From the NCBI GenBank assembly GCA_949286115.1, contig CASEBK010000013.1, forward strand, positions 13,677-77,676: a stretch of 64,000 nucleotides of DNA. Reading direction: 5' to 3'. Under the pieces are notes generated by a model that saw only the letters and a program-made list of their open reading frames with translations, searched no databases and was not told the DNA's origin. This DNA comes from an uncultured Veillonellaceae bacterium. Its GTDB lineage: Bacteria > Bacillota > Negativicutes > Veillonellales > Dialisteraceae. Shown one piece after another: positions 1 through 64,000 of the stretch. How positions within the stretch are numbered: the stretch's first letter is position 1; each line of letters begins with the position of its first letter. The translations under genes and the position numbers were made by a program.

Positions 1-821
1 TCTTCCTTCACTTCCGCCATGTGCGCTTCCCTGGTGAGCTTGTCCGGATTGAAGATGGCCGTCTTCAGCGGCTCTTCGGCGTATTCCCGGATGGCCTTTT
101 CAATCTCTTCGGGGATCTCCGGGAAGACGAGCTCGCGCTTCGGCTTGCCCACTTCGGCGATGATGGTCTTCTGGAATGCCACCAGCTTTTTGATCTGCTC
201 ATGAGCGAACATGATGGCATCCAGCACTTCTTCTTCGGGGGCTTCCTTCGCGCCGCCCTCTACCATGAGGATGGCGGTCTCGGAGCCGGCGACGGTGATG
301 TTCATCGTAGACGCTTCCAGCTCTTCCTGGGTGGGGTTCACCACGAACTCGCCGTCCACGCGGCCCACGCGCACGCCGGCGATGGGACCGTCCCAGGGGA
401 TGTCGGAAATGGCAAGGGAAGCGGACGCGCCGAGCATGCCGCAGAGCTCGGGGGCGTTGTCATAGTCCACGGAAAGGACGGTGGCCACCACGTGCACGTC
501 GTTGCGGCAGCGCTTGTCGAAGAGCGGACGGATCGGACGGTCAATGAGGCGCGCATTCAGGATGGCGCTGTTGCCCGGGCGGCCTTCGCGGCGCAGGAAT
601 CCGCCGGGCATCTTGCCCACGGCGTACATCTTTTCTTCATAATCGACGGTGAGCGGGAAAAAATCCGTCCCCTCGCGGGCGGTCTTGCTTGCGGTGGACG
701 TCACCAGCACGACGGTGTCGCCGTAGCGCACGAGCACCGCACCGGAAGCCTGCTTCGCCATCTTGCCGGTCTCGATGGTGAGCTCACGGCCGGCCAGTTC
801 CATGGAAAATGTCTTGAACAT
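1..821 (-). CDS. pnp: Polyribonucleotide nucleotidyltransferase (PNPase), N-terminal part; gene runs off the left edge
   Basis: Own minus-strand translation from ATG 821-819 (GAGGAGG RBS 834-828) gives [42 protein letters not shown]...[29 protein letters not shown], the classic PNPase N-terminal RNase-PH domain. It is absent from the ORF track because it has no stop inside the window. The + ORF 21..863 is its antisense shadow. Confidence 0.9.
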
Positions 822-1139
822 CTCGTTCCTCCTCTTCATTCTCTATCTCTTTTTTATCTATAAAAAATATTATAACACAGCGCGCCGCCGCGATGGAAAG
901 AAAATCCCCGCGCCTCTTCCATTTCCTGCCGCTCGGGAAAAGGGACAAAGGACCGCACACGTTTCAAATGCGGCGCGCGCCGCCAAAAAGGTCTCCCGCC
1001 TCCTCCGCCCTCTTCGTCCCTGCTGCCCTCCGAAGGCGCGAAAAATGCGGAGCCGCCCGCGCACTGGCCGCTCCGCAAAGCTCCGCGCCCTGCAAAAGCC
1101 CACGCAAAAAGCACCCGCCTCTGCGAGTGCTCTGCGTCT

Positions 1140-3107
1140 CTATGGTGTGAAGTGGACGGCCACATCCGTGCCGCGCTCGACCGTCGTCCAGGGCGGCGGG
1201 TCTTGGCTGTCCGCAAAGCCCGAGCCGTCCGGCCGGAAGCCGAGGCCCGCCCGGGTGGTCCACTCGCCCACGTCGCGCATGGACCAGCCGCGGAAGTCGG
1301 GCACGGTGACGGTCTCCGCCCCTTCGTCGGGAAGCGCGGGGAGCGCCGCTTCCGGTGCCTCCGCTGCCGCCGTTTCCCGGCCGGAGCGGTCTTCCTCGAT
1401 GGCATGAATGCCCATGTAGCGCATGGTCTGGCCCATGATCTCCGCAAAGACCGGCGCGGCCACCATGCCGCCGTAGTACATGCCCTGTGGGTCGTCCAGC
1501 ACGACGAGGCAGATCGCCTGCGGGTCTTCCGTAGGGCCGAAGCCGCAGAAGGAAGCGATGTACTCTCCTTCGAGGTAGCCCCCTTTGACGGGATCGATCT
1601 TCTGGGCGGTGCCCGTCTTGCCGCCCATGTGGTAGCCCGGCACGCGGGCGTTGCCGCCGCCCCCTTCGGAGACTTCCTTCTCCATCATGTCCTTCACCGT
1701 GTCGGCCACAGTCTGCGACACCGGCGTCCCCGCGGCCTCCACGGGCGTTTCTTTGTAGACGGAGCCGTCGGGATTTCTGATGGAGGCGATGAGGTGGGGC
1801 CGCACCATGTACCCGCCATTTGCGATGGCGCTGTAGGCCTGCACCATCTGGAGCGGCGTCACGGCGATGCCCTGCCCGATGGACATGGACGCCACGTCGA
1901 TGGGGCGCATCTCTTTCGGGTCGAAGAGAATGCCGTCCCCCTCGCCGGGGAGCTCGACGCCCGTGGCTTTGCCGAAGCCGAAGCGCTGGGCGTACTGCGT
2001 GAGGATGTCCCCGCCTGTGAGGAGCCCGATGTGCGCGAAGCCCGTATTGATGGAGAATTTCAGGATGTCCACCATGCGCACGTCGCCGTAGGATTCGTCG
2101 TCCCAATTTCTCACGGCGTGGCCGGAGGCGACGATCTCCCCGGGGTCGTGCCAGACCGTATCCGTGGAGTAGGTCCCCGCGTCGAGGGCGGCCGCCGCCA
2201 CGATGGGCTTGAAGGTGGAGCCCGGCTCGTAGATATCCACCACGGCGCGGTTCTTAAATTCATTTTCCGTGGCGTAGTAGAAATGGTTCGGATCGTAGGA
2301 CGGGCGGTTCACCATGGCCAAGATGCCCCCCGTCTTCGGGTCCATGACGATGACGATGCCCCCCTGGGCCTTCGTCGTGGCCATGGCCCGGTCGAGGGCG
2401 CGCTCGGCGAAGAACTGGATGCTCTCGTCGATGGTGAGGTACACCGCCTTCCCTTCTTTGCCAAGGTACGGCGCCATGGTGGAGTGGAGGATGGGGTTCC
2501 CCCGGGCGTCCATGAGGAGGAGCTGCCGGTTCATGCCCCCGCGGATGAGATCGTCCAGCGATTTCTCCAGCCCGTCAAGCCCCCGGCCGTCGATGCCCAC
2601 GAAGCCCAGCACGTTTGCGAGGAGCCCGCCGTTCGGATAGTAGCGCTTGCTCTCGTCCACGAAGCCGAAGCCTTTCATCTTATGCTCTTTGAGCGCGGCC
2701 TTCACCGCGGCGGTCATATCCGGGTCCATGACGCGCTCGAGCCACACGAAGCGGGTGTCCCGGCTCATCTTCTCCGTGAGCGTTTCCTTATTGATATGAA
2801 GGAGCGGTGCCAGCACCTCCGCCGCCTCGCCGGGCGCCACGTTCAGCATGCCCGGGTCCACATAGAGGGACTTCACCATGATGGAGAAGGCGAGCTGCTT
2901 CCCATTGCGGTCGTAGATGGTGCCCCGCGGCGAGTAGAGCTCCTGCATGTCCCTCGTCTGGCGGAGGCTCCACGCGGCGTAGCGGTCATGCTGCACGAGC
3001 TGCACCCACGCAAGGCGGATCAGCACGGCGAGCGCGCAGCCGAGGAAGACGAGGAGCAGCACTGCCCCGCGGGTGTGGACGCCCCGAAGGAAACGGTCAG
3101 TCTTCAT
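1140..3107 (-). CDS. Class B penicillin-binding protein (FtsI/SpoVD/PBP2B-type transpeptidase) with C-terminal PASTA-like domain
   Basis: 655-aa ORF with an N-terminal membrane anchor and transpeptidase motifs STFKP (SxxK), SIN (SxN) and KTGTA (KTG). The C-terminal tail VTVPDFRGWSMRDV... resembles a PASTA repeat. Confidence 0.88.
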   Translation of the reverse strand: MKTDRFLRGVHTRGAVLLLVFLGCALAVLIRLAWVQLVQHDRYAAWSLRQTRDMQELYSPRGTIYDRNGKQLAFSIMVKSLYVDPGMLNVAPGEAAEVLAPLLHINKETLTEKMSRDTRFVWLERVMDPDMTAAVKAALKEHKMKGFGFVDESKRYYPNGGLLANVLGFVGIDGRGLDGLEKSLDDLIRGGMNRQLLLMDARGNPILHSTMAPYLGKEGKAVYLTIDESIQFFAERALDRAMATTKAQGGIVIVMDPKTGGILAMVNRPSYDPNHFYYATENEFKNRAVVDIYEPGSTFKPIVAAAALDAGTYSTDTVWHDPGEIVASGHAVRNWDDESYGDVRMVDILKFSINTGFAHIGLLTGGDILTQYAQRFGFGKATGVELPGEGDGILFDPKEMRPIDVASMSIGQGIAVTPLQMVQAYSAIANGGYMVRPHLIASIRNPDGSVYKETPVEAAGTPVSQTVADTVKDMMEKEVSEGGGGNARVPGYHMGGKTGTAQKIDPVKGGYLEGEYIASFCGFGPTEDPQAICLVVLDDPQGMYYGGMVAAPVFAEIMGQTMRYMGIHAIEEDRSGRETAAAEAPEAALPALPDEGAETVTVPDFRGWSMRDVGEWTTRAGLGFRPDGSGFADSQDPPPWTTVERGTDVAVHFTP

Positions 3108-4587
3108 GGCCGTGGCGCTTTCTGTACCGCGCCGCCGCTTTCGCCAGCGCCTCCGGATCGTTTGCCAGCGCGCCTGACTGCACGCGGAAGAGGAGGTTCT
3201 GCATGCCCTCCGCCGTGACCGGCCCCAGCGCCTCGATGGTGCGCCTGTCGTAGCAGAGCTCCTTTGCCGTCACGGGGATGGACGCCGCCACGTCGGCCAT
3301 GCACGCGCCGAAAGCGCTGTGCCCCTCCGTCGCCGAGTAAGGCCGGCCGCAGCCGATGATGTCCGCATTGCAGAGAGCGGTCATCCTGTGGATGGCGTCC
3401 ACCAGCTCCGCCTGCGTGGGAAACGCCTTCTCCCGGGCGAGCCGCCGCACCCACTTCACTACGTCCGCTTCCTCTACGTTTGCGAAATAGTGAAATTTCA
3501 TATGATTCGCCACGAGCCACGTGATGAGGCGGACCTCCTTCTCCGGGAAGCGCCACCGCCGGAGGAGCGCCTCTGCCATCTCCGCGCCCTTCTGGTCGTG
3601 GCCGTAGTCGGTGATCTTCTCCCCCTCCACGCGGCGCACGCCGGGCATGCCCTTCGCCACATCGTGGAGGAGCGCCGCCCACCGCACGATGCGCTCCGCC
3701 GGGGCCGCCTCCACCACGGCCAGCGTGTGATACCATGCATCGTATTTGTGAAACTCTTTCATCTGCGGCACGCCCACGAGGTGCGTGAGCTCCGGCAGCA
3801 CCGCCACCGCCCGGTCCTCTCCGTGCTCCCGCACGCGGCACGCTGTATCCGCAAGGCCCGACCGGACCAGCAGGTCCAGTCCCCGCCCGGCGTGAGGCGT
3901 CACGAGGAGCCGGTCCACCTCCGCCTTCACCCGCTCGAGCGACAGCCCTGCCACACGGGGAAAGGCCCCCGCCATGCCCTCCACGAGCGAAGCGTCGGCC
4001 ATGAAGTCCAGCTGCCCCAGGAAGCGGCACGCCCGGAAGAGGCGCAGCGCATCCTCGCGGAAACGCTCCGCCGCCTCTCCCACCGTGCGGAGCTTCTTTG
4101 CCGAAAGGTCACGCAGGCCGCCGAACTCGTCAATGAGCTCGCCGTCCGCACGGAGCGCCATGGCGTTCACCGTGAAATCCCGCCGGGAGAGGTCCTCCCG
4201 GAGCGTATCCGCGAAGGTCACCCTCTCCGGGCGATGGGCGTCCGCGCCGTACATCTCGCTGCGAAAGGTGGTCACCTCATAATTTGTCCCCCCGTACACG
4301 GCGATGATCGTGCCGAAGCGCCGCCCGCCGCCGTCCACGGCACGCACCCCCGCCGCTTCGAGCGCCGCCGCCGTCTCCGAAGGCCTGGCCGATGTGGTGA
4401 TATCCCAGTCGTGCGGAGAAAGGCCCATGGCGAGATCGCGCACGCAGCCTCCCACGAGGTACGCCTCATGGCCCGCGCGGAGAAGACTCTGCATCACAAA
4501 AAGAGCGCCCTCATCGACGCGCGCCAGCCGCTCCTCCGGCGCGAGCCGCCTGAAGTCCTTCCGCCTGAACAGATCTCTCAGCCCCAT
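3097..4587 (-). CDS. cca: CCA-adding tRNA nucleotidyltransferase / poly(A) polymerase family with HD domain
   Basis: 496 aa with the GGCVRD nucleotidyltransferase motif near the N-terminus, an RRDFTVNA motif and a later HD-type LLHDVAKG. GGAGGG RBS precedes the ATG; overlaps the PBP start by 11 nt. Confidence 0.85.
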   Translation of the reverse strand: MGLRDLFRRKDFRRLAPEERLARVDEGALFVMQSLLRAGHEAYLVGGCVRDLAMGLSPHDWDITTSARPSETAAALEAAGVRAVDGGGRRFGTIIAVYGGTNYEVTTFRSEMYGADAHRPERVTFADTLREDLSRRDFTVNAMALRADGELIDEFGGLRDLSAKKLRTVGEAAERFREDALRLFRACRFLGQLDFMADASLVEGMAGAFPRVAGLSLERVKAEVDRLLVTPHAGRGLDLLVRSGLADTACRVREHGEDRAVAVLPELTHLVGVPQMKEFHKYDAWYHTLAVVEAAPAERIVRWAALLHDVAKGMPGVRRVEGEKITDYGHDQKGAEMAEALLRRWRFPEKEVRLITWLVANHMKFHYFANVEEADVVKWVRRLAREKAFPTQAELVDAIHRMTALCNADIIGCGRPYSATEGHSAFGACMADVAASIPVTAKELCYDRRTIEALGPVTAEGMQNLLFRVQSGALANDPEALAKAAARYRKRHGHED

Positions 4588-4726
4588 GGCCTTCCCTCCT
4601 TTCGATTTCCCCTATCATAAACGATTCCCCCCATTTCTTCAAACGAAGGCGCGCAAAGGAAAAGCGCCCCCGAAGGAGCGCTGCCATGTAAAGAAAAAAG
4701 GCGCTTCCAGAGAAGCACCTTTCGTG

Positions 4727-4803
4727 TGGTGGGACTATTGTGATTCGAACACAAGACCTCTTCGATGTCAACGAAGCGCTCTAACCAGCTGAGCTATAAC
4801 CCC
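4727..4803 (-). tRNA. tRNA-Val (anticodon GAC)
   Basis: Minus-strand read GGGGTTATAGCTCAGCTGGTTAGAGCGCTTCGTTGACATCGAAGAGGTCTTGTGTTCGAATCACAATAGTCCCACCA folds as a cloverleaf. Anticodon loop TTGACAT, T-loop TTCGAAT, discriminator A, encoded CCA. Confidence 0.95.
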
Positions 4804-4820
4804 ATGTGATTACGAAAATG

Positions 4821-4849
4821 ATTATACCATGAGGGGCGTGCTTCGTCAA
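4821..4849 (-). promoter_or_regulatory. Sigma-A type promoter for tRNA-Val
   Basis: Minus strand TTGACG (4849-4844), 17 nt spacer, TGgTATAAT with TATAAT at 4826-4821, about 17 nt upstream of the tRNA 5' end. Confidence 0.7.
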
Positions 4850-4882
4850 CAGGGTGTAAAAAGTTTTTCAAAAGGTCCGCTC

Positions 4883-5398
4883 TCACCAGTCTTCGGGCAC
4901 TTCGGGAAGGCGTCCCACGACGGTCATGGCGATGTCGATGTCCGAGAGGAGCGCGCCGCTCTCGCCGATGATCTCGCCGCGGAGGGTAAGGAGGCGGCCG
5001 CCGTTGTGGCGGATCGCGCCGTGGAGGCGGAGGGTGCCGCTGATGGGATGGGACTTCACGAAGTTCATAGAAAGGTGCGTGGTGACCGCCGATCTCCCCA
5101 CGCCCGCGATGAGGCCGAGGGACATGGCATCGGCCATCGCCGCAAGGATGCCGCCGTAGAGGAAACCGCCGGAGTTGGTGTAGTCTGCCCGGACGGGCAT
5201 GGAGAGCCAGATCTCTCCGCGGCGCACGTCGTCCACGCGGACGCAGAGGAGCTCGTGCACGGCGCGGTGCGTGGTATAGAGCCAGCGGATGTAGTCCGGC
5301 ATGAGCGCGGGAGGCACGCGGAAGGCTTCGCCGCGCCGCGCGGTCTCAATGAGTTCGTCTATGGTCACAGGGATCTTCTCCTTTCTTTTTCTTTTCAT
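4883..5398 (-). CDS. PaaI/hotdog-fold acyl-CoA thioesterase family protein
   Basis: Track ORF 4883..5425. Contains the ...GGFLYGGILAAMADAMSLG... core typical of PaaI thioesterases. Start is uncertain: TTG at 5425 or ATG at 5398, neither with a strong RBS. Confidence 0.7.
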   Translation of the reverse strand: MKRKRKEKIPVTIDELIETARRGEAFRVPPALMPDYIRWLYTTHRAVHELLCVRVDDVRRGEIWLSMPVRADYTNSGGFLYGGILAAMADAMSLGLIAGVGRSAVTTHLSMNFVKSHPISGTLRLHGAIRHNGGRLLTLRGEIIGESGALLSDIDIAMTVVGRLPEVPEDW

Positions 5399-5651
5399 TG
5401 TAACGGGACCGGCTTTTCTGTGCAATGGGGAAGAGCGCGCTTCCCTGCCGCGGGAGACTCTGCCGCATACACATGGAGCACCGCGATGCGATGCGGGTGC
5501 GCATGACGGCGCGGAGGATGACGAAGCTGTCAGTACGGGCTTCTATTACGAAGAGAATGTTTCTCTTCATGGTGGGGCGAACCCACATCACAAAGAGGAC
5601 GTATCTCTCATTTACGTCTGTTCCCGATTTTGGAACACGAGCCCCATGGTC

Positions 5652-5691
5652 GCTTCATTTCTTCCTTCGCCGCCGAAGGAAGAAACGAAGC
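5652..5691. other. Long near-perfect hairpin (19 bp stem, one mismatch, 4-nt loop)
   Basis: GCTTCATTTCTTCCTTCG-ccgc-CGAAGGAAGAAACGAAGC. No U-run follows on either strand, so it is not a canonical terminator. Confidence 0.7.
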
Positions 5692-5726
5692 AAAGAAGGA
5701 AGAGCGCCGCCCGATCACTCCGCCCT

Positions 5727-5816
5727 GAAAGTCTGGCCGGTCGCTACCTTCGCTTAACTCGCTCGCTGCGCTCGCTCAAACAAGCGCTCCGGCTTAACGC
5801 CACCGGCCAGACTTTC
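5727..5816. repeat. 15-bp perfect inverted repeat enclosing 60 nt
   Basis: GAAAGTCTGGCCGGT (5727-5741) is the exact reverse complement of ACCGGCCAGACTTTC (5802-5816). The interior contains a further GCGCT/AGCGC stem. Confidence 0.65.
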
Positions 5817-6258
5817 TCCCTTCGGGCATCGGGCTCCGTTCAAACGGGCGGGGAGCTGTACCAGTGCTGAGCTTGGGTCGCGCATTTACAATGCGCATCC
5901 CTCATGCTGGCGTATCTCCTTATGGGGACGCGGCCCACATCACGACACAAATGGCATCGAAGCTGTCAATGCAGATCTCATTATAAAGCACGACAAATGT
6001 GACAGGCGGAGCGTTCCCCACCGCGGGGAGCCTGCTTTGGGTTCCTTTCGAGAGCAGCGCTCCACCACGACGCAAACGCTATTGAAGCTGTCAGTACAGA
6101 CTTCATCACGATGCGCAGCAAATGCGGCCGGCGGAGCGATTCCCCATACGAATCCTTCTCTGTTTTTCTTTTGTCTGCGGCGTTCCTCATGATGAGACGA
6201 TGCTTCATGCGGGGCGGCCCCCTATCTCGGCTTATGTGACAGCACTGTTTCTGCACGC

Positions 6259-6298
6259 AAAAAAGGAACCCGGCGTTTCGCTTCAGGTTCCTTTTTTT
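6259..6298 (-). terminator. Rho-independent terminator after tRNA-Glu (symmetrical, could act both ways)
   Basis: A-run, GGAACC (6265-6270) ... GGTTCC (6286-6291), then T7 (6292-6298). Confidence 0.65.
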
Positions 6299-6300
6299 CA

Positions 6301-6376
6301 TGGTGACCGGTATGGGATTCGAACCCATACTCTCTGCGCTGAGAACGCAGCGTCTTAACCGTTTGACTAACCGGCC
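6301..6376 (-). tRNA. tRNA-Glu (anticodon CUC)
   Basis: Minus-strand read GGCCGGTTAGTCAAACGGTTAAGACGCTGCGTTCTCAGCGCAGAGAGTATGGGTTCGAATCCCATACCGGTCACCA. Anticodon loop TTCTCAG, encoded CCA. Confidence 0.93.
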
Positions 6377-6387
6377 ATGTGATACGT

Positions 6388-6416
6388 ATTATACCCGGCC
6401 GGTCTGGAAATTGCAA
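6388..6416 (-). promoter_or_regulatory. Sigma-A type promoter for tRNA-Glu
   Basis: Minus strand TTGCAA (6416-6411), 17 nt spacer, TATAAT (6393-6388). Confidence 0.65.
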
Positions 6417-6430
6417 GGGCTTTTTCCGAT

Positions 6431-7210
6431 TTATTTCCGATCGCTCTTATTTTTCTGGTAGAGGAGGAGCAGTCCTTCGAGAGTGAGCATGGGATCAACG
6501 ATATCGATGGTGGTGCTGCCCGAGGAGATGAGCGGCGCGAGGCCTCCGGTGGCGATGACGGTGATGTCCGGCAGGCCCAGCTCTTCTTTGATGCGGTTCA
6601 CGATGCCGTCGATCTGGCCGACGAAGCCGTAGTAGATGCCGGCCTGCATGGCGCTCACGGTGTTCTTGCAGATGCAGGAGGGCACCTTCTTGAGCTCGAT
6701 GCGGGGAAGCTTCGAGGCGCGCTGGAAGAGGGCTTCCATGGAGATGCCGATGCCCGGGGCGACGGACCCGCCCAGGTACTGGCTCTTCTCGTTGATGACG
6801 CAGAAGGTGGTGGCGGTGCCCATGTCGATGATGATGGCCGGGCCGCCGTATTTGTTGATGACTGCCACGGCGTTGACGATGCGGTCGGCGCCGAGCTCTT
6901 TCGGATTGTCGTAGAGGATGTTCATCCCCGTCTTGATGCCCGGTCCCACGAGGAGCGGGTTCACGTGGAAGTACCGCTTGGAGAGGGTCTGAAGGATGGG
7001 GATGATGGGCGGCACGACGGTGGAGATGATCACGTCTTCCACTTCGCTGAAGTGAAGGCCGTTCAGCTGGAAGAGCATGCCCAGCTGGACGGCGTAGCCG
7101 TCGGCGGTCTGGAGGGTATTGGTGGCGATGCGCCAGTGATCGAGGAGCTCGTCATCCCGATACACGCCGCACACGATGTTGGTATTGCCTACGTCAAAAG
7201 CAAGAAGCAT
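6431..7210 (-). CDS. coaX: Type III pantothenate kinase
   Basis: MLLAFDVGNTNIVCGVY... N-terminus, ADRIVNAV and a GGxA-type C-terminal motif ATGGLA. I place the start at ATG 7210 (GGGAGG RBS) rather than the track start at 7267. Confidence 0.9.
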   Translation of the reverse strand: MLLAFDVGNTNIVCGVYRDDELLDHWRIATNTLQTADGYAVQLGMLFQLNGLHFSEVEDVIISTVVPPIIPILQTLSKRYFHVNPLLVGPGIKTGMNILYDNPKELGADRIVNAVAVINKYGGPAIIIDMGTATTFCVINEKSQYLGGSVAPGIGISMEALFQRASKLPRIELKKVPSCICKNTVSAMQAGIYYGFVGQIDGIVNRIKEELGLPDITVIATGGLAPLISSGSTTIDIVDPMLTLEGLLLLYQKNKSDRK

Positions 7211-7311
7211 AGAAACCTCCCTGATGCAGGGCGCGCCCTGCCGCAGCGGATGGCGCTGCGAAATCAAAACAAATCTCCTGTATCATGATATATCCGGCCC
7301 GTTCTGTCAAG

Positions 7312-7512
7312 TCAGTACCGCACGCCATAGCGGCGCTTCAGGGCTTCGATGTCGGCGCGCATGGCTTCGTCGCTCTCGCGGCGCTCTTTCTCCCCCGAAA
7401 GGGCCGCCCGTCTTGCCGCGGCGGCGCGGTAGATGCGGGCGAGCTCTTCTTTGTAGGCCCGCATGAGCGCGGCCAGCTCTTCTTCGGACAGCGTTTCGTT
7501 CTCTTCGTCCAT
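7312..7512 (-). CDS. Small hypothetical protein (66 aa, charged, predicted helical)
   Basis: ATG preceded by AAGGAGA RBS. Sequence MDEENETLSEEELAALMRAYKEELARIYRAA... has no family I recognise. Coding status is unproven. Confidence 0.4.
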   Translation of the reverse strand: MDEENETLSEEELAALMRAYKEELARIYRAAAARRAALSGEKERRESDEAMRADIEALKRRYGVRY

Positions 7513-7558
7513 GAGGCATCTCCTTTATTTTTCTCTTATTGTATCATACGGGGATGAG

Positions 7559-7587
7559 TTGAGGAATTTGGCGGGGTATGGTATAAT
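7559..7587 (+). promoter_or_regulatory. Sigma-A type promoter for tRNA-Arg
   Basis: TTGAGG (7559-7564), 17 nt spacer, TGgTATAAT with TATAAT at 7582-7587, about 20 nt before the tRNA. Confidence 0.7.
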
Positions 7588-7607
7588 TTATTTCGTTAAA
7601 TCCCCAT

Positions 7608-7682
7608 GCGCCTATAGCTCAGGGGATAGAGCACTGGTCTCCGGAACCAGGTGCGAGGGTTCGAATCCCTCTAGGCGCTCCA
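7608..7682 (+). tRNA. tRNA-Arg (anticodon CCG)
   Basis: GCGCCTATAGCTCAGGGGATAGAGCACTGGTCTCCGGAACCAGGTGCGAGGGTTCGAATCCCTCTAGGCGCTCCA. Anticodon loop CTCCGGA, encoded CCA. Confidence 0.95.
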
Positions 7683-7689
7683 CACGAGG

Positions 7690-7711
7690 CTGCCCTTCGG
7701 GGCAGTTTTTT
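7690..7711 (+). terminator. Rho-independent terminator after tRNA-Arg
   Basis: CTGCCC-ttcg-GGGCAG followed by TTTTTT. Confidence 0.85.
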
Positions 7712-7805
7712 CGTGCCCTTTTCTGAGGAAGCCACGCGAAAGACCGCCGCCCGCAGGAGAAGGCTCATGCCTTTTCCGCGGGCGGCGGTCTTTTTGTGGT
7801 GCGCG

Positions 7806-8279
7806 TCAATCGTAGCGCTGCTCTTTGATGCGCCGATCCAGGTCGCGCTTGGCCGCGCGGGCGGCCATGTCCTGGCGCTTATCGTAGAGCTTCTTCCCCG
7901 TGGCGAGAGCGATCTCGCATTTCACGAGGCCGTGCTTGAAATAGAGCTTGAGCGGGATGAGGGTGTAGCCCTTCGTCTTCAGGGCCTGCTCGATCTTCAG
8001 GATCTCCCGGCGGTGCAGGAGGAGCTTCCGCGTGCGGAGCGGGTCGTGGTTGAAACGGTTGCCCTGCTCGTAGGGACTGATGTGGGCGTTCCACAGGAAG
8101 ACTTCGCCCCGCTCGACTTTGGCGAAGCTGTCCCGGAGATTCACCTTGCCTGCGCGGATGGATTTCACTTCCGTCCCCGTGAGCGCCACTCCCGCCTCAT
8201 AGGTGTCGTGGAGGAAATAGTTGTGGTACGCCTGCCGGTTCACCGCGGCCGGCGGCGCGCCCTGCGTTTTCTTCGCCAT
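7806..8279 (-). CDS. smpB: SsrA-binding protein
   Basis: 157 aa with ...[10 protein letters not shown]...GTEVKS(I)R...HISPY...[15 protein letters not shown]..., the typical SmpB pattern. Lies immediately downstream of rnr. Confidence 0.93.
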
Positions 8280-8280
8280 C

Positions 8281-10353
8281 TTACCGTCTGCCCTTCTTTC
8301 CCTTGGGGCTCTTCGGGCGGGGCGATCTGCCGCTGTCGTTCTTCCCTTTCTTCTTCGCGCGGGACCGGGAAGCGCCGCCTTTCCTCACTTTCTTTTCGAG
8401 GGAGAGCGGCGAATGGATCTCGCCGATGACGAAGTCCACTTCCCGCTTTTCCTTGTCCGCCCGGATGAGGGTCACCCGCACGGGCATGCCCAGAGAATAG
8501 GTGGTGCCGGAGAGCGTGCCTTTGAGCGTCATGGTGTCTTCCTGATACTCGAAGTCTTCGTCCATCATGTCGAGCCGCGCCAGCCCTTCCACGCCGTTGT
8601 CGAGGCCCACGAAGATGCCGAAACGGGTCACGCCGGTGACAGTGCCGTCGAAGGGCTCGCCTACGAAGGGCTCCATGTATTCGGTCATCTTGAGATCGTT
8701 CGTATCGCGCTCGGTCTCTACGGCGGCCTGCTCTGTCTCCGAGCAGTGAGCGCACGCCTTGTCCAGGAAGGCCGCCCGCCGGGCGAGCTCTTTCTTATCG
8801 GGCTTTTCGAAGAGCGCCTGCCGGATGAGGCGGTGCACCATGAGGTCCGGGTAGCGGCGGATGGGCGAGGTGAAGTGGGTGTAGCACAGGGAGGCGATGC
8901 CGAAGTGGCCTTCGTTCTCCGTGCTGTAGCACGCCTGCGAGAGAGTGCGGAGAGCCATCACTTCGATGACGGCAGCGATGTCCGTGCCCTTCACGCTCTC
9001 CAGGAGCTGCTGAAGGTCCTTCGGCGTCGGTTCATCCGGCACGGGCACTTTCGTCCCCAGGATCTGGGTGAGGCGCTGCAGAGAAGCCACACGGTCCGGG
9101 TCCGGCTTCGGGTGGATGCGGTACACCGAGGTGTGGCCCGTGTCCCGGAGGAAGCGCGCCACCGCTTCGTTCGCGGCGATCATCGCGTCTTCGATCATCT
9201 TCTCCGATTCGCCGCGGAAGCGCTTCACGATGCGGAGGGGCTTGCCGTCCTCGTCGAGCACCACTTTGTATTCGGGAAATTCAAATTCGATGGCTCCCCG
9301 GCGGCGGCGGTCTTCGCGGAGCGCTTCGGCGCAAGCCCGAAGGTCTTCCAGCATGGGCAGGAAGGGCTTCAGGTCCTCCGGCGCGACGCCTTCGTCGAAG
9401 GCTTTGTTGATCTCAGGGTAGTTGCACCGGCGTCCCACGTTGATGACCGCAGGGGTGATGCGCTCGGTGGTGACCGTGCCGTCCGGCGCCACATCCATGA
9501 GACAGGCCATGGCGTAGCGGTCGCATCCCGCGTTCAGGCTGCACAGGTCGTTCGAGAGCTGGAACGGCAGCATGGGGATGACCCGGTCCGCGAGGTAGAC
9601 GCTGTTGCCCCGGCGGAACGCTTCGTCATCGAGGAGCATGCCTTTCCGCACGTAGCGGCTCACGTCGGCGATGTACACGCCGAGCATGAAATGGCCGTTT
9701 GCCCGGCGCTGGCAGTATACGGCGTCGTCCAGGTCTTTCGAATCCGGCCCGTCAATGGTGACGAGGGGCAGATCCCGGAAATCAGCAGTGTTTTCCTCCA
9801 CGGTGATGTCCCGGGGCAGACCGTCCGCCTCGGCCATGAGCTCGTCCGTGAAGACGTGGGGCAGATGGTGCTGAGCGATGAGCACGTCGATGTCGAGGCC
9901 CTTGTCCCCTTCATAGCCCAGGATCTCTTTCACGCGCCCTTCGGCGTCCGTCTGGCGGCCGGGCCACTTCGTCACTTCCACCACGACCTTCGCCCCGGTG
10001 GTGGCCTCCATGTCTTCGCCCATGGGGATGTAGATCACCATGTTGATCTTCTCGTCCACGGGCACCACTTCGCCGCCGTCCGCGAGCATTTCATAGGTGC
10101 CCACCACGGTCTCATTCGCCCGCTGGGTGATATTGATGATGCGGCCTTCCACCTTGTGGCGGCCCGTCGTGCCGTGGGTGACCTTCACCACCACCGTGTC
10201 ATTGTTGACGGCGGTATCCCGGTCTTTTTCGGCGATGTACACGTCCTCATGATCCTTGTCAGTGATGAGGAAGCCGAATTTCGGCCCGTACGATTTGTAT
10301 ACGCCTTCGATGGTCGTCCCCGGCGCATACGTGAGCAGTTCTTTATTTTCCAT
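8281..10353 (-). CDS. rnr: Ribonuclease R
   Basis: 690 aa with N-terminal cold-shock/OB region, an RNB catalytic core (...DLDDAV...), a C-terminal S1 domain and a K/R-rich tail. Confidence 0.9.
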
Positions 10354-10407
10354 ACGCTTCTCCTGAAGAAAGAAAAAAGACTTGCCGCGGCAAGTCCCTT
10401 ACACTCC

Positions 10408-10644
10408 TTAAAATGTATTCATGTATCGCCCGAGCAGCAGGCATACCACGACGAAGACCACGCCAAAGATCACGGTCATCCGGGAAAGGACGGCATCCTT
10501 GCCGCGGGTCCGTCCGCCCAGCATAGAATTGCCCGAGCCGCCCATGGCCGCACCCATGCCCGCTGTCTTCGGCTCCTGCGAGACGATGACCACGATGAGC
10601 AGTACTGAAATGATGCACGCCAGTGCCATTAAGAAAATCTTCAC
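10408..10644 (-). CDS. secG: Preprotein translocase subunit SecG
   Basis: Two TM segments flank a Gly-rich loop (GMGAAMGGSGNSMLGG). I favour GTG at 10644, 7 nt after GAGGAGG, over the track start at 10665. Confidence 0.8.
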   Translation of the reverse strand: MKIFLMALACIISVLLIVVIVSQEPKTAGMGAAMGGSGNSMLGGRTRGKDAVLSRMTVIFGVVFVVVCLLLGRYMNTF

Positions 10645-10700
10645 AGTCTTTCCTCCTCTGCGCATCCGTAAGATACGCGCATATCGTCTATATTAAAGTC

Positions 10701-10729
10701 AGTATATCTCAATTCCCGGCGGCGGTCAA
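10701..10729 (-). promoter_or_regulatory. Sigma-A type promoter for secG
   Basis: Minus strand TTGACC (10729-10724), 17 nt spacer, TATACT (10706-10701). Confidence 0.6.
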
Positions 10730-10735
10730 GAAAAG

Positions 10736-11242
10736 CTACTTTCTGAGGGCGTCGAGCTTCTCCCGCACGTCGTCGGGGAGGTTCCTCCCCACTTCGTTCC
10801 GGAGGTTCGCCCGGTTGTTCGTGCGGATGAAGCGGTGCTGCTCTTTTTTGTCCTCGGAGAGCACCCGCATGAGATCCGCCACGGCCATGCGGTACGCGCC
10901 GTTGCCGAGGATCTGATTCTGTACGGGCCCGTCGGAGGAGACCACATAGATGGAGCGGTACTCGTCCCGCCGGCGGTACGATTCCTTTTCGATATAGCTG
11001 TCGGCGGTCATGTGCTTCGGCGTGAAGACCTCCGTGAAGGACGGCGCGAGCGTCCGTTCCGTCACTTTATTGCCCTGCCCCTGCCCGTCGAAGACCACCA
11101 CGATCTCCACATCGTTGTGCGCGCCGTAGTCGAGGAGGAGGTCCAGGAGCTTCTTCCGGCTCGACTCGAGATCGTCTCTGGGAAAAGCCGCCGGCTCCCA
11201 GAAGATGACGTTGTAGGCGTCGATGAAATACAGATCTTTCAT
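10736..11242 (-). CDS. NYN-domain ribonuclease, YacP/Rae1 family
   Basis: 168 aa with MKDLYFIDAYNVIF... and ...VVFDG...VFT...ADSYIE motifs. Overlaps rlmB by 4 nt, matching the Bacillus yacO-yacP arrangement. Confidence 0.8.
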   Translation of the reverse strand: MKDLYFIDAYNVIFWEPAAFPRDDLESSRKKLLDLLLDYGAHNDVEIVVVFDGQGQGNKVTERTLAPSFTEVFTPKHMTADSYIEKESYRRRDEYRSIYVVSSDGPVQNQILGNGAYRMAVADLMRVLSEDKKEQHRFIRTNNRANLRNEVGRNLPDDVREKLDALRK

Positions 11243-12078
11243 GATGAATGCGCCTCCGTTCCTTCCCGCTGCCGTGCCGCTTCATAGAGGAGGAGCGCCG
11301 CCGCCACAGACACGTTGAGTGACGACACGTGCCCCTTCATGGGGATGCGCACACAGAAATCGCAGGCCTTCCGCGTGAGGCGGGCCATGCCGCTGCCTTC
11401 CGCGCCCATGACGATCACCAGCGGCCCTCTGAGGTTTGCCCCATTGTAGAGGGACTCCCCGTCCATGTCGGTGCCCACCACCCAGAAGCCTTTTTCCTTG
11501 AGCTTCTCGAGGGTCCGGCTGATATTTCCGATGCGCACCACGGGCATCCACGCGCAGGCCCCCGCAGCGGTCTTCATGGCCGCGTAAGTCACAAGGCAGC
11601 TCCGATGCTCCGGCAGCAGCACCGCCGCCGCGCCGGCGCACTCCGCCGTGCGGATGATCGCGCCGAGGTTCCGCACGTCTTCGAGTCCGTCCAGGAGGAT
11701 GAAGAAAGGGTCCCGCCCTTCCCACGCGGCGAGCACATCGTCAAGGTCGGCGTATTCGTAGGGACGGAGCTCGGCGACGACCCCCTGATGCACCAGATCG
11801 GGCACCATGCGGGAGAGGGCTTCTCCGTCCCGCTCTTCCACGGGCACGCCCCGGTGCTCGGCTTCGGCGACGAGCGCAGCGAGGCGGTCGTCTCCTCTGC
11901 CCTTCTTCACGAAGAGCCGCTGCACCAGGTCCGCTCGGAGCGCTTCGGCGGCGCTGTTCCGTCCGCCCGCATAGAGCGGCCCGGAAGCGGCATTCCGCGC
12001 GCGGGGAGCGCGCCGTCTCTCTTCGTCCCGCTTCGGCCGCGCGGCAGGGCGGTCTGTCTTTTTCTTTCCGCTCATCAT
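11239..12078 (-). CDS. rlmB: 23S rRNA (guanosine-2'-O)-methyltransferase, SpoU/TrmH family (RlmB/YacO-like)
   Basis: SpoU-type motifs LDGLEDVRNLGAIIRTA, ...VMGAEGSGM... and ...IPM.G.VSSLNVSVAA..., behind a basic N-terminal extension. Confidence 0.85.
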   Translation of the reverse strand: MMSGKKKTDRPAARPKRDEERRRAPRARNAASGPLYAGGRNSAAEALRADLVQRLFVKKGRGDDRLAALVAEAEHRGVPVEERDGEALSRMVPDLVHQGVVAELRPYEYADLDDVLAAWEGRDPFFILLDGLEDVRNLGAIIRTAECAGAAAVLLPEHRSCLVTYAAMKTAAGACAWMPVVRIGNISRTLEKLKEKGFWVVGTDMDGESLYNGANLRGPLVIVMGAEGSGMARLTRKACDFCVRIPMKGHVSSLNVSVAAALLLYEAARQREGTEAHSS

Positions 12079-12139
12079 ATTGTCTCCCTTTTCTGAAATC
12101 CGTTCCTATTTTATCATATCCCGCGAAGAAGCCCCCAAC

Positions 12140-12166
12140 GAAAAAAGGCTCCCGAAGGAGCCTCTT
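12140..12166 (-). terminator. Rho-independent terminator after the decarboxylase gene
   Basis: Minus strand AGGCTCC-ttcg-GGAGCCT followed by TTTTTT, directly after the stop. Confidence 0.8.
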
Positions 12167-14203
12167 TCATTTTTTATACACCCACACGAAGCCTTCTCTC
12201 CGTCCGTCCTTCTCCTTCACGGAGACGCCGTGGAGCTCGGGAGCAAAGGCGGGGAAGCGCGCTAAGAAATCGAGGAGGCAGCGGCACCAATCGAGAGCGG
12301 GCCGCTCCCACGTCTCGCCCGCCGCGGGGACGCAGATGCCCGGCGGATAGGCCGCCGCCGCGACGAGCGCCGTCCGCCCTTCCGCTTCAGCGAGGGGCAC
12401 CAGCTCCCGCTCGCCCCGCACGAACGCTTCCGAGGCTTCTCGGGCGCCCATGGCCTCCCGGGGCAGACGGGAAAAGAGCCGCGAAAGGAGCGCTCCCGCT
12501 TTCCGTTCCCGGAAGAACCGCCGCTGCGCTTTGCAGAGCGCGCGGAAAGTTTCGTCCGGGTCCGCCCCGCCGTCCGCGGAAAGCCCCGGCAGCACCTCTC
12601 CCAGAAGCGCGCCCCGGTCGTAGTCCTCCTCCATATGGGCCAGCGCCGCCACGAGGCGCTCCCGCTTCTCCGGTCCATCGCCGGGCTCAGCGAGGAAGAG
12701 CACCGTGCCGAAGTCCGATTTCTCCGGGACGATGCCCCGCTCCTGCAAGTACCGCGCCGCTGCCGGCCCCGGGATGGGTCCCGTGGTGAGCAGCACCTTG
12801 CATGGATCGAGGAGGCACTGGTCCCGGCCGACGCGGCGGAAGCCGTGCCATTTCTCCCCCGGACGGATCTCCCAGAAGCGCCGCTCCGACGCGATGGTCT
12901 CCGTCGCATAGGACGCCCAGGGCCGGCCGTCCACGTCCTCCGGCTGGAAGGGCCGCACGTACCGGCAGGCGCGGAGCACGTCTTTCCGAAGCTCCACGGC
13001 AAAGCACACCGCCTCTGCCCAGAGTTCCTTCCCCTTCTCCCGGTGGATGGCCGCGTTCATCTCGAGGCCCGCGAAGAGAGGAAACGACGGCGATGTAGAC
13101 ACGTGATGGAGAAAGGCGTTCTGGAAGACATCGTCCGCCACGCGGCGCTTCTTCCCCGAAAGATGTGCGTCTTTCCGGTGGATCTGCGAGGTCTGGGAAA
13201 ATCCGGCGAGCTGCTTGTGCACGGACTGCGTCACGAGGAGCCCGGGGCTCTTCTTCGTGAGAGGGAGCGTCAGGGGGCTCTCATCCGCCAGGAAGGGGAT
13301 GAACGATTCGTACCCCGCCCAAGCCGCGTCGAAGAGGATGTAGTCACAGAGCGGGCCGATCTCCTCCAGCACCCGCCGGGCGTTCACGAAAATGCCGTCG
13401 TAGGTAGTGAGCTGAAGGCACGCCAGACGGAAAGGGCGCTTTTCCTTTTCTTTCCCCCGCATGGCCCGCCCGGCAAGCTTCCGCAGGTACGGCTCGCGGA
13501 AGGCGTCCTCCGGCAGGCCCCCGATGACGCCCGCTTCGTTCCGCACGCCTTCGAGGAAGACCGGCGTCGCCCCGCACTGGTCGAGCGCCCCCTGATAGAT
13601 CGACTTGTGACTATTTCGGTCAACAAGCACCAGATCTCCCGGCGCGAGGAGCGCGGCGCAGCAGATGCGGTTCGAGCCGGACGTGCCGTTCAGCACGAAG
13701 TACGTCCGGTCCGCGTGGTACACCTCCGCGGCGAGCGCCTCCGCTGCCCCGCCGGGCCTCTCGTGAGACGACGTGTCCCCGATGACGTCGTCCGAGTCCG
13801 ACAGGTCCAGCCGGAACAGCCCCTCCCCCATGATGGCGCGGAAGAGGCGGCCTCCGGCGGTCTCATCAAAGAAGCGCCCCCCGTGATGGCCGGGGGTGGC
13901 GAAGTACAGCGGCCCGCTCTCTGCATGCGCGGCGAGCGTCCCCGTGAAGCGCGGCAGGAGGCGATGCTCGTACGCCGACGCCGCACGGAGCACCGCCCCT
14001 GCCAGATCGAGCGTGTGCGCCTCCGCCAGCACCAGCGGCGCGTCCCCCGCCAGCCGTCCCCAGCGCCTCTCCTCGCCGAGGCATACCACGAAGGCCGCCG
14101 CGTCCCGCCCGCCGAGCGACTCCAGCGGTACGAGCGTCCATCCGGGAAGCTCGTGGATGTAGGCAAACGCTTTCTGCGATACCGCGATGGGAAGCCTGTG
14201 CAT
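12167..14203 (-). CDS. Orn/Lys/Arg decarboxylase, large fold-type I PLP enzyme (LdcC/AdiA/SpeF-like)
   Basis: The C-terminal 678 codons of the 1008-aa track ORF. MHRLPIAVSQ... start at ATG 14203; PLP-lysine context TQSVHKQLAGFSQ; NGTSGSN motif. The ORF part upstream of 14203 is antisense to the + strand hydratase gene. Confidence 0.85.
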   Translation of the reverse strand: MHRLPIAVSQKAFAYIHELPGWTLVPLESLGGRDAAAFVVCLGEERRWGRLAGDAPLVLAEAHTLDLAGAVLRAASAYEHRLLPRFTGTLAAHAESGPLYFATPGHHGGRFFDETAGGRLFRAIMGEGLFRLDLSDSDDVIGDTSSHERPGGAAEALAAEVYHADRTYFVLNGTSGSNRICCAALLAPGDLVLVDRNSHKSIYQGALDQCGATPVFLEGVRNEAGVIGGLPEDAFREPYLRKLAGRAMRGKEKEKRPFRLACLQLTTYDGIFVNARRVLEEIGPLCDYILFDAAWAGYESFIPFLADESPLTLPLTKKSPGLLVTQSVHKQLAGFSQTSQIHRKDAHLSGKKRRVADDVFQNAFLHHVSTSPSFPLFAGLEMNAAIHREKGKELWAEAVCFAVELRKDVLRACRYVRPFQPEDVDGRPWASYATETIASERRFWEIRPGEKWHGFRRVGRDQCLLDPCKVLLTTGPIPGPAAARYLQERGIVPEKSDFGTVLFLAEPGDGPEKRERLVAALAHMEEDYDRGALLGEVLPGLSADGGADPDETFRALCKAQRRFFRERKAGALLSRLFSRLPREAMGAREASEAFVRGERELVPLAEAEGRTALVAAAAYPPGICVPAAGETWERPALDWCRCLLDFLARFPAFAPELHGVSVKEKDGRREGFVWVYKK

Positions 14204-14350
14204 ACCGATCCCTCTTTTCCTTTTCCATTTGTCCTCTATTATATGCGAAACGGCCGCGCCTGTGCGGGGCTTCTTTGAAAAATGGTATAATAAACATAAA
14301 TCGCCCGGCCGGTCCGAGCCGGGTCTTTTGTCACAATGAGGAGGATGCAT

Positions 14351-15136
14351 ATGGCACTTGTAACAGACGGATGGAACGACCTTCTCGTATCCAACGAAGG
14401 CGGTATCGTCACAGTCACGATCAATCGGCCGAAAGCGCTGAACGCGATCAACATGGAGCTCATGAAAGAGCTGGAAGCCTTCTTCGAAGGGCTCAAAGAC
14501 GCACCGGAAGCGGACGTGATCATTCTGACCGGCGCGGGCGAAAGATCTTTCGTCGCCGGGGCGGACATCAATGAAATGGCCGTAATGGACTCTCAGACGG
14601 GCCGCGGCTGGGCCCTGCTGGGCGAACGCGTCACCTCTCTCATCGAGCGGGCTCCGCAGCCGGTCATTGCCGCAGTGAACGGCTACGCGCTCGGCGGCGG
14701 CTGCGAGCTGGCGCTCGCCTGCGATTTCCGCTACGCCTCGGCGAACGCGAAGATGGGCCAGCTCGAAGCGAAGTGGGGCATCAACGCCTGCTTCGGCGGC
14801 ACGCAGCGCCTCTCCCGCGCGGTGGGCGCGCCCATGGCGAAGGAGCTCCTCTACACGGCCCGCGCCATCGACGCCGACGAAGCGCTCCGCATCGGTCTCG
14901 TGAACCGGGTGCTCCCCGATAAGGAGTCCCTCATGGCGGCGGCTATCGCCACGGCGAAAGCGATCCAGGGAAGCGGCAAATGCGCCGTGCGCTACACGAA
15001 ACTCCTCGTGAACGACGGCCGGGACATGCCCATCGATGCGGCCATCGCTGCGGAGGCGCAGTACTTCGGCCTCTGCTTCGACGACCCCGAGCAGAAAGCG
15101 CGCATGACCGCCTTCATGAACAAGTCGAAGAAATAA
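14351..15136 (+). CDS. Enoyl-CoA hydratase/isomerase (crotonase) family protein
   Basis: Contains ...VTINRPKALNA..., ILTGAGERSFVAGADI, AAVNGYALGGGCELALACD and FGGTQRL. Start set to ATG 14351, 6 nt after GAGGAGG. Confidence 0.88.
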   Translation: MALVTDGWNDLLVSNEGGIVTVTINRPKALNAINMELMKELEAFFEGLKDAPEADVIILTGAGERSFVAGADINEMAVMDSQTGRGWALLGERVTSLIERAPQPVIAAVNGYALGGGCELALACDFRYASANAKMGQLEAKWGINACFGGTQRLSRAVGAPMAKELLYTARAIDADEALRIGLVNRVLPDKESLMAAAIATAKAIQGSGKCAVRYTKLLVNDGRDMPIDAAIAAEAQYFGLCFDDPEQKARMTAFMNKSKK

Positions 15137-15145
15137 ATACCACGG

Positions 15146-15183
15146 AAAAAGCCGCGGGAGCCATGAGCCCCTGCGGCTTTTTT
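15146..15183. terminator. Bidirectional terminator between the convergent hydratase and recO genes
   Basis: A-run, AAGCCGCGG ... CCCTGCGGCTT, T-run. Confidence 0.7.
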
Positions 15184-15189
15184 GTGTGT

Positions 15190-15846
15190 TCATATGGCGG
15201 AGAGGAACGCCCCCCGCGTTTTCATTTCGATCTCTCCGTAGCGCTCGATGAAAGCGTCCAGGTATCGCGCCGCCTCATGAAACGCGCGCCGGCTGATGCG
15301 GAGAGGAAAATCGCCCGCCCAGCGCCACTGCCGGCACGCCAGGAGGAGCGCCCGACCTTCCGGAGAGAGGCGCAGCACCTCCATGGGCTCGTCCGACGCG
15401 GGATCGCTGCCCGCCGCGGCAAGGAGCTGCACCGAGAGGATGAACGCCCCCACCGCGGGATTTCTCTCCCGGCCGTGCCCGGCGGCCGCCGCGAGGAGCG
15501 CATAGGCCGCGCCGTCCGCCTCTCCTTCGGGGAAGAACGCCTCGGCGATCTCCACGGCGTAGTACCACCGGGCGAGGTCTTCATAGGGAAGGCCCAGGAT
15601 ATCCAAGGGAGCGCGCCCTTCGTACTGCACGAGGATGCCTCCCCCATTCGATGTCGCCGCGGTGTAGCGGAGCATCGCGAAAGGCTGGAGCAGGCCCGGC
15701 CCGCACCGGCGGAGCGCCGCCCGGGAAGCGAAGAAAGTCTCCCGTCCGGAAGTGCGCGTGAAAAGGCGGACGCTCCGCCCGCCTTCGCCTCGTTTCCTCA
15801 CGGAGAGGACGATCCCTTCGCCGCTCTCCAGCTTATTCGTCTTCAT
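15190..15846 (-). CDS. recO: DNA repair protein RecO
   Basis: 218 aa with an OB-fold N-terminus (GIVLSVRKRGEGGRSVRLFT...). Sits in the usual position downstream of era. Confidence 0.8.
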   Translation of the reverse strand: MKTNKLESGEGIVLSVRKRGEGGRSVRLFTRTSGRETFFASRAALRRCGPGLLQPFAMLRYTAATSNGGGILVQYEGRAPLDILGLPYEDLARWYYAVEIAEAFFPEGEADGAAYALLAAAAGHGRERNPAVGAFILSVQLLAAAGSDPASDEPMEVLRLSPEGRALLLACRQWRWAGDFPLRISRRAFHEAARYLDAFIERYGEIEMKTRGAFLSAI

Positions 15847-17188
15847 GGGGCGCTTCCGCCTCCGGAGCCGGGAGATCTTCCGGCGCGGCAGGCGCGGCGG
15901 CCACGCGGATGATCCGGAAGCCCTCCATGCGGAGCACCGTGAATTTCCAATGGCCGATGACCACCGTGTCCCCCGCCTTGGGGATGCGCTCCAGCTGAGA
16001 GAAGATGTAGCCGCCGATGGTGTTGTTCACGCCACCCTCTTCGCCAAACTCGATGCCCAGCCGGTCGGCGATGTCGTCCAGGATGACGAGCCCGTCAAAT
16101 TCGTAGGTGCCGTCATCCTTCTTCAGGATCTCTCCCGGCGCGGTGTCCATCTCCTGGGGGATCTCGCCGATGAGCTCCTCGATGATGTCCTCCAGCGTGA
16201 CGAGTCCAGCGGTGCTGCCGTATTCATCCACCACCACCGCAAGATAGATGCGGCGCTGGCGCATGAGCTGGAGGAGCTTGGGCGTAGGCATCACTTCCGG
16301 CACAGTGAGGATGTTCCGGATGATGTGCTTCACGTCCGTGGCGCCGCTGGCGCAGCTCTCCATGAAGTCTTTCACATGGAGGAAGCCCAGGATGTGGTCC
16401 TTGTCGTCCATGCAGATGGGGTAGCACGTGTGGTGCGACTTGGCGATGACCCGGCGCATGTGCTCCATGCTGTCCCCATAGTAGAGCACGGTCATCTCGC
16501 TCCGGGGGATCATGATCTCCTGCGTCATGAGGTCGAAGAAATCAAAGGAATTTTTGATGAGCAGATTCTCCAGCGCGGAGAGCTTGCCCCCGCGGTGGCT
16601 CTCCTCCACGATGCACCGGATCTCTTCTTCGGAGTAAGTGAATTCCGCTTCGTTCGTCGCGGGAAGCCCGCGCATACGGAGCACCTTCCGCGCGATGAAG
16701 ACCCCCGCCGCGGTGAGCGGGTGGAGCACCCGGCGGATGAGGGAGAGGAGCCAAGTGCGGGCGGCGATCTTCTCCAGCGGCCGCGTGAGAGCCGCCCCGG
16801 CGGGGATGCGCACCGTAAAGATCCAGTAGATCATCATGGCGGCGAAGAAGAGCACCACCGCTGCGGCCGATTTCCCCCAGAGGGGCAGCGTGGCGCCCCA
16901 ATGGACGCCCACGGCCAGGACGTTCCGCCAGCACTGGGCCAGCGCCAGGATGTACACGGCGGCGCAGAGCATGCCCGCCAGCTGCGAGCCCGCCAGGGCA
17001 TACGCCGGGTGCCGGTAATACGGGGCGACCTTCGCGATGAGCTGCGGGTCCTGATCGTCGTTGTGGTCCACATAGTCTTTCCGCACGCGGGCCATCGCCG
17101 AGTAGACGCTGACACACAGCCCGTTCAATACCGCCGCGGCCACGGCCACGGCCAGATAGCCTACGGCGAGTTCTAATTGGGTATCGAT
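15833..17188 (-). CDS. CNNM/TlyC/CorC-family membrane protein (DUF21 + CBS pair + CorC_HlyC domain)
   Basis: Track ORF 15833..17149 begins at GTG inside the first TM helix. In frame upstream are a TGA stop (17194-17192) and an ATC (17188) 8 nt after GGGAGGA. CBS pair and C-terminal transporter-associated domain are evident. Start is uncertain. Confidence 0.8.
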   Translation of the reverse strand: MDTQLELAVGYLAVAVAAAVLNGLCVSVYSAMARVRKDYVDHNDDQDPQLIAKVAPYYRHPAYALAGSQLAGMLCAAVYILALAQCWRNVLAVGVHWGATLPLWGKSAAAVVLFFAAMMIYWIFTVRIPAGAALTRPLEKIAARTWLLSLIRRVLHPLTAAGVFIARKVLRMRGLPATNEAEFTYSEEEIRCIVEESHRGGKLSALENLLIKNSFDFFDLMTQEIMIPRSEMTVLYYGDSMEHMRRVIAKSHHTCYPICMDDKDHILGFLHVKDFMESCASGATDVKHIIRNILTVPEVMPTPKLLQLMRQRRIYLAVVVDEYGSTAGLVTLEDIIEELIGEIPQEMDTAPGEILKKDDGTYEFDGLVILDDIADRLGIEFGEEGGVNNTIGGYIFSQLERIPKAGDTVVIGHWKFTVLRMEGFRIIRVAAAPAAPEDLPAPEAEAPHEDE

Positions 17189-17292
17189 AAGTCATTCCTC
17201 CCATAAAAGGAAAAGGGAAAGGAAACATCCTGCCCTTCGGCAGCCGCGCCGTTCCCGGGCGGCGCATTTTCTGTATTATAACAAAAACTCGT

Positions 17293-18207
17293 TTATTTAT
17301 GTTCCTTGTAGCCCAGCTCGCGGAGCACGTAGTCCTTATTCTTCCAGTCCCGCGTCACCTTCACCCACAGGTCGAGATAGACCGGCGCGCCGATGAGACG
17401 CTGGATCTCCTCCCGGGCCTCCCGGCCGGCCTCTTTGAGAAGCGAGCCGTTCTTGCCGATGATGATGCGCTTCTGAGAGTCCCGCTCCACGAGGATGGTG
17501 CAGCGGATGTAGACCTTGCCGTTCTCCCGCTCGCTGAATTCCTCCGCGAAGACGCCGATGGCGTGGGGCACTTCGTCCCGCGTGCGGAGGAGGAGCTTCT
17601 CCCGGACGATCTCCTGTACGATGTTTCGCTCCGGCTGGTCCGTCACCATGTCGTCGGGGAAATATTTCGGCCCTTCGGGGAGATATCTGGCGATCATCTT
17701 CGTGAAATCATCCAGATTGTCCCCCGTGACGGCCGAGAGGGGGATGATCTCTTTGAAGGGATACAGCTGGCTGTACTGGACGATCTTCTTCATGAGCTTC
17801 TCTTTGCTGATGAGGTCGATCTTGGAAAGCACGAGGAAGACCGGCACGTGTTTGCCCTCGATGAGCTTTAAGATATACCGGTCCCCCGCGCCGAGCGGAT
17901 CGTCGCAGGCGCAGAGGAAGACGATCACGTCCACCTCGTCCAGCGCGTCCACCGTGGCCTGCCGGATCACTTCGCCCAGCTTTGACTGAGGCTTGTGCAT
18001 GCCCGGCGTGTCGAGGAAGACCGCCTGGCAGTGGTCGCCGTTCCACACGCCGGTGATCTTCGTGCGCGTGGTCTGGGCGTGGGAGGATACGATGGAGATC
18101 TTCTCGCCCAGGACGGCATTCATGAGCGTGGATTTCCCCACGTTCGGCCGGCCTACGAGGGCGACGAAGCCCGAATGAAATGGGGTCGTTTCTTCTTTGC
18201 TGTTCAT
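17293..18207 (-). CDS. era: GTPase Era
   Basis: MNSKEETTPFHSGFVALVGRPNVGKSTLMN... with G1-G4 motifs and a C-terminal KH domain. ATG 18207 follows AAGGAGA and forms an ATGA overlap with the cdd stop. The track N-terminal extension is read-through. Confidence 0.93.
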   Translation of the reverse strand: MNSKEETTPFHSGFVALVGRPNVGKSTLMNAVLGEKISIVSSHAQTTRTKITGVWNGDHCQAVFLDTPGMHKPQSKLGEVIRQATVDALDEVDVIVFLCACDDPLGAGDRYILKLIEGKHVPVFLVLSKIDLISKEKLMKKIVQYSQLYPFKEIIPLSAVTGDNLDDFTKMIARYLPEGPKYFPDDMVTDQPERNIVQEIVREKLLLRTRDEVPHAIGVFAEEFSERENGKVYIRCTILVERDSQKRIIIGKNGSLLKEAGREAREEIQRLIGAPVYLDLWVKVTRDWKNKDYVLRELGYKEHK

Positions 18208-18611
18208 TCTGTCTCCTTGATGGCGCCCGCCCCGAATGCATGGGGGAGCAATTCTTCTTCTGTCATCACGATGTAGTCGTCTTCGCTTTTGGCGCAGATG
18301 ACGAGCGGCACGTGAAATTCTGCGAGAAACTGGCGGCACATACCGCAGGGCGTGGTGTATGCGCTCTCGCTGCCGCACACCGCGAGCGCCCGAAACTCCG
18401 TCACGCCCGTTGCGACGGCGCTGCCCACGGCGTTTCGCTCCGCGCAGAGCCCCGCCGGGTAGGACGCGTTCTCCACATTGCACCCGGTGAAGATGCGCCC
18501 GTCCAGCGTCAGCACCGCCGCGCCCACGGGAAAGCGGGAATAGGGGGCGTACGCGTGGAGCCGGGCTTCCCGGGCGTGGGCGATGAGCCGGGATATCTCC
18601 TCAGTCCGCAT
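18204..18611 (-). CDS. cdd: Cytidine deaminase
   Basis: 135 aa with zinc motifs CAERNA and PCGMCRQ. Confidence 0.92.
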   Translation of the reverse strand: MRTEEISRLIAHAREARLHAYAPYSRFPVGAAVLTLDGRIFTGCNVENASYPAGLCAERNAVGSAVATGVTEFRALAVCGSESAYTTPCGMCRQFLAEFHVPLVICAKSEDDYIVMTEEELLPHAFGAGAIKETE

Positions 18612-19068
18612 TGACGATCCGCTCCAGACCGCACGCAGAGAGGACGGCCTCTTCGGCGGCGCGCATGGCTTTCTTCTCCTCCGGATCGTAGTGATCGTAG
18701 CCCAGGATGTGCAGGAAACCGTGCACCGCCAGGTACGCCACCTCCCGGTCGCGGCTGTGGCCGTACTCCTTCGCCTGCTCCTCCGCCCGATCCAGATTGA
18801 TGACGATGTCCCCCAGTTCGTTTTCTTCCTCGGGCACGTCGTCTTCCCCTTCGTTCAGCGCGAACGACAGCACGTCCGTGGGCGCGTCCACGCCGCGGTA
18901 GGTCCGGTTCAGCTCGTGGATCGTCGGCCCGTCGCAGATGAGGACGCTGATCTCCGCCGCCTCCGGCACTTTCTGCAGCTCCGCCCCTTTGGCGAGCACC
19001 TCTCCGATGAGCTTCTCCAGCGCTTCGCTGTAAAAGCGCATGTTACTGTAATTGATCGTGATCTCCAT
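18601..19068 (-). CDS. ybeY: Endoribonuclease YbeY (rRNA maturation)
   Basis: HGFLHILGYDH zinc motif. Start set at ATG 19068 (MEITINYS...). Confidence 0.9.
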   Translation of the reverse strand: MEITINYSNMRFYSEALEKLIGEVLAKGAELQKVPEAAEISVLICDGPTIHELNRTYRGVDAPTDVLSFALNEGEDDVPEEENELGDIVINLDRAEEQAKEYGHSRDREVAYLAVHGFLHILGYDHYDPEEKKAMRAAEEAVLSACGLERIVNAD

Positions 19069-20020
19069 GATCCGCCTCCGCCTTTTTTCTTCTCTTTCCG
19101 TCTTCCTCATAGGCATGGATGATCGCTGCCACCAGATCGTGGCGCACCACATCCTCCTCGCTGAACCGCACCTCTGCGATGTCCGGAATGCCCCGGAGCA
19201 CGCGCACCGCGTCCGTCAGGCCGCACTTCACGTGGGGCGGCAGATCAATCTGCGTCACGTCCCCATTCACCACCATCTTTGACCGGAAGCCCAGCCGCGT
19301 GAGAAACATCTTGATCTGCTCCACCGTGGTGTTCTGCGCCTCGTCCAGGATGACGAAGGATTTCTCCAGCGTCCGGCCGCGCATGTACGCGAGCGGCGCC
19401 ACTTCGATGGCTCCTTTCTGCTGAAGGTGGAGGAAATCTTCCGGGCCGAACATGGCGAGCAGCCCGTCGAAGAGCGGCCGCAGGTAGGGATTCACCTTCT
19501 CCTGCATGTCCCCGGGAAGGAAGCCCAGCTTCTCCCCGGCTTCCACCGCGGGCCGCACGAGGATGATGCGCTCCACATCGTGGTTCCGCAGGTAGAACGC
19601 TCCGAGCGCCACCGCAAGGTAGGTCTTCCCCGTCCCCGCCGGTCCGATGCCGAAAGTGATGGAGTGCTGCCGGATAGCGTCCACATAGCGCTTCTGCCCG
19701 AGAGTCCGCGGGTGGATCGGTTTGCCGTTCTTCGTGACGTTCACCGTGTCCCCTTCCAGATCGTGGATGATGTGGCCCCGGCCCTCGTCGAGGAATTTCA
19801 TGGACTGCCGCACGTGCCGCTCCGACAGGTAGATGCGCTGCTTCGACATGCGCCGGAGCTCTTCGATGATCTGCGCCGCTTTCTCCACCGCCTCCTCCGG
19901 ACCCGCCAGGCGGATCACATTGCCCCGCCCGGCCACCTGGCAGCCGTAGTGCTCGCCGATGATCTTCAGGTAGTTGCTGCCCCGCGCCAGCACGCGCGAC
20001 GCTTCGTGGAAATCGTCCAT
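19043..20020 (-). CDS. phoH: PhoH-family ATPase
   Basis: Walker A GPAGTGKT and a PhoH C-terminal domain. I favour ATG 20020, 6 nt after AGGAGA; the track start at 20122 overlaps the upstream gene. Confidence 0.88.
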
Positions 20021-20055
20021 GACGATCTCCTGTACGTATTCGTCAGATATAAAAC

Positions 20056-21027
20056 TCACGCCTTTCTTGAAGTCTCTCCGCCGGTCCAGCGGCGCACCGC
20101 CTTCCCGTCCAGATAATCGCACTGATCCCCCTGGCGCACGTCCCGGCGGATCATTTCCTCATCGATGCGCTTCTTCACTTCCCACCAGGGCTCGCCGCCG
20201 TTCACCTCCGAGGCGAGCGGCCCGGAAGCGCGCCCCACGATGCGCTGGATGATGATGTCGGGCCGCAGGTACGAGAGAAAGAGGATCGCCCGCTCGATGT
20301 ACTCCGCCATGGGGAGGAGCTGCACCTCGCCCGCCGCGTGCATCGCCCAAAGGCGCGTCCCCCGCACGAGGTAGAGCGAGTGGAGCTTGGCCTGCGTCAC
20401 GGGAAGCACCGAGAGGAGCTTCGCCGTCTCCGCCACATCCAGCCGGTCATCCCAGGGAAGGTCGGCGATGACGTGGGCGCAGAGTCCGAAGCCATACCGC
20501 CCGATACGGAGCGCCGCGTCGATGAATTCCGCCGCCGTGTGGCCCCGGCCGAGGAGGCGGAGCGTGTGGGGATTGGCCGTTTGGAGCCCCAGCTCGATGG
20601 TGACGCCCACGCCATGCCGCTCTGCCATCTCTTTCAGGATATCGAGATACGCTTCGTGGATACAGTCCGGCCGGGTGGACACGCAGAGCTCGACGATCGC
20701 CGGATGGCGCGCCGCTTCTTCCATCCATGCGCGGAAGCGCGCCGGCTCCGCGTAGGTGTTCGTGAAATTCTGAAAATAGGCGATGAACTTCTTCGCCTTG
20801 TACTTCGGCCCGATATGAGCGATGCTCCGCGTAAGCTGCGCCGTGATGGGAAGCCCCACCGCCACCGTCTCGTAGTCGGCCCCGATGGAGCCGCAGAAAA
20901 TGCAGCCCCCTGCGCCGAGCGTCCCGTCCCGGTTCGGGCAGGTCACCGGCAGCGCCACGGGCACCTTGTACACTTTTTCGCCGTACCGCGCCTTGAGCGC
21001 GTCCGAGTAATTGCGGTATCGTTCCAT
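20056..21027 (-). CDS. Radical SAM protein, TIGR01212 (YhcC-like) family
   Basis: Contains ...CPNRDGTLGAGGCIFC... together with an N-terminal YSDALKARYGEKVYKV signature. Confidence 0.8.
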   Translation of the reverse strand: MERYRNYSDALKARYGEKVYKVPVALPVTCPNRDGTLGAGGCIFCGSIGADYETVAVGLPITAQLTRSIAHIGPKYKAKKFIAYFQNFTNTYAEPARFRAWMEEAARHPAIVELCVSTRPDCIHEAYLDILKEMAERHGVGVTIELGLQTANPHTLRLLGRGHTAAEFIDAALRIGRYGFGLCAHVIADLPWDDRLDVAETAKLLSVLPVTQAKLHSLYLVRGTRLWAMHAAGEVQLLPMAEYIERAILFLSYLRPDIIIQRIVGRASGPLASEVNGGEPWWEVKKRIDEEMIRRDVRQGDQCDYLDGKAVRRWTGGETSRKA

Positions 21028-21127
21028 TGGACACTCCTTCAAGATACATCATACATCATATTTCCCCGGCAGAAAAGTTTTGCCGCCGCTATGCTACAAT
21101 AAAAGAAAAACGAAAAGGAGACCTGCC

Positions 21128-23005
21128 ATGATCCGCATCATCACCGCCCAGCTGGACGTCCGCCCCGGGGACATCCGAGAGAACTGGCGCCGCATCGAAG
21201 AAGAGATCCGCCGCGCGAAGGAGGCCCGCGCCGACGTGCTCGTCCTGCCGGAGATGTGCCTCACGGGCTACCTCATCGGAGACCTGTGGGACCAGAGCGC
21301 TTTCCTCCGGGAATGTGAAGCGTGCAACGGGCGTCTCGCCGCCGCCTCAGACGACCTCATCATCCTCTGGGGGAGCTGCGCTGTGGACTGGGACCGCATC
21401 CAGGACGACGGGCGCGTCCGGAAATACAACGCCGCCTTCGCCGCTGCCGGCGGGCATTTTCTCTTCCCCCGGCGGAGCCGCCGCCCCTATGCGGTGAAGA
21501 CGCTCCTTCCCAATTACCGCCAGTTCGACGACCGGCGCTATTTCACCAGCGCCGCCGTCCTTGCTGCCGAAGAGGGGCGCGGTCTTTCCGATCTCCTCGC
21601 CCCATTCGACCTCCCCACGAAGGACGGGCCGGTCGCAGCGGGCGTCCTCCTCTGCGAAGACAGCTGGGATGAGAACTATGCCGTGCGCCCCATGGACCTC
21701 CTCGCCGCGCAGCAGCCGGACCTCTTCTTCAACCTCTCTGCCTCGCCCTTCACCCTCGGCAAAAACGAGAAGCGCCACCGCATGCTCACGGCGGCTCTCT
21801 CCCGCCTCGGCGTGCCCATGCTCTACGTGAACTGCCGCGGCCTTCAGAACAACGGCAAGGACTGCTACACCTTCGACGGCATGACCGCCGCCTACGGCAG
21901 AGACGGCCGCCTTCTGGGCGAAGCCGCGCCGTATGAGGAAGCACGCTCGGCCTTTCTCTTTGACCGCGAGGCACGAAAGCTTTCTCCGGAAGTCCCCATG
22001 CCTCCCCATGAGGGCGATCTCCTCCTTGCGGCCCTGCGGTACGGCCTCTCTCATTTCCTCGAGGACATCGTCGCCTCCCGCGCCGTCATCGGCGTCTCCG
22101 GCGGCATCGACTCCGCGGTGAACGCTGCGCTCTACCGGTCCGTCCTCCCCGCGGACCATCTGCTCCTCGTCAATACGCCCACACAGTTCAATTCAGAGAC
22201 CACGAAGGGCCTCGCCGCCGATCTCGCCGCCCGTCTCGGCTCCCCCTATGTGACGCTTCCCATCGGCGGCTTCGTAGACGAGACGGCCCGTGCGCTCGCC
22301 TCGGTGGTCATCCGCACGCGCGAAGGCGAGCGGAGCCTCTCGCCCACCTCCTTCATGCGCGAGAACATCCAGGCCCGCGACCGGAGCGGGCGCATCCTCG
22401 CCGCACTCGCCGCGTCTTTCGGAGGCATCTTCACGTGCAACGCGAACAAGACGGAGCTCACCATCGGCTACGCCACCCTCTACGGCGACATGGCGGGGGC
22501 CCTCGCCGCCACGGCGGACCTGTGGAAACATCAGATCTACGCGCTCGGCCGCGCGCTGAACGACTGGTACGGCGAAGCGGTCATCCCCGAAGGGACCTTC
22601 ACCATCCGCCCCAGCGCGGAGCTCTCCGATGCGCAGGCCGTGGACAGGGGCCTCGGCGATCCCCTCGTGTACGACTACCACGACTACCTCTTCCGGAGCT
22701 TCGTCGAGCCCTGGCAGCGGGCCACACCGGAAGACATCCTCCGCTGGTACGCCGAAGGGACCCTCGAAGCGCACATCGGCACGCCCCTTGCAGTGAAAGA
22801 TCTCTTCCCCTCAGCGGCGGGCTTCATCGCCGACCTTGAAAAATGGTGGAAGCTCTTCGCAGGCTTCGCGGTGGCCAAGCGCATCCAATCCCCGCCGCTC
22901 CTGGCCGTTTCCCGCAGGCCCTACGGCTACGACCTGCGCGAATCCCAGCTCGCGCCGTACTTCACCGACGCCTACCTCGCTCTCAAAGAGCAGCTCCTGA
23001 AATAA
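21128..23005 (+). CDS. nadE: Glutamine-dependent NAD+ synthetase (CN-hydrolase domain + NAD synthase domain)
   Basis: MIRIITAQLDVRPGD..VLVLPEM.. nitrilase-type N-domain and a GVSGGIDSAV PP-loop in the C-domain. ATG 21128 follows AAAGGAG. Confidence 0.88.
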   Translation: MIRIITAQLDVRPGDIRENWRRIEEEIRRAKEARADVLVLPEMCLTGYLIGDLWDQSAFLRECEACNGRLAAASDDLIILWGSCAVDWDRIQDDGRVRKYNAAFAAAGGHFLFPRRSRRPYAVKTLLPNYRQFDDRRYFTSAAVLAAEEGRGLSDLLAPFDLPTKDGPVAAGVLLCEDSWDENYAVRPMDLLAAQQPDLFFNLSASPFTLGKNEKRHRMLTAALSRLGVPMLYVNCRGLQNNGKDCYTFDGMTAAYGRDGRLLGEAAPYEEARSAFLFDREARKLSPEVPMPPHEGDLLLAALRYGLSHFLEDIVASRAVIGVSGGIDSAVNAALYRSVLPADHLLLVNTPTQFNSETTKGLAADLAARLGSPYVTLPIGGFVDETARALASVVIRTREGERSLSPTSFMRENIQARDRSGRILAALAASFGGIFTCNANKTELTIGYATLYGDMAGALAATADLWKHQIYALGRALNDWYGEAVIPEGTFTIRPSAELSDAQAVDRGLGDPLVYDYHDYLFRSFVEPWQRATPEDILRWYAEGTLEAHIGTPLAVKDLFPSAAGFIADLEKWWKLFAGFAVAKRIQSPPLLAVSRRPYGYDLRESQLAPYFTDAYLALKEQLLK

Positions 23006-23017
23006 AGAATGGTACGC

Positions 23018-23055
23018 AAAAAAGACAGACGCCCTCTCGGGTATCTGTCTTTTCC
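23018..23055. terminator. Bidirectional terminator between nadE and the helicase gene
   Basis: A-run, GACAGA..CCC tctc GGG..TCTGTC, then TTTT. Confidence 0.65.
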
Positions 23056-23059
23056 TTTG

Positions 23060-24604
23060 TCAGTCTTCTTTGAAATAGGGTTTGAACGACGTCTGATGAG
23101 CCGGGCGGCGTTTCCCCTCCTGCGGGGCGCTGCCTCTGCCGCGGCGGAACGGGCGACGGCCTTCTCGGCCCTCCCGCCCTTCGCGGGCGCCGCGGCGCTC
23201 CCCATCGCCTTCCGCGCGCTCTCTCCGGGGCCGTCCGTCACCGCGGAAGGGACGGTGTCCGTCGCCGTTTCTGCGGCGGCGCACGTTCGGCTTCTCTTCG
23301 GTGATGCGCACAGGCGTCACGTCGGGCTGCTTCGTGAGCAGCTTGATCGCCGCCGACACGAGAGAGATGGAGTCGTAATCGTTCAGAAGCTCCTCCGCCG
23401 TCTCGCGGTACGACTCGAGGCCCTCTCCCGCAGCGGCGCTGCGGAGGCTCTCGATGGCCTCACGCTGGTTCCCTTCGATCACGTCGGAGAGCGTCGGCAC
23501 AGCGCGCCGCTTGATGCGCCGACGGATGAGCCGCTCGATGTCGTGGAGCTGACCCATCTCCCGGGAAATGACGAAGGTGGTCGCCATGCCCGTGCGCCCT
23601 GCCCGGCCCGTGCGGCCCACGCGGTGCACATAGCTCTCCGGGTCCTGAGGCATGTCGAAATTGTACACATGCGTCACGCCGCTGATGTCGAGGCCGCGGG
23701 CCGCCACGTCCGTCGCGACGAGGATATCGATGGTATTTTCCTTGAACTGGCGGATGACGGAGTCGCGCTTGGCCTGAGACAGGTCGCCGTGGATACCTTC
23801 GGCGGCATAGCCCCGCTTCTTCAGCGCTTCCGTCACTTCGTCGGCGCGGCGCTTCGTCCGCACGAACACGATGGCCAGGTCCGGCTCCTGCATGTCCAGC
23901 AGGCGGCACAGCGCGTCGAATTTCTGCCGGTCCGGCAGCTCGATGTATTCCTGCTCGATGAGATCGATGGTGACCGTCGCTGCTTTGATCTGCACGTGCT
24001 CCGGTTCTTTCAGGAACGTATCGGCCAGCTCCTGAATGGGCGCAGGCATCGTCGCAGAGAAGAGCATGGTCTGCCGCTCTTCCGGCATGGCCGCAAGGAT
24101 GGTGCGGATGTCGTCGATGAAGCCCATGTCCATCATTTCATCCGCTTCGTCCAGCACGAGCACCTGCACGTGAGAGAGGTCGATGGAGCCGCGCTTCATA
24201 TGGTCCATGAGACGGCCCGGCGTCGCCACGATCACCTGCGGATGCTGGCGCAGCGCCCGGAACTGACGGTTGATGTCCTGCCCCCCGTAGATCGGCACCG
24301 CATGGATCGGCAGGAACTCGCCCAGATGGTTGATCTCCTCGGCGGACTGCACGGCAAGCTCTCTCGTAGGCGAGAGCACCACCGCCTGCGGCGCGGGCTT
24401 CGAAATGTCGATGCGCTGAAGAATGGGGATCCCGAACGCGGCGGTCTTCCCCGTGCCGGTCTGCGCCTGCCCGATGAGGTCCCGCCCGGCGAGCGCCGCG
24501 GGGATGGCCGCCTTCTGGATCGGCGTGGGCTCCTCGAAGCCCATGTCTTCCACCGCTTTCAGGATCTGCGGGACGATGCCCAATTCTTCAAATGTTTCGT
24601 ACAT
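23060..24604 (-). CDS. cshA: DEAD-box ATP-dependent RNA helicase (CshA/DeaD-like) with R/G/E-rich tail
   Basis: Q-motif, AQTGTGKT, VLDEADEM, SAT and HRVGRTGRAG motifs, plus a basic low-complexity C-terminus. Confidence 0.9.
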   Translation of the reverse strand: MYETFEELGIVPQILKAVEDMGFEEPTPIQKAAIPAALAGRDLIGQAQTGTGKTAAFGIPILQRIDISKPAPQAVVLSPTRELAVQSAEEINHLGEFLPIHAVPIYGGQDINRQFRALRQHPQVIVATPGRLMDHMKRGSIDLSHVQVLVLDEADEMMDMGFIDDIRTILAAMPEERQTMLFSATMPAPIQELADTFLKEPEHVQIKAATVTIDLIEQEYIELPDRQKFDALCRLLDMQEPDLAIVFVRTKRRADEVTEALKKRGYAAEGIHGDLSQAKRDSVIRQFKENTIDILVATDVAARGLDISGVTHVYNFDMPQDPESYVHRVGRTGRAGRTGMATTFVISREMGQLHDIERLIRRRIKRRAVPTLSDVIEGNQREAIESLRSAAAGEGLESYRETAEELLNDYDSISLVSAAIKLLTKQPDVTPVRITEEKPNVRRRRNGDGHRPFRGDGRPRRERAEGDGERRGAREGREGREGRRPFRRGRGSAPQEGKRRPAHQTSFKPYFKED

Positions 24605-25004
24605 ACGATGCCTCCATTTCCCTTTCCCGGAGAACTGTCGCCTCCGGACAACACTGACAAACAGTATACCACAGCACCGCCCTCCCCGTCACGCCGCCCG
24701 CTCTTGCATCAAAGCCGCCCGCTGCCTCTTCCCATTTTATTTCTGCGGCAGCCCCGTCCCTCATCCTCTCTCTCCGCCGCGGCGCGTCTCTCCTCCGAGG
24801 CTCTTCCGCCTTCAGATGACTTTCATCCGCCTCCCTCTTTTTGGCGGCTCCGGCCATTTCCATTTGGCGGCCGGCTCTCACCGCCTCCTCCGCCTTTCTG
24901 CTCTCGACCTGTTCTTCCCTCCTCTGCCGTCTTTCCCGTCTTTTTTGAGACGGCCGCAAGAGACAAAGCCCTTCATCGCCTCTCGCTGTACTACTTCCCG
25001 CACA

Positions 25005-25032
25005 CGAAAAAAGCCTCCCCGAAGGGAAGCTT
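25005..25032 (-). terminator. Rho-independent terminator
   Basis: Minus strand AGCTTCCC-ttcg-GGGAGGCT followed by TTTTTT. Confidence 0.8.
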
Positions 25033-25045
25033 TATCCATTTCGTT

Positions 25046-25534
25046 TTAATTCTGATGATCGTTCTGATCCTGCTGCTGCTGAGCAGCGGCGTTCGAGTCG
25101 ATGAGGCTCTGACGGTTCTTCTTCAGCGTGTCAAGCATGTTCTCCATGTTCGTCTCCACGTATTTCAGCACGTCTGTCGCGTAGGTGACGGAGCTGGTGC
25201 GGAGCTCTTCTGCCGATGCGTTGGCAGAGGAGATGATCTGGTTCGCCCGCTCCTGGGCCTGCTTCACGAGCTCGCTCTCTTCGGTGATGCGGGCGATGTA
25301 GTCTTTCGCCTGGGCGATGGTATCGTCCGCTTTCTTTTCCGCATCGAGGAGGATGCGCTCTTTATCGGCGACGATGCGCTTCGCGTTGTCCAGTTCGTTC
25401 GGGAGAGACTGATTGATGGCGTCGATGAGGCGCGTGACTTCTTCTTCATCGACGGCCTTTTTCGTGGTGAAGGGGATGTTCTTTGCGTTGATCACCACAT
25501 TTTCCAGTTCTTCCAGTAATTTTTTCGTATCCAT
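25046..25534 (-). CDS. Hypothetical coiled-coil protein downstream of coaD
   Basis: About 162 aa, helical and charged with a Q-rich tail. ATG 25534 lies 7 nt after GAGG; alternatively GTG 25540 overlaps the coaD stop. I cannot name a family. Confidence 0.6.
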   Translation of the reverse strand: MDTKKLLEELENVVINAKNIPFTTKKAVDEEEVTRLIDAINQSLPNELDNAKRIVADKERILLDAEKKADDTIAQAKDYIARITEESELVKQAQERANQIISSANASAEELRTSSVTYATDVLKYVETNMENMLDTLKKNRQSLIDSNAAAQQQQDQNDHQN

Positions 25535-25536
25535 TT

Positions 25537-26040
25537 TCACGCCTCGCTTTTATCAGTTTTATCAGAATGAAATTTGGCTTCTATGACTTTCTGGACGTAG
25601 GGCGGTACGAGCTTGGACACGTTGCCGCCGAAGCACGCCAGTTCGCGCACGCCGGTGGAGCTCAGGAAAGAATACTGCCCGTCGGTCATGAAGAAAGCGG
25701 TCTCCAGTGTGGGATTCACCTTTTTCAGAAGGAGCGCCCGCTGAAATTCATATTCAAAGTCGCTGAATGCGCGAAGCCCGCGCACCAGAAGGTGGCAGTT
25801 TTTCGCTTCGGCATACTCATTGAGCAGGCCGCCGAAAGCGTCCACTTCCACATTCGGCAGGTGTTTCGTGGTCTCTCTCAGCATGTCGAGCCGCTCTTCC
25901 ATGGTGAACATGGAGTGCTTGTTCGGATTGCGGAATACCGCGACGATCAGGTGATCGACGAGCGCGGCGCTTCTTTCGATGATGTTCAGATGCCCGTAGG
26001 TCACCGGGTCAAAGCTGCCCGGGCAGATGGCTATTTTCAT
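25537..26040 (-). CDS. coaD: Phosphopantetheine adenylyltransferase
   Basis: MKIAICPGSFDPVTYGHLNII... (T/HxGH motif) and ...ISST.VRE... Confidence 0.93.
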   Translation of the reverse strand: MKIAICPGSFDPVTYGHLNIIERSAALVDHLIVAVFRNPNKHSMFTMEERLDMLRETTKHLPNVEVDAFGGLLNEYAEAKNCHLLVRGLRAFSDFEYEFQRALLLKKVNPTLETAFFMTDGQYSFLSSTGVRELACFGGNVSKLVPPYVQKVIEAKFHSDKTDKSEA

Positions 26041-26050
26041 AACTTCACCT

Positions 26051-26608
26051 TCAAGATTTTTTATAGAGAAGATAGGTCACAGCGGTCTCGCCGACGCGCT
26101 TTTCTTTCCACAGAGAGACTTCTTCTCCGAGGAGCGAAAGATCCAGAGGCTCGGCGCTGACGTGCTCCACGATGAGGATGGCCCCATCAGCGGCAAGGCC
26201 CAGCCGAAAGACGGAGGCGAGGATCTCGTTGATATAGCCTTTCCGGTACGGCGGATCAAGGAAGATGTAGTCGAAGGTCTCTCCCGCCAGGCTCTGGAGC
26301 GCTTTCTCCGCGTCTTTTGCAAGGATGCGCACGCGGCCTTCCGCGCGGCACCGCCGGACATTTTCTTCCAGGATGCGCCTTGTGGCCTGGTCGATCAGCA
26401 CAGCTTCCGCCGCGCCGCGGCTCACCGCTTCGAGGCCGAGGGCCCCGGTGCCCGCAAAGATATCGAGCACTTTCGTCTCGAGGAGCCCCACGTTCATGAG
26501 CACGTTGAAGATGCTCTCCCTGGTGCGGCCCAGCGTCGGCCGGGTATTCATCCCGCGAGGCGCGGCAAGGGCTACTCCCTTTGCGCTCCCTCCAATGATT
26601 CGGATCAT
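26051..26608 (-). CDS. rsmD: 16S rRNA (guanine966-N2)-methyltransferase
   Basis: MIRIIGGSAKG...RPT..R.RE..FN, FAGTGALGLEA and DPPY motifs. Start set at ATG 26608. Confidence 0.88.
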   Translation of the reverse strand: MIRIIGGSAKGVALAAPRGMNTRPTLGRTRESIFNVLMNVGLLETKVLDIFAGTGALGLEAVSRGAAEAVLIDQATRRILEENVRRCRAEGRVRILAKDAEKALQSLAGETFDYIFLDPPYRKGYINEILASVFRLGLAADGAILIVEHVSAEPLDLSLLGEEVSLWKEKRVGETAVTYLLYKKS

Positions 26609-26715
26609 ATGGCTCTTCCCATGTATTATATCATAACTGCATCGTGACGGTATACCGAAATCCCCATTTCCTCCCGGAAATATCCGGCCCGCCGCGGATA
26701 AGGAACTGTCTCTTT

Positions 26716-27738
26716 TCAGCACTCAGGCCCGACCAAAAAGGCTTCCGTTTCCGCCTTTTTGGCACGGGACATGAGATGCTCCACCGATTCCCTGGGCGTG
26801 TAGTCGCCCGCAAGGACATGGTGCACTTCGCTGGTGATGGGCATGGGGATGCCCTCTTTTTCGGCGATCTCGTAGACGATGCTGGCGGTGCGGATGCCTT
26901 CCACGACCATGTCCGTGCCGCCGACGATCTCCGCCGCGGTCTTGCCTTCTGCCAGAAGGAGCCCCGCCGCATGGTTCCGGCTGTGGGTACTGGTGCAGGT
27001 GGCGATGAGATCGCCCATGCCGGAGAGACCGAAGAAGGTCTCTCTCTTCGCGCCGAAATGCATGCCGAAACGGGTCATCTCCGCCAGCCCCCGCGTCATG
27101 AGCGCAGCGCGGCTGTTGTCTCCGAGGCCGAGACCGTCGAGGACGCCGCAGGCGAGCGCCATGATGTTCTTCAGCGCGCCGCCGTATTCCACGCCAACGA
27201 TGTCACTGCTCCGGTAGACTCGGAAGGACGGCCCCATGTAGATGTCCTGCACGAGGGCCACCGCTTCCGGCACAGACGACGCGGCAACGCTCGCCGCCGG
27301 AAGGCCCCGCCCTACTTCTTCCGCATGGTTCGGCCCGGAGAGCGCCACGATGCGGTCCGTCTTCTCCCGGAGCGCCTCTCCGATGACTTCCGACAGACGG
27401 AGCCCGCCGTGAGAAGCAAGGCCTTTCGAAGCGGAGACGACCACCGCATGAGGCATCAGATACGGCGCGATGGCCGCAGCGGTCTCTTCCGCCGCCATAG
27501 AAGGCGTGCAGAGGATCACGCAGCCTGCGCCGCAGACCGCTTCTTCCAGGTCGCTCGTGATGCGCACGGACTCCGGAATGCGGCACCCCGGCAGGTATGG
27601 CGTATTTTCCCGCGTGTCCCGCAGACGGGCCGCTTTCTCCGGATTGCGGCAGTAGAGCCACACGTCGGGATTCGTCCCCGCCAGGAGGCTCACCATGGCC
27701 GTGCCCCAGCCGCCGGCGCCGATCATCGTTATCTTCAT
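26716..27738 (-). CDS. gpsA: NAD(P)H-dependent glycerol-3-phosphate dehydrogenase
   Basis: MKITMIGAGGWGTA... Rossmann N-terminus, in the der-plsY-gpsA context. Confidence 0.92.
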   Translation of the reverse strand: MKITMIGAGGWGTAMVSLLAGTNPDVWLYCRNPEKAARLRDTRENTPYLPGCRIPESVRITSDLEEAVCGAGCVILCTPSMAAEETAAAIAPYLMPHAVVVSASKGLASHGGLRLSEVIGEALREKTDRIVALSGPNHAEEVGRGLPAASVAASSVPEAVALVQDIYMGPSFRVYRSSDIVGVEYGGALKNIMALACGVLDGLGLGDNSRAALMTRGLAEMTRFGMHFGAKRETFFGLSGMGDLIATCTSTHSRNHAAGLLLAEGKTAAEIVGGTDMVVEGIRTASIVYEIAEKEGIPMPITSEVHHVLAGDYTPRESVEHLMSRAKKAETEAFLVGPEC

Positions 27739-28346
27739 CAGGAGGGCCTCTTTTCGTGAGTAATCTTCTTTTCTTCGCCCCGCATGAGGCGGCCGATGTT
27801 GTCTTTATGCTTGTAGATGATCACCGCCGCGGCGACCGCGCCGAAAGCGGCAAATTCTTCCGGGCCGCCGGTGAGCCAGATCACAAGAGGCACTACCGGG
27901 GCCGCGCAGATAGAAGAAAGCGATACGATCTTCGAGGCGAGGAACACCGCCAGCCATACGAGAAAAGCGCCCAGCGCCGCCACAGGCCAGAGCGCCGCGA
28001 AAGCACCGACGCCGCAGGCCACGCCGCGGCCGCTTTTGAAATGGAGGAAGACGGACCAGTCGTTCCCCACGATGACGAAGAGCGCGCAGAGCACCATGGT
28101 GAGCTCATCCCCCAGACTGCCCGCAGACACGGCGAGCACCCCTTTGAAGAAATCACAGAGGAATACGGAAAGCCCCGCTTTCGCACCGAGCACGCGGTAG
28201 GCATTCGTCGCGCCGATATTTCCGCTGCCCACGGTCTTGAGGTCTACGCCGTAGAAAACTTTCCCGATGATATACCCGCTCGGGATGGCCCCCAGAAGGT
28301 ATGCCAGGAGGCAGAACGCAGCGAGCATCGCCCAGGAATCTGTCAT
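27738..28346 (-). CDS. plsY: Glycerol-3-phosphate acyltransferase PlsY
   Basis: Contains YLLGAIPSGYIIGK and GSGNIGATN; multi-TM protein. Confidence 0.92.
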   Translation of the reverse strand: MTDSWAMLAAFCLLAYLLGAIPSGYIIGKVFYGVDLKTVGSGNIGATNAYRVLGAKAGLSVFLCDFFKGVLAVSAGSLGDELTMVLCALFVIVGNDWSVFLHFKSGRGVACGVGAFAALWPVAALGAFLVWLAVFLASKIVSLSSICAAPVVPLVIWLTGGPEEFAAFGAVAAAVIIYKHKDNIGRLMRGEEKKITHEKRPS

Positions 28347-29671
28347 AGATCGTCACCGTCTTTCTTGCTGCGGACGACGATGCGGATGGGCGTGCCTTCG
28401 AAGCCGAAGGATTCGCGGAGCCGGTTCTCGATGAAGCGCACGTACGAGAAATGGATGAGATTCGCGTCATTCGCAAAGAGGACGAATGTGGGCGGACGAA
28501 TGCCCACTTCCGTCATATAGTAGATCTTCGCCACGCGGCCAGCGTGCGCCGGCGGCGGGTTCACCATCTTCGCATCGTCCAGAAGATCATTCAGGACGCT
28601 CGTGGCGATGCGCATGCTGTGCTGGTCCGCCACATAGAAAAGAAGGTCCGCCAGCTTATGGATGCGCTGCTTCGTGAGCGCCGAGCCGAAGAGCACCGGC
28701 GCATACTGTGCGAAGGGCAGCGCCTTCCGAATATCCTCGGTGTAGTGCACCATGGTGTTGTTGTCTTTTTCGACGGCGTCCCACTTGTTGACGAGGAGGA
28801 TGAGACCCTTCCCCGCTTCGTGGACGTAACCGGCGATCTTTTTATCCTGCTCGGTGACCATGTCCCGCGCGTCCAGCACGAGCACCGCCACGTCGCAGTT
28901 GTCGATGGCGCGGATGGAGCGGATGACGCTGTATTTTTCCAGCGTGTCAGAGATCTTTCCTTTCCGCCGCATGCCCGCCGTATCGACGAGGACGAACTCT
29001 TTCCCCTGATATTTCCACAGGGAATCCACCGCGTCGCGGGTGGTGCCCCATTCGTCCGCCACGAGCGACCGCTCATAGCCCAGGAGCGCGTTGATGAGCG
29101 TGGACTTGCCCACGTTTGGCCGCCCGATGATGGCCGCGCGGATGGGATCGTTCTCCGAGCGCTCTGTCACCGGCGGGAATCCTTCTGTCACACGGTCCAG
29201 CAGATCGCCGAAGGACAGATGATTCACCGCGGAGATGCCGATGGGATCCCCTAGGCCGAGACCATAAAATTCATACACGTCCATCTCCTGATTCGCGCTG
29301 TCTACTTTGTTCACCGCCAGGACTACGGGCTTTCCCACCCGGCGGAGCATGCCCGCGATGATCTCGTCGTCATGAGTGACACCGCTTCGCGCGTCCGTGA
29401 CGAAGATGATGACGTCCGCTTCTTCGATGGCGAGCTGCGCCTGCTGACGGATGCCGTCCACCATCTGGTCCGCCTCATTGCGGAACTCGATGCCCCCCGT
29501 ATCGATCAGGGTAAATTCCCGGTCGAGCCAGCGCACGTCGCAGTAGATGCGGTCCCGGGTGACGCCGGGGATGTCTTCCACGATGGACACGCGCCGCTGT
29601 GCCAGCCCGTTGATGAGCGTCGATTTGCCCACATTCGGCCGCCCGACGATAGCTACGAGTGGTTTGCTCAC
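28343..29671 (-). CDS. der: Ribosome-associated GTPase Der/EngA
   Basis: Two tandem G domains (GRPNVGKSTL twice) and a KH-like C-terminus. GTG start follows a GAGGTGA RBS. Confidence 0.93.
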   Translation of the reverse strand: MSKPLVAIVGRPNVGKSTLINGLAQRRVSIVEDIPGVTRDRIYCDVRWLDREFTLIDTGGIEFRNEADQMVDGIRQQAQLAIEEADVIIFVTDARSGVTHDDEIIAGMLRRVGKPVVLAVNKVDSANQEMDVYEFYGLGLGDPIGISAVNHLSFGDLLDRVTEGFPPVTERSENDPIRAAIIGRPNVGKSTLINALLGYERSLVADEWGTTRDAVDSLWKYQGKEFVLVDTAGMRRKGKISDTLEKYSVIRSIRAIDNCDVAVLVLDARDMVTEQDKKIAGYVHEAGKGLILLVNKWDAVEKDNNTMVHYTEDIRKALPFAQYAPVLFGSALTKQRIHKLADLLFYVADQHSMRIATSVLNDLLDDAKMVNPPPAHAGRVAKIYYMTEVGIRPPTFVLFANDANLIHFSYVRFIENRLRESFGFEGTPIRIVVRSKKDGDDL

Positions 29672-29919
29672 TGTATCACCTCTTCTATACAGAACAGGGG
29701 ACCCCGCGCCGCGGAGCCGCCCGATTTTTCAATCCATTCATAACACAAAATACTTTTTTCCACAAGCCGGGGCTTCTTTTTCCCGTGAGGGAAGACCGAG
29801 CGCCTCGGTCCCTCCTCAAGAAAAAAAGATATGCGGCAGCCGCCGCCCCTGTGAGGACGATGGCTCCCGCATTCTTTCGCAAGTCCCGCTGGGGACTCTT
29901 CCCTGTATCGCTGAAAAGC

Positions 29920-31812
29920 TTATTCTTCTTCCGCGTCGTGAGAAGCCGCTTCTACGAGGGAGAAGCTGATTCTCTTTCTGTTTTCATCAATGCCGATGAT
30001 GCGGACTTTGATCTGATCGCCGAGAGCGCAGATGTCGCCCGGTTTGCGATTGTGGTCGCGGGTCATTTCATTGATGTGGAGCAGACCGGTGAGGCCGTCT
30101 TCCAGTTCGACGATGACGCCGAATTCGAGGACTTTGACAACTTTCGCATCCACCACGTCGTCGATGGCGTGTTCATGGATGGACGTTTCCCACGGATCCG
30201 GCAGGCATTCTTTGTGGGAGAAGGAGATCCTCTGTTTTTCTTTGTCGAAAGATTTGATCTTGACGTCGATCTCCTGTTCCGGCTGGAGCACGTCTTCCAC
30301 TTTGCCGATCTTCTTCCAGGAGATGTCGGAGATGTGGAGCAGGCCTTCTACGCCGTTCACATTGACGAACGCGCCGTAAGGCATGATCTTCTTCACGACG
30401 CCCTTGAGCACTTCGCCGTTGTGATAAGCACCTTCGAGCACGTCCAGTTCGCTGTCGCGGGCTTCTTCGAGGACCGCTTTGCGGGAGAGGACGAGGCGGT
30501 TCTTCGCGCGGTCGACTTCGAGGATCTTCGCCTTGAAGGTCTGGCCCACGAGGTTCGCCAGGGAATGAACGAAGCGGAGATCGCCCTGGGACAGCGGGAT
30601 GAAGCCGCGCAGGGATTTGATCTGAACGAGCAGGCCCACCTTGATGGCTTCGATGCCTTCGCATTCGACGGCTTCGTTCTTTTCAAACGCTTCTTCGACG
30701 ACGTCCCAGTCAGCGAGACGGTCGACTTTGATCTTGGATACGTAAATCGGGCTGTCTTCGCGGATGGCGTTGATGACCTGTACGCGGAGCTCGTCACCGA
30801 CTTTCAGTACGTCTTTCAGGGATTCCGGCACCGGATAGGCGTATTCATGCACAGGCAGGATCGCTTCGGTCTTGTAGCCGAAGGAGATGTACGCCTTATT
30901 GTCGAATACCTCCACCACTTTGCCGTTTACAACGCTGCCTTTCTTCACATCAAGATTGATGTCTTCAGATTCCAACAGCTTACTCATGTCTTCCATAATA
31001 CAAACTACCTCCTCTATGATCCAGTCCGGTGTGGAAGCACCGGCGGTGATGCCAACCTTGTCCTGGTGGTGAAACCATGTGGGACGGAGTTCCGCCGCCG
31101 TTTCAATGTGATAGGTCACCGCACCCTCTTCCCGACAGACTTCCGCGAGCCGGGTCGTGTTGGCGCTGTTATGCCCGCCGATGACGATCATCACGTCCAT
31201 CTTTCGTGCCAGTTCTCTGGCAGCATGCTGCCGGTCGCTCGTCGCGCGGCAGATCGTCTTGTGGACTTCCACCCTGTCCGCTTTTTTTGAAACAGCTTCG
31301 ATGAGCTCGTCCGCCAGTGTCTCTGAGAAAGTCGTCTGGATCACGATGTGCGCTTCCGAAAGATGCGGGAGCGCGGCCACGTCATCCATGGTCTCGATCA
31401 GCCAGGAACGGCCGTCCGCCCACTCTGCGACGCTCTTCATTTCAGGATGATTTTTTTCACCGATGAGCACAACCTGATGTCCTTCCGCTACGAGCTCTTT
31501 TGTGATCTGCTGGTTCCGCATGACAAAAGGGCAGGTAGCATCTACCAAGGCCAGATTTTTGCACTTGATATCATTATAGCACGAAGGCCCCACACCATGC
31601 GAGCGGATAATAACAATTTTATCATGAAATTCCGACAGATCATCGAGGGCTGGAACGCCTTTCGCATCCAGGCGCTCCACCACCTGCGGATTGTGGATGA
31701 GGGGGCCCAGGGTCGCCGCGGGCTTTCCCGACGCGGCCGTATCGAGGGCCAGCTTCATCGCCCGGCGCACGCCGTAGCAGAAGCCCATTTCTCTCGCTCT
31801 GTAGATCTCCAT
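29920..31812 (-). CDS. ispH: Bifunctional IspH (4-hydroxy-3-methylbut-2-enyl diphosphate reductase) fused to four S1 RNA-binding domains
   Basis: N-terminal ~280 aa is LytB/IspH (MGFCYGV.RA, ..ATCP.V.., ..GG.NS.NT..L). It is followed by repeated S1 motifs (G.VV.G.V..., GF(I/L)P.S, GLLHIS). Start is ATG 31812 after GAGGAGG. Confidence 0.88.
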   Translation of the reverse strand: MEIYRAREMGFCYGVRRAMKLALDTAASGKPAATLGPLIHNPQVVERLDAKGVPALDDLSEFHDKIVIIRSHGVGPSCYNDIKCKNLALVDATCPFVMRNQQITKELVAEGHQVVLIGEKNHPEMKSVAEWADGRSWLIETMDDVAALPHLSEAHIVIQTTFSETLADELIEAVSKKADRVEVHKTICRATSDRQHAARELARKMDVMIVIGGHNSANTTRLAEVCREEGAVTYHIETAAELRPTWFHHQDKVGITAGASTPDWIIEEVVCIMEDMSKLLESEDINLDVKKGSVVNGKVVEVFDNKAYISFGYKTEAILPVHEYAYPVPESLKDVLKVGDELRVQVINAIREDSPIYVSKIKVDRLADWDVVEEAFEKNEAVECEGIEAIKVGLLVQIKSLRGFIPLSQGDLRFVHSLANLVGQTFKAKILEVDRAKNRLVLSRKAVLEEARDSELDVLEGAYHNGEVLKGVVKKIMPYGAFVNVNGVEGLLHISDISWKKIGKVEDVLQPEQEIDVKIKSFDKEKQRISFSHKECLPDPWETSIHEHAIDDVVDAKVVKVLEFGVIVELEDGLTGLLHINEMTRDHNRKPGDICALGDQIKVRIIGIDENRKRISFSLVEAASHDAEEE

Positions 31813-31825
31813 CGTTCCTCCTCTG

Positions 31826-32452
31826 TCAGTCTTTCGGCACCCAGCCTGCTCTCTCATAGTAGTCCGCCCGCATGCGCAGGAGCTCGGCCCGGACGGCATC
31901 GTTCACTTCTTTCATCGCTTCCGGCGTGGGACGCCCTTTGGTGACGGGGATGGGCGTGCCGAAGACGACCGCCAGAGGCCCGTCTTTCTTCGGCAGATGC
32001 TCCGTACCGATGACGGCCACCGGCAGGATGGGCGTGCCCGTCATGAGGGCCAGCGACGCCATGCCGTCATGGAAACGGCCGATGCGGTTCCCATGAGTGC
32101 GCGTCCCCTCGGGAAAGATGCCCAGGGGCTGCCCCTCCTTCAATTCCTTGAGCGCCTGCCGCACCGCTGCCCGGTCCACCGTGCCTCTCTTTACCGGAAA
32201 GGTGCCGAAGTAACGGATGGCCGCGGCGAAGACGGGATTGCGGAAGAGCTCTTCCTTCGCCATGTAGTGGATGATCCGCGGCGAGCACACGCCGATGGCG
32301 GGCGGATCGAAATTGCTCTTATGATTGGGCGCGATGATGACCGCCCCTTCTTTCGGGATGTTCTCCACGCCTTCGCAGCGGAGCCCTTTCACCGTGAAAA
32401 AATAGAAGCCCATCACGGCCCGCACGAACGCACACACCACACGGTACATCAT
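31826..32452 (-). CDS. plsC: 1-acyl-sn-glycerol-3-phosphate acyltransferase
   Basis: Motifs NHKSNFD (HxxxxD), FPEGTR and a PIxPV-type block PILPVAV. Confidence 0.88.
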   Translation of the reverse strand: MMYRVVCAFVRAVMGFYFFTVKGLRCEGVENIPKEGAVIIAPNHKSNFDPPAIGVCSPRIIHYMAKEELFRNPVFAAAIRYFGTFPVKRGTVDRAAVRQALKELKEGQPLGIFPEGTRTHGNRIGRFHDGMASLALMTGTPILPVAVIGTEHLPKKDGPLAVVFGTPIPVTKGRPTPEAMKEVNDAVRAELLRMRADYYERAGWVPKD

Positions 32453-33123
32453 CGCTCTTCGCCCGCTTTCTCCCGGCAGATCTTCATGATGGCCTCCGCC
32501 GTCTCTTCGAGAGTGAGATCGCTGTTGTCCAGATGGACCGCGTCTTCAGCCGCGACGAGCGGCGAGGCCGCGCGGGTGCTGTCCAGCAGGTCCCGCCGAC
32601 GGATGTCTGCTTCGATCTCATCCACGGAGAGGCCCGCTTCGCTGCCGCCAAGCTCTTTATACCGGCGGATGGCGCGAGTGCGTGGCGAAGCGGTGAGGAA
32701 GATCTTCACGTCTGCTTTCGGCAGTACCACCGTGCCGATGTCCCGGCCGTCCAGGACCGTGCCGCCCGCGGCGGAGAGCTTCCGCTGGAGCGCCACCATG
32801 ACCGTGCGCACGTCAGGAATGGCGGACACCCGAGACACCGCCCCAGAGACTTCCGCCGTGCGGAGATGATCCGTCACTTCTTCCCCCGAGAGGAAGACCC
32901 GCATACGCCCTTCGCCCGGCGCGACGGTCATATCGAGACCCGCCGCCATGGCAGCGATCGCGGCCTCCTCCTCGATCCCTCGGCGGAGCGCTTCGTACGT
33001 CACCGCGCGGTACATCGCGCCTGTATCGAGATAGGTATAGCCCATGCGGCGTGCCAGGATCTTTGCGACACTGCTCTTGCCCGCCCCCGCCGGGCCATCG
33101 ATGGCAATGGATAATCGTTTCAT
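32449..33123 (-). CDS. cmk: Cytidylate kinase
   Basis: IAIDGPAGAGKSSVAK...LDTGAMYR. Confidence 0.92.
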   Translation of the reverse strand: MKRLSIAIDGPAGAGKSSVAKILARRMGYTYLDTGAMYRAVTYEALRRGIEEEAAIAAMAAGLDMTVAPGEGRMRVFLSGEEVTDHLRTAEVSGAVSRVSAIPDVRTVMVALQRKLSAAGGTVLDGRDIGTVVLPKADVKIFLTASPRTRAIRRYKELGGSEAGLSVDEIEADIRRRDLLDSTRAASPLVAAEDAVHLDNSDLTLEETAEAIMKICREKAGEER

Positions 33124-33159
33124 CAGAATCCTCCTTTTCCCTCGCTCTCTTTCCCTTTT

Positions 33160-34419
33160 TTATCTCCCCTGCACGGCCGCGGCGGCGCTCTCTGCGGCGA
33201 CCCAGCCGGTGGAAAAGGCCGCCTGAAGGTTATAGCCGCCGGTGAAGGCGTGCACATCCATCACTTCGCCGGCCAGATACAGCCCGCCCACGAGCTTCGA
33301 CTCCATGGTAGAAGACTGGATCTCTTTCACCGACACGCCCCCGGCAGTGACGATGGCCTCCTCGATGGGCCGCGTCCCCGTGACGGCGAGCGGCATGTGC
33401 TTGATCGCATAGCGCAGGTTCGCCCGCTGATGACGCGTGAGCTCTGCCACGGGAAGCTCCGGCGGGATATCCGACATGCGGAGGATCACATCGATCATCC
33501 GATGCGGCAGGAGATCCTGCAGAGCGTTCCGCATCTGCTTCAGATGGAATTTCGCCAGATCCCTCAGGATGCGCTTATCCAGCACTTCTTCCGAGAGGGC
33601 CGGCTTCATATCGATCTCGCCGGAGACTTCGTGCCCCTGAGAGAGCCACAGCGACACCTGATCGGAGAGTGACAGCACGATCGGCCCGGAAATGCCGAAA
33701 TGGGTGAAGATCATCTCTCCCTGCAGGGCCGCTTTCCGCCGACCGCCCGCCGAGACCGTGAGCGCCACATTGCGGAGAGACAGCCCCTGCAGCTCTTTGC
33801 AGTAGGCGTTGGCGCATACCAGCGGGATGAGCGCCGGCCGAAGCGCTGTCACCTTGTGGCCCAGTTCCGCCGCCATGCGGTAGCCGTCGCCGGTGGAGCC
33901 GGTACGGGGGTACGATTTCCCGCCCGTGGCCAGAATGCACGCCGCAGCCGGCAGCGTGCCCCGGGACGTCTCCACCGCAGAGACGCGCCCGTCCTCCGTC
34001 AGGATATGGTGCACAGGGTCCGACAAATGGAGATGGACGCCTGTCTCTTCGATCTTCCGCATGAAGAGACGGCGCACCTCCTGCGCGTCTTCGCTCTTCG
34101 GGAAGACCCGTCCGCCCCGTTCGGCCACAGTCTCCATGCCCCACCGGCGGAGCAGCTCCAGCAGGTCCGTGTTGGAAAACTGCCGGTAGGCGCTGTAGAG
34201 GAATTTCCCGTTTCCCGGTGTTTTCCCGATAAATTCTTCGATGGGCGCGCTGTTCGTGAGATTGCATCGGCCCTTGCCCGTGATGCCCATCTTGAGGCCC
34301 ACCCGATCCATCTTCTCGAAAAGGTGCACCTCCGCGCCCAGCTCGGCGGCGTGCACCGCGGCAAGGAGGCCCGCCACACCCGCGCCGATGACGGCGATCG
34401 TCTTATTTTCCGAATTCAT
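33160..34419 (-). CDS. NAD(P)/FAD-dependent oxidoreductase, HI0933/BaiN (YhiN) family
   Basis: GAGVAGLLAA dinucleotide fold, GKGRCNLTN motif and C-terminal GGYNLQ.A..(T/S)G. Confidence 0.82.
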   Translation of the reverse strand: MNSENKTIAVIGAGVAGLLAAVHAAELGAEVHLFEKMDRVGLKMGITGKGRCNLTNSAPIEEFIGKTPGNGKFLYSAYRQFSNTDLLELLRRWGMETVAERGGRVFPKSEDAQEVRRLFMRKIEETGVHLHLSDPVHHILTEDGRVSAVETSRGTLPAAACILATGGKSYPRTGSTGDGYRMAAELGHKVTALRPALIPLVCANAYCKELQGLSLRNVALTVSAGGRRKAALQGEMIFTHFGISGPIVLSLSDQVSLWLSQGHEVSGEIDMKPALSEEVLDKRILRDLAKFHLKQMRNALQDLLPHRMIDVILRMSDIPPELPVAELTRHQRANLRYAIKHMPLAVTGTRPIEEAIVTAGGVSVKEIQSSTMESKLVGGLYLAGEVMDVHAFTGGYNLQAAFSTGWVAAESAAAAVQGR

Positions 34420-35125
34420 ACAGCCGCGCGACCTCGCTCTCCGTGAGCGGGCGGTACTTGCCCTTCGCCACGCCGTCCAGCGTGAGGAACGCGTACTGTA
34501 CCCGCTTCAATTCAAAGACAGGATAGTGGAATTTCTCCATCATCCGCCGCACTTCCCGGTTCTTTCCTTCGTGGATGGTCACCTTGAGATACGTCCGGTT
34601 CCGCACTTCATCGTAGCGCAGGACCTCCACTTCGCACGGCGCGGTGCGGCCGTCTTCCAGATCGACGCCCTTTTCCATCCTCGCGGCGAGCGCTTCGGAA
34701 AATTTCCCCCGCACCGTCACTTCGTACGTCTTGGGCACCTCCCTGCTGGGATGGGTCAGGAGATGGTCCAGCGCGCCGTCGTTCGTCATGAGGAGCAGCC
34801 CTTCCGTGTGGTAATCGAGACGTCCCACGGGAAAGATGCGCTCTTTCACCGTAGGAAAGAAATCCATCACCGTCCGCCGTCCCTGGGGGTCCTTCACAGA
34901 GGAGATCACCCGGTCCGGCTTGAAAAAGAGAAAATAGCGAAGGCGCTCCGGACGCACGGGCCGGCCGTCCACCTCGATGCGGTCTTTCCGGATATCCGCC
35001 TCCGTGCCGAGCTCCCGGACGACACGCCCGTTCACCCGCACTTTCCCCGCGAGGATGAGCGCCTCCGCTTTCCGGCGGGACGCCACCCCGGCGTGGCTCA
35101 AGACTTTCTGCAAACGCTCTTTCAA
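34403..35125 (-). CDS. rluB: rRNA pseudouridine synthase (RluB/RsuA family) with S4 domain
   Basis: S4 domain (RLQKVLSHAGVASRR.AE..I..G.V.VNG) and catalytic GRLDYHTEGLLL. No ATG is available, so I propose TTG 35125, 6 nt after AAGGAGA and abutting the scpB stop. Confidence 0.85.
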   Translation of the reverse strand: MKERLQKVLSHAGVASRRKAEALILAGKVRVNGRVVRELGTEADIRKDRIEVDGRPVRPERLRYFLFFKPDRVISSVKDPQGRRTVMDFFPTVKERIFPVGRLDYHTEGLLLMTNDGALDHLLTHPSREVPKTYEVTVRGKFSEALAARMEKGVDLEDGRTAPCEVEVLRYDEVRNRTYLKVTIHEGKNREVRRMMEKFHYPVFELKRVQYAFLTLDGVAKGKYRPLTESEVARLYEFGK

Positions 35126-35655
35126 AATAATTCTCCTTCCGTCATCCGCTTCTCCCAGGCCGCGCGGAGCTCCTTCACATCGGAGATCCCCGCGCACTGG
35201 AGGAAGCGCTTCGTCGTGCCGTACAGGATGGGCCGCCCGGGCACGTCGAGCCGGCCCCGTTCTTCGATCAGGTCCTTTTCCATGAGAGAGGCCAGCACGC
35301 GTCCGGCGGACACGCCGCGGATACGCTCGATCTCCGCCCGCGTCACCGGTTCCCGCCCCGCCACGACGGCGAGCGTCTCCAGCGCCGCCGGCGAGAGAGG
35401 CGCTCTGCCCCCGGCGGTCTCCTGCAGCCAGGCGTCGTACTCCTTCTTCGTGGCGAGCGCGATGCCCGCGCCGGACGCATGGAGCTGGATGCCCGAATCT
35501 TCCCGGCTGTATTTTTCCCGGAGCACGGCGAGCGCTTCCTCGATGCGTCCTTCGTCCTCTTCCATCACCGAGACGAGCTCCGCCTTTTTGACCGGCGCGC
35601 CGTGGATGAAAAGATACGCCTCCAGCGCCGCTGCGAGCCGGTCCGTACCGCGCAT
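35122..35655 (-). CDS. scpB: Segregation and condensation protein B
   Basis: 177 aa with LEA.LF....PV and ..LS.AALETLA(V/I)(V/I)A..QP(V/I)TR.EIE.IRGV patterns. Confidence 0.88.
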   Translation of the reverse strand: MRGTDRLAAALEAYLFIHGAPVKKAELVSVMEEDEGRIEEALAVLREKYSREDSGIQLHASGAGIALATKKEYDAWLQETAGGRAPLSPAALETLAVVAGREPVTRAEIERIRGVSAGRVLASLMEKDLIEERGRLDVPGRPILYGTTKRFLQCAGISDVKELRAAWEKRMTEGELF

Positions 35656-35689
35656 GGTCTCCCTCCTTATTTCACGATCTATATATTAC

Positions 35690-36409
35690 CTATTTTGTAT
35701 GATACGACCGGAGCACGATGCCCCCGGCCTCCTCGTCCGCCTCCACTTCGCCCGTGCGGATGAGCTCGAGGAGCGCCACCAGCGCCACGGCGAGAGCCAT
35801 GCGGCTCTTCTGCCGGAGGAAGAAATCCCGCATAGGCCGCCAGCCGCCCCCTGTAAGGTAGGCCCGGAGGCTCTCCGCCTGCCCGTCGAAGGTCACTTCC
35901 TCCGCCGCCAAAAGGCGGGTCGCCTCTTCCTTCCGCTCGTCAAACAGGGAAAAAAAAGCCGCCGCAAGGCGCGCCGTGGAGATGCGCCCGGCATACGCCC
36001 CGGGGCGGAGCTCCGCTGCCTCCCGCAGGCGGTACGGCGCTTCTTTCGCGAGCAGGTCTTCCAGCATCTGCCGCATTTCTTTCATCTTTTTGAACTCTTC
36101 CAGCGAGCGGGCGAGCTCCTGCCGCGGATCTTCGTCTGCGCCGTCTTCTTCCTGCCGCCGCTTCGGGAGCAGGATGCGCGACTTGATGAGAAGCAGCGTC
36201 GCCGCCATGGAGAAGAAGCTCGATCCCAAGTCGAGGTCAAAAGCCCGGGCCTTCCGCAGGTAGTCCAGGTACTGGTCGGTGATCTCGTGGATGGGAATGT
36301 CGTGGATGTCGATGCGGTCCTTCGTCACCAGATGGAGCAGAAGGTCCATGGGCCCCTCGAAGACGGGGAGGGACACTTCGTACCCCGCTGTTTCTGCCGT
36401 GTCTCCCAT
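35690..36409 (-). CDS. scpA: Segregation and condensation protein A
   Basis: V.L..FEGP(M/L)DLLLHL(V/I)....(I/V)DI.DI.I..I..QYL. N-terminus. Confidence 0.88.
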   Translation of the reverse strand: MGDTAETAGYEVSLPVFEGPMDLLLHLVTKDRIDIHDIPIHEITDQYLDYLRKARAFDLDLGSSFFSMAATLLLIKSRILLPKRRQEEDGADEDPRQELARSLEEFKKMKEMRQMLEDLLAKEAPYRLREAAELRPGAYAGRISTARLAAAFFSLFDERKEEATRLLAAEEVTFDGQAESLRAYLTGGGWRPMRDFFLRQKSRMALAVALVALLELIRTGEVEADEEAGGIVLRSYHTK

Positions 36410-36534
36410 GGTCCTCCTTTCCCGCCGGAGCGCCTTTCACTTCGGATGTATGATAACACAATCCCCGCGGCGTGTACAACGCGCGCGGCCGCGCAAAAAG
36501 GCAGCTCTGCGAAAGCTGCCTTCTGTCTTTTTCC

Positions 36535-37833
36535 TCATGCTTTTGCCGCGGCCTGCTTCTCCAGCATGATGGAGAGGATCTCCTTATCCGTGGCGACCAT
36601 GCCGGGATTGCTCACCAGCCCCATATTGCGGATGCAATCTTCCGGCGATTCGGCGGCGATGCCGTCGGTCGTGCGAATGACGGCGCCGTTCGCTGCGAGC
36701 ATGGCGCTCATGAGGCCGCCGGCCGCCGCTGTGGCGAGCTTGAGCGCGCAGCCCACCTTGCCGCCGTCGCAGATGATGCCCGTGATGTTCCCCGCCATGT
36801 TGCGGATGGCCCAGCCGATCTCTTCGTCGCCGCCGCCCATGAGCCAGGTGATGGCCGCGGCCGCCGCGGGAGAGGCCGCCATGCTGCACGCGCAGATCGC
36901 GGAGAGCTTGCCCACGTAGGAGTTGATGTACTCGTTGAGGAGATGTGCAAAGGCGATGGCCTTCACCGTCATTTCCCGGGAGCTCCCAAGTTCTTTCGCC
37001 GCCTCTGCCACGGGGATGATGACGGCGATGCCCTTGCTGCCGCTGCCTGCGCTCGACATCACCGCGTAGGGACAGCCGTCGAGCCGCCCTTCCGTGGCCG
37101 CCGCCACGCGCCGCATGATCCGCCCGAGGAGCGCCTGCCCGAGAAGGGCGCTCTTTTCCGACTTCATGGTCTTCGCGATGCCTACGCCCACGCCGTCCAT
37201 ATGCATGCTGTACTTCGCCGCGTCTTCATTCATCTCCACGCCGTCCAGAAGGAACGCCAGCTCGTCTTCCGAAGCGGAGTCCACCAGCGCGCGGATCTCG
37301 GCGATCTTCATAGCGCGCAGCTTTTCGAGGAGCGGGTCCGCCACCTTCGTCCCAGCGGGCTTGGCAAAGACCGTCTTCCCGTCCACCTTCGTGGAGACGA
37401 TGTTCGCATGGCTCTGCACGATCTCCGACTCGCCCACACCGGCGGACGTGGTCACCTCGCACTTCACATACACGCCCTGCTGGTCCCGGTTGATGTCCAC
37501 GGTGACGGCGCCGCTCTCGGCGAGGGCTTTCGCCGCCTCCGCGATCTCCGGCGTGATCTCCTTCAGAAGTTCCAGCTCCCGCTCGGGATTGGCCAGGTAC
37601 GCCCCGAGAGCCGCCGCATAGGGGATGCCGATCTTATCGAAATTCGGGATGCCCACGGCCATGCCGTTCTTGTAGATGTTCCCGCTCACCACGACGTGCA
37701 CGCGCTCTGCGGTGCCGCCCACGGCCTTCGCCGCATCCGCCGCGGCCAGAGCCACCGCCACCGGCTCGGTACACCCGAAAGCGGGCACCACATTTTTATG
37801 AAGCATCTGGAGCATTTCTTCTTTCGTCAGCAT
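36535..37833 (-). CDS. UPF0597 / L-cysteine desulfidase family protein (serine dehydratase alpha-like)
   Basis: 432 aa. The N-terminal ...VVPAFGCTEPVAVALAAA... matches the YhaM/CyuA-type family signature. Confidence 0.75.
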   Translation of the reverse strand: MLTKEEMLQMLHKNVVPAFGCTEPVAVALAAADAAKAVGGTAERVHVVVSGNIYKNGMAVGIPNFDKIGIPYAAALGAYLANPERELELLKEITPEIAEAAKALAESGAVTVDINRDQQGVYVKCEVTTSAGVGESEIVQSHANIVSTKVDGKTVFAKPAGTKVADPLLEKLRAMKIAEIRALVDSASEDELAFLLDGVEMNEDAAKYSMHMDGVGVGIAKTMKSEKSALLGQALLGRIMRRVAAATEGRLDGCPYAVMSSAGSGSKGIAVIIPVAEAAKELGSSREMTVKAIAFAHLLNEYINSYVGKLSAICACSMAASPAAAAAITWLMGGGDEEIGWAIRNMAGNITGIICDGGKVGCALKLATAAAGGLMSAMLAANGAVIRTTDGIAAESPEDCIRNMGLVSNPGMVATDKEILSIMLEKQAAAKA

Positions 37834-38199
37834 ATTTGCCTCCTTTTTGATAACCGGATTCGATGTTCCAATTCATTTTTATTATACATCATTTTCGTGG
37901 CGCCGCCTGCCGAACATTCTTTTCGTTTCAAAGTCCTCTCCCTCCCCTTCTGATGACACTGCTCTCTTCAGATGACATCGCTCCCTTCTGATCCCGTTGT
38001 GCGTTTTCTTTTTTCATTCTGAAATTTCCTGTACCGAAGCGATCTTCCTTTTCCATTTCGCTCTGCGTTTTCCTGCGGCTCCTTTCGTTCGCCATTCTTT
38101 TTCTGTATGGCAATGCGAAATTCTCACACATTGCCGCCTTGACAAAAAAGCGGCGCCCGTTCCGCAAAGACAGGGCGGGCCTTTTCTCTATCCTCGCAA

Positions 38200-38252
38200 G
38201 GCACAATATGTAGCGGGCGTGATTTGACTTTGCTACAGGATATGGATACACT
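38200..38252 (+). promoter_or_regulatory. nrdGD promoter with one NrdR-box-like palindrome just upstream of -35
   Basis: TTGACT (38224-38229), 17 nt spacer, TACACT (38247-38252). CACAATATGTAG (38202-38213) resembles the NrdR box core (acaCwAtATaTwGtgt). Confidence 0.5.
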
Positions 38253-38285
38253 ATAAACGAACTCACAAAAAGGGGGGAACGGGCA

Positions 38286-38783
38286 ATGAAGTTTCGGACG
38301 GCGGGCGCGGTACGACACTCTTCGGTGAACGGGCCGGGCGTGCGGTACGTCCTCTTTTTCCAGGGCTGTCCGCACCACTGCCGGGCCTGCCAGAACCCAG
38401 AGACCTGGGCGCCTCGGGCGGGCACGGAATCCGACACGGACGACGTCATCCGCCAGATCCTCGCCACGCGCTATCTGGACGGCATCACCCTTTCCGGGGG
38501 CGACCCGCTGTGGCAGCCTGAAGCAGCCCGCGCCATCGCGAAGGCTTCGCGGGAAGCGGGGCTCTCCGTGTGGGCTTACACCGGCTGGGTATATGAAGAC
38601 ATCCTCGCTGGGCGCGCAGGCCGCGCGGACATCGTCCTCCCTTACCTCGACGTGCTCGTAGACGGGCCGTTCGTCCTTGCGAAAAAGGACGGCACTGCCA
38701 TCTGGCGGGGAAGCTCCAATCAGCGCCTCATCGATGTGCAGAAGAGCCTGACAGAAGGCCGGACCATCCTCTTCGAGCCGTAA
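38286..38783 (+). CDS. nrdG: Anaerobic ribonucleoside-triphosphate reductase activating protein (radical SAM)
   Basis: SVNGPGVRYVLFFQGCPHHCRACQNPETW with a CxxxCxxC cluster. 165 aa, directly upstream of nrdD. Confidence 0.9.
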   Translation: MKFRTAGAVRHSSVNGPGVRYVLFFQGCPHHCRACQNPETWAPRAGTESDTDDVIRQILATRYLDGITLSGGDPLWQPEAARAIAKASREAGLSVWAYTGWVYEDILAGRAGRADIVLPYLDVLVDGPFVLAKKDGTAIWRGSSNQRLIDVQKSLTEGRTILFEP

Positions 38784-38825
38784 CAGTTTCACAGGATCAT
38801 TACATATAAGGAGCCGAAGGATATC

Positions 38826-41249
38826 ATGATCGAAATCAGGAATGTGATCAAAAGGAACGGGCAGACCGTCCCCTTTGATGAAAAGAAGATCGAGAGCGCC
38901 ATCAGCCGTGCCTTCACTGCGACGGAAGAGATCGCCTCCGGGGACATCCCCACCATGGCCCGGGCCATCACGCTCATCGTCGAGACGGCCCTCCGCGAGG
39001 CGGAATACATCACCCCCGCAGTGGAGCAGATCCAGGACAAGGTGGAGACCGCGCTCATGAAGTGCGGCTATCAGAAGACGGCGAAGGCGTACATCCTCTA
39101 CCGCAGCCAGCACCAGAAAGCGCGGGACACGAAGAACACCCTCCTCGACTACAAGAAGCTGGTGAACGGATACATCGGCGAGAACAAGGACTGGCGCGTG
39201 AAGGAGAACTCCACGGTGACTCTCTCCGTGGGCGGGCTCATTCTCTCCAACTCCGGGGCCATCACGGCAAATTACTGGCTCTCCGAAGTGTACGACGACG
39301 AGATCGCCCAGGCACACCGCCAGTGCTTCCTCCATCTGCACGACCTGTCCATGCTGACGGGCTACTGCGCCGGCTGGAGCCTGAAGCAGCTCCTGCAGGA
39401 AGGGCTGGGCGGCGTGCCGGACCGCATCACTTCCTCTCCGGCGAAGCACCTCTCGACGCTGTGCAACCAGATGGTGAATTTCCTTGGCATCATGCAGAAC
39501 GAGTGGGCGGGCGCGCAGGCCTTCTCCTCCTTTGATACGTACCTGGCGCCGTTCGTCAAAGTGGACCACCTCTCCTACGCGGAGGTGAAGCAGTGCATCC
39601 AGTCCTTCATCTACGGCGTGAACACCCCGTCCCGGTGGGGCACGCAGGCGCCTTTCACGAACGTCACCCTCGACTGGACCGTGCCGGACGACCTGAAAGA
39701 CATGCCGGCCATCGTCGGCGGGAAGAACATGGACTTTACCTACGGCGACTGCAAGAAAGAAATGGACATGGTGAATAAGGCCTTCATCGAGATCATGATC
39801 GAAGGCGACGCGAACGGCCGGGGCTTCCAGTACCCGATCCCCACCTACTCCATCACAAAAAATTTCGACTGGAGCGACACGGAGAACAACCGGCTCCTCT
39901 TCGAGATGACCGCCAAATATGGCACGCCCTATTTTTCCAACTACATCAACTCCGACATGAAGCCCTCCGACGTGCGCTCCATGTGCTGCCGGCTCCGCCT
40001 CGACCTGCGCGAGCTCCGCAAGAAAGGCGGCGGCTACTTCGGCTCCGGCGAATCCACCGGCTCCATCGGCGTCGTCACGCTGAACCTGCCCCGCATGGCC
40101 TACCTCACGCAGACGAAAGAGGCCTTCTACGCCATGCTCGACAAATACATGGACATCGCCGCGCGGTCCCTCTCCATCAAGCGGAAAGTCATCACTCGCC
40201 TCATGGACGAAGGGCTCTACCCGTACACCCGGAAATATCTGGGCACCTTCAAGAACCACTTCTCCACCATCGGCCTCGTGGGCATGAACGAAGCGCTGCT
40301 CAATGCGAAATGGATGGACGGCCGCGACCTCACCACCGAAGAAGGCCGCGCCGAAGCCATCGCCATCCTGCAGCACATGCGCACCCGTCTCTCCGACTAC
40401 CAGGAGCAGTACGGTGATCTGTACAATCTGGAAGCCACCCCGGCGGAGTCCACCACGTACCGCTTCGCGAAGCATGACAGGGAAGAATTCCCGGACATCA
40501 TCACCGCCGCAAAAGACGGCAATGCTCCGTACTATACGAACAGTACCCATCTCCCCGTGGGCTACACCGACGACATCTTCGACGCCCTCGAGATGGAAGA
40601 CGAGATGCAGACGCTCTACACCTCAGGCACCGTGTTCCACGCCTTCCTCGGCGAGCGTCTCCCGTCGTGGAAATCGGCGGCGACTCTCGTGAAGAAGATC
40701 GCGGAGAACTTCAAGCTCCCCTACTTCACCCTCTCCCCGACGTACTCCGTCTGCGCCGAGCACGGCTACATCGCCGGCGAACACTTCACCTGCCCCACCT
40801 GCGGCAAGTCAGCAGAGGTGTACTCCCGTATCACCGGCTACTACCGCCCCGTGCGGAACTGGAACGACGGGAAGGTCTCCGAATTTAAGAACCGCAGGAC
40901 CTACGACCCCGGGACCATCGCCAAGGCGGACGACCTGCCGTGCAAAGCCTGCGACATGAAGGACTACGCCCCTGCAGAGACCCCCACGAAGGCCGCCGCG
41001 CCCATCCCGGCAGCAGACGCCATCCTCCTCACCACGAAGACTTGCCCGAACTGCCGCATGGCCAAGCGCATGCTCACCGACGCGGGCATCCCCTTCCAGC
41101 TCCTCTACGCGGAAGACGCTGAGGGGGCCGACCTCGCTAAAGCCTACGACATCTCCGCCGTTCCCACGCTCCTCGCCAAGGAAAACGACGCGGTCCACCT
41201 CTACTACAACGTAGGCAACATCCGCCAGTACATCCAGCAGCATCGCTGA
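38826..41249 (+). CDS. nrdD: Anaerobic (class III) ribonucleoside-triphosphate reductase with N-terminal ATP-cone and an extra C-terminal thioredoxin-fold domain
   Basis: ATP-cone (VIKRNGQTVPFDEKKI), Cys loop SMCCRLRLD, Zn ribbon CPTCG and glycyl-radical motif SRITGYYRPV..WN.GK. About 113 further residues follow the normal C-terminus. Confidence 0.92.
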   Translation: MIEIRNVIKRNGQTVPFDEKKIESAISRAFTATEEIASGDIPTMARAITLIVETALREAEYITPAVEQIQDKVETALMKCGYQKTAKAYILYRSQHQKARDTKNTLLDYKKLVNGYIGENKDWRVKENSTVTLSVGGLILSNSGAITANYWLSEVYDDEIAQAHRQCFLHLHDLSMLTGYCAGWSLKQLLQEGLGGVPDRITSSPAKHLSTLCNQMVNFLGIMQNEWAGAQAFSSFDTYLAPFVKVDHLSYAEVKQCIQSFIYGVNTPSRWGTQAPFTNVTLDWTVPDDLKDMPAIVGGKNMDFTYGDCKKEMDMVNKAFIEIMIEGDANGRGFQYPIPTYSITKNFDWSDTENNRLLFEMTAKYGTPYFSNYINSDMKPSDVRSMCCRLRLDLRELRKKGGGYFGSGESTGSIGVVTLNLPRMAYLTQTKEAFYAMLDKYMDIAARSLSIKRKVITRLMDEGLYPYTRKYLGTFKNHFSTIGLVGMNEALLNAKWMDGRDLTTEEGRAEAIAILQHMRTRLSDYQEQYGDLYNLEATPAESTTYRFAKHDREEFPDIITAAKDGNAPYYTNSTHLPVGYTDDIFDALEMEDEMQTLYTSGTVFHAFLGERLPSWKSAATLVKKIAENFKLPYFTLSPTYSVCAEHGYIAGEHFTCPTCGKSAEVYSRITGYYRPVRNWNDGKVSEFKNRRTYDPGTIAKADDLPCKACDMKDYAPAETPTKAAAPIPAADAILLTTKTCPNCRMAKRMLTDAGIPFQLLYAEDAEGADLAKAYDISAVPTLLAKENDAVHLYYNVGNIRQYIQQHR
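41019..41246 (+). other. C-terminal glutaredoxin/NrdH-like (thioredoxin-fold) domain of NrdD
   Basis: AILLTTKTCPNCRMAKRMLTDAGIPFQLLYAEDAEGADLAKAYDISAVPTLL...VHLYYNVGNIRQYI shows a beta-CPxC-alpha unit, a cis-Pro type VP and a beta-beta-alpha layout. A Pro/Ala-rich linker carrying a further CKAC precedes it. Confidence 0.7.
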
Positions 41250-41270
41250 TCCCTGTTTCTCATGCCAAAA

Positions 41271-41297
41271 GACGTTCCTCATCGGAACGCCTTTTTT
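41271..41297 (+). terminator. Rho-independent terminator after nrdD
   Basis: CGTTCC-tcatc-GGAACG followed by CCTTTTTT. Confidence 0.75.
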
Positions 41298-41397
41298 GTT
41301 GGAACTTCTCGCTCCCCGTGGGAATAGCGCCGTTCTTCAGTCCGTCTATCTGATGCGCAGAGATTCCTCCTGCGCTGAAAAGGCACGCCGCGGCGCA

Positions 41398-41433
41398 CAA
41401 AAAGAAGGCCCCTGCATCTTTTGCAGAGGCCTT
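41398..41433 (-). terminator. Rho-independent terminator after livF
   Basis: Minus strand AAGGCCTCTGCA-aaag-(a)TGCAGGGGCCTT followed by CTTTTT. Confidence 0.8.
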
Positions 41434-41455
41434 TCTGTTTCAGCAGCTATTCTAT

Positions 41456-42169
41456 TTATTTTCTTCCGCCGAGGTAAGCCGCCATGACGCTGGGGTCGGA
41501 GGCAACGGTCTGGGCCGGGCCTTCGAGAACGATCTTGCCGGTCTCCATGACGTAGGCGTAGTCGGCGATCTGGAGCGCCTTGCGGGCGTTCTGCTCGACG
41601 AGGAGCACCGTGGTGCCCGCCTGATTGATGGCTTTCACCACGTCGAAGATCTGCTGCACCACGAGCGGGGCAAGGCCCATGGACGGTTCGTCCAGAAGCA
41701 TGACCTTCGGGCGGGCCATCATGGCTCGGCCGATGGCGAGCATCTGCTGTTCGCCGCCCGAGAGGGTGCCGCCGTACTGGCTGGCGCGCTCTTTGAGGCG
41801 GGGGAACTGGGCGAAGACCCGCTCCATATCTTCCGCGACGCCCGCTTTGTCCTTGCGCTGGTACGCGCCCATTTCAAGGTTTTCCTGCACGGTCATGGTC
41901 TGAAGGATCTGCCGCCCTTCGGGAACGAGCACCACGCCGGCGCTCACGATCTGGTAGGGCTTTTTCCCCTTGATAGACTGGCCTTCGAAGAGGATGTCCC
42001 CTTCGCTGGGCTTCATCACGCCCATGATGGTCTTCATGGTGGTGGATTTACCCGCGCCGTTCGCGCCGATCAATGTGACGATCTTGCCTTCTTCTACGGA
42101 GAGGCTGATGCCTTTCAGCGCTTTGATGTTGCCGTAGCTCGCTACGACGTTCTTCAGTTCAAGCAGCAT
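41456..42169 (-). CDS. livF: Branched-chain amino acid ABC transporter ATP-binding protein (LivF-type)
   Basis: MLLELKNVVASYG..., Walker A GANGAGKST, LSGGEQQ. ATG 42169 shares one base with the livG TAA stop. The track N-terminal extension is read-through. Confidence 0.9.
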   Translation of the reverse strand: MLLELKNVVASYGNIKALKGISLSVEEGKIVTLIGANGAGKSTTMKTIMGVMKPSEGDILFEGQSIKGKKPYQIVSAGVVLVPEGRQILQTMTVQENLEMGAYQRKDKAGVAEDMERVFAQFPRLKERASQYGGTLSGGEQQMLAIGRAMMARPKVMLLDEPSMGLAPLVVQQIFDVVKAINQAGTTVLLVEQNARKALQIADYAYVMETGKIVLEGPAQTVASDPSVMAAYLGGRK

Positions 42170-42933
42170 TATGCATCCTCCTTCCCAAGATACGCTTCGA
42201 TGACGGCGGGATTGTTCTGCACTTCCGCCGGAGTCCCTTCGGCGAGCATGCGGCCGAAGTTCACTACGATGAGGCGGTTGCACAGGGTCATGACGAGGTT
42301 CATATCGTGTTCGATGAGGATGATGGTGATGTTGAACTGCTCGCGGATACCGCGGATGAGGTCGATCAGGGCGGCGGTCTCGCTGTCGTTCATGCCGGCG
42401 GCCGGTTCGTCCAGCAGGATGATCTGCGGATGCGCCGCCATGGCGCGGGCGATCTCGAGCTTTCTCTGCTTGCCGTAGGGGAGCTCGGTGGCCAGATGGT
42501 CCGCCACATCGTCGAGTCCTACGTACTGGAGGAGCCGATGCGCTTCTTCTACCGCTTCCTCTTCCTCTTTCTTCATGGACGAAGTGTGGAGGAGGCTGCC
42601 CAGAAGGCCCGTCTTCATGCGGGAGTGATGCCCCACGAGGATGTGCTCGAGGACGGTCATGTTCGCGAAGAGGCGGATGTTCTGGAAGGTGCGGGCGATG
42701 CCGCCGTCGATGATCTCAAAGGTCTTCTTGCCGGAAATAGACTGGCCGTTGAAGAGGACGTCCCCGGAGGTGACGGGATAGACGCCGGTGATCATGTTGA
42801 AGATGGTGGTCTTCCCTGCGCCGTTCGGCCCGATGATGCCGAAGATGTCCCCCTGGTTCACCTGGAAGGAGATATCGGAGAGGGCTGTGATGCCGCCGAA
42901 TTTTTTCACGACGTTTTTCAATTCGAGAAGCAC
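42169..42933 (-). CDS. livG: Branched-chain amino acid ABC transporter ATP-binding protein (LivG-type)
   Basis: Walker A GPNGAGKTT and the LivG-type C-terminal block ...NPAVIEAYLG. Confidence 0.9.
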   Translation of the reverse strand: MLLELKNVVKKFGGITALSDISFQVNQGDIFGIIGPNGAGKTTIFNMITGVYPVTSGDVLFNGQSISGKKTFEIIDGGIARTFQNIRLFANMTVLEHILVGHHSRMKTGLLGSLLHTSSMKKEEEEAVEEAHRLLQYVGLDDVADHLATELPYGKQRKLEIARAMAAHPQIILLDEPAAGMNDSETAALIDLIRGIREQFNITIILIEHDMNLVMTLCNRLIVVNFGRMLAEGTPAEVQNNPAVIEAYLGKEDA

Positions 42934-42935
42934 GG

Positions 42936-43883
42936 TCAGTTGCCTCCTTTCGGGGATCTCTTAAAGCGGCGGGCGATGTACTTCACCGCGTCATAGGAAA
43001 GGATGCCGTCCGGACGGAAGCCCATGAGAGCCACCAGCATGAGGCCGTAGATGATGTCGCGGTATTCGGACATGGAGCGGAGAGACTCCGGCACGATGGT
43101 GAGGACGGTCGCCCCCAGGAGCGGCCCCCACATGACGTTGCTGCCGCCGAAGACGGTGTAGAGGAGCATATCTACGACCTTGTGCCACGTGAAGTCCGTG
43201 GGGCTGATGAAGTAGGTGGCGTGCGCGTAGAGAGCGCCGGCCACGCCGGCAAAGAAGGCGCTGAAGAGGAACGCCATCATCTTATAGTAGACCACGTTGA
43301 TGCCCGAGAGGGAGGCGGCGTATTCGTCGGCCTTGATGGCGGCGAACGCCCGGCCCACGCGAGAATGTTCCAGCCGGTACCAGAAGAAGAAGATCACCAC
43401 CACGAGCAGAAAGAGCACGAGACACATGAGGAGCTGGCCCGCCGTCTGAGAATCGAGGGAGAGCGCGTCGATGAGGCCCATGTCGCTGGCGTAGCCCGAA
43501 AGGGAGCTCGCCATGGAGGGGATGCCCGAAAGGCCGAGCGCGCCGTTCGTGATCTTCATGTTGAGGGCGATGACGCGCACCACTTCGCCGAAGCCGAGCG
43601 TCGCGATGGCCAGGTACAGCCCGCGGAGCCGGATGGTGGGCAGCCCGATGATGAGGGCGACCGCCGCGGCCACGAGGCCGCCGCAGAGGATGGACACCGG
43701 CATGGGCACGCCCGCCTTCATGGCCAGGATCGCCGAGGTGTAGGCGCCAAAGCTCATGAAGCCGGCGTTGCCCAGAGAAACGAGCCCCGTGCAGAGCGTC
43801 ATGTAGATGGTGAGCGCCAGGATGACGTTGATGCAGATGAATACGAAGACCTGCAGGAAATAACCGTTGAGTATTGCTTCCAT
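42936..43883 (-). CDS. livM: Branched-chain amino acid ABC transporter permease (LivM-type)
   Basis: 315 aa, multi-TM, with the LG(F/Y)GE(V/I)(V/I)R motif region of LivM/BraE permeases. Confidence 0.85.
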   Translation of the reverse strand: MEAILNGYFLQVFVFICINVILALTIYMTLCTGLVSLGNAGFMSFGAYTSAILAMKAGVPMPVSILCGGLVAAAVALIIGLPTIRLRGLYLAIATLGFGEVVRVIALNMKITNGALGLSGIPSMASSLSGYASDMGLIDALSLDSQTAGQLLMCLVLFLLVVVIFFFWYRLEHSRVGRAFAAIKADEYAASLSGINVVYYKMMAFLFSAFFAGVAGALYAHATYFISPTDFTWHKVVDMLLYTVFGGSNVMWGPLLGATVLTIVPESLRSMSEYRDIIYGLMLVALMGFRPDGILSYDAVKYIARRFKRSPKGGN

Positions 43884-44770
43884 TACGGTCTGCCTCCTTT
43901 CCCAGCCTTAGAGAACAATCCTTCCGGCCGGATGAAAAGGATCAGGATGATGAGCCCGAAGGCCACCGCGTCGCGGTAGGTGGACGCGCCGTAGGCCACG
44001 CTGAAGACTTCGGCGATGCCCAGGATGAAGCCGCCCGCCATGGCGCCTTCCACATTGCCGAGCCCGCCCATGATGAGGACGGCCAGCCCTTTGAAGCCCA
44101 TCGCCGTGCCCATGGTCGGCTCGATGGCGTTGAAGGAGAGGCCGATGAGGACGCCCGCCGCCGCGCCCAGCGCCGAGGCGAGCATCACCGTGAAGGTGAT
44201 GATGAGCCCCGTATTGATGCCGAGGAGCCCCGCCGTTTCAATATTTTCCGACGTGGCGCGTACGGCCTTGCCGATCTTCGTCTTGTTCAGCATGATCGCC
44301 AAGAGCACCATGAGGACCACCGCCGTGCCGAGGCTGACGATCTGGATGCCGGAGATCTTGAAAGCGCCCATATCCATGAGCTCGCTGCTGATGGTGGACG
44401 GGAAGGACCGGGTCTGCGGTCCCCATACCATGAGGGCGACGCTTTCGAGGAAGATCGACACGCCGATGGTGCTGATGAGCGGAGCGAGATGCGTCACTTT
44501 GCGGCGGCGCAGCGGACGCAGCGCGAAGAGCTCCAGCAAATACCCCAGGACCGCCCCGCCGACCATCGCGCCGAGAAGCGCGGGGAAGATCCCCAGGCCC
44601 GCCTCGGTGACGAGGAGGAGACCGATGTACGCGCCCACCATGAAGATGCCGCCGTGCGCCATGTTGACGATGTTCAGCACGCCGAAGACCAGCGTGTAGC
44701 CGATGGCGATGACCGCATAGGCGCTGCCCAGAGTCAAACCGTTGATAAGCTGCTGAGAAAACACGTTCAT
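43883..44770 (-). CDS. livH: Branched-chain amino acid ABC transporter permease (LivH-type)
   Basis: MNVFSQQLINGLTLGSAYAVIAIGYTLVFGVLNIVNMAHGG... Start set at ATG 44770; sequence upstream of it is the T-box leader. Confidence 0.88.
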   Translation of the reverse strand: MNVFSQQLINGLTLGSAYAVIAIGYTLVFGVLNIVNMAHGGIFMVGAYIGLLLVTEAGLGIFPALLGAMVGGAVLGYLLELFALRPLRRRKVTHLAPLISTIGVSIFLESVALMVWGPQTRSFPSTISSELMDMGAFKISGIQIVSLGTAVVLMVLLAIMLNKTKIGKAVRATSENIETAGLLGINTGLIITFTVMLASALGAAAGVLIGLSFNAIEPTMGTAMGFKGLAVLIMGGLGNVEGAMAGGFILGIAEVFSVAYGASTYRDAVAFGLIILILFIRPEGLFSKAGKGGRP

Positions 44771-44862
44771 TTCCCTTTCTGTAAACCAAAGGCACACCCT
44801 CTGCTGCGCGTCTCCCGTGCCCATGGGAGGTGCGCCCGGCCGCGCCGGAAACGATACGGCTG

Positions 44863-44926
44863 AAAAAGCCCCTGCCTCAGCCAATATGACTGTGACAGGG
44901 GCGCTTTCGCGCGGTACCACCCTATT
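44863..44926 (-). promoter_or_regulatory. T-box expression platform 2 of the livH leader (antiterminator/terminator with no Stem I of its own)
   Basis: Minus strand aGGGTGGTACCGCGCgaaaGCGCCCCTG (T-box 44922-44910). The 3' arm overlaps terminator GCCCCTG(44902-44896)...CAGGGGC(44874-44868) plus TTTTT. Confidence 0.8.
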
Positions 44927-44966
44927 TTGTAACTCTCCGGAAACGAGGCTCGGGCGTCCCTGTCAT

Positions 44967-45188
44967 AAAAAAATCCCCTACCTGCATGCGCAGATAGGGG
45001 CGATGAACGCGGTACCACCCTACATTATACTTTGTCTCCGATCCGTAACGAGGACTGACGCCTTTCCCTACTCCATTCAGGAAAGGAGCTCCCGAGTGAT
45101 ATATTTGGAGGACAGAATGCGCCGCCTTGCACCATCCGCCGGCTCTCTGAAGTCATGGACCGTCTTCCTTTTTGCTCTCGATCATCGC
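44967..45188 (-). promoter_or_regulatory. T-box riboswitch, proposed Ile (AUC) specifier, with platform 1 of the livH leader
   Basis: Minus strand GATGA (45186-45182), AGAGAGC (45148-45142), TGGTGCAA (45134-45127) and AUC-A (45100-45097) before the CTCGG-GA closing stem. GGGTGGTACCGCG at 45020-45008. Terminator CCCCTAtCTGC/GCAGgTAGGGG (45000-44975) plus U7. Confidence 0.85.
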
Positions 45189-45240
45189 ATGTGCGCCCGG
45201 TAACGCGGGCCCGCGCCGACAGATACTTCGTTCCCTGCCG

Positions 45241-45337
45241 GAACTCCCAGGTGAGCTTGCGTCCTGCTGCCCGCCAGCTTCCACCAGCCGCTGGCTCTCT
45301 GTGCCGCATGGACAGGGCGCTTTTCCCTGCTCCTCGT
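45241..45337 (-). promoter_or_regulatory. Additional T-box Stem I module, proposed Leu (CUC) specifier, with no platform directly after it
   Basis: Minus strand GAGGA (45335-45331), AGAGAGC (45300-45294), TGGTGGAA (45286-45279) and CUC-A (45255-45252) before CCTGG-GA. Colinear with the other two Stem I modules. Confidence 0.7.
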
Positions 45338-45362
45338 CTTTTTCCTTCGGTTATATCAGTAT

Positions 45363-45390
45363 ATTATAGGGGATTCTGCTGCATTGTCAA
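45363..45390 (-). promoter_or_regulatory. Sigma-A type promoter of the livHMGF leader
   Basis: Minus strand TTGACA (45390-45385), 16 nt spacer, TATAAT (45368-45363). Confidence 0.7.
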
Positions 45391-45461
45391 TAGAAAATCG
45401 AAAATTTCTGATTCACAGAGCGCCCGGAAAATGTCGGGCCTCTCCTTGCAAAGGGCCTCTC

Positions 45462-46634
45462 TTATTCGAGCGGCACCCACTGGCCGTCTTTGACCTGGAG
45501 GACGTCGAGCTCCATCTTCGGATCGCGGTTCTCATCGAATTCAAACTGGCCGGTGGCCCCTTCGAAGCCTTTGATCTTCGCCAGGGTGTCGCGGAACTTC
45601 TTCCGGTCCGTGGTGGTGCCGGACTGTTCCACCGCCTGATGGAGCGTGTACATCGCGTCGTAAGCCTGAGCGGAGAACTGATCCGGCTCGTGGCCATACT
45701 TCTCTTTGAATGCCTTGCGGAACGCCTGGGCCTTTTCGGTCTGGCGCTCCGGATTCCACGGGGTGGCGACGAGCGTGCCGTCCGCAGCGGCTCCGGCCTG
45801 CTTGATGTACTCGGGGCTGTTGAAGCCGTTGTTGCCGATGATCATCTGGGTCATGCCCATGTCGCGGGCCTTCTTGGCGATGAGCGCCCCTTCCTGATAG
45901 AGGCTGGCCACGCAGATGATGTCAGGATTGGCCGCCTGGATCTTCGTGAGCTGAGCGGAGAAGTCCGTGTCCTTCTCGGCGAAAGTCTCCGTGGCTACCA
46001 CGTCGATGCCCATCTCCTTGAAGAGCTCCTGATAGATGCCGTTCTCGCCCACCATCTGATCGTTGTTGTTGCAGTAGAGGATGGCCGCCGTCTTGAAGCC
46101 CAGCTTGTCGTGCGCCTTCTTCACCGTCTGCGGGATGGCCATCTTGCCGGGGATGGCGTTTCTGAAGATGTAGTCGCCGATGTCGGTGATGCCCGGCGCG
46201 GTGGTGCCCGTGCCGAAAGCGACGACGCCGGACTGCTGCGCGATAGGACCGGCGGCGAACATCTCGCCGGAGAAGGTCGGCCCTTCGATGGCAAGGACCT
46301 TATCCTGCTCGATGAGCTTCTTCATCGCGTTGATCGCCTCGGTCTTATTGCCCTTCGTGTCGTAGAAAGCGATGTCGAGCTTCACCTTCGTATTCGGATC
46401 CGCGTTGATCTCTTCGACCGCCAGATCCACCCCTTCCTTCATGGCGATGCCGTAAGCCGCCCCAGGACCGGAGGTCGCTTCGAGCACGCCGATCTTCGCC
46501 GTGCCGGACGATGCGCCGCCTGCGCTGCCGCTCGATTTTTCTCCGCCGCCGCAGCCTGCGAAAGCACCCGCGATCATCAGAGCCGCTCCTGCGGCCGCCA
46601 GCCGTTTCATCCATTTCTTGTCCATCATGGTCAT
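45462..46634 (-). CDS. livJ: ABC transporter substrate-binding lipoprotein, branched-chain amino acid (LivJ/LivK) family
   Basis: Signal peptide with lipobox AGAFAGC, then a periplasmic-binding-protein type I fold sequence (KIGVLEATSGPGAAYG...). Start is ATG 46634 or 46628; upstream track residues belong to the leader. Confidence 0.85.
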   Translation of the reverse strand: MTMMDKKWMKRLAAAGAALMIAGAFAGCGGGEKSSGSAGGASSGTAKIGVLEATSGPGAAYGIAMKEGVDLAVEEINADPNTKVKLDIAFYDTKGNKTEAINAMKKLIEQDKVLAIEGPTFSGEMFAAGPIAQQSGVVAFGTGTTAPGITDIGDYIFRNAIPGKMAIPQTVKKAHDKLGFKTAAILYCNNNDQMVGENGIYQELFKEMGIDVVATETFAEKDTDFSAQLTKIQAANPDIICVASLYQEGALIAKKARDMGMTQMIIGNNGFNSPEYIKQAGAAADGTLVATPWNPERQTEKAQAFRKAFKEKYGHEPDQFSAQAYDAMYTLHQAVEQSGTTTDRKKFRDTLAKIKGFEGATGQFEFDENRDPKMELDVLQVKDGQWVPLE

Positions 46635-46687
46635 TGCCCCCTCTTTGGAAAATCGGTGTATGTTCTCTTTTTCAATACGGCCTTCCC

Positions 46688-46760
46688 AAAAGAAAAAGCC
46701 CCTGTCTCCGGCTGCATGCCTTTCCGGAGACAGGGGCGCTTCGCGCGGTACCACCCTGCT
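46688..46760 (-). promoter_or_regulatory. T-box expression platform 2 of the livJ leader (no Stem I of its own)
   Basis: Minus strand aGGGTGGTACCGCGCgaaGCGCCCCTG (T-box 46756-46744). 14-bp terminator GCCCCTGTCTCCGG(46737-46724)/CCGGAGACAGGGGC(46711-46698) plus TTTTT. Confidence 0.8.
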
Positions 46761-46792
46761 TTTTGCTCTGCCTGCAAGCTCCTGAAGGAAGA

Positions 46793-47016
46793 TACACAAA
46801 GACCCCTATCTCATTTCGAGATAGGGGCGTCATTCCGCGGTACCACCCTACATTATACTTATAGGTGTGTCCATAACGAGGACCAGACGTTCCTTCCTAC
46901 TTTGTTCGGAAGAAATACTCGCGAGGGACATATCGCACTTCAGTATGCATCAGCTTGCACCATCCGCTGACTCTCTGCAGTCATCGCTGAAATACTCGGG
47001 AAATCTCGTTCATCGT
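46793..47016 (-). promoter_or_regulatory. T-box riboswitch, proposed Val (GUC) specifier, with platform 1 of the livJ leader
   Basis: Minus strand GATGA (47014-47010), AGAGAGT (46976-46970), TGGTGCAA (46962-46955) and GUC (46929-46927) before CTCGC-GA. GGGTGGTACCGCG at 46848-46836. Terminator CCCCTATCTC/GAGATAGGGG (46828-46803) followed by TCTTTGTGT. Confidence 0.85.
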
Positions 47017-47038
47017 ATGTGCTGTATTGAATGGTTGA

Positions 47039-47067
47039 ATTATACGGCACGCGCCGGAGGATGTCAA
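47039..47067 (-). promoter_or_regulatory. Sigma-A type promoter of the livJ leader
   Basis: Minus strand TTGACA (47067-47062), 17 nt spacer, TATAAT (47044-47039). Confidence 0.75.
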
Positions 47068-47177
47068 GCAAAATTTGCGCAAAAAAGATACATAGATGCG
47101 CCCGGCGCAAGTTTCGTCAAGATTTGGTAAAATAAAAGGAGAAAGACGCTCTATATCCATGGAAAGGAGGGACGGCC

Positions 47178-47879
47178 ATGACCATCGCCGAAGTGCTGCT
47201 CCGCCTCATGACTTCGCTCGTCCTAGGCGGGATCGTGGGATACGAGCGAGAAGAGAGAAATAAAGCCGCGGGCCTCCGCACGCATATCCTCGTCTCTATG
47301 GGGGCATGCCTGTGCATGATGGTCTCGCTCACCATCCCTCTGGAGATGCAGCGGACCCTCGGCCTCTCTGCCGACGGCGGGCGCATCGCCGCCCAAGTGG
47401 TGAGCGGCGTGGGCTTCCTCGGCGCGGGGACCATCCTCACCGCCCAGCGGGGCCGGAAGATCCAGGGCCTCACCACGGCGGCGAGCATCTGGGCCGTGGC
47501 CGCGGTGGGGCTTGCCGCCGGCGCGGGGCTCTACGCCATGGCCGTGCTGACGGGCTTCTTCATCCTCGTGACGCTCAAGACGCTCCGCCACATCGACGAA
47601 TGGCTCTCCCGCCGCCGTCCGCCGGAGCTGCTCGAGCTCGTCCTCACGGTGGACGCGTCGAAATTCTCCATGCCTCGGCTCCACCTGTATTTCCGGGAGC
47701 ACCGCCTCCGCCTCGTGTCCTTCACCACGGACCGCCTCTCCCCCGCCCGCGCCGAGCTCCGCCTCCTCCTCGAAGACGAAGAGAGCGGCGAGCCCGACGA
47801 TCTCATCCTCGACATGATGGCCCTCCCTGGCACGGAACAGGCCTCCGCAGCCCGCCACACCTTTTCAGACAAAAAATAA
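47178..47879 (+). CDS. mgtC: MgtC/SapB family membrane protein
   Basis: GGIVGYEREERNKAAGLRTHILVSMGA... and GVGFLGAGTIL signatures, with a soluble C-terminal domain. Confidence 0.85.
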   Translation: MTIAEVLLRLMTSLVLGGIVGYEREERNKAAGLRTHILVSMGACLCMMVSLTIPLEMQRTLGLSADGGRIAAQVVSGVGFLGAGTILTAQRGRKIQGLTTAASIWAVAAVGLAAGAGLYAMAVLTGFFILVTLKTLRHIDEWLSRRRPPELLELVLTVDASKFSMPRLHLYFREHRLRLVSFTTDRLSPARAELRLLLEDEESGEPDDLILDMMALPGTEQASAARHTFSDKK

Positions 47880-47931
47880 AGACCGACGAAGCTTTCCGGC
47901 CCGCCGGTCTTTTTGTGTGGAAATGTTTCGA

Positions 47932-49035
47932 TCACCCAAGCACTTTCTTCACGATGGTGACGAAGACGTCCTTGCCGTCCTCGAGGTATTTCGTCTCGAA
48001 GTGCATGTCCGGGTGGTGCAGCCCCGGAAGGGCGTTGCATCCCAGGCCGAAGTAGCCCGCTTTGAGCGTCGGCTTATGCCGAATATAGTAGTGGAAATCT
48101 TCGCCCCCGGTGAGACGGATGGGCTTGTAGAGCCGATCCGCGCCGAGCGTGTCTCTCACGGCGTCGCTGATGAGGCGGATGGCTTCTTCGCTGTACTCCG
48201 CCGCGGGCACTTCGCCGTCGCAGGAAAGATCCGCCGTCGCGCCCACCGCGTCCGCCGCCGCCTTCACCGCGCGCATGGCCTTTTCCTTCATTTCCTCCAT
48301 GGCTCCGTTCTCCTCGCACCGCATGTCCCAGGAGACCACCGCTTCCGGCGGGATGGCGTTCAGCGCGCCGTTGTCGCAGACGAAGCGCGTGGGCTTCACG
48401 CTGAAGGAGAGGTTCGGGTCAATGTGCACCATGGAGACGCCCGCCACAGCCATGGCGCCCGCCTCGATGGCGTTCACGCCGAGATGCGGCCGGGAGCCGT
48501 GCGCGGCGAGCCCGTGGAAGCGGGCGGTCATCATGTACTGCGCCGCGTGGTACATCGCCGGTGTGATGGAGCCGGTGGGGACGTTTGCCGCAGGCTGGAT
48601 GTGCGCGCCGATCAGGATGTCCACGTCGTCGATGGCTCCCCCTTCGATCATGGAGAGCGCCCCCGAGGCGAGCTCCTCCGCCGGCTGGAAGAGGATCTTG
48701 AGCTTTCCTTTTTTCACGAGTCCCTGAGCCACCGCTTCTTCCGCCGCGGTGAGCACCATGGAGGAATGGCCGTCATGGCCGCAGGTGTGGCGGGCGCAGC
48801 GCACGCCGTCGATGACGTGCGTCAGCGCGTCCATATCTGCCCGGAGGCCCAGCACGGGGCCGGGGACGCCGCTGTCCCACACGCCCACCACGCCGGTCTT
48901 CCCGCCCACGTGGCGCGTCACCGTATAGCCCGCCTTCTCGAGGCAGTCTGCCAGATACGCCGACGTCTTCACTTCCTCCATGCCCCGCTCGGGGATGGTG
49001 TGGAGATACTTGAAATGTTCCATGAGATCGCTCAT
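47932..49035 (-). CDS. M20D-family amidohydrolase (aminoacylase/hippurate hydrolase-like)
   Basis: Metal ligand blocks ...LRADMDAL...HTCGHDGH... and ...FQPAEE..., plus ...HHPDMHF... Confidence 0.82.
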   Translation of the reverse strand: MSDLMEHFKYLHTIPERGMEEVKTSAYLADCLEKAGYTVTRHVGGKTGVVGVWDSGVPGPVLGLRADMDALTHVIDGVRCARHTCGHDGHSSMVLTAAEEAVAQGLVKKGKLKILFQPAEELASGALSMIEGGAIDDVDILIGAHIQPAANVPTGSITPAMYHAAQYMMTARFHGLAAHGSRPHLGVNAIEAGAMAVAGVSMVHIDPNLSFSVKPTRFVCDNGALNAIPPEAVVSWDMRCEENGAMEEMKEKAMRAVKAAADAVGATADLSCDGEVPAAEYSEEAIRLISDAVRDTLGADRLYKPIRLTGGEDFHYYIRHKPTLKAGYFGLGCNALPGLHHPDMHFETKYLEDGKDVFVTIVKKVLG

Positions 49036-49057
49036 TGGTATGCCTTCTTTCTTCCGA

Positions 49058-49537
49058 TCACAAAACGATCCAGTTCATGATGAGCATGGCGCACGCCGAA
49101 TTGAGGGCGCTGGCCAGCATGAGGAGCGGCCAGTACTTCGCCGGGACGCCCGCCACGGCCAGCAGCCGCCCCATGTACTGGACCTGCGCGTTCAGCAGGA
49201 AGTACGCCGGCATCATCACCGTCACATCGTGCGGCGAGAGCGTCCCCGCCGCGACCATGCTCGCCGTGAGGCCGATCGCCGAAGAGGACGAGAACCATGT
49301 AGTGAGGATGACGATGATCGCCGCGCCGGGCAGGCCGAAGATGGCCATCACCGGGCCGCACACCTCGCTCAGGAGCTGCATGACCCCCAGCCGCTGAAGC
49401 ACATCCGTCAGCACATAGGCCATGACGATGTTCGGCATGAGGTTGTTCACGGCCAGATTGAACCCTTTCTTTGCGCCGCGCACGAAGATATCGCAGGGAT
49501 TGCTCGTCGATTTTACTGCCTGTACATTCTCACTCAT
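49058..49537 (-). CDS. YjiG/SpmB-like nucleoside-recognition-domain membrane protein
   Basis: 159 aa, multi-TM (...FVRGAKKGFNLAVNNLMPNIVMAYVL...). Overlaps the upstream partner gene by 8 nt. Confidence 0.65.
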   Translation of the reverse strand: MSENVQAVKSTSNPCDIFVRGAKKGFNLAVNNLMPNIVMAYVLTDVLQRLGVMQLLSEVCGPVMAIFGLPGAAIIVILTTWFSSSSAIGLTASMVAAGTLSPHDVTVMMPAYFLLNAQVQYMGRLLAVAGVPAKYWPLLMLASALNSACAMLIMNWIVL

Positions 49538-50150
49538 CTTTGAAATCCCCCTTGTACACCGTATTCAGCATGAAGCGCACGAAGATGGCGCCGATAAATT
49601 TGAAAACGAAGATCAGTACGAACGGAATGAAGAGCGGCGCGATGAGGAATGCGAACGCCCCTGAACCGATGGTAAAATAGTTGTTCACCATCCCCGCGCC
49701 GGAGTACTGCCATGCGCTCATGATGATGAGCTCCTTCTTCGTGATGAGCTTGTCTTCGTAGAGCTCCCGCGTGAGCGCCGCCCCGGCATCCGTGCTCTGA
49801 AGATCCGTGATGAGCGCCAGCCCCGTCGCACCGGGGATGCCCAGGAGCGGCCGGAGGAGCGGCGTCAGGAGCTTCTGCGCCGCCTTGAGCGCGCCGTAGT
49901 GGGCAAGGATCTCCAAGCACCCCAGCGCGAGCATGACCGCCGGCGTGAGAGACAGCGCGAAGAGGAAGCCCTGCCGGGCCCCGATGCCCGCCGTGCCGAG
50001 GAAGTTGCTCCCTTCCTTGATCTTGCCGTACGCCCCGGAGAGCGTCGTGAAATCGAACGCCGCGAGCCACTTGTACCCCGGCACGTCAGAGAGCGCCCCG
50101 CAGAAAAAGAGCACCGCCACGAGGAGCGCGATATACGCCTTCGGCCCCAC
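49530..50150 (-). CDS. YjiH/SpmA-like nucleoside-recognition-domain membrane protein
   Basis: 206 aa, multi-TM. GTG start; the in-frame upstream sequence has no start codon before a TAG at 50294-50292. Confidence 0.6.
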   Translation of the reverse strand: MGPKAYIALLVAVLFFCGALSDVPGYKWLAAFDFTTLSGAYGKIKEGSNFLGTAGIGARQGFLFALSLTPAVMLALGCLEILAHYGALKAAQKLLTPLLRPLLGIPGATGLALITDLQSTDAGAALTRELYEDKLITKKELIIMSAWQYSGAGMVNNYFTIGSGAFAFLIAPLFIPFVLIFVFKFIGAIFVRFMLNTVYKGDFKDE

Positions 50151-50209
50151 GCGGAGCGACTCTTCTTCCTGCGCCGCCGCTTTTTTCTTTTCTTCTTTCC
50201 CCCTTTGAT

Positions 50210-50267
50210 GAAAACAAAAAGAGCAGGACCGCCGGAGACCCTTCCGCGAAGCGTCTCTCTGGCGTCC
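50210..50267 (-). terminator. Terminator-like hairpin, either in the 5' leader of the yjiH-like operon or the 3' end of the hydrolase transcript
   Basis: Minus strand GGACGCC-aga-GAGAC (50267-50253), 13-nt loop, GTCTC-c-GGCGGTCC (50239-50226), then TGCTCTTTTTGTTTTC. Confidence 0.55.
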
Positions 50268-50388
50268 CGGCCCATGAAAAGCACTGCTTTTCTATGCACT
50301 TTTCCGAATCAACCTATTCTTTATACATATATCATACAGGATAGAAAAGAAAAGGACAAGCAGTATACACATATTTCATACGATCTGC

Positions 50389-51330
50389 TCACCGCCGGGC
50401 AACGAACTCCTGCACCGCCTGCACGTAGGCGTCAGGGTTCCGCCCGAACTCCTGCGCGTGGCCCGCCCCTTCGAAGAGGAGGACCTTCTTCTCCGGTGAA
50501 GCGCACGCCCGCCCGAGGGACTCCGCCGCGTCCGGCGGCACGAGCGTGTCCTCCGCGCCGTGCAGGAAGAGCGCCGGCGCGCGCATCCGCTCCGCCGCAT
50601 CGAGAGGCGTGATGTCCGAGAGGAGCTTTCCCGTATGGAAGAACATCGCCGCCTGGAAGAACGGGTCCACCACGTCCACGCCGAGGAGGAGCCGGTCGTC
50701 GCCGGTCCACGCATAGAGCTTCTCCCGTCCGAGAGCCATGAGGTCCGCATACGCGCTGTCGGCGATACAGAAGATCATGTCCTGCCCTTCGTCCGTGCCG
50801 CACTCAAGGATGGACATCGCCGCGCCGAGAGAAAAGCCGTGGAGCCCCACGCGCACCGCCGGGTCCTTCGCCCGTAGGAAATCCAGCCACGCCGAGAAGT
50901 CTTCCGTCTCCTTCATGCCCCACATGGTGTGGCGGCCGCCGCTCTCACCGTGGCCGCGCAGATCGATGAGGAGCACGTTGTAATCCATCTGCTGGTACAC
51001 GGGCACAAGAGAAAGACACATGGACCGGTTCGAGTAGAGGCCGTGCACGAGGATCACCGTCCTGTGCGACCGGTCCGCCCGGGGGATGTATGTCCCCGCA
51101 AGGACCGTGCCGTCGCCTGCGGTGACTTCCACCGGCTCCCAGCCGTAGGCCCGCTCCGCCCGGTGCACCGCCGCAAGGTCCGCCGTCTGGTTACGGATGC
51201 CAAGGATGCGGTCCCACGGCGAGGCGAGAAGCTCCTCGTAGACCGTGTTCCCCACGTAGAGCCCCGCTGCCAGCGCCGCCGCAAGGAGCGCAAGGCCCAG
51301 CCATTTGAAAAATCGTCCGATCGCCCGCAC
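50389..51330 (-). CDS. Alpha/beta-fold hydrolase with N-terminal membrane anchor
   Basis: Nucleophile elbow GFSLGA, HG oxyanion block (ILVHGL) and a C-terminal ...GAGHAQ... histidine. Confidence 0.8.
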   Translation of the reverse strand: MRAIGRFFKWLGLALLAAALAAGLYVGNTVYEELLASPWDRILGIRNQTADLAAVHRAERAYGWEPVEVTAGDGTVLAGTYIPRADRSHRTVILVHGLYSNRSMCLSLVPVYQQMDYNVLLIDLRGHGESGGRHTMWGMKETEDFSAWLDFLRAKDPAVRVGLHGFSLGAAMSILECGTDEGQDMIFCIADSAYADLMALGREKLYAWTGDDRLLLGVDVVDPFFQAAMFFHTGKLLSDITPLDAAERMRAPALFLHGAEDTLVPPDAAESLGRACASPEKKVLLFEGAGHAQEFGRNPDAYVQAVQEFVARR

Positions 51331-51424
51331 GGTGCCTCCTTTCCGGGTCCTGCCCTTTTCGTTTTATATGGCCGATGGTACTACACAAAAAAAGCCTCCG
51401 TCAAGGGAGGCCCGCTGCAGCGGT

Positions 51425-52237
51425 TCAAAAGGTGAAATGATGGGGATCGGCGGAGAGGCGATGGCCTGTCTCCATGGCGGAGACCGCCTCCATATCCTTC
51501 CGGCGGAGCTTGAAGTCGAAGATCTGGCTGTTCTCCTCCATGCGCGATGCGCGGGCGGTCTTGGGGATGACCGCCATGCCCCGCTGGAGCGCCCACCGAA
51601 GGGCGATCTGCGCAGGCGTTCTGCCGTATTTCTTCGCCAGCCGCCGGAGCGTGTCGCTTCCCGCGAGGTCTTCCCCCCGGCCGAGGGGACTGTACGCCAC
51701 CGGCTGGATGTGACGCGCCGCGCACGCCGCGAGCACTGCGCCGTTTCCAAAAGTGGGATGGCTCTCGAACTGGTCCACGAGGGGCTTCATGTCGGATACG
51801 CCGCAGAGCGAAGCCAGATGGTCCTCCTCAAAATTCGCGACGCCGATGGCGCGGCACCACCCTTCGTGGTACAGGTCCGTCATGACCTGCCACGCCTTCT
51901 GGTAGCCTTCTGCCGGCCAATGGATGAGGTAGAGATCCACGTAATCCATGCCCAGACGGGAGAGACTCTCCATGAGGGCCTCTCTGGCCCGGCCGCGGCG
52001 CACGTCCTCCGTCCACAGTTTCGTCGTGACGAAGATCTCTTCCCGCGGGACCCCGCTCTGCCGCACGGCTCGTCCTACGGCCTCTTCATTGCCGTACATG
52101 GCGGCGGTGTCGATGTGCCGATAGCCCAGCCCGATCGCCTGCCGCACCGCGTCTTCCGCGCCGCTGCCGACCAGACGCCACGTGCCGAGCCCGAGGAGCG
52201 GCATTTTGACGCCGTTTTCCAGCTGTGTCCATTCCAT
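51425..52237 (-). CDS. Aldo/keto reductase (2,5-diketo-D-gluconate reductase-like)
   Basis: LGLGTW, GYRHIDTAAMYGNE, LYLIHWP and IPKT... motifs. ATG 52237 lies 7 nt after AAGGAGGG. Confidence 0.88.
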   Translation of the reverse strand: MEWTQLENGVKMPLLGLGTWRLVGSGAEDAVRQAIGLGYRHIDTAAMYGNEEAVGRAVRQSGVPREEIFVTTKLWTEDVRRGRAREALMESLSRLGMDYVDLYLIHWPAEGYQKAWQVMTDLYHEGWCRAIGVANFEEDHLASLCGVSDMKPLVDQFESHPTFGNGAVLAACAARHIQPVAYSPLGRGEDLAGSDTLRRLAKKYGRTPAQIALRWALQRGMAVIPKTARASRMEENSQIFDFKLRRKDMEAVSAMETGHRLSADPHHFTF

Positions 52238-52349
52238 GGGGCATCCCTCCTTTTCTTTCAATTATAGCGATTTCAAAGAAAGAAATCTCATCTTTCCCAT
52301 GCAAAAGAGGCATAGCCGCCATCAAAAAAAGCAGGGAAATCCCTGCTTT

Positions 52350-53030
52350 TTATGATTCCGGCGTCATTTCCGTGAGCCAGTCCAGATCTTTTGCCAGATG
52401 CCGCCGGATGAGCCCCTCCAGCGCGGAGACGGTCTTCGCATCGTACTGATGGATGATGACAGGAATCTTCTCCGCGCTCATCTCCGCGTAGTATTCGTCG
52501 CGGTACATATTATAAAAGAAAACGATCCCCCGCTCTTTCTCCGCCCATTCGTACACCGCGATGATGTACGAGCCGTTCAGCCCAAGCAGAGGCCGGCCGG
52601 GGTCCACCATACGGCGGTACGGGCCGATCGCCTCGGGAAGCGCCGCCGACCAGTCCCACCGTGTGAACGCGCGCCCCGCCACCACCACGGAGATCTTCCG
52701 GTCGATGAGCTCGCGGCGCATGTTCTTCTCAAGGAGCCGCTCCACCGACGTTTTGTACGTCTCGAAGTCGCCGGTGATGAGCTCGATGTCGGTCATGACG
52801 AAGAGTCGGAAATCGGTCTTCACCATGTAGTCCATCGTCTCTTCGTCAAAGAGCGCCTTCACTTCCCAGCCGGTGGAATCGCTCACGTAAGAAAAGGCGT
52901 GGTAGATGCGCCCTTCCTGCCGGTCCACGCGACGGAAGCGGTAGTCCTCCACGGAGGCGGGCAGGCGGTGCTCCGCATCCCAGTCAAGGAAGCCCTGCCG
53001 CCTTTTTTTCTGATCCTCTGTCAGTTCCAT
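52350..53030 (-). CDS. Hypothetical protein (226 aa), family not recognised
   Basis: MELTEDQKKRRQGFLDWDAEHRL... Start set to ATG 53030. The upstream part of the 329-aa track ORF overlaps the SLT gene in another frame. Confidence 0.55.
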   Translation of the reverse strand: MELTEDQKKRRQGFLDWDAEHRLPASVEDYRFRRVDRQEGRIYHAFSYVSDSTGWEVKALFDEETMDYMVKTDFRLFVMTDIELITGDFETYKTSVERLLEKNMRRELIDRKISVVVAGRAFTRWDWSAALPEAIGPYRRMVDPGRPLLGLNGSYIIAVYEWAEKERGIVFFYNMYRDEYYAEMSAEKIPVIIHQYDAKTVSALEGLIRRHLAKDLDWLTEMTPES

Positions 53031-53041
53031 GATCGTCCTTT

Positions 53042-53647
53042 CTATGCCCCGCCGGCATTCTTCTCCCGGAGCCAGTCCCGGTTCTCGATGACGGTGCGCA
53101 CGAACTCCCGCGTCTCTGGGAAGGGAATGCCGTCGATGTCGGCGTAGTCCGCCGGCCAGCCCCGCTCTTCCATCCAGGCGTCCACATTGCCCCGGCCCGC
53201 GTTGTACGCCGCCAGCGCCAGCACGAGATTGCCGTCGTACTTCGTGATGAGGTACTCCAGGTACCACGCCCCCAGGGGGATGTTCTGCTCCGGATCGTGG
53301 AGATTGTCGTCGGGCAGGCCGCTCTCCCCTGCGATCCACTCCGCCGTGTCCGGCATGAGCTGCATGATGCCCACCGCCCCCGTGCTCGATATGGCGTGAT
53401 TGTCAAATTTGCTCTCCGCGAGGATCACCGACTGCAGGAGCTCCCGGGAGAGAGAGAAACGGGCGGCGTTCTCCTCGATGAGATGCTGCACCTCTTTCGT
53501 GGGCCGGTAAAAGACCGCCTCCGGCACGAGCCGGTCCTCCTCGCCGAGGAACCAGAGAGAAAGGAGCGCCGCGAGCACCACAAAGCAGCGGACGCTTCGC
53601 CGCGTCCGGCCGGGCATGTACTCTTTCCTGTGCCGCCACCTCCTCAT
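53042..53647 (-). CDS. Lytic transglycosylase (SLT domain) with N-terminal anchor
   Basis: Catalytic block ...VILAESKF..., ...GIMQLMP... and ...AAYNAGRGNV... Confidence 0.85.
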   Translation of the reverse strand: MRRWRHRKEYMPGRTRRSVRCFVVLAALLSLWFLGEEDRLVPEAVFYRPTKEVQHLIEENAARFSLSRELLQSVILAESKFDNHAISSTGAVGIMQLMPDTAEWIAGESGLPDDNLHDPEQNIPLGAWYLEYLITKYDGNLVLALAAYNAGRGNVDAWMEERGWPADYADIDGIPFPETREFVRTVIENRDWLREKNAGGA

Positions 53648-53657
53648 GGACCCTCCT

Positions 53658-54266
53658 TTACTTTCCGCCCGCGAATCCGGGCACGCGGGAGAGCGCCTCC
53701 CGCACCTGCCGCCGCGCGTCCTCCACGGAGCCGCTGTTGTCGATGACCACGTCGGCGTAGTTCAGCTTATTCAGCGTGGGCATCTGCTTGCGGATGCGGG
53801 CGAGCGCTTCTTCCCGCGTCGCCCCGTCCCGGGCGCACACCCGGAGGATCTGCTGCTCCACCGGCGCTTTTACCACCCACACCGCCTCCGACCGGAGCTG
53901 CCAGCCGATCTCCAAAAGGAGCGGCATGTCCAACACAGCGATGGGATGGCCCGCGTCCTGCGCGGCGATGAGCCCCTCTTCGGTGCGCTTCCACACATAG
54001 GGATGGATGATGGCATTGAGCGCCTGCCGCTTGTCTTCATCAGAGAAGACGAGCCGGGCCATCTTCACGCGGTCGAGACTGCCATCCGGCAGGAACACCT
54101 CCGGCCCGAAGACCTGACGGATGCGCTCCATGGCGTCGCTCCCCGGCGTCACCGCCTCCCGGGAGAGCTTGTCTCCGTCGATGACCGGCAGGCCGAGCCG
54201 AGCCATGTACGAGGAGACGGTGCTCTTTCCGCAGCCCACGCCTCCCGTCAATCCGATGCGATACAT
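53658..54266 (-). CDS. coaE: Dephospho-CoA kinase
   Basis: MYRIGLTGGVGCGKSTV... Start is ATG 54266 after GAGGAGG. Track residues upstream are read-through into polA. Confidence 0.9.
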   Translation of the reverse strand: MYRIGLTGGVGCGKSTVSSYMARLGLPVIDGDKLSREAVTPGSDAMERIRQVFGPEVFLPDGSLDRVKMARLVFSDEDKRQALNAIIHPYVWKRTEEGLIAAQDAGHPIAVLDMPLLLEIGWQLRSEAVWVVKAPVEQQILRVCARDGATREEALARIRKQMPTLNKLNYADVVIDNSGSVEDARRQVREALSRVPGFAGGK

Positions 54267-54276
54267 ACGGGCCTCC

Positions 54277-56853
54277 TCACTTCGTCTCCGCCCAGTTCTT
54301 CCCGGTGTGCACGTCCGCCACGAGCGGGGCTTTGAGATCCGCCGCCCCTTCCATCTCCCGGCGGAGCACCTCCGACACGGCCTCCACTTCCGATGCGACG
54401 GCCTCCACCACCAGTTCGTCGTGCACCTGGAGGAGGATGCGGCTCCGGAAGCCCCCCTCCCGGAGGGCCTTCGCCACACGGATCATGGCGATCTTCATGA
54501 TGTCCGCCGCCGTCCCCTGGATGGGCGTGTTCATGGCGGTGCGCTCGGCGAAGGACCGGCGCTGGAAATTTTTGCTCCGAATGTCCGGCAGCTCCCGCAC
54601 CCGGCCGAAGAGCGTCTCCGCCCGGCCCGTCTCACGGGCCTTCTCCACCATCTCGCCCATGAAGGCGTGGATGCGGGGATAGCGCTCGAAATACGCCGCG
54701 ATGTAGTCTGCCGCGGCCTTCCGGGAGATGCCCAGCTGCCGTGCCAGCCCGAAGTCGCTGATGCCGTAGATGATGCCGAAATTGACGGCCTTCGCGTGAG
54801 ACCGCTCTTCCGCCGTGACCTCCTCCATGGGGATGCCCAGCACTTCCGCCGCGGTCCGGCGGTGGATGTCTTCCTTCTCCCGAAACGCGCGGATGAGGCT
54901 CTCGTCGCCGGACATATGGGCCAGCACGCGGAGCTCCACCTGGGAATAGTCGGAAGAGATGAAGCAGTCATACTCCGCCCCGGGCACGAAGAGAGAACGG
55001 ATCTTTTTGCCTTCTTCCGTGCGGACGGGGATGTTCTGCAGATTCGGGTCCGAGCTGGAGAGACGCCCCGTGGCCGTCACGGTCTGGTTGAACGACGTGT
55101 GGATGCGTCCCGTCTCCGGCCGGATGAGCTGGGGCAGCGCGTCCAGATAGGTGGAAACGAGCTTCGCCAGCGTCCGGTACGTGAGGATCTCCTTCACGAA
55201 GGGATAATCCGCGGCGAGCGTCTCCAGCACGTCGGCAGCGGTGGAGTAGCCCGTCTTCGTCTTCTTCCCCGCGGGCATGCCCATCTTCTCGAAGAGGATG
55301 TGTGCCAGCTGCTTGGGCGAATTGACGTTGAAGCTCTCGCCCGCCTTTTCGTAGATGGTGCGGAGGAGCTGCCGCTCCCGACGGGCCATGTCGTCCCGCA
55401 CCTCCTGCCAGCGCACCTGATCCGTGGCGATGCCCGCTTTTTCCATCGCCGCCAGCACCGGCGCGAGCGGCGCATCGATCTCTCTGAAGAGACGGAAGAG
55501 CCCCGCCGCCTCGAGGCGCTGCCGCGCCGCACCGCAGAGGGAGACGAGGAGCCCCGCCGTGACCGCGCACCGCCCGGCGGCCGTCTCCGCTTCGTCAGGG
55601 TAGACCGGCGCCGCGCCGAAGGTCTCCGCCAGGTACGACAGGGGATACGTCACCCGCGTGGGGTCCAGAAGGTATGCCGCGATGGTCATGTCGAAGAGAG
55701 GCACCCCTTCGAGGGGGAAGCCGCTCTCCCAGAGCGCCTTGCTGTCCATGACCGCCACGGCCGCCGCCTTCGTAAGGGCCGCCGCCGCGCTCTCTGCCGT
55801 TTCCTTCGTGACCTCCCAACGCACATCGCCGCAGGCGATCACCGCCCCGTCCCAGTCGTAAAAAGGCGCCGTCCCGGTGAGGGAGAGCGCGAGCGCGCAG
55901 TCCTTCCCGCCAAGGTCCGCCGAGCCGTCCCACGGGAGGAGCTCCGCTGCAGCAGCCTTCGTTTCCTCTTTCTTCTCCGCAGCGAGCGCCTGGAACCGCG
56001 GGAGCGCCGCGAATTCTTCGGCGAGCTGCTCAAAGCCCAGCGTGTGGAAGAGAGCCCGCATCTCCTCGGCGTGCACCGGCCGGTGCATGTCCTCCAGCGG
56101 CGCCTCCACCGGCACGTCCCGCCGGATACGGGCGAGCGTCTGCGACAAGTACGCCGCGTCCTTTCCCGCGCGGATCTTCTCGCCGACCTTTCCTTTGATG
56201 CCGTCCGCCGCCGCATAGAGCGCATCCAGCGTGCCGTACTGCGAGAGGAGCTTCACCGCCGTCTTCTCACCGATGCCCGCCACGCCGGGGATGTGGTCCG
56301 ACGCGTCGCCCATGAGCGCCTTCATGTCCACCACCTGCGCGGGCGTGATGCCGTACTTCGCCTGCACCGCCTCCGGTGTCATCTCCGCCATGTCCGAGAT
56401 GCCCCGCTGGGTGAGGAAGACCGTGGTGCGGTCTGTCACGAGCTGCAGCGCGTCCCGGTCGCCGGTGATGACCTTCACCGGCAGCTCTTCTTCATAGCGC
56501 GCCGCCAGCGTCCCCAGGATATCGTCCCCCTCGAAGCCCGCCGTCTCGTACTGGGCGATGCCCATCACGCGGAGCACGTCCCGGATGAGGGCAAACTGCG
56601 GCACCAGCTCCGGCGGCGCCGGCTTCCGCGTGCCTTTGTATTCATCGTAGAGCTCCATGCGGAAGGTGTGCTTGTCCTTGTCGAAAGACACCGCCATATA
56701 CTCCGGGTCCATCGTGCGGTACACCGCAAGGAGCATCCGCAGGAAACCGTACACCGCGTTCGTATACACCCCGTCCTTCGACAGGAGCGGCAGCGCGTAG
56801 AACGCCCGGTAGAGCAGGCTGTTGCCGTCAATGATGACCAGTTCTCTCTTCAA
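54277..56853 (-). CDS. polA: DNA polymerase I
   Basis: 5'-nuclease N-terminus (KRELVIIDGNSLLYRAFYA), pol motifs DYSQVELRVLAH, RSHAKAVNFGIIYG and LQVHDELV. TTG start at 56853 lies 5 nt after AGGAGG. The 143 upstream codons in the track ORF are purine-tract read-through. Confidence 0.9.
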   Translation of the reverse strand: MKRELVIIDGNSLLYRAFYALPLLSKDGVYTNAVYGFLRMLLAVYRTMDPEYMAVSFDKDKHTFRMELYDEYKGTRKPAPPELVPQFALIRDVLRVMGIAQYETAGFEGDDILGTLAARYEEELPVKVITGDRDALQLVTDRTTVFLTQRGISDMAEMTPEAVQAKYGITPAQVVDMKALMGDASDHIPGVAGIGEKTAVKLLSQYGTLDALYAAADGIKGKVGEKIRAGKDAAYLSQTLARIRRDVPVEAPLEDMHRPVHAEEMRALFHTLGFEQLAEEFAALPRFQALAAEKKEETKAAAAELLPWDGSADLGGKDCALALSLTGTAPFYDWDGAVIACGDVRWEVTKETAESAAAALTKAAAVAVMDSKALWESGFPLEGVPLFDMTIAAYLLDPTRVTYPLSYLAETFGAAPVYPDEAETAAGRCAVTAGLLVSLCGAARQRLEAAGLFRLFREIDAPLAPVLAAMEKAGIATDQVRWQEVRDDMARRERQLLRTIYEKAGESFNVNSPKQLAHILFEKMGMPAGKKTKTGYSTAADVLETLAADYPFVKEILTYRTLAKLVSTYLDALPQLIRPETGRIHTSFNQTVTATGRLSSSDPNLQNIPVRTEEGKKIRSLFVPGAEYDCFISSDYSQVELRVLAHMSGDESLIRAFREKEDIHRRTAAEVLGIPMEEVTAEERSHAKAVNFGIIYGISDFGLARQLGISRKAAADYIAAYFERYPRIHAFMGEMVEKARETGRAETLFGRVRELPDIRSKNFQRRSFAERTAMNTPIQGTAADIMKIAMIRVAKALREGGFRSRILLQVHDELVVEAVASEVEAVSEVLRREMEGAADLKAPLVADVHTGKNWAETK

Positions 56854-57145
56854 AAGTGCCTCCTGAAAAATGCATAAATTACCTGTATTATACCATACCG
56901 CCCGCCGCCTCTGTGCCCCTCCGGGCAAAGCAGGCCGAAGGGCCCCTCCGCCCTGGAAGGAAGCGCCGCCCTTTTTGCCGCGAAAGTCCCCGCCGCCCCC
57001 GTCAGGCCCCTTTTCATTTCTCCGACCTTTTTCCTTTCTCAGACCCTTTTGCCTCCTTCCGGCGTCTCCCATTTCCTCCGCCCTTTCGCTATAATAAAAA
57101 TAGAAAGCTTTATATTTTTTATTTTCAAAGAAAGGAGTGTCTCCC

Positions 57146-57406
57146 ATGGCTGCCGTTGCAGGCATCAGCCTGGCCGTCATCATCTTCCTCTTCCTCTTCG
57201 CCGCGGGCCTCGTGCTGCTCCTGGTGAAATTCATCGGCTGCGCCGTCGCGCCCTTTCTGGGAAACATCGTCGCCGGCGGCATGCTCTACTTCTTCCTGGA
57301 CGCCTTCCACATCGTCCACATGGACTGGAGCCTCTTCGACGCTGTCGTGGTGGCCCTCTTCGGCGTGCCCGGGACCATCTTCCTCGCCGTGCTCGAACTC
57401 TTCTGA
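57146..57406 (+). CDS. bofA: BofA-like small membrane protein (pro-sigmaK processing inhibitor family)
   Basis: 86 aa with two TM segments. The C-terminal ...LFGVPGTIFLAVLELF resembles the BofA GIPG motif. ATG 57146 follows AAAGGAG. Confidence 0.5.
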   Translation: MAAVAGISLAVIIFLFLFAAGLVLLLVKFIGCAVAPFLGNIVAGGMLYFFLDAFHIVHMDWSLFDAVVVALFGVPGTIFLAVLELF

Positions 57407-57408
57407 AA

Positions 57409-57437
57409 TTGACAAACCGTCCGACGGCCGGTATAAT
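57409..57437 (+). promoter_or_regulatory. Sigma-A type promoter for rpsD
   Basis: TTGACA (57409-57414), 17 nt spacer, TATAAT (57432-57437), followed by a ~60-nt leader. Confidence 0.75.
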
Positions 57438-57500
57438 GTATAAGCTGTCTATACCAAAATCCAATTCGGACGGCACATATTTCAGAGAGGTGATATCTAA

Positions 57501-58094
57501 ATGGCAACAAACAGAAATCCCCGTTTTAAGGCATGCAGACGTTTCGGCGTAAACATTTACGGCCATTCGAAAGCGTTAAAACGGCAGCCCGCTGACGCGC
57601 GTCAGAAGAAACAGTCTGAATACGGCGCTCAGCTCGCAGAGAAACAGAAAGTCAAAGCGATGTACAACGTCCTTGAAAGACAGTTCTATCGCTATTACGA
57701 TAAAGCGAACCGCATGGAAGGCGTCACCGGCGCGAACCTGCTGTTCCTCCTCGAGACCCGCCTGGACAACCTCGTGTACCGCGCAGGTTTCGCACGCTCC
57801 ATCCGTCAGGCCCGTCAGATGGTCAACCACGGCCTCATCAACGTAGACGGCAAGCGCGTAGACATCCCGTCCTATCCGGTACGCCCGGGCCAGGTCATCT
57901 CCCTCCGCGAAGAATACCGCGCGAACGACATGTTCAAGCAGTCCTTCCAGGAACTGAAGACCTTCGACCTCCCGTACATTGAAAAGAGCTTCGACAACTG
58001 GACCGCGACCCTCACCCGCATGCCGCTCCGCGAAGAGCTCCCCTACAAAGACGAAGTCAACGAAACGTACATCGTCGAACTCTATTCCAAGTAA
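57501..58094 (+). CDS. rpsD: 30S ribosomal protein S4
   Basis: 197 aa with ...[10 protein letters not shown](V)K..Y.. and an S4 domain [25 protein letters not shown]...V(D/N)GK.V. Confidence 0.95.
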
Positions 58095-58102
58095 TCGGAA
58101 CA

Positions 58103-58138
58103 CAAAAAAACAGGACACCTTCGGGCATCCTGTTTTTT
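58103..58138 (+). terminator. Rho-independent terminator after rpsD
   Basis: A7, CAGGA..CC-ttcg-GG..TCCTG, T7. Confidence 0.8.
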
Positions 58139-58251
58139 TGTGCCTTGTTTGACCTTCGTCGCGGGCCCCGCTTCCGTTTCCCGCATGGCCCCGCCAGGAC
58201 GCCTCGCCCAACGAAAAAAGACATGTCCGAAGACATGCCTTTTCGTTTCTG

Positions 58252-58926
58252 TCACGCTGCGGCGTTCGTGGCTGTTTTTGCATCCGCTGCCTTTTCTTCT
58301 GCAGCGGGCGTCTCTTTCCCGGCTGCGCCTGCTTCGTCTGTCGTCTCATCGGAAGCGGTCACGGGGCCTTCGAGGTTCGTGCTGCGGTCGGTGGGGACGC
58401 GGCGGTAGGGGAAGCTTTTTTTGAGGCGCTTCCACATCTCGTCCAGGATGTAGTCCGGGCGGGTGTCGGGACCTTCGAGCTCGGCGTCGAAGTAGCGGGT
58501 GCCAATGCTCTTCACATTCTCCATGCCGTCTTCCCAGTAGTAGATGACGAGCTCGGCATGGGTGACGATGACGGGATCTCTGTCGCCGAACATGGGGTAG
58601 CGGCCGTACTGATCGAATCGGACGGCCACAGGCCAGACAGCGATGTCGGCGCCCGCGGCGACGGCGGCGGCGCGCATGGCTTCGGGCCCGGCGGGACGCT
58701 CGGCGGTCTCCACGAGCCGGTAGTAGGGATAGCGGAAGATGCGGCTCATCTCCCTGTCGAGAAAGCGGGCGGCGTAGCCGTTTCGCCCGGCGGCGGGCAG
58801 GAGCAGCACCGCGCGGGTGTTGTCGAAGTAGCCGGCCTCGCGGTTGGCCGTGTCGGCGGCCGCGGCAGGCGCCGCGATGCAGAGCGCCGCGAGAAGGGCG
58901 AGACACCATTTCCAGAATGTGCGCAT
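58252..58926 (-). CDS. Hypothetical secreted protein with signal peptide and acidic Ala/Thr/Glu-rich tail
   Basis: MRTFWKWCLALLAALCIAAPAAA signal sequence. The body has no motif I recognise. Confidence 0.6.
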   Translation of the reverse strand: MRTFWKWCLALLAALCIAAPAAAADTANREAGYFDNTRAVLLLPAAGRNGYAARFLDREMSRIFRYPYYRLVETAERPAGPEAMRAAAVAAGADIAVWPVAVRFDQYGRYPMFGDRDPVIVTHAELVIYYWEDGMENVKSIGTRYFDAELEGPDTRPDYILDEMWKRLKKSFPYRRVPTDRSTNLEGPVTASDETTDEAGAAGKETPAAEEKAADAKTATNAAA

Positions 58927-59109
58927 AAGATGACCTCCTTTTCAAAAATCTCTCTGTCCTTAGTGTATCACAGGGCGGGGCGGCGCGAAAATTTCTGCGC
59001 CGGGGCCGCTTCTTTTCGACGATGGGGAAAAGTATGGTATAATAATAGAAATCTTTTATGAATAGAAAAATTTTATGTGCCATGTCACGGATTTCTTGGA
59101 GCGGTACAC

Positions 59110-60030
59110 ATGAATAATACGGACTGGAAAATTTTGATCTATCTGCGGGAAGAGCGCAGCATCAACAAGGTGGCGAAGCGCCTCTTCATGACGCAGCCTT
59201 CTCTCACGTATCGGCTGGATCAGATGGAGAAGGAGATCGGCGTGCCGCTCTTTATCCGCACGAACAAGGGGGTCCACTTCACGGACGCGGGGGACCGGCT
59301 CTATTCGTACGCAGAGAAGGAGCTCCAGCGCTACCAGGACATGAAGAATTTCGTCACACACGAGCCGAACACGATCTCCGGCGTGCTCCGCATCGGCGCG
59401 AGCCGCTCGTTCACCCAGTCTCACATGCCGACGCTCCTCAAGGGCTTCGTGGACCGCTACGCCGACATCGAGCTCTCGCTCACGACGATGGCCAGCGATC
59501 AGCTCACGAAGCTGGTGAAGAAGGAGGAGATCCAGCTGGCTATCATCCGGGGCAGCCAGGAGTGGCCGGAAATGGACATCCTCCTCGCCAATCCCCTGAT
59601 GTACCTCATCTCCGCCAAGCCCATCGATTACAAGACGCTCCCGTCGCAGCCGACGATCCGCTACCGTTCCGATCCGGGACTGGACGAGACGCGCACCCGC
59701 TGGTGGCGGCAGAACGTGGGCGACCCGCCGCAGTTCCTCCTCGCGGTGGACGACTGCCTCACCTGCGTGGAGCTAGTGAACGCGGGGCTGGGCCACTCGG
59801 TGATCCCGGCGGACCTCCTGCCCAAGTGCAGCCCGAAGGTATACCGCCAGGTGCTCCGCGACAAGGACGGCCGCCCAATCTACCGGCCCATCCACCTCAT
59901 CTGCAAGAACGCCATGACCATCTCCGCGCCGGTGGCGATGTTCATCGATTATGTGAAGCAGTACTTCCACGAGAACGGCGCGATCTCCGAGCCGGAGCGG
60001 GAAGAGGCCCCGGCGGAAGCGAACGCATAA
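59110..60030 (+). CDS. LysR-family transcriptional regulator
   Basis: N-terminal wHTH (INKVAKRLFMTQPSLTYRLDQMEKEIGVPLF.R) plus a substrate-binding domain. Start is ATG 59110. Confidence 0.88.
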   Translation: MNNTDWKILIYLREERSINKVAKRLFMTQPSLTYRLDQMEKEIGVPLFIRTNKGVHFTDAGDRLYSYAEKELQRYQDMKNFVTHEPNTISGVLRIGASRSFTQSHMPTLLKGFVDRYADIELSLTTMASDQLTKLVKKEEIQLAIIRGSQEWPEMDILLANPLMYLISAKPIDYKTLPSQPTIRYRSDPGLDETRTRWWRQNVGDPPQFLLAVDDCLTCVELVNAGLGHSVIPADLLPKCSPKVYRQVLRDKDGRPIYRPIHLICKNAMTISAPVAMFIDYVKQYFHENGAISEPEREEAPAEANA

Positions 60031-60067
60031 AAAAGAAGCATTCCCCTTTCATGAGGAATGCTTTTTT
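60030..60067. terminator. Bidirectional terminator
   Basis: A-run, AAGCATTCC (60036-60044)/GGAATGCTT (60055-63), T-run. Confidence 0.8.
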
Positions 60068-60079
60068 CGTGCGCATGTT

Positions 60080-60736
60080 TCAGCCAAATTCCCGGGGAAA
60101 CGCTTCGAGTCGGCGTTTCCGCTCCTTCCAGTCGGGGAGCCAGCGGCTCATGAGCGCGTGGAAGCGCGGGCTGTGGGACGGCTCGATGAGGTGATTCAGC
60201 TCGTGGACGACGACGGATTCGATGCACGCCACGGGCTTGGCCGCAAGGTCGAGGGAAAACGTGAGGTCCCCCGTCCGCACCTGGCAGCTCCCCCACCGGC
60301 TCCGCATGCGGCGGATGGCAAAGCCTGCGGGATGGACGCCCATGCGGGGCGCCCACTCGCCGATAAGGTCTTCGGCTACGGCGGAGAGCTCTCCCGTCCA
60401 GCACGCGGCGAAGAGCGCCGCCCGGTCTGTGCGGCTGCTCCGCACGGTCATGACCGCGTCGTCCCCTGCGATGCGACAGCCGTTTCCTGCGCCGCGGCGC
60501 ACGCGGAGCGTCACACGCCGGCCCAGCAGCCAGTGCACTTCGCCGTCCTCATAAGCAAACGACGGCGCAGGCGGGATCTTTGCGAGCGACGCCTCGATCC
60601 ATCCCGCCTTTTCTTCGAGGAAACGGCGGCAGACCGCCTCCGGCGTGCCCCGCGGCGCGGTGAGGCGCACGGCCCTGTCCCGGCCGACGCGAAGGTACAT
60701 GTGCCGCACGTCTTTATATACGATCTCTGCTTCCAT
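60080..60736 (-). CDS. YgjP-like (DUF45/M48-type) zinc metallopeptidase
   Basis: HELNHL (HExxH), ...RSRWGSC... and ...P.W.... Start is ATG 60736, one nt after the alaX stop. Confidence 0.75.
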   Translation of the reverse strand: MEAEIVYKDVRHMYLRVGRDRAVRLTAPRGTPEAVCRRFLEEKAGWIEASLAKIPPAPSFAYEDGEVHWLLGRRVTLRVRRGAGNGCRIAGDDAVMTVRSSRTDRAALFAACWTGELSAVAEDLIGEWAPRMGVHPAGFAIRRMRSRWGSCQVRTGDLTFSLDLAAKPVACIESVVVHELNHLIEPSHSPRFHALMSRWLPDWKERKRRLEAFPREFG

Positions 60737-60737
60737 A

Positions 60738-61901
60738 TCAGAGGAGCTCCCGCGCGAGCTCCGCCGCTGCCCGGCGGATGTCCGCTTCGGAAGCGGCGAA
60801 GCGCCCCTGCACAGCATCCTTTCCGCCGCCCCGGCCGGAGAGCCGCTCGTTCATCGCCTTCCCCAGAGGCCGCACGTCCCGGCTGCGTCCCATGAGGATA
60901 TATGTATAATTGCCCTCTTCCCCGGTGAGGAGAAGGCACGCCGCCGCCCGGCCCGCTTCGAGCAGCGCTTCCGCGCCCTTCCGCAGGTCCCGCGGCGCGA
61001 GGTCTTTTTCGAAGGCCACCGCCAGTCCCTCTGCGGGGAGCGTCTTTGCAAGGAGGAGGAAATAGCGCCGCTCCATGTCAGAGAGGCGCAGGCGGAGCGC
61101 CGCCGCCCCTTCCTTCTCTCTGACCAGCGCGTCCGCCGCCTGCCCCACGGGCACGGAGAGGGCCCGCGCGGCCGCTTCATCGTCGTCGTAGACCTCGTCC
61201 AGCCGCGCCATGGCCCGGCGGCCCGCCAGCATCTCCAGCCGCACGCCGCCGCGGTGGTTCATGAGCGAGAGCAGCTTCACCGCGCCGATCTCGCCTGTAC
61301 GCGCCACATGGGTGCCGCAGCACGCACAGAGGTCCGCTCCGGGGAACTCCACGAGGCGCACCGTGCCGGTGAGCTCTTTTTTGCTCCGGTAGGAAATATG
61401 ACTGAGCGCCTCCGGCGAAGGACAGGTGATGACCGTCTCCCTGTTCTCCCAGATCACCTCGTTCGCCTTCGCTTCGATGGCGAGCGCGTCCGCCCAGGTC
61501 ATGGGGCCGTTGAAGTCGATGGTCACCACGTCGCCCAGATGAAAGCCCACGTTGTCGTAGCCGAAGGTCCGATGGATGAGGCCGGAGACGATGTGCTCGC
61601 CGGAGTGCTGCTGCATATGGTCGAAGCGACGCGTCCAGTCGATCTCGCCGCGGACGGTCTCCCCCGCGGGAAGCGGCCTGTCCGTCCGGTGAAGGATGCG
61701 CCCCGTCCTACGGTGCACATCCAGCACGCGCGCCGCGCCGAGCGTCCCATGATCGGCGGGCTGTCCGCCCCCTTCGGGATAGAAGGCCGTGTCCGAGAGC
61801 ACCACGTCCCAGCCTCCTTCCGCCTTCTCGCAGGAAAGGACCTCCGCGGTGAACGTGCGGCAGTAGGGGTCGCGGTAGAACAGTTCATTCATTTCGTCCA
61901 T
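60738..61901 (-). CDS. alaX: Alanyl-tRNA editing protein (AlaX-L type: editing domain plus DHHA1-like C-terminus)
   Basis: Zinc motifs HSGEH (HxxxH) and CCGTH (CxxxH), with an N-terminal beta-barrel (TAFYPEGGGQP.D.G). Confidence 0.8.
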   Translation of the reverse strand: MDEMNELFYRDPYCRTFTAEVLSCEKAEGGWDVVLSDTAFYPEGGGQPADHGTLGAARVLDVHRRTGRILHRTDRPLPAGETVRGEIDWTRRFDHMQQHSGEHIVSGLIHRTFGYDNVGFHLGDVVTIDFNGPMTWADALAIEAKANEVIWENRETVITCPSPEALSHISYRSKKELTGTVRLVEFPGADLCACCGTHVARTGEIGAVKLLSLMNHRGGVRLEMLAGRRAMARLDEVYDDDEAAARALSVPVGQAADALVREKEGAAALRLRLSDMERRYFLLLAKTLPAEGLAVAFEKDLAPRDLRKGAEALLEAGRAAACLLLTGEEGNYTYILMGRSRDVRPLGKAMNERLSGRGGGKDAVQGRFAASEADIRRAAAELARELL

Positions 61902-61913
61902 AAGAGCTCCTTA

Positions 61914-63179
61914 TCAGCGGTCATTGTCCATGTGAAACTTGTGGAAGAGCAGGAAGACCAGCGACAGCACCATGGCCACCACGGTGGAGAGGCCCATCCC
62001 CTTGAGCTGCACCGGGCCGAGCACGAGGGTCGCCCCGGAGAGGCCGGAGATCATCGTGACGGCGCAGAGGATGAGATTCTTCGACTGGGTGAAGTCCACT
62101 TTTTTCTCGATGAGCATGCGCATGCCCGATGCGGCGATGAAGCCGAAGAGGAGGATGCACACCCCGCCCATGACCGGCGTGGGAATGGCGTGGATGAGGG
62201 CGGCGAATTTCCCGATGAACGAGAAGAGGATGGCGAAGACCGCCGCGCCCGCGATGACCCACGTGCTGTACACGCCGGTGATGGCCATGACGCCCATATT
62301 CTCCCCGTAGGTCGTGTTCGGCGTGGAGCCTGCGAAGCCGGAGAGGATGTTCGACAGGCCGTCCGCGAAGAGGGACCGGTGCAGCCCCGGGTCGCGGATG
62401 AGGTCGCGCCCGACGATGTCGCTCGTCACGAAGAGATGCCCCAGGTGCTCTGCGAAGACTACGAAGAGCGCCGGAAGGATCATCAAGATGGCCCGCAGGT
62501 CAAATTCGGGCTTGTAAAATGTGGGGAACGCGAACCACGGCGCAGCCTCCACGCCGGAGAGGTCCACCACGCCGAGGGCAAAGGACAGGAGGTACCCAGA
62601 CACCACGCCGATGAGGATGGGGATGATGCCGATGAAGCCCCGGCCGAGGACCGTGGCAAGGATGGTCACCACGAGGGTGAACGTGGAGATGATCATGGCC
62701 GTCCCGTTCGTCATCCCCTGGGCCTCTCCCATGTAGCCGGACATATTTATGGCCAGCGGCGCGAGCTCGAGGCCGATGATGGCCACGATCGCCCCCATCG
62801 CCGCCGGGGGGAAGAGCACGTCGATCCACCCGGTGCCGATCTTGTCTACGATGAGCGCCAGGATCATGAAGCAGAGGCCGAAGGCGATGAACCCGCCCTG
62901 GGCATCGCCGTAGGACATGCCCGCCGTGCCGCACACCGCCAGCACCGGTGAGATGAAGGCGAAGCTCGAGCCGAGGTACGCCGGGAGCCGCCATTTGCAG
63001 ATCCACAGGTAGAGCAGCGTGCCGATGCCGTTCATGAAGAGCGCCGTCGCCGGGTCCACATGGAGCAGGAAGGGCACGAGCACCGTGGAGCCGAACATGG
63101 CGAAAAGGTGCTGCAGGCTGAGAGGGATGGTGGGAAGGAGAGGCAGCCGCTCCTCCACGTGAATGATGCGTCTTTCCAT
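61914..63179 (-). CDS. uraA: NCS2-family nucleobase permease (uracil/xanthine permease type)
   Basis: ...LSLQHLFAMFGSTVLVP... and ...TYGEN.GV(M/L)A.T.. signatures in a multi-TM protein. ATG 63179 follows AGGAGG. The upstream part of the 584-aa track ORF is read-through. Confidence 0.85.
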   Translation of the reverse strand: MERRIIHVEERLPLLPTIPLSLQHLFAMFGSTVLVPFLLHVDPATALFMNGIGTLLYLWICKWRLPAYLGSSFAFISPVLAVCGTAGMSYGDAQGGFIAFGLCFMILALIVDKIGTGWIDVLFPPAAMGAIVAIIGLELAPLAINMSGYMGEAQGMTNGTAMIISTFTLVVTILATVLGRGFIGIIPILIGVVSGYLLSFALGVVDLSGVEAAPWFAFPTFYKPEFDLRAILMILPALFVVFAEHLGHLFVTSDIVGRDLIRDPGLHRSLFADGLSNILSGFAGSTPNTTYGENMGVMAITGVYSTWVIAGAAVFAILFSFIGKFAALIHAIPTPVMGGVCILLFGFIAASGMRMLIEKKVDFTQSKNLILCAVTMISGLSGATLVLGPVQLKGMGLSTVVAMVLSLVFLLFHKFHMDNDR

Positions 63180-63264
63180 AGGGACCTCCTGTCTATTCAA
63201 ATGGTATCGACCTATAGCATAACAAGCCTCACGGCATGCCCGATATAGAAATCGTCTATGCCCG

Positions 63265-64000
63265 TCACAGCCCGGCCGCAAGGCACGCCGCAGCGGAGAG
63301 GAAGTCCCGCGGCGCAAGCGCCGGCAGCGACAGCCAGAAGAGCCAGTCCGCGCCGCGGCAGGCGTTCCACGCGCGAAGCGTCGCCAGCAGGTGCCGCCGC
63401 GCCTCGTCCTGTTCTTCCTCCGTGTGCCCGCCGTAGAGAATGCGCCCAGCGTCGCTCTGCACGGTCCGCACGCCTTCCCGGAGAAGGCTGTCGTCGGCGA
63501 GGAAACGGCGCAGCTCCTCCCGCACCGCCGCCGCAAAGGACGGCCGCCCCACGGGAAGCGGAGCCTCCTCTCCCGCCTGCCACAGGCCGCGTTCGCCGTC
63601 ACCGCGAAACGTCCAGCGCGCCCCGCCGGTGAAGGAGACGGAGACGTTTTTCCCCGCGCCGATCTCATGCGCCCAGAGGAGGAGACGATAGAGATCGTCC
63701 GACGCGGGATCGAAGGAGACGGTCCGCTCCGTTCCGGAGAGCGTACGGAAGGACACGGTCTCCGCCGTCTCGTCGATGCCGATGGAGACGCGCGCCGTCA
63801 CCGCCTCGATGGGGCCGGAGCGATCGTCCCGCGGCATTTCCTCCGCAAGGGCCCCGGACGCATAGAGCGCGGCCGCGAGCTCTCCCGCCGGCCGGCAGGG
63901 ATTCTCCCGGTGGTATCCCACATCCGGCGGCCCCTGCATCTTCCGCGAGATCAGCTCCGCCCCGCGGGCGCCGAAAAATTCCTCCGCGGTGAGCGTCCGC
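63265..64000 (-). CDS. Hypothetical protein, possibly continuing past the right edge
   Basis: Track ORF 63265..63939 stays open in frame up to position 64000 (...RTLTAEEFFGARGAELISRK-MQGPP...). No recognisable motif. Confidence 0.5.
   Translation of the reverse strand, partial: RTLTAEEFFGARGAELISRKMQGPPDVGYHRENPCRPAGELAAALYASGALAEEMPRDDRSGPIEAVTARVSIGIDETAETVSFRTLSGTERTVSFDPASDDLYRLLLWAHEIGAGKNVSVSFTGGARWTFRGDGERGLWQAGEEAPLPVGRPSFAAAVREELRRFLADDSLLREGVRTVQSDAGRILYGGHTEEEQDEARRHLLATLRAWNACRGADWLFWLSLPALAPRDFLSAAACLAAGL

Follow-up and report, generated by a model that had tools for sequence, protein, structure and literature searches.

How can two tRNA sensors that lie side by side upstream of two antitermination platforms, instead of alternating with them, control one operon? 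The question is raised by the leader of livHMGF in a window of 64,000 nucleotides (the whole stretch of DNA analyzed here), which we assigned to the Dialister group of Veillonellaceae from the relatives of its LivH protein. In full tandem T-boxes, such as that of Bacillus subtilis thrZ, each sensor (S) has its own platform (P), and the S-P-S-P units are independent and must all be satisfied. Full tandems are found in trp, thr and ilv-leu operons, and contiguous T-boxes have been treated as complete units (PMC12452182, a 2025 survey). They share with the livH leader the presence of several T-box elements in one leader and serial terminators that sharpen the response, but the S-S-P-P order of the livH leader differs from theirs in that at least one sensor would have to act across another, and not every platform has a sensor next to it. 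"Partially tandem" T-boxes have been acknowledged, with their mode of action listed as an open question and no anatomy given (PMC7583486); the livH leader, with two sensors and two platforms (2+2), and the 1+2, 1+3 and 2+1 leaders described below are all partial T-box duplications. Our analysis suggests a composite modular T-box with two successive checkpoints that are common to both tRNA sensors, probably under OR-like control by leucine and isoleucine, a reading in which we have about even confidence.

The liv locus and the anatomy of the livHMGF leader

On the minus strand, on which all features below lie, the locus reads promoter, livJ leader, livJ, a second promoter (45390-45363), a leader of ~480 nt, livH, livM, livG and livF. 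The regulated operon livHMGF (41456..44770) was delimited with NCBIfam models, which matched LivH (44770-43883), LivM (43883-42936), LivG (42933-42169) and LivF (about 42170-41456). Its leader lies between livH and a sigma-70-type promoter (45363..45390) with the arrangement TTGACA-16-TATAAT, a consensus match at 12 of 12 positions, both hexamers of which are kept across 20 aligned livH leaders. Upstream, livJ (45462..46634) encodes a livJ-like branched-chain amino acid binding protein of 390 aa that matched an NCBIfam LIV substrate-binding protein subfamily. Its true start, read from the start codon and the ribosome-binding site, is the ATG at 46634; the mechanical ORF call for this gene overlaps the second platform of the livJ leader.

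Within the livHMGF leader, the promoter is followed by sensor A, sensor B, platform 1, platform 2 and the operon. A sequence-only reading of this DNA had proposed this succession of two Stem I modules and two platforms, Leu then Ile, and both RF00230 and dedicated models bore it out; every element had also been placed correctly when checked against the sequence. The dedicated models, one for Stem I (R1) and one for the platform (R2), were built from alignments made in this study and run on the window and on 80 genome loci.

Sensor A has a Stem I at 45241..45339 (R1, 91.7 bits) with K-turn, specifier loop, AGAGA bulge and GGUG distal loop, and its Leu specifier CUC at 45255-45253 is followed by A. 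It continues into a Stem II (45241-45216) with a GAA...AGUA S-turn, a Stem IIA with the F-box CGUUA (45215-45201) and, judged by eye, a putative IIB 3' strand (45200-45196). The region from about 45240 to 45190 had been read as a GC hairpin with no U-run; the absence of a terminator held, while the hairpin itself turned out to be Stem II and the IIA/F-box of module A. RF00230, R2 and a terminator scan detected no platform, T-box sequence or terminator, cryptic or otherwise, between 45240 and 45190. Judged by its motifs, module A is thus a complete putative tRNA-binding domain that lacks only the discriminator and the terminator. Sensor B follows with a Stem I at 45086..45190 (R1, 89.1 bits, part of an 88.8-bit RF00230 match), an Ile specifier AUC at 45100-45098 followed by A, a Stem II at 45086-45061 taken from the RF00230 alignment, and a IIA/B pseudoknot with CGUUA at 45060-45041.

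Platform 1 (44967..45031; R2 match at 45031-44968, 75.2 bits) consists of a AGUAUAAUGU linker, a T-box/antiterminator, a terminator and a run of U7. Its T-box sequence GGGTGGTACCGCG (45020-45008) contains the UGGU bulge, and the terminator hairpin found by the terminator scan (45000-44975) is followed by the U-run at 44973-44967. Platform 2 (44862..44934; R2, 66.7 bits) again comprises a T-box/antiterminator, with GGGTGGTACCGCG and its UGGU bulge at 44922-44910, and a terminator (hairpin 44902-44868, U5 at 44867-44863); the 14-nt T-box sequence AGGGUGGUACCGCG is thus present twice in the leader. Each terminator overlaps the 3' strand of its own antiterminator, making the two mutually exclusive, with energies of about -25 kcal/mol for the terminator versus about -8 kcal/mol for the antiterminator in platform 1, and about -32.5 versus about -10.5 kcal/mol in platform 2. 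Given that the terminators are far more stable than the antiterminators, each checkpoint should call for an uncharged tRNA to supply its acceptor end. The spacer between terminator 1 and platform 2 (44935..44966) varies in sequence and length (alignment columns 400-445 are poorly conserved), and neither RF00230 nor R1 detected a Stem I or Stem III in it. We had considered this spacer as a duplicated IIA/B element and dropped the idea given that it is unconserved.

At the Rfam gathering threshold of RF00230 (93 bits), no T-box was reported in the whole window, and the matches used here needed permissive filters, which yielded three (88.8, 81.5 and 32.2 bits), all below 93. In the search with RF00230 that the sequence-only reading had suggested, module A was returned as a Stem I-only match (45337-45243, model positions 7-103, 32.2 bits, E 3.5e-5 in a 1-kb search) and module B with a platform as a full-length T-box (45194-44894, 88.8 bits, E 9e-20). 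The latter alignment ties Stem I, Stem II and IIA/B of sensor B to the distal T-box sequence and treats the 81 nt of platform 1 and its terminator as an insertion. There was no convincing Stem III hairpin 5' of either platform; RF00230 forces poor or spurious pairs there, and a conserved AGUAUAAUG / GAGUGAUAAAUA linker occupies its position. The insertion and the missing Stem III explain the sub-threshold score of a leader in which the core motifs are all there, and leaders of this kind are consequently overlooked by default annotation. Since Stem III is not evident, the discriminator may differ from those of solved structures.

In other respects, the livH leader shares the features of the canonical T-box (RF00230): K-turn, specifier loop, AG bulge, distal loop, Stem II S-turn and IIA/B F-box on the sensor side, a UGGN bulge in an A1/A2 antiterminator with a competing intrinsic terminator on the platform side, and specifiers that match gene function. 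It departs from the canonical form in its two non-interleaved sensors and platforms, the lack of an evident Stem III, and the score of 88.8 against 93 bits.

Conservation and covariation of the 2+2 leader

The 2+2 layout was found 5' of livH in the window and at 19 genome loci, a set of 20 Dialister-group leaders in which LivH identity falls to 86% at the lowest; among the matches listed, about 25 metagenome contigs have it too. Spacings in the 20 leaders are conserved, with ~146 nt from sensor A to B, ~167 nt from sensor B to platform 1 and 97-108 nt from platform 1 to platform 2. Recurrence with conserved spacing in both genome and metagenome leaders places this layout far beyond chance.

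For covariation, the 20 leaders were aligned (mean column identity 73%) and scored on a hand-set canonical T-box structure. This structure was used in place of the full-leader RNAalifold structure, which rendered the K-turn helices incorrectly and joined the two palindromic T-box cores to each other; the single-sequence minimum free energy fold of the 486-nt leader was uninformative due to GC-rich mispairing. Standard pairs occupied 94% of cells, as compared with 39-44% when 3' partners were slid, and changes on both sides were seen in 52 of 90 pairs against a shuffle mean of 28, with none of 500 shuffles reaching the observed values. Every sensor helix and both terminators covary. In sensor B, all seven Stem II pairs were compensatory and the IIB helix was 97.5% paired, while UAUCAC around the specifier, the GAA and GUA of Stem II, and the F-box CGUUA were invariant. 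Terminator 1 was 98.6% paired with compensatory changes in 3 of 11 pairs, and terminator 2 had them in 9 of 15; the antiterminator helices A1 and A2 were 99-100% paired but invariant.

Sensor A had compensatory changes in 21 of 29 pairs. Its Stem I helices were 88.6-100% paired and contributed 14 of 19 (distal 6/6, middle 6/7, K-turn-proximal 2/4), followed by Stem II (97% paired, 6/7) and IIA (95% paired, 1/3). The motifs AGAGA, GGUG, CUC, GAA/GUA and CGUUA were invariant, and the CUC specifier was unchanged in 20 of 20 genome leaders, where neighboring bases vary, and in all ~25 metagenome 2+2 leaders among the matches listed. The orthologue comparison called for by the sequence-only reading thus speaks for a conserved module. 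That reading had also offered decay as an alternative, in which module A would be what is left of a once complete T-box; the lack of a T-box sequence and terminator in this module would lend it some color. Such a degree of conservation and covariation at 73% mean column identity refutes decay, and we consider a relic scarcely credible.

A subtler alternative is that sensor A binds tRNA-Leu without any input to the terminators, acting as a folding aid, a 5' stabilizer, a local tRNA reservoir or a regulator of some other process, for instance RNA decay, with sensor B alone controlling both terminators. No platform belongs to sensor A itself, and the two T-box sequences are 313 and 414 nt downstream of it; the 1+2 leaders described below also show that sensor B could suffice. 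This explanation is quite improbable in view of the invariance of CUC and the retention of every motif for anticodon and elbow binding.

Sensor and platform numbers in related leaders

The livJ leader of the same window (46692..47067; promoter 47067-47039; full-length RF00230 match, 81.5 bits) has a single sensor (47018-46915; R1, 69.8 bits), with a Val specifier GUC at 46929-46927 followed by C, and two platforms (46859-46796, R2 69.8 bits; 46767-46692, R2 64.5 bits). The sequence-only reading had recognized this leader and overlooked its second platform, which was revealed by R2. P1-type platforms (AGUAUAAUGUAGGG...CCCCUAUCU) are conserved between the livJ and livH leaders, as are P2-type platforms (...AGGG...GCGCCCCUG...). 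As each type is common to both leaders, the sensor-P1-P2 unit is ancestral, and the livH leader has acquired an extra sensor at its 5' end. The occurrence of a P2-type platform with a single sensor in the livJ leader further indicates that a second platform needs no second sensor.

Among the 80 genome loci and the window, 1+2 leaders were found upstream of livJ in the window and at six further loci (L001-L003, L013, L030 and L031), and one 2+1 leader was found, in Allisonella histaminiformans (L029). Megasphaera and Sporomusa have 1+1 leaders; there, livJ abuts livH, and a single leader serves livJHMGF. Single-sensor liv leaders of related genera carry AUC, GUC or CUC, an interchange indicating that any one branched-chain amino acid is used as the signal.

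Metagenomes were scanned for two T-box cores 81-111 nt apart, a distance too close for a Stem I between them, which gave at least 120 stretches, and 80 loci were examined. Among the matches listed, 1+2 leaders had the specifiers CUC, UCC, UUC, UAC, GUC and AUC, five leaders were of the 1+3 type (L082, L109, L117, L131 and L158), and 2+2 leaders were solely CUC+AUC and 5' of LivH-like ORFs. The 1+2 or 1+3 leaders serve Leu, Ser, Phe, Tyr, Val and Ile genes among these matches, and downstream genes agreed with the specifiers: ilvB-type TPP enzymes and LIV-type binding proteins for Leu, a class-V aminotransferase for Ser, DAHP synthase and Na+ symporters for Phe, and an NhaC-type transporter for Tyr. 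One of the examined loci, L140, has two binding-protein genes. The extra two sensors of L158 are an ordinary full tandem of two AUC T-boxes (107 and 94 bits) 5' of ilvE; the livH leader does not have this S-P-S-P order, and L158 serves as its contrast. Multi-platform T-boxes appear to be common in metagenomes, and the existence of 1+2, 1+3, 2+1 and 2+2 leaders implies that sensor and platform numbers vary independently.

This census also bears on the possibility that platform 2 does without a tRNA anchored on Stem I, and instead senses bulk uncharged A73 tRNA or acts as a leak-reducing terminator coupled to platform 1 via the palindromic GUGGUACCGC boxes. Among the matches listed, it is common for a platform to have no Stem I next to it, and RNAalifold pairs the two T-box cores, in a duplex of about -19 kcal/mol. 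However, this pairing is invariant, which puts it beyond the reach of covariation, and it is an automatic consequence of UGGUACC. Ser specifiers are likewise found with double platforms, and tRNA-Ser has the discriminator G73, so that the T-box core would not be palindromic there; isolated antiterminators, moreover, bind tRNA weakly. We regard an unanchored or coupled platform 2 as very unlikely.

In the 2+1 leader of Allisonella, the RF00230 alignment connects the sole platform with the first sensor (AUC, Stem II and IIA/B), and the second sensor (CUC) appears as an insertion. Compared with the Dialister group, the codons are swapped between the sensor positions (A is AUC and B is CUC) while the Leu+Ile pair is kept. 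That the pair survives a swap of order points to selection on both specificities and adds to the case against a sensor A without terminator input. The evidence for the 2+1 form comes from one species; a protein search for relatives listed the same species only (99-100% identity), and within-species polymorphisms were therefore used. The leader recurs in eight independent assemblies, which with the type strain represent about three haplotypes, none of which alters either specifier or the T-box core. Variable sites numbered 3/96 in sensor 1, 0/42 in Stem II and IIA/B, 10/100 in sensor 2, 10/35 in the linker, 2/73 in the platform and 12/95 downstream. In the type strain, the K-turn of sensor 2 is weak, and polymorphism in this sensor is denser (10 per 100 nt) than in sensor 1; most of the changes in sensor 2 keep pairs, and one restores a K-turn GA. 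With two sensors and one platform, this leader indicates that a first sensor needs no platform of its own.

Shared platforms or dedicated pairs

The tandem-sensor layout, two sensor domains 5' of common platforms, is conserved as a unit, and the platforms may also be shared in function. In the mechanism that we propose, sensor A would bind tRNA-Leu (CUC) and sensor B tRNA-Ile (AUC), and RNA polymerase would have to pass two intrinsic terminators in series. Each terminator would be bypassed when the 3' NCCA of an uncharged tRNA pairs with the UGGU bulge of the platform and stabilizes the weak antiterminator. The platforms would be common property, in that a tRNA on either sensor could offer its acceptor end to whichever platform emerges, and module A would act across the inner sensor, most likely on the shared platforms and not on a private one. 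Limitation of either leucine or isoleucine would then lead to OR-like or additive induction of the shared permease and ATPase genes, and two successive checks would be expected to lower the leak and sharpen the response. For one tRNA to serve both platforms, it would have to leave antiterminator 1 as soon as terminator 1 has formed, or be exchanged. Single-molecule work reportedly suggests that a fully docked tRNA is long-lived, which counts against shared serial use.

The main competitor of platform sharing is dedicated pairing, either nested (A with platform 2, B with platform 1) or crossed (A with platform 1, B with platform 2), in which both tRNAs must be uncharged and the leader is an AND gate. 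It would account for the 2:2 stoichiometry kept in all Dialister-group leaders, including the metagenome matches listed, and for the best Rfam alignment joining sensor B to platform 2. A tRNA locked on antiterminator 1 while platform 2 is transcribed ~100 nt later would likewise call for a second tRNA. Against this, both bulges read UGGU. The tRNA-Val(GAC) gene elsewhere in the window has an A preceding CCA (discriminator A), and tRNA-Leu and tRNA-Ile carry A73, so the platforms should be unable to tell tRNA-Leu, tRNA-Ile and tRNA-Val apart. A single sensor precedes the platform 1/platform 2 pair in the livJ leader and many others, while Allisonella has two sensors for a single platform, and the unconserved spacer between terminator 1 and platform 2 offers no docking element for sensor A. 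An AND gate could furthermore be made easily by full tandem duplication, which exists nearby (L158), and AND control of a multi-substrate permease would make poor physiological sense. Dedicated pairing is in our judgment unlikely, albeit a serious contender. The sequence-only reading had proposed a nested design in which module A acts on the distal platform across a complete inner T-box. Action across the inner sensor remains the most likely course, whereas the fixed nested pairing is disfavored by the livJ 1+2 leader, the Allisonella 2+1 leader and the unconserved spacer.

OR-like control with shared platforms would also fit the gene products, as a permease and its ATPases are needed whichever substrate is short. 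Transporters of branched-chain amino acids are multi-specific (Wels 2008, PMC2494555). We infer the action of sensor A on the platforms, their sharing and the choice among OR, additive and AND logic from the architecture and the comparative patterns.

Relation to known systems and significance

The closest formal parallels are found among riboswitches with tandem aptamers, such as the glycine riboswitch, which likewise place two ligand-binding domains 5' of one common expression platform (PMC9481103). The livH leader differs in that its ligands are two different tRNAs, that the ligand would bridge sensor and platform, and that there are two platforms. A leader answering two tRNAs has been described before: Saad et al. 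are said to have reported in 2013 that a two-codon T-box of Clostridium acetobutylicum binds two tRNAs via overlapping codons in one specifier loop. The livH leader, in contrast, uses two separate sensor domains. In the searchable full-text literature, which does not include the original Vitreschak 2008 survey, we found no description of the S-S-P-P, S-S-P or S-P-P anatomy, nor of the 2+2 form, the Leu+Ile pairing or their conservation in Dialister.

A 2022 survey of tandem riboswitches listed OR among the logic functions not observed in nature, and predicted two interacting ON switches as its prerequisite (PMC9481103). Tentatively, and with the balance of probability somewhat against it, we put forward the livH leader as a natural two-input RNA OR gate with two ON tRNA sensors and common platforms, one sensor acting from more than 300 nt away across an intervening sensor. 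The gate would appear in its cleanest form in Allisonella. On a wider view, sensors and platforms of T-boxes in general would be modules open to free combination (1+1, 1+2, 1+3, 2+1, 2+2), and one anchored tRNA could license several terminators in succession.

The livH locus offers a compact, conserved and tractable case for the open question of how partially tandem T-boxes work. It comes with natural controls, namely the 1+2 livJ leader in the same genome, the 2+1 leader of Allisonella, the 1+1 leader of Megasphaera, and an ordinary tandem. If either tRNA suffices, this leader would be the first RNA OR gate found in nature, and a Stem I-bound tRNA would be acting on a distant platform, which would bear on the tightness of coupling required between sensor and discriminator in T-boxes and on how synthetic switches that respond to tRNA might be designed.

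Discussion

The leader upstream of the binding-protein gene livJ carried a second T-box/terminator platform (window 46692-46767, minus strand), which was absent from the list of the sequence-only reading. With the mechanical ORF start for livJ at 46799, the reading frame crosses this platform; the true start is the ATG at 46634, preceded by the ribosome-binding site AAGAGGGGG. Scores of the T-box matches in the window, all on the minus strand, were 88.8 bits (44894-45194), 32.2 bits (45243-45337) and 81.5 bits (46820-47022), compared to an Rfam gathering score of 93. Given that every match fell below this score, default Rfam-based annotation would give no T-box at this locus.

The two T-box cores of the livH leader (45020-45008 and 44922-44910, minus strand), both GUGGUACCGC, are able to pair with each other in a duplex of about -19 kcal/mol, and RNAalifold selected this pairing in our alignment of 20 two-sensor livH leaders (A1, columns 347-356 with 461-470). 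Core:core pairing could link the state of platform 1 to that of platform 2. The core is also palindromic because its bulge is UGGU-ACC, and the pairing could alternatively be a by-product of this palindrome. Given that the paired bases are invariant, covariation is no test of core:core pairing. No convincing Stem III hairpin was seen ahead of either platform (window 45021-45031 and 44923-44934; columns 4-16 of the platform alignment A3). Its place in the same A3 columns was occupied by a conserved purine-rich linker, AGUAUAAUGU ahead of platforms of the first-in-series (P1) type and GAGUGAUAAAUA ahead of those of the second-in-series (P2) type, which may stand in for Stem III within the discriminator.

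Among the matches listed, metagenome contigs L082, L109, L117, L131, and L158 combined a single Stem I with three T-box/terminator units 3' of it, spaced approximately 85-95 nt apart; the specifiers were CUC or UUC, and ilvB-like or SNF-family transporter genes lay 3' of the leader. On L158, an ilvE-like gene was additionally preceded by two AUC T-boxes (4496-5049, minus strand; 107 and 94 bits), both complete and arranged as an ordinary full tandem. Contig L140 had two LIV-type binding-protein genes, each with its own one-sensor, two-platform leader (about 9022-9336 and 10843-11160, minus strand), one with an AUC and one with a CUC specifier. In L100 (about 2342-2444, minus strand), four GGTGGNACC motifs at exact 30-nt spacing, without T-runs or Stem I, were rejected as another repeat and a chance pattern match.

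Dialister- or Megasphaera-type liv loci were also found on short MAG contigs (L005, L007, L008, L020, L022, and L023) labeled Fusicatenibacter, Oscillospiraceae, Erysipelotrichaceae, Agathobacter, Ruminococcus bromii or Lachnospiraceae. Their LivH shared 82-93% identity with the window LivH, and these labels are probably binning errors.

We also compared single-sensor liv leaders upstream of livJ in related genera (L023-L028, L030, L031, L013, and L080). The specifier was AUC in Megasphaera, GUC in L028, CUC in Sporomusa and Veillonella sp. R32, and AUC-C in L031 and L013; in several of these leaders, C rather than a purine lay 3' of the specifier codon. Across these leaders, the specifier has switched among the three branched-chain codons via first-position changes.

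Follow-up and report, generated by a model that had tools for sequence, protein, structure and literature searches.

T-boxes are textbook RNAs that read another RNA, and their core mechanism has been worked out at the level of atoms. A recognized puzzle is the way in which a single tRNA-recognition arm works with several terminator switches; it is raised here by the leader of a branched-chain amino-acid transport operon from an uncultured Veillonellaceae bacterium. The DNA analyzed, called the window, is a stretch of 64,000 nucleotides; all features described below lie on its minus strand and are numbered from its first letter.

The leader (leader 1) precedes a gene for a livJ-like branched-chain amino-acid binding protein (45462–46634, ATG at 46634; Pfam Peripla_BP_6, E = 8.6e-64). 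Next come the genes for the permeases and ATPases of this transporter: livH (ATG at 44770), livM, livG and livF, at 41456–44770. Pfam assigns BPD_transp_2 to two of these genes, and ABC_tran with BCA_ABC_TP_C to two. In the initial annotation, leader 1 was described as one valine-type Stem I followed by two complete antiterminator/terminator platforms. This anatomy is confirmed: on the minus strand the promoter, the Stem I motifs, the GUC specifier and both platforms match that description at every base, and no separate Stem I belongs to the second platform.

Promoter and tRNA-recognition arm of leader 1

The promoter (47039–47067) consists of TTGACA at 47067–47062, a 17-nt spacer and TATAAT at 47044–47039. 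It matches the consensus at 12 of 12 positions, with 0.5 promoter-like sites expected in shuffled sequences. Stem I (46918–47017) begins 22 nt past the end of the promoter and was delineated by the Rfam RF00230 alignment, by an in-register alignment of 37 elements and by compensatory changes in 7 orthologues. It carries the K-turn GATGA (GAUGA in the RNA, 47014–47010), the AG bulge AGAGAG (46976–46971) and the distal loop TGGTGCAA/UGGUGCAA (46962–46955). The valine specifier GUC (46929–46927) falls in the specifier column of RF00230, and the specifier columns are also in register in the MAFFT alignment of the 37 Stem I elements (leader 1 and 36 others). It is followed by C, where a purine is usual. 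The specifier agrees with the branched-chain amino-acid transporter genes livJ-HMGF downstream. The cognate ligand, tRNA-Val(GAC), is encoded at 4727–4803; its anticodon pairs with GUC and its A-CCA 3' end is complementary to the UGGU of both platforms.

Stem II (46915–46890), with a GAA...AGUA S-turn, was placed by the RF00230 alignment and by covariation, and Stem IIA/B with its F-box CGUUAUGG (46889–46871) by the RF00230 alignment. The linker leading to platform 1 (46850–46870) is purine- and A-rich, ends in AAGUAUAAUGU and contains the pattern AGUA.AAU..A, which is invariant in 17 related leaders. Stem III appears vestigial. The RF00230 Stem III columns of leader 1 hold non-pairing bases and folding gives no hairpin there; throughout this lineage, alignment and folding show no convincing Stem III hairpin before either platform. 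In other multi-platform lineages (L031, L087 and L012) such a hairpin precedes each platform. The purines flanking Stem III touch the heteroduplex of tRNA and T-box, according to a review (PMC7583486).

The two platforms and the spacer between them

The T-box core of platform 1, GGGTGGTACCGCG, lies at 46848–46836. Antiterminator 1 (46823–46849, -7.1 kcal/mol) is formed by helix A1 (AGGG/CCCU), a 7-nt bulge UGGUACC and helix A2 (GCG/CGC). Terminator 1 (46794–46828, -21.6 kcal/mol) has the stem GCCCCTATCTC/GAGATAGGGGT at 46828–46802, followed by a weak U-tract, CUUUGUGU, at 46801–46794, which was also rated poor in a terminator scan. Platform 2 begins about 45 nt past terminator 1, and its core (46756–46744) is identical to that of platform 1. 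Antiterminator 2 (46732–46757, -7.7 kcal/mol) has the same A1 helix and UGGUACC bulge and an A2 helix of GCGC/GCGC. Terminator 2 (46688–46737, -35.9 kcal/mol) has a 14-bp stem at 46737–46698 and a U-run, UUUUUCUUUU, at 46697–46688. The platform-to-platform distance is 92 nt. Both terminators overlap the 3' arm of their antiterminator, making the two folds mutually exclusive. The 12-mer GGTGGNACCRCG occurs four times in the window, where 0.06 copies are expected.

The spacer between the platforms (46758–46793) is devoid of Stem I motifs. Neither AGAGAG, GGTG, an AG bulge, a distal loop nor a K-turn was found in the approximately 45 nt, and the predicted fold of the spacer is no more stable than that of shuffled sequence (z = +0.88). 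In relatives it is unconserved apart from a GAGYRA...A-rich stretch (GCAGAGCAAAAAGC in leader 1) that immediately precedes platform 2. The absence of motifs, the fold score and the lack of conservation rule out a second Stem I or specifier stem within 46758–46801. Leader 1 is thus not a fully tandem T-box, which would have a second Stem I with a specifier between the platforms. A helix predicted by RNAalifold between the IIA region and sequence past terminator 2 (columns 147–152/395–400 of alignment A4) is weak and partly broken in the window, and was rejected.

The covariance model gives the same picture. Leader 1 yields one full match to RF00230 (46820–47022, model positions 1–219, 81.5 bits, E = 3.8e-18). 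The segment 46680–46800, when searched alone, yields a 5'-truncated match (46729–46800, model positions 146–219, 18.9 bits, E = 0.011) that covers only the 3' part of the model, so the forecast of one full and one 3'-only partial match was borne out. A run over the whole window at the gathering threshold of 93 bits gave no match. The score of leader 1 falls short because Stem III is apparently missing and the linkers are short. The gathering score is a curation threshold and not a biological criterion. Both leaders of the window (81.5 and 88.8 bits) lie below it and are therefore missed by default annotation, and multi-platform leaders of this sort are, given such scores, probably under-annotated.

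Conservation in related leaders

The two T-box cores and the two CGCCCCU arms do not vary among 17 related leaders. In these leaders both antiterminators are 100% paired, compared with 49–68% in slid controls; one A2 pair of antiterminator 2 occurs as CG in ten leaders, GU in five, and GC and UA in one each. The terminators are 94.5% paired, with ten pairs changed on both sides (four in terminator 1 and six in terminator 2), and none of 500 shuffles was as good. The alignment of related leaders proposed in the initial annotation thus shows covariation in both platforms (17 leaders; 7 livJ orthologues). The 7 orthologous livJ leaders also show compensatory changes in Stem I and covariation in Stem II. 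The purine-rich linker 5' of platform 1 has a counterpart 5' of platform 2. Throughout the lineage the stronger terminator is terminator 2 (-28 to -36 kcal/mol, versus -18 to -25 kcal/mol for terminator 1).

Outside the core, the platform 1 and platform 2 units of the liv leaders are just 56–66% identical, which indicates an old duplication that has since been kept. Both platforms are present in every livJ-type leader found, namely in the window, in L009, in L044 and in 8 metagenome loci; the window leader is 82–91% identical to L049, L044 and L009. The invariant cores, the paired antiterminators and the compensated terminators show that selection acts on both alternative folds of both platforms. 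Platform 2 is therefore no relic.

A second leader in the same operon

The operon contains a further multi-platform leader 1.3 kb downstream (leader 2), which has two Stem I elements and had been missed in the initial annotation. Its promoter, in the livJ–livH intergenic region (45363–45390), has TTGACA, a 16-nt spacer and TATAAT, a 12 of 12 match. Unit a (45200–45337) comprises Stem I-a with the leucine specifier CUC at 45255–45253, Stem II-a at 45241–45216 and IIA/B with an F-box at 45215–45200. It gives a partial RF00230 match (model positions 7–103, 32.2 bits, E = 2.5e-5) and is without a discriminator of its own. Unit b (45043–45194) comprises Stem I-b with the isoleucine specifier AUC at 45100–45098, Stem II-b at 45088–45061 and IIA/B with an F-box at 45060–45043; a full RF00230 match of 88.8 bits extends over 44894–45194. 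Covariation in 9 genomes supports both units. Platform 1 of leader 2 (44965–45021) has its antiterminator at 45021–44996, its terminator at 45000–44975 and a U-run at 44974–44965. Platform 2 (44860–44923) has its antiterminator at 44923–44897 and its terminator at 44902–44868, followed by a U-run.

Leader 2 might have been a nested T-box, in which the outer leucine Stem I owns platform 2 and the inner isoleucine Stem I owns platform 1. This one-to-one assignment was rejected; it is weakened by the existence of relatives with two Stem I elements and one platform (L209) and of one-Stem-I leaders with two to four platforms. A long-range helix that would close the inner unit (CCGGGCG after F-box a with CGCCCG in the spacer) was also rejected, since these bases are part of the IIA/B pseudoknot region and neither L049 nor L044 preserves the complementarity. 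One Leu/Ile lineage of these sister leaders has lost platform 2, which is therefore not indispensable.

Occurrence in other genomes and relation to known systems

At least about 70 leaders with one Stem I and several platforms, up to four, occur in species-representative genomes across phyla. The arrangement of one recognition arm and two switches is thus real, conserved and widespread. Among the matches listed, these leaders stand before genes for Phe, Leu, Ile, Val, Trp, Ser and Tyr. About 45 of at least 119 matches of the genome scan were dropped as coding repeats with periods of 15–44 nt (Actinomycetota, Myxococcota and other groups). The ratios of Stem I elements to platforms found are 1:2, 1:3, 1:4, 2:2 and 2:1; leader 2 and its 2:1 relatives imply that the two numbers vary independently. 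The Phe/NSS leader of B. cereus, for example, has three platforms. The variable base of the downstream UGGN is U in leaders for Phe, Leu, Ile, Val and Tyr. Among the matches listed, it is C in both platforms of all three Trp leaders, while the nine Ser leaders have C, matching G73, in platform 1 and, in eight of the nine, U in platform 2, which can match only by wobble.

The arrangement of leader 1 is not new in kind. Vitreschak et al. reportedly described T-boxes with duplicated terminator–antiterminator elements in 2008. A full-text literature search for T-boxes whose terminators are duplicated, consecutive or in tandem found nothing relevant. A 2020 review (PMC7583486) acknowledges "partially tandem" T-boxes and states that their mode of action is unknown. 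Like leader 1, these have one specifier hairpin and then more than one T-box core, each with an antiterminator and a terminator, and precede amino-acid transport or biosynthesis genes. With its single Stem I, two full platforms and conservation under selection, leader 1 appears to differ from them in no essential respect and adds to the class an example from a liv operon of Veillonellaceae type. In the initial annotation, the tandem T-boxes known were said to repeat the whole unit; the anatomy stands, whereas the novelty so implied is overstated in view of that review and of the at least about 70 comparable leaders.

Fully tandem T-boxes (for example the thrS/thrZ, trp and ilv-leu leaders; PMC12452182) share with leader 1 serial terminators, each of which would need antitermination by uncharged tRNA, and in both a sharper, pseudo-cooperative response is expected. 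However, they repeat Stem I together with the discriminator and have a capture arm for each terminator, whereas the platforms of leader 1 share one Stem I. The taxonomies of tandem riboswitches (Sherlock et al. 2022, PMC9481103; PMC12452182) comprise pairs of complete riboswitches and pairs of aptamers with a single platform as in the glycine type, the latter being the layout that the L209-type relatives resemble; a category with one sensor and several expression platforms is absent from both. Sensor and expression-platform parts are likewise re-used as modules in tandem metabolite riboswitches, which reshapes the dose-response. Unlike theirs, the ligand of leader 1 is a macromolecule and could stay anchored between checkpoints. 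All defining elements of the canonical RF00230 T-box (K-turn, specifier loop, AG bulge, distal loop, Stem II, IIA/B with F-box, core, antiterminator and terminator) are present in leader 1, which departs from it in the apparently vestigial Stem III, the C after the specifier, the duplicated discriminator and the sub-gathering score.

Possible mechanism and alternative explanations

On balance, and with moderate confidence, leader 1 is best regarded as a tRNA-Val transcriptional T-box whose discriminator module was duplicated in tandem, creating serial checkpoints that re-test the charge of a tRNA parked on Stem I. The duplicated module would extend from the purine-rich linker through the antiterminator, which carries the UGGU bulge, and the terminator that overlaps it, to the U-run. 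Since each antiterminator is 14–28 kcal/mol weaker than its own terminator, the terminator is the likely default fold at each platform. Transcription would reach livJ only if an uncharged A-CCA end holds antiterminator 1 and then, about 2 s later, antiterminator 2. We infer that platform 2 also depends on tRNA; lacking a Stem I, it would most likely read the 3' end of the tRNA then occupying the single Stem I. Either the first molecule would be passed on after terminator 1 folds behind the polymerase, or another would have taken its place. With the charge sampled twice, the termination probabilities would multiply, giving lower basal expression and a sharper response to valine starvation, and the much stronger terminator 2 would also catch leakage through the weaker terminator 1.

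Re-use of an anchored tRNA appears feasible on the published kinetics. The polymerase moves at 40–50 nt/s (PMC5951919, PMC6197855), so the 92–104 nt between checkpoints correspond to about 2 s. A tRNA bound to Stem I only stays for about 4.5 s, and its 3' end docks at about 10 per s (PMC5951919, PMC6197855). Against a hand-over, the tRNA–antiterminator complex is reported to be very long-lived in vitro (PMC5951919, PMC6197855), so that the 3' end may leave platform 1 too late. The wobble match in platform 2 of the eight Ser leaders also speaks against serial checkpoints, and the identity of UGGN between platforms could reflect descent instead of selection.

The initial annotation had offered two mechanisms, a second reading of the anchored tRNA and codon-independent sensing. 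The latter would make platform 2 an autonomous sensor of any uncharged tRNA 3' end with A73, or with G73 by wobble, and expression would then need valine-specific starvation at platform 1 and, at platform 2, a higher level of uncharged tRNAs more generally. The lack of a Stem I for platform 2, the independent variation of Stem I and platform numbers, and the U in platform 2 of the Ser leaders, which would widen the range of tRNAs, are in keeping with such a sensor. In vitro, micromolar concentrations also suffice for antiterminator model RNAs to bind mimics of the acceptor end. However, the Trp leaders keep C in both platforms, and a 4-bp contact within about 1–2 s is kinetically demanding without anchoring. 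In single-molecule work tRNA was captured via Stem I and no binding to the isolated antiterminator was seen (PMC5951919). An autonomous sensor is therefore unlikely, and re-reading of the tRNA anchored on Stem I fits better, because the downstream UGGN tracks the specified tRNA and published capture goes through Stem I.

Platform 2 might instead copy the decision of platform 1 and suppress leakage without sensing tRNA independently. With no tRNA, terminator 1 would fold and, upon leakage, the freed core 1 would pair with core 2, blocking antiterminator 2 so that terminator 2 stops transcription; with tRNA on antiterminator 1, core 2 would be free to form antiterminator 2. Pairing of the two cores is indeed predicted in minimum-free-energy and consensus folds, at -19.2 kcal/mol compared with -7 to -10 kcal/mol for an antiterminator, and would, if it occurs, also oppose antiterminator 2 in serial checkpoints. 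The greater strength of terminator 2 in the lineage and the poor U-tract of terminator 1 accord with a fail-safe. Yet the self-complementarity of the core is intrinsic to all T-box sequences and stops at the invariant core, with no sign of selection. Unliganded antiterminator 2 (-7.7 kcal/mol) should moreover lose to terminator 2 (-35.9 kcal/mol, with an 8-nt toehold), so read-through would still need a ligand. Such a relay is thus quite improbable. More improbable still, and disfavoured here, is that platform 2 serves only as an extra terminator and is otherwise decaying or neutral, left over from a tandem duplication or from a full second T-box that lost its Stem I. Platform copy number is labile, ranging from 2 to 4 between close relatives (the Phe leader units are 84–97% identical among the matches listed), and one Leu/Ile lineage has dropped platform 2. 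But the old liv units retain invariant cores, a fully paired antiterminator 2 and a compensated terminator 2, and if its antiterminator did not work, a terminator at this place would shut the operon off.

Implications

It is a tentative proposal, and a rather doubtful one, that Stem I (capture) and the discriminator (charge check and terminator) are independently countable parts, so that a parked tRNA could be read processively by successive discriminators in a manner resembling kinetic proofreading. The livH leader would then be a two-input gate in which Leu and Ile tRNAs share two discriminators, and with the Val leader one operon would integrate three branched-chain tRNAs. The operon and its relatives form a compact natural test set: the same discriminator pair stands behind one Stem I (Val or Ile) or two (Leu and Ile), a sister lineage lacks platform 2, and Phe leaders have two, three or four near-identical platforms. 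If an anchored tRNA is indeed handed from platform to platform, this would be a new route by which a riboswitch attains stringency without duplicating its sensor.

Leader 1, upstream of livJ

Leader 1 was read on the minus strand between 46400 and 47250, with motif coordinates set by script. Its promoter (TTGACA, 47067-47062; 17-nt spacer; TATAAT, 47044-47039) matches the consensus at 12 of 12 positions, against 0.5 promoter-like sites in shuffled sequences. Stem I, the arm that captures the tRNA and carries the specifier codon, follows directly, with GAUGA at 47014-47010, AGAGAG at 46976-46971 and UGGUGCAA at 46962-46955. The specifier column of the alignment to Rfam family RF00230 holds GUC (46929-46927). 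The C after the specifier (46926), where T-boxes normally have a purine, is also conserved in the related loci L009, L044, L137, L147 and L149.

The T-box core GGGTGGTACCGCG is present twice, at 46848-46836 and 46756-46744 of the minus strand. Both copies have the order AGGG, UGGUACC bulge, A2 helix and CCCU. Each shares bases with a terminator; terminator 1 has a poor U-tract. The GGTGGNACCRCG pattern occurs four times in the window, compared with 0.06 expected. A search of 46600-47150 with permissive filters found a single full-length RF00230 match (46820-47022, 81.5 bits, E = 3.8e-18), and 46680-46800 alone gave a 5'-truncated match to model positions 146-219 (18.9 bits, E = 0.011). The initial annotation had described one Stem I followed by two complete platforms (antiterminator and overlapping terminator) and had predicted one full and one 3'-only match; all motifs were located and both matches found. 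It was also right that platform 2 lacks a Stem I of its own: the 45-nt spacer between the platforms is free of Stem I motifs, and its fold is no more stable than that of shuffled sequence (z = +0.88).

Conservation of the second platform

In an alignment of 17 liv-type platform arrays, neither the two cores nor the two CGCCCCU arms vary at all. The spacer shows no conservation apart from a GAGYRA...A-rich stretch immediately 5' of platform 2, which mirrors RAGUAUAAUGUA 5' of platform 1. Antiterminators 1 and 2 are 100% paired, versus 49-68% with slid partners, and one A2 pair of platform 2 is found as CG, GU, GC and UA. Pairing in the two terminators stands at 94.5%, and at 10 of their pairs both bases have changed; none of 500 shuffles did as well. 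Outside the core the two units are only 56-66% identical, and the duplication is therefore old and has been maintained. In lineages with a clear Stem III (L031, L087, L012) the downstream platforms also have one, and the repeated unit there is the whole discriminator, the charge-checking domain.

The covariation check proposed for the livJ leaders bore the layout out, as seven orthologues retain it in full, their Stem I and Stem II both showing compensatory changes. Their specifier is GUC followed by C in six and AUC followed by A in one. The orthologue at 1172-1558 of L130, with one Stem I and two platforms, has AUC (Ile) in place of GUC (Val), by its sequence a specifier switch inside a conserved architecture. 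Leader 1 is thus a real, conserved element under selection. RNAalifold also predicts a long-range helix (ACGGCC / GGCCGU) between the start of IIA (46884-46889) and about 46655-46662, past terminator 2; it corresponds to columns 147-152 and 395-400 of alignment A4, some of its pairs are broken in the window, and it shows little covariation.

The liv operon and leader 2

The downstream genes encode a complete branched-chain amino-acid ABC transporter (livJ, 45462-46634; livHMGF, 41456-44770). The gap between livJ and livH contains leader 2 (44860-45390, minus strand), which has a separate promoter (45390-45363, 12 of 12 match) and cores at 45019-45008 and 44921-44910. Unexpectedly, two successive Stem I elements precede its two platforms, which are 98 nt apart. 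Stem I-a has specifier CUC (Leu), a partial RF00230 match (model positions 7-103, 32.2 bits) and its own Stem II and IIA/B/F-box, without a discriminator. The next, Stem I-b, carries AUC (Ile) and also has a Stem II and IIA/B. Both specifiers are conserved in nine genomes, in which compensatory changes at 25 of 63 predicted pairs back both Stem I elements. The specifiers over the operon cover all three branched-chain tRNAs. A tRNA-Val(GAC) is encoded in the window; its anticodon matches GUC and its A-CCA 3' end matches UGGU in both platforms of leader 1.

The two leaders score 81.5 bits and 88.8 bits (44894-45194), under the RF00230 gathering value of 93, so that a default Rfam run over the whole window reports three tRNAs and no T-box. 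In the alignment of leader 2, platform 1 is taken as an 81-nt insertion and platform 2 is aligned instead.

Related leaders

A scan of one genome per species for two cores 60-90 nt apart gave at least 119 loci. About 45 of the 119 listed are coding repeats unrelated to T-boxes; the T-box leaders, about 70 in number, have a separate hairpin and T-run behind each core. Among the matches listed, one Stem I with two platforms is common, with three platforms it occurs in the B. cereus group, Paenibacillus alvei, a Lysinibacillus and a Veillonellaceae liv leader, and with four in Lysinibacillus; two Stem I with two platforms are found in Leu+Ile leaders of Dialister/Veillonellaceae. The specifiers, read in register, stand before the following genes: NSS transporter or DAHP synthase for Phe, ilvB or ilvD for Leu, trpE for Trp, a serC-like aminotransferase for Ser, DAHP synthase for Tyr, ileS for Ile, and liv genes for Val, Leu or Ile. 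Uncultured Veillonellaceae/Dialister genomes (L049, L044, L009) have leaders with 82-91% identity to those of the window, and in L009 and L044 both leaders are present in the same order; the window is therefore assigned to a Veillonellaceae-type organism.

Before NSS-family transporter genes of the B. cereus group, Lysinibacillus and Paenibacillus, Phe (UUC) leaders have one Stem I and 2-4 units of about 88 nt. Three platforms are present in L016, L017, L019, L039, L042, L061, L065, L067, L103, L110 and L112, and four in L026, L036, L073 and L118. Unlike those of the liv leaders, the units are 84-97% identical and their number differs among close relatives, a pattern suggestive of tandem duplication that is recent or concerted. 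L002 (Alicyclobacillus fastidiosus, minus strand, about 600-1170) seems to combine two Tyr units before a DAHP synthase gene, first a complete T-box and then another Stem I with a pair of platforms (I-D-I-D-D).

Metagenomes were also scanned for pairs of Stem I distal regions that leave no room for a discriminator between them. Of the 90 loci found, nearly all are human-gut Leu+Ile leaders; about 55 of the 90 have two platforms and about 23 have one. One single-platform case, inspected by eye and with Rfam (92 bits), has an apparent decayed remnant of the platform 2 linker. The Leu+Ile leaders with two Stem I and one intact platform, L209 (1040-1500) and about 22 similar metagenome loci (e.g. 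L126, L144, L145), keep a possible linker remnant, GAGTGA...TAAATAC, without a core. In the Leu+Ile leader L188 the platforms lie at +257 and +358 from the second Stem I, versus about +127 and +227 in all relatives; the displacement of about 130 nt suggests an insertion. Stem I:platform ratios of 1:2, 1:3, 1:4, 2:2 and 2:1 all exist, which speaks against a strict one-to-one assignment of platforms to Stem I elements.

Which tRNA the second platform reads

The tRNA discriminator base, A73 in Phe, Leu, Ile, Val and Tyr tRNAs, is the pairing partner of the N in UGGN. Among the matches listed, N is U in every platform of leaders for these amino acids, with the sole exception of L012 (Alicyclobacillaceae, Phe; C then U, against expectation), and C in both platforms of all three Trp leaders (G73). 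Before serC-like genes, mostly from Phascolarctobacterium, the Ser (UCC) leaders (L014, L037, L053, L058, L066, L069, L090, L119, L091, and L086 with Stem I masked) have C at platform 1, matching G73; at platform 2, U, a wobble match, is found in 8 of the 9 with specifiers called or read by eye, and C in L091. The His (CAC) leader L092 (Companilactobacillus zhongbaensis) has U and A, against expectation. The pattern mostly fits both platforms reading the tRNA specified by Stem I, and could in part reflect common descent.

Possible mechanisms

Computed fold energies of leader 1 are -7.1 and -7.7 kcal/mol for antiterminators 1 and 2, and -21.6 and -35.9 kcal/mol for terminators 1 and 2; the corresponding values in leader 2 are -8.3, -9.7, -24.6 and -34.0 kcal/mol. 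Weak antiterminators thus face strong terminators, the second stronger than the first, and termination is the predicted default at each checkpoint. The two platforms behind a single Stem I are best explained, with a little better than even confidence, as serial checkpoints. At each terminator, the tRNA on Stem I would have to prevent termination with its uncharged 3' end; this tRNA would be handed over once terminator 1 folds behind the polymerase, or else be replaced. Two samplings would multiply the termination probabilities and therefore lower leak and sharpen the response. In single-molecule studies of glyQS T-boxes, tRNA was captured by Stem I alone at ~0.8e6 per M per s with a lifetime of ~4.5 s, docking of its 3' end came next at ~10 per s, and binding to an isolated antiterminator was not seen; RNAP moves at 40-50 nt/s (PMC5951919; PMC6197855). 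The 92-104 nt between checkpoints would therefore take ~2 s, within the dwell time of the anchored tRNA. Docking on the tRNA-T-box heteroduplex has been reported for purines on either side of Stem III (PMC7583486), a role that the purine-rich linker conserved 5' of both platforms would fit. The initial annotation had offered a second read of the same anchored tRNA or codon-independent sensing by platform 2; the former seems more plausible, and the latter is unlikely.

Serial checkpoints are not free of difficulties: in vitro, a very long life is reported for the complex of tRNA and antiterminator (PMC5951919; PMC6197855), the Ser leaders are only wobble-matched at platform 2, and one lineage no longer has platform 2. 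Moreover, once core 1 is released, it (46847-46838) and core 2 (46755-46746) can form a helix of -19.2 kcal/mol, a pairing of invariant columns that is present in the minimum-free-energy and consensus folds. Its use as a relay or fail-safe is rather doubtful, slightly more so than codon-independent sensing; that platform 2 is a neutral relic is very improbable. The core GUGGUACCGC is self-complementary, as T-box cores are in general.

Relation to known systems

Leader 1 has the sequence and structure of the T-box class, although its score is below the Rfam curated value and no Stem III stands out. The absence of a second Stem I sets it apart from fully tandem T-boxes. It belongs with the partially tandem T-boxes acknowledged in a 2020 review (PMC7583486). 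The 2008 abstract of Vitreschak et al. reportedly describes a class of T-boxes with duplicated terminator-antiterminator elements, which leader 1 fits. Recent tandem riboswitch surveys list complete tandems and two-aptamer/one-platform designs, whereas one sensor with several platforms is absent from them (PMC9481103; PMC12452182), and a literature search found no experimental study of such leaders. Leader 1 is a further example of an already known, poorly understood kind of T-box rather than a new kind. The most interesting result is leader 2, with its two Stem I and two platforms, together with the independence of Stem I and platform numbers.
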